This document shows, one piece after another, positions 1 to 20,000 of a stretch of DNA of 20,000 bases (its first letter is position 1; each line of letters starts with the position of its first letter). Source of the DNA: Folioceros fuciformis (lineage: Eukaryota); contig JBNGIO010006303.1 of NCBI GenBank assembly GCA_049999805.1, forward strand, positions 79,775 through 99,774, given 5' to 3'. The notes below the pieces were generated by a model. That model was not told the DNA's origin and searched no databases. It saw nothing but the letters and a program-made list of their open reading frames with translations. The position numbers were made by a program, and so were the translations under genes.

Positions 1-168
1 TACTTACCATAGAGGCCACTAAAGCTGCCATCATGCTTGATGTTGTTCAAAAAATCGCATTTGCCAAGGCTTTTTGTAGCACAATCAAAAACCATTTCCG
101 GAAAAAGGCCACCAGGCCGGATAATCTTGCTGACGTGATGGGCCTTTGTGTAGGTCTTCAAAAACCTC

Positions 169-365
169 GAAAAATCCTTACCCATGACCCTATTGCAAGG
201 GCTTGTACTTGCAAGTCTTTCTTGTCGCACTTCCTCCTGCCGCCCAACCTAAGGAGTTGATAACGAAAAATCCTTACCCATGACCCTATTGCAAGGGCTT
301 GTACTTGCAAGTCTTTCTTGTCGCACTTCCTCCTGCCGCCCAACCCAACCTAAGGAGTTGATAAC
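169..365. repeat. Tandem duplication of a 96-bp unit (169-264, 265-365); copy 2 has an extra CCAAC
   Basis: GAAAAATCCTTACCCATGACCC...CCAACCTAAGGAGTTGATAAC occurs twice back to back, identical except for a 5-bp slippage insertion. Confidence 0.95.
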
Positions 366-593
366 AATGTGCTCACTTGATGGTGGTTTGTGACAACCAC
401 ATCCACTAAATATCTAAGCAAAGGATGATTTTTATAAGCACTCATCTAAGTATTAATCTAATCAAAGAATGCTTAATCATAACGTTCTCATAAATGTTGT
501 TACAATGGTGTGTCATGATGTTCTTATAAATGTGTATCACAACATTCAAGCTATTTATCTATCTTATCTATTTAGAATCCAATCGACATAAGT

Positions 594-689
594 CAAGAAT
601 CCTTGAGCTTCTGGACTCCCAAGGCATATTGCAGGAAGGACTCGCTGGTAGCAAGAATCCCTGAGCTTCCGCACTCCTAAGGCATAATG
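594..689. repeat. Diverged ~38-bp direct repeat (594-631, 652-689)
   Basis: CAAGAATCCTTGAGCTTCTGGACTCCCAAGGCATATTG versus CAAGAATCCCTGAGCTTCCGCACTCCTAAGGCATAATG. Confidence 0.8.
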
Positions 690-789
690 TTGGACTTATT
701 GGTAGGCCTGAAATGGCTTATCACATGATTCCATGTGGAAATCTCCTCAAGCATTAGAAAGATAGCAAGTTATGAGCAGCTTTGGATAT

Positions 790-1560
790 CAACTTATGGG
801 CAGCTTCCCGCTAATGTGTCGGAGGAACAACACTTTGTCGAAGGAACAACACTTGGCCCTCGAAGAGCCCAACTCAGCGGCTGAGATGGTCGAAGTGTCG
901 AAGGGGATATTGAGAAACGAATCACTAAGTTATGAAAGTATCCTACTTGAATTCCTTTTATGAGGGTGGGATTTTGTGCCACTATTTTTCAAGAAGGTAG
1001 TTGGTATGATTTGGAAAGAGCATAGCATGGGTAAATAGGTCAGCCTAGGTCTCATCTCCCTTCTACCTAAGTAGAATGCTGGTCTCTCAATTTCCAATTA
1101 GAGGCTATCACTTTGCCAAGGTTCTAATAAATAGACTCAAGCCCTTCCTTGATGAGTGGATGGAGGCAGAATAGCAGGGGTTCATCTAAGACAAGTGCAT
1201 TCTTGATAATCTTTTGCTGTTGCGTAAAGCCAAGTACAACACTTTGGCCCAGCAGAAGCCGGTTGTCTTCATCTCCTTAGACTTCTATAAGGCTAATGAC
1301 TCCATCGAATGGCATTTCATGTGGTCATGTCTTTGACGTTTTGGGCTGGCAATAACTTTTGTAGATGGATAGCAATCCTCTGCAAAGAGGCAGACGCAAT
1401 GGTATCCATCAACAGATCCTTCATTCAACGGTTTGACATCATGTGCCAAACCGTGAACAAGTGATTCACTTGTTCGGTCCATCAAGGATATCTCTTGGCA
1501 CCCTTTTTTGTTTATCATGGTGATTGACCTTGTTCTTCGAGGATTAATGTGAATGGCATG
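790..1560 (+). mobile_element. Degenerate L1-clade non-LTR retrotransposon, ORF2 reverse transcriptase N-terminal half (stops and frameshifts)
   Basis: Manual translation across stops and frameshifts gives LEEP..AAEM...EFLL*GWDFV, GLISLLPK, AKVLINRLKPFLDEWMEAE*QGFI*DKCILDN, FISLDFYKANDSIEWHFM (LDF at 1277, cf. LDFxKAFDRVxW) and SVHQGYLLAPFLF (QG at 1483, cf. RQGxPLSPxLF). The YADD motif was not seen. Confidence 0.9.
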
Positions 1561-1803
1561 CCCAAAGAGATCATTTTGAGGGGAGTAATTAGATAGCAGT
1601 CGTATACGGCGGGAGGACCTCGCTTTCCACCAAGGTGGTAGCATGGCGTATCTGGGGAAAAATCTCCATGTTATCTAGGTCACCATGGCTAAGCATCTTG
1701 CTTATGATTCATTTGAAGCGGTGCATCGAGAATATTCGGTGCACTCAACAAACGAATTAACACTTGGTTCCACACGTCATTTGAGAAAAAAGTAAGCACA
1801 CAA

Positions 1804-1903
1804 NNNNNNNNNNNNNNNNNNNNNNNNNNNNNNNNNNNNNNNNNNNNNNNNNNNNNNNNNNNNNNNNNNNNNNNNNNNNNNNNNNNNNNNNNNNNNNNNN
1901 NNN
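1804..1903. other. Assembly gap (~100 N)
   Basis: Run of N. Confidence 0.99.
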
Positions 1904-2099
1904 GTCAATTGGACACTTTACTAACTAGGATTTTTTTATTTATGTGCAAGAAGTAAAGAATGTACAAGGCCTCAAAATTTTACTTGAAGCTTTTTAGGCT
2001 TTCATCTTAGAGGTCCATATGTGGAAAGGACTTGAGAATGAGCAATGTGCTCTGGAAGACTCGGTTATGGAGGTTGGATTGCAAAAGTTCATGGTCCCA

Positions 2100-2820
2100 C
2101 ACACTGAAGCTGTTATGCAATATCAAGTGGTGACGAGGGATGTGCTAGATATGCGGAGTTTCCTACATCCGTGTCTATATATGACATTGATCATGGATGT
2201 CCCCAAAGCATTTCAGAAAGGACCATATGACAATCATATGGAATAAGCACATCTATTCACTATATACCAAGCTTTCAATGATATGACAATGTGAGAAGAC
2301 ATACGATTCATTATTATGCATGCATGGTGTGGAGGATATTCAAGTAGTGCGGGACTACATAAGAAAGTGGTGCACAACCGGAGGCCTTGTTTCCTTCATT
2401 TGGGATAAGACCAACATGCATAATGATTTGGAGGGTTTTGATATAGTGGAGTACATGACAACCAAATGGGGTGTGTCGTCAAGCAGCACGAAGACGACGA
2501 AAGTTGCTATGCAACCCATTATATTGCAAGGATCCTTCAACAATAGTCGTGTCATCATATCCCATGACATTGTTGTGAAGAAATTGCTATATATATCTCT
2601 TGACAAGCTGGTTGTAAGTCCTTAACAAGGTCCACTTGGTTTTATGATGAAGCTAATCGAAACCTTCTCGAAGGAGGAAGATTGGATTGTTGATGCATGT
2701 TCAAGTAGTGGGTCCACAACATTGGTAGCATTGTTATGCGGGGGCAACTCCATTGCCATTGATGTAGGCAAGTGGTGTGCCGAGTTTATATTGTAGCGCA
2801 TTCATGAATATGAAGTTTTT
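2100..2820 (+). pseudogene. Degenerate beta-class N4-cytosine/N6-adenine DNA methyltransferase (N6_N4_Mtase-like)
   Basis: Joined reading: YQVVTRDVLDMRSFL..TLIMDVPK (DPPY-like position 2196-2207) ... RFIIMH ... SFIWDKTN (2401) ... IVEYM ... VSP*QGPLGFMMKLIETFSKEEDWIVDACSSSGSTTLVALLCGGNSIAIDVGKWCAEFIL*RI (2614-2802). The C-terminal part parallels HPTQKPxxLxxxLIxxxSxxGDxVLDPFxGSGTTxxAAxxxGRxxIGIE. Lesions: TAA 2244, TGA 2292, 4-bp ATGC duplication at 2316-2323, TAA 2623, TAG 2794. Confidence 0.8.
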
Positions 2821-3015
2821 GCCAGATGTGGGTGAGGAGCTAAGACACAAGCCGCATCGTTGGGGGACTTCCTAATTCTAGGCCATAGAATTGATCCTAT
2901 TGGAAAAAGACGTTTATGTCGCTCATATTAAGCCTTTGGGAGTTAGTAAGTTGAAGGAGGAGACAGATGGTGTTAGTGCAAGCAACGATGTAGAGCAAAA
3001 AGAATCACTCGTACA

Positions 3016-3099
3016 ACCCACCTCTGAGACTACTTGTTAGGGTACCCACCTCTGAGACTACTTGTTAGGGTACCCACCTCTGAGACTACTTGTTAGGGT
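3016..3099. repeat. 28-bp tandem repeat, three exact copies
   Basis: ACCCACCTCTGAGACTACTTGTTAGGGT at 3016, 3044 and 3072. Confidence 0.97.
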
Positions 3100-3339
3100 C
3101 ATATCACAGCAAGCGACGCCATGAAAGACATGTATGTTTTTGAGGAGAATGACATGTAGCAGCTCCAAGGCATCGATGTAGTCCTAGATAACATATTGGC
3201 CCCTTGCTCTATAAAGTCACAATGTCCATAGTAGCTTTTGTCTGTTTGCTATTTTTTTGTGGGCTGTTAAGTTTAATGCAAAAGCCTTAGTACTATCCTA
3301 CACACTTTGGACAAGAGAAAAAAACAGAATTCACCATTA

Positions 3340-4646
3340 ATTGTTTCAAACAATGGTATGAATATTTCCTCATTGCGCAAAAACAAAGGAACAAGGCTAT
3401 CCATCGTAAAGGAAAATGGACAAAAAGGTTGGAGAAGGGTATTTGCCTATTTTGACCCTTTGTAGGAAGTCATGTTGGTGGAAAGCGGGAATTGCTCATA
3501 TAAGACTATTTCTCCATAGGGGTTATTAGAGAAGCTAGGAAAAAAGAAGGGGTGGTTTGTGGTCGGATCCTATGACCTATCACAGTTCTCTACAAAACTG
3601 CTGTGTAGGCAGGTTGATGTCGCATACAAGGGGAATAGGGTAGTAAGCAACCTTCTCTTGACCACACTCCAATAAGGCGCTAGTTTCATCTAGTGGAAAA
3701 TTGCGAGTTGGTTTTGTGACCTAACCTTTTTAGATCGTCTTGATGCCATGTGGGTAATTAGGGGTGCCCGTGGTCCTTCTTCAATTTTCTATCGATAGAT
3801 CTACCACTTGCTAGTGCGTGCACAGAAAATCATCAGGCATAAGCCAATGGCTCCGAAGTTGAGATTGCCCCTACAACGCGAGAAACAGCCCTTAAACTCG
3901 TATGGCCAACTATAGGTATTCCTCCTAAGGTGAGGGTAATAGTTTGGTGCTTTTTCCAAGCTTGCTTGCCAAATGTAGACTGTTGGGATGAGTTGCTAGT
4001 CAATGCAGGGAGGAATGGCGTAGAATGTACAATGTTGGAGCCTCGAACAAAAGCCAATATTCGATCTTCCGTTGCAATTTTGCACAAGAGATTTTTGATG
4101 GAGGTGGATAGGTGGTCATGGAGAATCCTTGCCGCAACCAATCTCATGGTCATGGAACAAACTACACTCTTTGGTCTAGATAAGGCTTCAGGCCAACCAT
4201 TAATCCAGAGTCAATGGTGGGGCATGGTTTTGACCTCCTCACTCTTTTGCATCTCGAGTCATTGGACTTCATTCAGTGGATTATGGGGTTTATGTGAACA
4301 GCATAAGAACAGTCACTCCCTCAAAAATTTAACTCAAAAATTTAAGTAGAAAAACTGGAGGTTAGTAAGCTTTCTTGGATAAAAATTTCAGAGGAAAGAC
4401 CGGAAGTTAGTGAGCTTTCTTGGGCCTAGGAATGACATCAATGGAATCACACATGTCCATGGAGAAGGTATTTGAGACACAAAGAGAGGCAGTGTGTGTA
4501 TCATTCCTTAGATCTAGAAGCTTGTTTTGTGTTTTGGCTCCTTAACTCAAGGGCTTGTGTCTCGCTCACCTTTGTAGGCTTGAAGCAGCTTCTAGCTTAC
4601 TGAAATGTGAATTCAATCTAAATTTCTTTCTTTGCAAAAAAAAAAA
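3340..4646 (+). mobile_element. Degenerate L1-type LINE 3' portion (post-RT region, zf-RVT-like segment, 3' A-tail)
   Basis: KRLEKG....PFVG (cf. KRLxxW...LxxxGR), KRRGGL (cf. PKxxGGLG), LDAMWVIR, LVWPTIGIPPKVRVIVWCFFQACLP (cf. WxxxxPPKVxxFxWxxxxxxLP). Ends in TTCTTTCTTTGC followed by A11 (4636-4646). Confidence 0.7.
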
Positions 4647-4759
4647 TCATTTCTAGAATAAGTGCTCTCTACCTTTTTCACATGCTTAATCATGAGCTAT
4701 CTGGATATCTTCGTCTTCTATTCTTGCTCGAATCACGTTACTTTCTTCCGCTCAACTTG

Positions 4760-4778
4760 TTTATTTATTTATTTATTT
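4760..4778. repeat. Short (TTTA)n microsatellite in an AT-rich spacer
   Basis: TTTATTTATTTATTTATTT seen directly. Confidence 0.7.
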
Positions 4779-5436
4779 ACTATTTTAATATAAAATTTTA
4801 TATAGTTGATTGTGGATGTTTATTATCACCTACTTAGATAAGTGAGAAATAAAGAAAGAAGGAACCCGTCCACTCAAGGGAAATAACGCTTAGCAGGACA
4901 CCGAAAACGCAAGACATCAACTAACCCGCCTCCGAATTATGTGATGCCGGACCTGTTGTCACGCCATGAAGAGATGAATGAAAGCTTCTAACTTTTAAAG
5001 ATACGTACTAATACGAGAGCTGGGGAAGTTGCTGTTGCTACCTGTCCCGTTAGGCGCTCAGGGACTGGGCTTTGGGCTTCACAGTGGCTTTCTTTCCGTC
5101 GTTCTACACTCGACTCCTACTGCATGCTAGCCCTTCGCACAACAATGCGTCCTTGCTGGGAGCTGCCGCCATCGCTGGTCTGAACAGCTCTGTGTGGTGC
5201 GTCCCCGCAGGCAGCGCTCCCTGGTCGAGCCATCTGCACGCTTGGGGGTCGCTACCTGCACTCCGGCGGATGAGGTGTTCCAGGGTTTCCTGTCGCCTTG
5301 TGATGCTCTCGGAGAACGCAGGTGATTCTGGGTAAATCTCATGTCCAGGAACGCGGTTGGACTGGGAAACTAGATGGTCGCAAGGACAGGAGCCTAATTA
5401 CAGACCAAGGAAGGGTCATTCCAGTCGCTCGCCAAG

Positions 5437-8400
5437 ATGGCGAGCCTGGCGATCACCATGATTTTAGAGAAGGTGAGGGGCGCGTCGCATCTTGTCCTAC
5501 AGGGTTGGAATTGTTAGGTCTAGCGAAATTCCTTTTATCTGAGGGCTTCTGTCTAGCTGGATGGAAGCGTGCTCCCACATGGCAGCTAGGAGGTGGCTGA
5601 TTTTGGGTACGGTTGATTCGGTCTGTTGATGTCATGTGCGGTCTAATGACGTCTCGACCTTGGTGTCGGTGCAGATCGCATCAAAGGACAAGGATTTTAG
5701 ATATATGGCCACCTCCGACCTCTTGCAAGAATTGCAAAAGGAAACCTTTAAGCTGGATGCCGAGACGGAGAGGAAAATCTCTCAGATTGTGTTGCAGCAG
5801 CTTGATGATCCATCTGGAGATATCTCGGGCCTTGCAGTGAAATGGTTAGCACCTCTGATTCCTTCGATTGGATTTCGGATGTGGAAAACATTGTATTGCA
5901 ATTTGGCGGGACTGGTAGGTGCCCCAGCATGTGTTTGGTTTTATAGTCTCTGTTGCCTCGTGAAACAGCTTGGGTCCCTTAGTGAAGAAAGTGAGCGAGG
6001 GTAGAGTGGTGGACATCGTTGAGCAATTGTGTCAGCGACTTACTGGCAAAGAGCAACAGCGGGACATCGCGAGCATTGGTCTCAAGTCTGTGGTTGCTGT
6101 GATATCTAGTNNNNNNNNNNNNNNNNNNNNNNNNNNNNNNNNNNNNNNNNNNNNNNNNNNNNNNNNNNNNNNNNNNNNNNNNNNNNNNNNNNNNNNNNNN
6201 NNNNNNNNNNAGTGGACCAGTAGCCCAGGCTGTCGTCGCAATTCTCACCCCAAAGCTCATCAAAGGCATCAGTTCCGCGGTGGGTTCTACTTTCCTGATT
6301 TCCAGGGTTTTGTTCTGTTGTGTGGAACTTCAAAAGGTGGAACCAATCTACCGCCGTTTAGTGCATAAGATTTGGCTTGCAAATTCAATTGGGTGTTCTC
6401 CTTCAGGACACTAGTGTTGAGGTAAAGAGCGAGTGCCTCGATATTCTGAGTGACGTACTACTCAAGTTTGGGGGCCTCATGGTCTCGGATCATGAGAAGT
6501 TGCTCAGTGCGCTGCTTGCCCAACTGAATCTGCAAAGGGCAGGACTTCGGAAACGTGCAATTCAATGCCTTGGTAAGCAGCTCGTATGTTTTGGTTGAGC
6601 CTGAATGCTTTCCGGCTTGGTCTCACCTGGGTTGCTATCATCTCTGCAGCTGCTCTGGCTTCAAGCATGTCAGATGATCTTTTGGGTAGAGCTACGGTAT
6701 GTGTTGTTCAGCTGCTAAAGAACAAGGAGGCAAAAGCAGACTTGACACGAACCAATATCCAAATGATTGGAGCATTCTGGTACAGCCGTTTTGTGCAAAG
6801 TTTCAGTAGAGGAAGGGGTGAACTGTAGAATACGATTTTGAGTTCACATGAGTAGCTAAGTTCGTGTGTCATTCTGCTCCTCTTTTTTATGCAGCCGTGC
6901 AGTTGGCTATAGATTTGGTCCACACCTGAGTGAGGTGGTGCCGCTTCTAATTAGCTACTGCGAAAATGCATCTGAGAATGACGATGAACTATGTGAGAAC
7001 AGCTTACAGGTGCAGTCTTAATTGAGCTGAGATTTTAGTCTTGCTTCAGTTGTGATGTATTTAAAAGCTTGAATAGGCTGCGGTTATGGGTGTGCCCCTT
7101 CTATCTCTTGTCTGTCCCTGCTAAATTACAATATCCAGGTGTTCATTTTGTTATTTCGTCCTTTCTCTGCACTGTAGGCTTTGGAAAGTTTTGTTCTCCG
7201 TTGCCCTAGGGACGTCTTCGAGCATACCACCACAATCTTGGACCTTGCCCTGGACTATCTCAGTTATGATCCCAATTTCACTGATGATATGGAAGAGGAT
7301 GAAGATGAGGATATGGAAGCTGATGACGAGGAGGATGAGTGAGCACCAGACTTTGTAGTTTGATTCGTAGGACTAATATTTGTGCGTGCCAGGCATCAAG
7401 TCTCCTCAGATTTGTCCTGCCAAAATTGCAGAGAAAGTGGGGATGAGTACAGTGATGATGAGGATGTGAGCTGGAAAGTTCGACGGGCTGCAGCGAAATG
7501 CCTGTCAGCTGTTATCTCTTCCAGACCAGAAATGCTTGCTCAACTTTACAGCAAGGTTTGTTCTGTGTCATGGCTTAGAGTCTTAACACAGCAAAGATGT
7601 GTTATTGTCAGGTCCTCAGAATGATGTATCATGTGCTCCTTTCCCAACCTTGCAGGCTTGTCCAAGATTGATAGAGAGATTCAGAGAAAGAGAAGAGAAT
7701 GTCAAGGTGCATGAGGTTATTAATTGATTTCGGGGGATGGGGACTGGTATGTCTCTGTTTTCTTACAACATTTTATGGTACGTGCAGATTGATGTTTTTC
7801 AGACCTTCATTGATCTATTAAAGCAGACTGCCAATGTTACAAAAAATACAGGAGATCTGAAATCCTCGAGGTAGCATACTCTGTTCAGATAGTGGGGGAG
7901 CTCTTGTTTCTGGTCAAGAGTGCTTTGTGCAGTACGTGCATGTTCATTTATGCTGACACCCCACTGCTGGTGTAAATTGTAAACGTGCAGCTACATCTTG
8001 TACCTGCTGCAACAGGAGGTTCCTAAAGTAGTGAAGACTCTGAACAAACAGCTGCGTGAAAAATCTATCAAGACGAAGGTGATGATAGATGTTGCGTCCT
8101 TTCCTAGCTTTACAGGTTTTTTGATGCTGGAATGGCATTGAAGTGTGGACTTCGTTGTAGGTGGGAGCTTTTTCAGTTTTAAAAGAACTGGTGATAGTTC
8201 TACCCAACTGCTTAGCTGAGCATATTTCGTCATTGGTGCCAGGAATTGGGAAGGCGCTCAATGTAAGTGCAGTGGCTGGTATCAGTAGCAGGTGGCAGTT
8301 GCTGGTAGATACATGGGCCATGATGTAATCTATTGTACAATCTTTATTACTCTCTGCAGGACAAAGCTTCCAACTCTAACTTAAAAATTGAAGCTTTGAC

Positions 8401-11400
8401 ATTCACTCGGCTGGTTCTTGCGGCACATCACCCGTCTGTCTTCCACCCACATATCAAGGTTGTTGGTTGTAGAATGAATTTGTTTGCAGCTGCTCTTCAA
8501 TCTGCCAAGTCTTTGCGGCATGCTTTATTGTAGTCGATTCAGAGGATAGCAGTCACAAGGAAGCTAGGTTGGGTTGGCTGATGTTTTCTTCTGTCACTGC
8601 AGGCTTTGGCATCTCCCGTGCTCGCTGCGGTTAGTGAGCGGTATTATAAAGTCACTGCAGAGGCTCTACGTGTAACTGGTGAACTTGTGAAAGCAATTCG
8701 CCCCCCGCCTCTGGACCAGTCCAACCTTCACTTGCCTGGACAGCAACCTGCATTCAATTATGTTCCATACGTACAACCTATATATGAGGCTGTTTTGAAG
8801 CGTTTGACTGCTCAAGATCAAGATCAGGTCAGCTAGTTTACATTGGCCGTCCAGTTTGTGCTGGAAACAAGAGTATGAGGTGATTTCTGAGGACTGACAT
8901 GACTAATGCCCACAGGAAGTGAAAGAGTGCGCAATCTGGTGCATGGGTTTGGTGATCTCCATCCTTGGTGACCAGCTGAAGAACGAACTGAATACATGTC
9001 TCCCACTTCTCTTAGACCGCCTCCGCAATGAGATCACCCGCCTAACAGCTGTAAAGGTAGTTGTTCTCCAGGGTCTGTGAAGTTGAGTATCAGATTTTCA
9101 TGCTTTCTAGAGCCCTGAATCCTGATAATGGCTTGTTATAACTATTAGGCCTTTGCAACTATTGCGGAGTCCCCACTGAGAATCGACTTGTCATCAGTGC
9201 TTGAGCAAGTAGTACTGGAGCTTACTACCTTTCTTCGCAAGGTTATGATCTCCAACGCCAAAGAAACACACATGAATGTAGTATGTGTTTTTAGGTTAAA
9301 TTACTGTGGATGTTGTTCCGCTGCAGAATATTTAGCTTGTCTCGTGATTGATTTCAGACTAATAGGGCATTGCGCCAAGCCTCACTTGGCACACTCAATT
9401 CCCTTTTGATTGCGTACAACGATAAGATCAGTCCAGTGAGCTATGAATCAATCATTCAAGAACTTTCTTCATTGATCAGGTCTGGTTTTCATTTTCTGGA
9501 GAGGCTCATTTTTCAGTGTTGAGTTGTACTTCAATTACCTTTCCGGTTTTGTTGGTTTCTTGTTTGCAGTGATGCTGATTTGCACTTGACTGCATCGGCA
9601 CTGGAACTCTGCTGTACTATAATGAGTGACAAGCTGTACTATGCAAAGGCTGGACCATCTGTACGACAGAAAGTTCTTCCTCAAGCGCTCAATCTTGTGA
9701 AGAGCTCTTTGCTACAGGGTCAAGCTCTGCAGGTAGTGAAGCATGGATTTAACTGGTCATCGTTGTCAGGCGTAAGGTCTGTTCATCTTGTCCAGTAACT
9801 AACTTCCTCTTGTGTTCCAGGCACTCCAATCCTTTTTTGCTGCATCTGTGCAGTCCACTAATACTAGCTTTGACGTATTATTGGATGCCTTATTGTCAAC
9901 TGCAAAAGGGTCAGGTGGTGCAGGTGGACCTGCCAGTAAGCAAGCTTTTCATTCAATAGCACAATGTGCAGCCGTGCTCTGCCTGGCAGCAGGGGACGCA
10001 AAATGTTCCTCAACGGTGGCTATGTTGATCAGCACTTTGAGTGCGGGCAATAGTTCGGATGCAGTATGTTGTCCTTCCCTTCTATTGTCTGGACTTGAAT
10101 TGGGATCCTCTCTGGACAAAGGTGGATGCTGCAAACGGCAACTGTTGAGAGTGCTAAAGGCAGAGGGGTTTTGGTGTCAGGTTCTACTCCTCTCTCTTTT
10201 ATGCCTTGGAGAAATCGGACGGAGGAAGGACCTAAGTGGCCATGCCAACATACAATATGTCATTATTCAATCGTTCAACTCTCCAGTTGAGGAAATCAAG
10301 TCAGCAGCATCATTTGCTTTGGGAAGTATTGCTGTTGGCAATCTGTCACAGTACTTGCCGTTCATACTAGGCCAGATTGACACACAATCAAAGCTGCAGT
10401 ACCTGCTATTGCATTCTTTGAAGGAGGTAATTAATGTTCGTTAATTGATGTAGGTTAGAAGGTGTTTACCAGGGCATTGTTGAAGTGTATCATATGCTAA
10501 TATACTGTTGAACAGGTGATACCGCGGCAGTCAATTGATGAACCGGGAAGATCAGAGCTTCAGGATGCAGATGTGCAAAAGATTTTGGCTCTACTGTTTA
10601 CACACTGTGAAAGTGAGGAGGAGGGAGTGCGCAATGTTGTTGCTGAGTGTCTTGGTAAACTGGCTCTCATTGAGCCAGCGAAGTTGGTGCCTGCTTTAAG
10701 GGTATGTTGCTTGAGTAACTGCATAGTTTTGAGAATTCTTTCCTCATTTATGAGGAATTCAAGCTTGTGTGCTCTTGGTTATGTGGGCAGGAACGAACTG
10801 CGAGTATCTCTCCTTTCACTCGGGCCACTGCGGTGATTGCAATAAAGTACACTGTGGTTGATCGTCCGGAGCGAATTGATGACTTCATCAAGCCTTGCAT
10901 TGCCTCCTTTCTTCATCTCATAAATGATGAAGATCGGGTATGTCTTCGTGTCCAGGTTCAAAGTGGAAAAACTTTGCTTCTGTGCATCATTAGCCCTGTC
11001 CCTTTGATAATGTTGGCTTCATCCGTTTGGTGCAGCATGTGAGGCGTGCAGCAGTTTCTGCCCTGAGTAGTGCCGCCCATAATAAACCAGAGCTTGTTAA
11101 GGATCTGCTGCCATCCTTGTTGCCGCTTCTCTATGATCAGACAGTAATTAAGGTCGGCATATGTCCCGTGATATTTCATTGTCAGTGGTTGGTCGTGATC
11201 TTTGGTGGTAACCGTGCCCTGTTTTGGTATGGTAGAAAGAGCTCATCAGAATCGTTGACCTTGGTCCCTTCAAGCACACCATTGATGATGGCCTTGAGCT
11301 CAGAAAAGGGGCATTTGAATGCGTGGACACCCTTCTGGACAGCTGCCTGGATCAGATTGATCCTTCTGCATTCATATCTCCATTTCTTATATCAGGCCTT

Positions 11401-12055
11401 TCAGGTTTGCAGTTTACTTGTGAATAATGCGCGGGTTTACACTGACTACTTTCAGTATTACTTTCAGGGATGTTAGCTGAATTTCTTCCACGGTAATCGA
11501 ATATCTGATGCTGTGCCTCGTTGCAGACCATTATGATGTGAAGATGCCATGCCATCTAATACTGTCGAAGTTAGCAGACAAATGCGGTTCAGCAGTGCTG
11601 GCTGGCAAGTGTACAGTGTTTTATGATTTGCATCGCGAGTGATGAGCCAATTTGTAGGATTCTAAGTGATGTTATGTCTTGAACTGTGCAGTACTGGACC
11701 AGTTGGTTGACCCCCTGGAGAAGACCGTCACCAACAAGACAAAGGCTGATGCTGTGAAGCAAGAGGTGGATCGGAATGAAGACATGATTCGAAGTGCCCT
11801 CAGAGCGGTGGATTCTCTGAACCGCATAAGGTGTGTTCCTGGTGCTTCAAGCTGGATGACGGTAGAACTCTCATGTACCTTCGTCGATGGCCACTCATCA
11901 CACACTTCTGGTTGCAATCCAGTGGCGAAACCAGTCAAAAATTCAAGGCCTTCATGAGCAGCATCGTGAAGACTGGCGCACTCGGCGAAAAGTACAATGC
12001 AGTGCGGCAAGAAAGTGATACTTTGGTGGGTGGTGATCTCATGGACCTCAGCTGA
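5437..12055 (+). CDS. CAND1: Cullin-associated NEDD8-dissociated protein 1 (HEAT repeats). About 27 coding exons, approximately: 5437-5472, 5675-5844, 5969-6279 (spans N gap), 6407-6571, 6650-6779, 6895-7009, 7178-7338, 7432-7555, 7656-7706, 7788-7870, 7991-8078, 8161-8262, 8360-8458, 8603-8826, 8916-9056, 9149-9241, 9358-9479, 9570-9732, 9821-10063, 10181-10426, 10516-10701, 10791-10937, 11036-11152, 11236-11404, 11527-11604, 11692-11830, 11923-12055
   Basis: Spliced translation [29 protein letters not shown]..., [74 protein letters not shown]. These are hallmark CAND1/TIP120 segments, and GT(GC)-AG junctions keep the frame. Confidence 0.97.
6111..6210. other. Assembly gap (100 N) inside CAND1 exon 3, true size probably near zero
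   Basis: Flanks ...ATATCTAGT and AGTGGACC... join to give [20 protein letters not shown], colinear with plant CAND1 as recalled. Confidence 0.8.
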
Positions 12056-12863
12056 AGGTTGAAGTGCCTCTTACAGTTATTAAACGAGAAGAGAGCACAG
12101 CTTGATTTTCGTACGGTTTGTAGCCTCGGGTGCACTTCTGACGAGACCACGGCTCTGCGCGTTTCAGGGATAGAAGAGCGATGCATGGTGCCTGATGTGA
12201 ATGGAGTTGACCCAATTTCAGAAATCCAAGTTTTGCGGAAACATGGCTTGGGTATACTTATTGTGCCTGGGCAGACTGTTGAATGAGTTGATCGGAAGAG
12301 GTTTGCGACTGCGCCTGTCCTGATTCTTCCATGTCTGTCGCTGTTGCCTTCCTTAGCAAAAGAGTCTTGCTTCCTACTCCTTTCTCAAACGTTCTTATTC
12401 CTCGTGTTATTGCAATGTAGGCTACGCTTCCAGTGGCGAAGAGCACTTGACCGCACAGTGTGGGAACCCTGCGGTCTGCTTCTCGTGTAGTCTCTCCAAA
12501 GAACTGCTGGCTCAAGACCCGCCGTTAATCCTGGCTCTACGGCTCTGAAACAGTTATCGCCCTTAAGTTCGTTGCGGGCATCGCTAGTTCCCCGTGAAAC
12601 TTGGATGTATTACGATATGCCGTCTGGCGTCCGGCTTTTTCCTGCCGGGATTTTCTTTGGTTCCTACTTTCTAGCAAGATTCCCGGGGATTCCGAAAGCG
12701 TGTCTCACTTGTCCACTGTTGCCACTGTCTATTTCCCAGATAGTAGGTCCCTTCGCAGCCTTTGGGAGTTGTCTGTCGGGAGCTCACATACCAGCCGGCC
12801 AGCATCCATTCTGCTCCCAGCGTACACGGGAGGGAGCTGGGGAACACCCGCAGCGAACGAAGT

Positions 12864-15166
12864 ATGTTTGCCTCGAGATGCTGGTCTGCGAATTGCCTAA
12901 TCTTCCCTGGCCAGCAGTCGTCGGGTCATGGGTTCACAACTCAGTCTGGATCGTTCCGTGTCACATCGCGAAGAATCGGTGCTGCTCCGGGATTCAAAAT
13001 AGTTTGGCCATCTGGCCTAGAGCTGTTTGATCGGCGGCAGAGAGAGGGTCCCGGAGCAGCGACGGGATTTCGGTGCCGATTTGCGGGGAGAAATAGTTTC
13101 AGGAAGGGGAGCGTGGTTGCCGCAGGCAGCACACGAAAGAATGGTGGACTGTGTGACGGCGAAGATGGGCTCCCACTCCCAGGCTCTGACAACTCGGCTG
13201 AGCTTCCGTCCAAATCGAGTTCTGATAGCGAGCGATTGGAAGACTGTGCGCCGGTGGGCACGGTGCTGGGAGCCGTGGCCTTGATCACGGGGACGAGCGT
13301 GGGCGCAGGAATCCTGGCGCTTCCCGTCACAACTGGCCCAGCTGTAAGAATTGTAATCCGCATCCAACGGGGTGGGATCACTAAATGGGCTGGGATTGCC
13401 AAGTGGGGCTGGGATTGCCAAGTGTGGCTGACAGGTGGTCTGTGCAGGGCTTTGTTCCGTCGGCAGCCGTTCTGGGAGCGTGTTGGAGCTTTCTGTCCCT
13501 GCAAGCCATTCTGCTTGCCAAGGTGAATGTGGGCTTGATGCAGCGGCTGGAAAAATCGGGGTCGTTGAAAGATGCCCCGGTCATTTCTCTGCGTACCATG
13601 GCGGAGGAGACGTTGGGCCCTTGGGGAGGGAGTTTGGTTGCTGTCACGTACCTGTTTCTCACCTACACCTTGATGGTCGCTTACATCGTCAAGGCAGAGG
13701 AGGTGATGTCGTCCCTTTCGCACATACCAGAAGATGCAGCAGCTGTGGCTTTCACTATCGGGCTGGGGGGTGTTATTCTAGCCGGAGGAACCAAGGTTGC
13801 GGACTCGGTTAACCAGGTCTTCACTTTTGGATTGATAGGTGAGCACGCTCCTTAATCCATTCCTTCTGTAGAACATCACCTTCTGCACGCATGCTTCGGA
13901 CTGAACTTTTCGAGATGGCAAAGGTTCCTTTCTGGTTCTCGTTGTGGGAGGGGCTGCAATCGGGAATTGGGCGAACCTGGAGAGAATGGATTGGACGGCA
14001 GCTCCCAGAACGATTCCCGTAGTGTTTCTTGCGCTTGTTTACCACGACTTGATTCCGGGTCAGTCAGTCTCCTCTTCTGACACCTCCCTTCTTGTTGTCT
14101 GCCCACCGGTTTGCAAGCATTGGCAAGAGATTGCTGACAGTTTTTTTCCGCCGCAGTTTTGTGTTCGTACTTGGGTGGAGACATGAAACGGATTGAGCTG
14201 TCCTTGGTGCTGGGCAGTGCGCTACCTCTGGCCATGCTCCTCTCTTGGGACGCTGTTGCCCTCAGCCTTGCTTCAGTTTCTGGGACGGGGGACCCTCTCG
14301 ACGCTCTATTGAGGTACACTCTGAATGATGCTGGAGCTCATGCTATCCTCTTTCCAAACGTCAGTTTCCGCGTGGATATCGATGTTCATGCTGACTGATA
14401 AGCTTGTTGATGCTCAGGTCAAGCGAGTCCAGGCTAGGCTTCGGCTTCTTCGGGGCAGGTTCCATCGTCCAGATATTCGCTCTACTAGCAGTGGCCACAT
14501 CCTTCATCGGCAGCTACTTGGGATTATTTGAGTTCTTCGTGGAACAACTGGTGAAATGCAAGGATTGGATTGCAGATCGTGTGAAGAATTCTGTTCCAGA
14601 ATCCCCAGCCACCAAGGTGGGAAGTGGCATGCCTTTGCCTCAGGTCACCGGCTGGTTGTCGACTGTGGATAGCCTACGCCTGATCTCCTTTGCCCTAGTT
14701 CTGGCTCCTCCGTTGGCAATATCCGTGACCCTCCCTAATTCAGCCGAGTCCTTCCTCTCTGCGACTGATCTAGCTGTGAGACCTCGGCTGCCCTCTTTGC
14801 ACGTTGTGCGTCTTGTGAAGAAGAGAAAAATCTTGGCTTCTAACGCCTGTGCTCGTATGGTGGTATCCTGTACTGCAACTCTAGGGTGCCTATGGCATGA
14901 CAGTCATGTACGGGATATTCCCCCCTCTCATGGCATGGAGCTGGGTTCACAAGAACAACACTAGGGAAGAGACGGGCAGAGAGCTCGAAGACAAGCCCAC
15001 CTTGCTCGTAGGCAAGCCTGCCTTGGCGGGGTTAAGTGCGTGTGCTGCCGGGGTGATTTTGCTTCAGATAGTTGGGCACTCAGGGTACTTCGATGGAGGA
15101 GCTCCCCCAGAAATTATTCTGGCCGCCAGCAACGACATCACCGCCTTGTACCTGAGCTATCCCTGA
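12864..15166 (+). CDS. Tyrosine/tryptophan permease family (TyrP/HAAAP-like) transporter with a long N-terminal transit-peptide-like extension. Six exons, approximately 12864-13343, 13448-13838, 13924-14058, 14157-14312, 14418-14775, 14885-15166
   Basis: GAVALITGTSVGAGILALP, YLFLTYTLMVAYI, IPVVFLALVYHDLIP, GSALPL..LLSW, FALLAVATSFIG and GAYGMTVMYGIFPPLMAW motifs; many hydrophobic segments; S/R/G-rich N-terminus; GT-AG introns. The start codon is inferred as the first in-frame ATG. Confidence 0.88.
13387..13424. repeat. 19-bp tandem duplication in intron 1 of the permease gene
   Basis: GGGCTGGGATTGCCAAGTG twice. Confidence 0.9.
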
Positions 15167-15348
15167 TACGGAGCAGGCACCAGGCAGCAGACGGCAGACC
15201 GCAGAGCTGTTGTGTAACATAGGCCTGTCGACGTAGCTGTACAAAGGCCAATTAGATTGTGATTCTTTGTAAATAATTTGTTGTAATTGCATTCATGCCT
15301 TCTAGGAAGGCTGCGCTGTGGTGCTGCTTTCCGCCAGGTACAGTTTAG

Positions 15349-16835
<1,487 letters not shown>

Positions 16836-17561
16836 AACGCCACTTCATTCTCTCTCACTTCTGACGCATGCGTCTGACAATCTGCCCACTTTCGAGATTC
16901 TCTTTCCCAAGGCTTCAAATTTATGAGGAACTGTGTCGCGCTGAAGAACTCGCGCAAGCGAGGGACGACCTCGAAGTGCACACCTAATTGAATACTCATG
17001 GTGCTCTCAATTCGCCTAAGAAACAGGATGGTCTTACAGATCGAAATGCCCGCATTTATCGAAATACAGTGCTTATTCGTAGGGGTTCTCGGCCAGCGAG
17101 TGCACTCTAACTCCACTAGGCCCTGCAGGAAAAAGGAACGAAGTAACGGTGGTGACCACATCCCCAGACAAGAGATGTATGTTCTGCGAGGTGTCGCGCT
17201 TCGCGTCGGGGCGGACTTTCGTCCATTGTCCCTCTATGCTTTGCAGTTCCGCCTGGCAAGTCCGGACATGTGCGTGTGAAAGGCGCTTGAAGCGTGTGAC
17301 TTGCGTTGGAGAACCCCAAAATTGGAGCATTGCTCGCCCGAAGACTGTCGCCCAGTGGACGCCGTGAGCAAGCTGGGGGTCCCATCTGCAGGCATCCTTG
17401 AAGAAATCGTCAGTGAGGGAGGGTGAGCCCTCTTCTGCCAGTCAGGAAGTTTAGGGTATGGTGACAAAAAGTTTGAAGGTGTGTTTCATTCGAAGCGCCA
17501 GCCGCCAGGAAAGGAGTAGCAAAGTGATCGCCAGAGAGCAGTACTAGAAGACTGTGCGGAG

Positions 17562-18718
17562 ATGGATCAGAGCTTGATGATTGCCGCTAAACGGCAGCGG
17601 ACAGATGGTCCTCCTGGAGTATCTGATGTTCCTCCGGGCAAGGCTCTCGTTACCAGGGATGGAATCCGCCGAACATCCTCCTTGGACTCACCTATCATGC
17701 TGTTAACGGGTCACGGTGGTGCCGTTTTTACAATGAAGTTCAATCCGCAAGGCACCGTTGTGGCGTCAGGGTCTGTAGACAAGGAGATATTTCTTTGGAA
17801 CGTGCAAGGGGAGTGCGAGAACTTCATGGTGCTCAAGGTGAGGCTGGTTTCTGCTATGCCGTACGAGCTGGTTTTGAAAGTTGACTTTGGCGTGCTGAAG
17901 GCTGTGCTTGTGCTTGGGCTTGTGGTCGTCGTGTGAAGGGACACCGCAACGCCGTGTTGGAGCTGCAGTGGAACTCGGACGGTTCGCAGATTGTGTCTTG
18001 TAGCCCGGACAAGACTGTCAGGGTTTGGGATGCGGAGACCGGGAAGCAGGTGAAGAAGATGGCGGAACACTCGGGGTTTATAAACTCCTGCTGCCCTGTT
18101 CGGCGGGGCCCCCCCTTGGTCGTTTCGGGGTCGGATGACGGAACAGCCAAGTTGTGGGACATGCGGCACCGGGGGGCTTTGCAGACGCTCCCTGATAAGT
18201 ATCAGATTACGGCTGTAGCTTTTTCGGATGCAGCTGACAAGATATTCACGGGGGGAATCGACAACGATGTGAAAGTGTGGGATTTGAGGAAGAATGAGAC
18301 CATTATGAAGTTGCAGGGTCACACGGATACTGTAACTGGAATGTCGCTTAGCCCCGACGGTTCTTACCTACTAACCAATGCCATGGACTGCACTCTCAGG
18401 GTTTGGGACATGAGACCCTACGCTCCACAGAACCGAAATGTGAAGATTTTCACGGGGCATCAGCATAATTTTGAGAAAAACTTATTAAAATGTGCCTGGT
18501 CGCCGGATGGCAGTAAGGTGACTGCTGGCAGCTCCGACCGGATGGTGTATGTGTGGGACACGACTTCAAGGAGGATACTGTACAAGTTGCCAGGGCATAA
18601 TGGGTCGATGAATGAATCTGTGTTTCATCCAAAAGAGCCGATTATTGGATCTTGTGGTAGTGACAAGCAAATTTATCTCGGGGAGATAGATCCTACATTG
18701 GGGCCCTCTTTGCCCTAA
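17562..18718 (+). CDS. SNRNP40: U5 snRNP 40 kDa WD40-repeat protein. Exons 17562-17837 and 17939-18718 (~351 aa)
   Basis: RTSSLDSPIMLLTGH, ENFMVLK|GHRNAV, SGSDDGTAKLWDMR, VWDMRPYAPQNR, GHQHNFEKNLLKCAWS, ILYKLPGHNGSMNE..FHPKEPII, SDKQIYLGEI. Confidence 0.95.
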
Positions 18719-19692
18719 GCAACTTCACTATGTCGAGTGACGATAGGATGTGGTCCCACGTCAATGTGCTGTTAAGTAGAATGCACAGCCTCCTGGTAGA
18801 TTTTTCGACCTGTCCAGGCACTTGGGGGGAAATGGAACATGTGAGAGAGCGTCCGCAGAGAAATGTCTTGTGCCTGTTATGGCAGAGATTTTGTCGTGCC
18901 TATCCTGTTGTAGGTTTGCTTTGGTGTAGGCTGTTGAATTTGCAGGGGTTGAATGCTGGATCTATGAAGCAGATGTGAATCAAATACGGTGGACGGGTGT
19001 TTGGTTCACCAGCAGACAGTTTCACTATGTCGGGAGACGGTGTGGTGTGAAACAGATGTATATCGGGCTCGTCCACCGTTGGGCAGACAGCATTACCTTT
19101 CTATCCTGGTTGGAAACTGCCACTACGCTAGTTGGCTATCACCCGAACAGCTCATCAATCCATGCGAATCCTATGGTGTGGAGTCGGGGACGCTCCCTAG
19201 GTTCATGTTATGGTCGAAGAAACAGTTGACCTTCCACTTCGCTAGTCACTCCTGCATTTGGACCCAGTCTTAAGGACACCTGAACATGTTCGGCAGCAAT
19301 TATGAATGTGCAGTTAGGTTGGTGGATTTTCATGGATATCCTGCCATCTGCTTCATCATCTTGTGATTGCTGTGCTTTGTATCTTGTAACTGCCGCGCTT
19401 GTCCGTGGATGCGCTTGTTTCGGATGCTGTACGGTTTTGCAGACGTTGCTTTACTGTCCTTGCTCACGGAGACCGGTTCCTCGACGTTCAGTTGCTATCC
19501 TTGCGAGGGGCCGGTGGGGCTAAACAACACCCCCTAAGGCTCTGCTCTTGTCAGACGGAAAGAACATGAAACCGAGGGTCATGGGCTGCGTTGCAGAGGC
19601 CGCCGACGATACTCTCGTGAAGGTTCCACAAACACCGCTCCAGTAACGCCCCCTTCCGTACGCAGGGTAAAAAGGAAGCAACGGCCTCGAAG

Positions 19693-20000
19693 CTCCACTT
19701 ATAAATCACTCACTCCTTACAAATCACTCACTCCTTCTCACACCTCGAATCTCGTGATTCACTTCAAAGAACTCCATTTACAAATCACTCGCTCCTTCTC
19801 ATACCTCGAATCTCGTCACTCCACTTACAAATCACTCGCTCATACCTCGAATCTCGTCACTCCACTTACAAATCACTCGCTCCTTCTCATACCTCGAATC
19901 TCGTCACTCCACTTACAAATCACTCGCTCATACCTCGAATCTCGTCACTCCACTTACAAATCACTCGCTCCTTCTCATACCTCGAATCTCGTCACTCCAC
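19693..20000. repeat. Minisatellite with alternating 47-bp and 41-bp units (88-bp higher-order repeat), running off the window end
   Basis: CACTCCACTTACAAATCACTCGCTC[CTTCTC]ATACCTCGAATCTCGT. Long units at 19770, 19858, 19946; short units at 19817, 19905; degenerate copies at 19693-19769. Confidence 0.95.

Follow-up and report, generated by a model that had tools for sequence, protein, structure and literature searches.

The window, the whole 20,000-nt stretch of DNA analysed here, carries at 1998–2832 on its plus strand a pseudogene of a beta-class amino-DNA-methyltransferase, in which motif IV precedes motif I (Table 1). Four in-frame stops interrupt the reading (TAA 2244–2246, TGA 2292–2294, TAA 2623–2625 and TAG 2794–2796). 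The frame of 1998 is open over 1998–2246 and contains the first two of these stops, after which a doubled ATGC at 2316–2323, a 4-bp duplication, switches the reading to the 2287 frame. There the remaining two stops follow, the TAG falling within the last conserved helix, and a further TGA stands at 2833. An earlier note on this DNA had joined two open reading frame (ORF) fragments and an untracked frame past four stops and a 4-bp duplication, and had listed beta-class motifs in order; all of these lesions are confirmed in the sequence, and every motif that it named could be located. Its observation holds, with the extent it gave (2100–2820) to be widened somewhat, the likeness to relatives running from ~2004 to ~2830.

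Table 1 Features of the methyltransferase relic and its immediate surroundings (window coordinates).
Feature	Position	Strand	Remark
Reverse transcriptase fragment	1073–1352	+	RVT_1, E 2.4e-7; TE debris next to the methyltransferase and separate from it
Repeated segment	1905–3440		Recurs on probable source-sample contigs as diverged copies (~80–90% alike); contains the pseudogene and ~600 bases of 3′ flank
Pseudogene, N-terminal part with degenerate catalytic motif IV (M-D-V-P-K)	1998–2246	+	Lines up with D-L-P-R-G / D-I-P-Y-G in the relatives
T-R-D-V	2133–2144	+	Read-through motif
M-D-V-P-K (motif IV position)	2193–2207	+	Read-through motif
Pseudogene, same-frame continuation with TGA 2292–2294 and ATGC-ATGC duplication 2316–2323	2247–2323	+	Frameshift site
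Pseudogene, middle part (2287 frame): W-x-K-T-N strand, variable TRD-like stretch, S-P-stop-Q-G-P	2320–2625	+	Ends at TAA 2623–2625
F-I-W-D-K-T-N	2395–2415	+	Read-through motif
V-E-Y	2446–2454	+	Read-through motif
S-P-stop-Q-G-P	within 2611–2634	+	Family has S/N-P-Y-Q-K-P
Pseudogene, SAM-binding half	2626–2832	+	PF01555 match, M.RsrI alignment, alignment with relatives
F-S-K-E-E-D-W-I-V-D-A-C-S-S-S-G-S-T-T	2665–2721	+	SAM-binding half
G-G-N-S-I-A-I-D-V	2740–2766	+	SAM-binding half
28-nt unit, three perfect tandem copies	3016–3099		Inside the repeated segment; 3 matches, 0 expected by chance

The permuted order of the class is present, with D-V-P-K lying N-terminal to the D-x-C-x-S-x-G stretch. 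The catalytic motif of PF01555 has the consensus (D/N/S)-P-P-(Y/F/W), and the window has D-V-P-K at motif IV, not D-P-P-Y. At motif I it reads A-C-S-S-S-G against G-C-S-G-S-G in the relatives; the first glycine is gone and the x-G-x-G loop is not intact. Because of the four stops, the frameshift, the D-V-P-K motif IV and the lost first glycine of motif I, the window copy is judged from its sequence to be dead and without any protein function of its own. As the earlier note had said, the base target cannot be read from so degraded a catalytic motif.

Pfam PF01555 (N6_N4_Mtase), a check that the earlier note had suggested for the window translation, matches 2626–2796 above its cut-off (E 2.8e-6; 27.9 bits against 26.7; profile positions 167–213 of 221). 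A word-indexed protein search with the 169-aa read-through (subject length 92–296 aa) gave no match, and exhaustive HMMER searching then found the family: phmmer against 1.84 billion proteins returned 19 relatives at E ≤ 1e-3, three of them at E ≤ 1e-10, with a best E of 2.3e-15. The read-through aligns to one of these, P0002, with a local score of 271 (75 of 233 positions identical) against 32.5 ± 4.8 for 200 shuffles (maximum 54), and tblastn of 49 family proteins against the window is significant at 2034–2898 only. PF01555 is carried by all eight relatives scanned and by both Ginkgo gene models, at 30–69 bits. A profile of 30 family rows matched 12 sequences in the PDB, all of them DNA amino-methyltransferases. 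The AlphaFold model of P0002 (pTM 0.76) matches permuted enzymes in its fold, namely CcrM, M.MboIIA, M1.HpyAVI, N4CMT, M.RsrI and M.PvuII (E 1e-8 to 1e-11), with N4CMT among the top structural matches (E 1.3e-10). The sequence that carries the relic also bears CAND1/TIP120, SNRNP40, NOA36 and a Trp/Tyr permease, all of them host genes. These streptophyte genes and the PF01555 match bear out the original identification of a degraded beta-class amino-methyltransferase in a plant.

The family comprises ~50 unnamed proteins and the two Ginkgo gene models. In a tree of 100 rows, the family and the window form one clade (SH-aLRT 100), and the window falls inside a subclade with D-L-P-R-G at motif IV (support 99) on an end branch of 2.24. 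A family profile search yields 43 rows at E ≤ 2.8e-33 and then a gap to 6.7e-15, where bacterial-type proteins begin, against 1e-33 or better for the family's own members. By tree and profile, the relatives are a separate eukaryotic clade. The PF01555 domain family is overwhelmingly prokaryotic and viral, which would suit a gene taken up directly and recently from a bacterium or phage, or an assembly contaminated with bacterial DNA. Either origin is highly improbable given that the nearest relatives are eukaryotic, Ginkgo among them, that the long end branch reflects heavy decay, and that the GC content of the relic (0.42) is like that of the surrounding TE debris. Moreover, no N interrupts the sequence between the relic and CAND1, and one X2 contig of the probable source sample spans 3343–6100.

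Motif IV divides the family. Among 49 family proteins it reads D-[IV]-P-Y, the form of the sister clade, in 24, D-L-P-R-G in three and D-I-S-Q-G in one, the other 21 being mostly fragments or unmatched by the search pattern; S-P-P-Y is found in none of the 49. The window's own subclade has D-L-P-R in all three members that cover the motif. Since D-L/V-P-R/K stands where D-P-P-Y is expected, enzymatic activity of the window's subclade is doubtful. The suggestion that intact 4mC/6mA writers may exist elsewhere in this genome accordingly loses ground for this subclade, and no intact copy was seen for this organism among the contigs of its probable source sample. All five environmental methyltransferase ORFs, by comparison, are open, with dN of 0.10–0.34 among them (10 pairs), and omega is 0.12 in the sole usable pair, dS being saturated in eight of the 10 and ~25 in one more. 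These codon comparisons show the canonical-motif clade to be under purifying selection.

The relic lies within a repeated segment, of which at least three further diverged copies (records 1, 2/9 and 3/10) occur on contigs from the probable source sample, in keeping with the multicopy status that had been proposed for it. Summed contig depth over 1905–3440 is 16–33 (X1) and 23–49 (X2) against 7 and 10 over 4565–6100. One paralogue is free of the 4-bp duplication, the four bases at 2316 being absent, but has a 1-bp insertion of its own. Position 2625 is C in three X1 contigs and two X2 contigs, giving TAC (Tyr) instead of a stop, and the paralogous contigs skip the 28-nt tandem part. Listings of sequencing runs name no RNA run that contains the relic. 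In run X4, guessed to be RNA, the CAND1 exons are covered and no contig lies on 1905–3864, which says nothing on expression.

Neighbouring TE fragments substantiate the placement of the relic in TE debris. The reverse transcriptase fragment lies ~650 bases upstream on the same strand, and a high-copy repeat follows downstream at 3865–4004; both would suit a reading of the relic as a domain of a retroelement next to it, whether a LINE into which a methyltransferase had been inserted or an element of DIRS type, whose polyprotein is known to include a methyltransferase-like domain. A run of 100 N (1804–1903) separates the reverse transcriptase fragment from the relic, however, and six-frame Pfam scans of 1–1803 and 2797–5003 detected neither a tyrosine recombinase nor RNase H. 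The relatives are stand-alone ORFs with a Met start whose neighbours are non-retroelement genes. The available text of Iyer et al. 2016 derives the DIRS1 domain from PCIF1, assigns it to the unpermuted M.TaqI group rather than to permuted PF01555, and places it within a polyprotein of RT and RNase H that comes with a tyrosine recombinase. A DIRS-type identity was rejected on that ground, and a retroelement origin of either kind has very little probability. Separately, the stretch 3843–4349 was considered as the zinc-binding tail of a LINE ORF2 and rejected, Pfam giving no family for it.

The genomic context of the relatives points to a different kind of element. On environmental contigs, a partner gene (ORF2) lies directly upstream of the methyltransferase gene in all five loci that reach upstream, and a DUF7869 ORF (E 8.9e-50) or its tail lies downstream in convergent orientation in four loci. 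The gene order is ORF1, weakly ParB-HTH-like ORF2, methylase. ORF2 matches Pfam HTH_ParB weakly (E 8.6e-4; 19.9 bits, below the cut-off of 22.6), as it does DUF6551 (E 0.032), and its profile finds only Spo0J in the PDB (E 0.23); a fold model from a 4-row alignment is unusable (mean pLDDT 46.1). In Ginkgo Gb_10123, ORF2-like and methyltransferase sequences stand in one gene model, maybe through an annotation merge. The environmental loci are intronless, and the spacers between genes hold 12–20 copies of an element-specific palindromic motif (12 matches in locus L001 and 20 in L002 against <0.1 expected). We presume the DUF7869 ORF to be a putative transposase; it has no meaningful match in the PDB, its clusters are eukaryotic and multicopy, and a literature search found no mention of DUF7869. 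This gene neighbourhood is known for the D-[IV]-P-Y-G subclade and Ginkgo only, not for the D-L-P-R-G subclade of the window.

Neither ORF1, the partner ORF nor DUF7869 could be traced in the window outside the relic, and no inverted repeats, terminal ones included, were found over positions 1–5200. For this reason, and with the N gap just upstream, the mobile origin of the window copy rests on its relatives. We consider it probable that 1998–2832 is a dead fragment of a eukaryotic beta-class methyltransferase family that travels as accessory genes of DNA mobile elements. The mobile methyltransferase-carrying element that the earlier note had postulated is supported in part by the element-like loci of the relatives, but not by the window copy itself. 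In the ancestral element, the DNA-binding partner would have found the element's own repeat arrays, and the methyltransferase would have marked the element's own DNA with 6mA or 4mC, an idea published for algal transposons. The window copy would be what is left of such an element once it had decayed and become nested among other fragments of TEs.

Alternatively, the relic could stem from duplication and decay of a methyltransferase gene domesticated by the host, a land-plant 4mC/6mA writer like Marchantia DN4MT1 or rotifer N4CMT that belongs to no mobile element. Such an origin would agree with the intact stand-alone ORFs in the relic's subclade (P0002, 323 aa; P0003, 446 aa; P0007, 288 aa), with a window lacking transposase and partner gene, and with an element neighbourhood known only outside that subclade. 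It is nevertheless unlikely: several diverged, broken copies occur in one sample, the relic sits among TE fragments, and the sister clades reside in multi-gene elements with repeat arrays. Both named enzymes share the fold and class of the family. DN4MT1, compared by motif and not by full sequence, has T-S-P-P-Y at motif IV (bioRxiv 10.1101/2021.02.12.428880) as opposed to D-[IV]-P-Y or D-L-P-R here, and no Marchantia-named protein is among the 120 profile matches listed. N4CMT (PDB 8s9m/n/o) has a C-terminal chromodomain and conserved introns, and the paper describing it reports no eukaryotic homologues (PMC8885841); Pfam scans of our relatives gave only methyltransferase-type families and no chromodomain. 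The family thus differs from both in being multicopy, in its motif IV forms and in its element-like contexts.

Intronless loci with palindrome-rich spacers would also be compatible with a piece of a large DNA virus that had become endogenised, or of another episome that carried both a methyltransferase and a ParB-type gene, in place of a cut-and-paste transposon. The available text of PMC12704722 describes phage ParB folds as often fused to PF01555, and these ParB-CTPase/PF01555 fusions, like the ParB-Tls loci (PMC4738411, likewise from its available text), bring a ParB-type DNA-binding module and a beta-class amino-methyltransferase together within one mobile genome. Language-model features place phage PF01555 clusters nearest P0002, which is a lead only. 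These phage systems belong to prokaryotic viruses, however, and their sequence likeness is only distant: phage genomes gave 109 records with a best E of 1e-6, and identities are 22.7–32.2% in the 15 matches listed. A search of 2.9 million viral contigs gave 24 pattern matches and 0 relatives, and the loci seen contain no capsid, polymerase or packaging gene. Together with the eukaryotic, multicopy DUF7869 clusters, this makes a viral origin improbable.

The nearest analogues are the ParB-like and methylase accessory genes of algal DNA transposons, rather than the restriction-modification enzymes, Marchantia DN4MT1 and rotifer N4CMT to which the relic had been likened. Chlorophyte transposon proteins of the ParB-like plus methylase kind were reportedly described by Iyer, Abhiman and Aravind in 2011. 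In red algae, giant DNA transposons carry a PAG1-3 cassette; according to the available text (Petroll et al., Bostrychia genome, bioRxiv 10.1101/2025.02.11.637652), it is found on Plavaka/EnSpm and also on Zisupton, Mutator and Fanzor elements, and moves between transposon superfamilies. As described there, the cassette groups a PF01555 methylase gene on DNA transposons with a ParB-like gene for DNA binding and a third gene whose function is unknown, as our loci, with their weakly ParB-like ORF2 and presumed transposase, appear to do; it also resembles them in the inverted-repeat arrays alongside (seen here in the relatives L001 and L002) and in the mostly degenerate state of its copies. In the same description, SET is fused to the PAG methylase and a 2OG oxygenase to the ParB-like protein; by contrast, Pfam scans of 15 family proteins showed no SET domain, and those of ORF2 sequences no 2OG domain. 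Gene order (unknown, ParB-like, methylase) also differs here, and the hosts include the land plant Ginkgo and this streptophyte. In the brown alga Ectocarpus, the available text on Sola1-1_Ec32 (Genome Biol 2025, PMC12477816) describes an accessory protein with ParB-like and methyltransferase parts, for which binding to the element that encodes it, and modification of that element, were proposed. That is one fused protein of 1104 aa on a Sola1 superfamily element, whereas our loci have two neighbouring genes, which form one only in the Ginkgo Gb_10123 model, and a DUF7869 ORF. The likeness to PAG2/PAG3 and to the Ectocarpus protein is drawn from these published descriptions, not from sequence.

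Whether 6mA and 4mC are real in land-plant DNA, and what writes them, is disputed, and the available text of a survey states that land plants have few adenine methyltransferases (Iyer et al. 2016). Our literature search, which covered algal reports without the supplementary tables that may list green-lineage homologues, found no description of this methyltransferase family from land plants. On the comparisons made here, a class of transposon accessory genes known in red, brown and green algae apparently extends to land plants. More tentatively, and on balance doubtfully, elements in land plants (Ginkgo, this streptophyte and the Logan protein sources) may still be live, with a ParB-HTH-like protein on the palindromes and a methyltransferase writing 6mA or 4mC on its own element. 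Their purpose would possibly be to escape or steer host silencing, and the D-L-P-R subclade would be a catalytically altered partner, like METTL14 beside METTL3. If this is true, land plants would have in these elements a true source of DNA methylation other than 5mC. The relic has in any case led to a coherent eukaryotic beta-class clade with a partner gene and repeat arrays, Ginkgo models included, and this clade supplies concrete candidate proteins for assay.

The window holds a real relic of a beta-class amino-DNA-methyltransferase gene, whose class the earlier note had called correctly. PF01555 (N6_N4_Mtase) matches 2626-2796 above its Pfam cut-off (27.9 against 26.7 bits; E 2.8e-6; profile positions 167-213 of 221). 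The 169-residue single-frame read-through, searched by phmmer against 1.84 billion representatives, retrieves 19 proteins at E <= 1e-3, three of them at <= 1e-10 (best 2.3e-15), and an upstream fragment in another frame aligns to the N-terminal half of the same relatives, catalytic-motif column included. When the two frames are joined with X at each break, the alignment to P0002, a 323-aa relative, scores 271 with 75 of 233 residues identical (200 shuffles, 32.5 +/- 4.8). The top PDB sequence match of the relic, M.RsrI (E 0.95), is weak by itself.

With all frames listed and read directly, the frame opening at 1998 meets a first stop at TAA 2244-2246 and a second at TGA 2292-2294, and family similarity persists in it past the TAA to about 2318. 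A doubled ATGC at 2316-2323 shifts the reading to the frame of 2287, which carries the stops TAA 2623-2625 and TAG 2794-2796. The window copy is inert. Each methyltransferase motif claimed for it is found in the sequence, in the claimed order and place; the proposed span of 2100-2820 is correctly located, and its limits widen slightly, with similarity to relatives running from about 2004 to about 2830.

The relatives come from Logan, ENA, JGI and SRC and are annotated as 'hypothetical protein' at most. Of 8000 candidates scored against a profile of ten relatives, 200 proteins matched at E <= 1e-3; in the best 120 of these 200, the first 43 lie at E <= 2.8e-33, followed by a gap, and ordinary PF01555 proteins start at E 6.7e-15 and weaker. 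Among the matches listed, the sole named members are two EukProt gene models of Ginkgo biloba, Gb_17912 (E 1.4e-48) and Gb_10123 (E 1.7e-35). The N-termini of the two are the same, their central parts are not, and both appear partly degenerate: Gb_17912 has D-I-S-Q-G at motif IV, the catalytic motif, and Tyr in place of the Asp of motif I, the SAM-binding motif, and Gb_10123 is without the N-terminal half of the methyltransferase. In both cases annotation has probably merged element copies into one gene model.

A quick IQ-TREE of 100 rows, comprising 29 of 49 family proteins (at least 240 aa), 70 of 77 other matches (200-480 aa; one, P0080, proved a family fragment) and the window read-through, sets family and window together apart from the rest at a branch with SH-aLRT 100. 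Three groups make up the family: the two Ginkgo models, a large one characterised by D-[IV]-P-Y-G, N-P-Y-Q-K-P and D-L-C-C-G-T-G, and a small one characterised by D-L-P-R-G, S-P-Y-Q-K-P and D-G-C-S-G-S-G. The small one also includes the window (support 99), whose terminal branch is very long (2.24), as expected for a pseudogene. Motif IV reads D-[IV]-P-Y-G in 24 of the 49 proteins, D-L-P-R-G in 3 and D-I-S-Q-G in 1; in 21 it is fragmentary or unmatched by the search pattern. Since the relic's subclade has Arg or Lys in place of the base-stacking aromatic residue, its members may not be active writers.

Searched against the PDB, a 30-row family profile matched 12 distinct sequences, all DNA amino-methyltransferases (among them TTHA0409, M.RsrI, rotifer N4CMT, CcrM, M.BceJIV, DpnA/M1.HpyAVI, M.MboIIA and Mbo45V). 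The AlphaFold model of P0002 (mean pLDDT 73.2, pTM 0.76, 142 residues at >= 90, low confidence at 1-35, 199-226 and 317-323) is closest by Foldseek to CcrM (1.2e-11), then to M.MboIIA, M1.HpyAVI and N4CMT (1.3e-10) and to M.BceJIV, M.RsrI and M.PvuII (1e-8), with METTL3 lower at about 3e-6. These profile and fold matches to DNA amino-methyltransferases uphold the beta, permuted class.

The setting of intact relatives was read from metagenome contigs, where a scan gave 23 loci. Six (L001-L006; one metagenome, 2.2-5 kb, GC 0.46-0.50) have unbroken methyltransferase ORFs that belong to the D-[IV]-P-Y-G group. The order in L001 and L002 is ORF1, with no assigned function, conserved ORF2 and the methyltransferase, all co-oriented, and ORF2 lies immediately 5' of the methyltransferase in all five loci that reach upstream. 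Downstream, four loci (L002, L003, L004 and L006) have a convergent large DUF7869 ORF (Pfam E 8.9e-50) or its C-terminal tail, which looks like the element's putative transposase. DUF7869 clusters in a protein atlas, taken as a lead only, are eukaryotic multicopy 'hypothetical proteins', mostly of Streptophyta or Mollusca; no mention of the domain was found in the literature searched. Some 330 residues of ORF2 can be aligned to the central part of Gb_10123, with 33% identity and many positions unchanged throughout, so the partnership of ORF2 with the methyltransferase predates the split of these family groups. ORF2 resembles ParB weakly (HTH_ParB at E 8.6e-4, under the Pfam cut-off; Spo0J at E 0.23), the Ginkgo model gives a weak match to DUF6551 (E 0.032), and the ORF2 fold model was unusable. 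In L001, ORF2 has an in-frame TAG at 2468-2470 where L002 and L004 have Gln, and the remainder of the ORF is conserved; this single case may reflect recent pseudogenisation, an error in sequencing or a reassigned stop codon.

The intergenic spacers hold repeat arrays, of a palindrome present 12 times in L001 and of a different motif, a 16-mer, present 20 times in L002 (each < 0.1 expected). The motif differs between the two loci, whose proteins are 60-68% identical, as expected if binding sites co-evolved with a ParB-HTH-like partner. No stop interrupts any of the five environmental methyltransferase ORFs, and dN among them is 0.10-0.34; dS reaches saturation in 8 of the 10 pairs, and the sole usable pair gives omega 0.12. 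The gene is thus under purifying selection in the D-[IV]-P-Y-G group.

Coordinates of features in the window and in environmental contigs
Feature	Sequence	Position	Strand	Evidence or remark
Reverse-transcriptase fragment	window	about 1073-1352		RVT_1 E 2.4e-7
N run, 100 N	window	1804-1903		upstream of relic
Methyltransferase relic	window	1998-2832	+	
CAND1/TIP120	window	joints 5470/5673, 5843/5968		PF08623 E 1.4e-11; spliced RNA-type contig, GT..AG
Trp/Tyr permease, NOA36, SNRNP40	window			host genes, same sequence, after relic
DUF7869 ORF	L006	963-2981	-	Pfam; convergent to methyltransferase
DUF7869 ORF	L003	1942-3081	-	Pfam; convergent to methyltransferase
Palindromic motif array	L001	205-604, 1746-2021, 3220-3463		intergenic spacers only
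Motif array	L002	78-388, 1245-1821, 3009-3414, 4653-4860		intergenic spacers only

Around the relic itself, Pfam scans in six frames over 1-1803 and 2797-5003 gave no domain other than the reverse transcriptase, tblastn found no remains of ORF1, ORF2 or DUF7869 in the window, and no inverted repeats were found across 1-5200. The SNRNP40 exon is 84, 83, 80, 78 and 74% identical to Cocos, Musa, Araucaria, Nymphaea and Selaginella, with no named match at >= 90%; these streptophyte matches bear out a plant genome. Repeats also occur elsewhere. Upstream of the reverse-transcriptase fragment, the TE debris includes a 96-nt unit at 168-345 (x1.9, 99-100% identity). The segment 3865-4004 is a high-copy repeat with no assigned family (summed contig depth 126-175; single-copy sequence, 7-10), present also in contigs of a run guessed to be RNA. 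The last 460 bases (19538-20000) form a repetitive open frame of recurring H-L-Q-I-T-R-S-like units, probably a tandem repeat continuing beyond the window end.

Two DNA runs of one sample, X1 and X2, contain 99% of the window's sampled words, and the assembly may have been made from that sample. With contigs aligned at 80% likeness, 1905-3440 is covered by at least three diverged contigs beyond the window's own (records 1, 2/9 and 3/10), one with 108 differences and 25 gaps across 2068-2819. Summed contig depth there, which does not equal copy number, is 16-33 (X1) and 23-49 (X2), against 7 and 10 at the single-copy start of CAND1. Position 2625 is C in three X1 and two X2 contigs, turning the stop into a family-invariant Tyr codon; one contig lacks the 4-bp duplication, and among the indels listed for this contig are a 1-bp insertion after 2635 and others. 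The earlier suggestion of several copies is therefore borne out in this probable source sample, and its suggestion that intact ones may exist is not, as the X1 and X2 contigs show none over 1905-3440. In a further run of this sample, X3, nearly all differences from window 1905-4585 are C>T (170) or G>A (81); this resembles a bisulfite-type library, which may offer 5mC data for the locus.

We then compared the family with known systems. The rotifer N4CMT paper reports no eukaryotic homologues of its enzyme (PMC8885841), and the Marchantia DN4MT1 motif is T-S-P-P-Y (bioRxiv 10.1101/2021.02.12.428880). Iyer et al. 2016 describe six group-1 clades in eukaryotes, with few such enzymes in land plants, and assign the DIRS1 domain to a different group (PMC4738411). 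In red algae, giant Plavaka transposons carry PAG1 (unknown), PAG2 (PF01555 methylase and SET) and PAG3 (ParB-like and 2OG oxygenase), with tandem inverted repeats adjoining PAG3, and the cassette also travels with Zisupton, Mutator and Fanzor elements (Petroll et al., bioRxiv 10.1101/2025.02.11.637652). An Ectocarpus Sola1 element encodes a fused ParB-like/methyltransferase protein, and similar proteins are said there to be known in transposons of green and red algae (PMC12477816); fusions of ParB folds to PF01555 are frequent in phages (PMC12704722). Our relatives' layout of unknown ORF, ParB-HTH-like ORF, PF01555 ORF, repeat arrays and putative transposase appears to be the same kind of thing as these algal cassettes, although it lacks SET and 2OG domains and differs in gene order and hosts. 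No land-plant description of such cassettes was found in the literature searched.

The best-supported reading is that members of the family are methyltransferases which DNA mobile elements carry as accessory genes. Gene order, repeat arrays, selection and fold are direct results. We infer that the enzyme would act with a sequence-specific DNA-binding partner, and that the two would work on the element's own repeat arrays, binding them and methylating a base there; the transposase role of the DUF7869 ORF is likewise presumed. The class named in the earlier note stands, and its framing as a restriction-modification relic or DN4MT1-like writer is better replaced by that of a transposon's accessory gene, now decayed, whose kind has been described in algae and which here occurs in a land-plant lineage.
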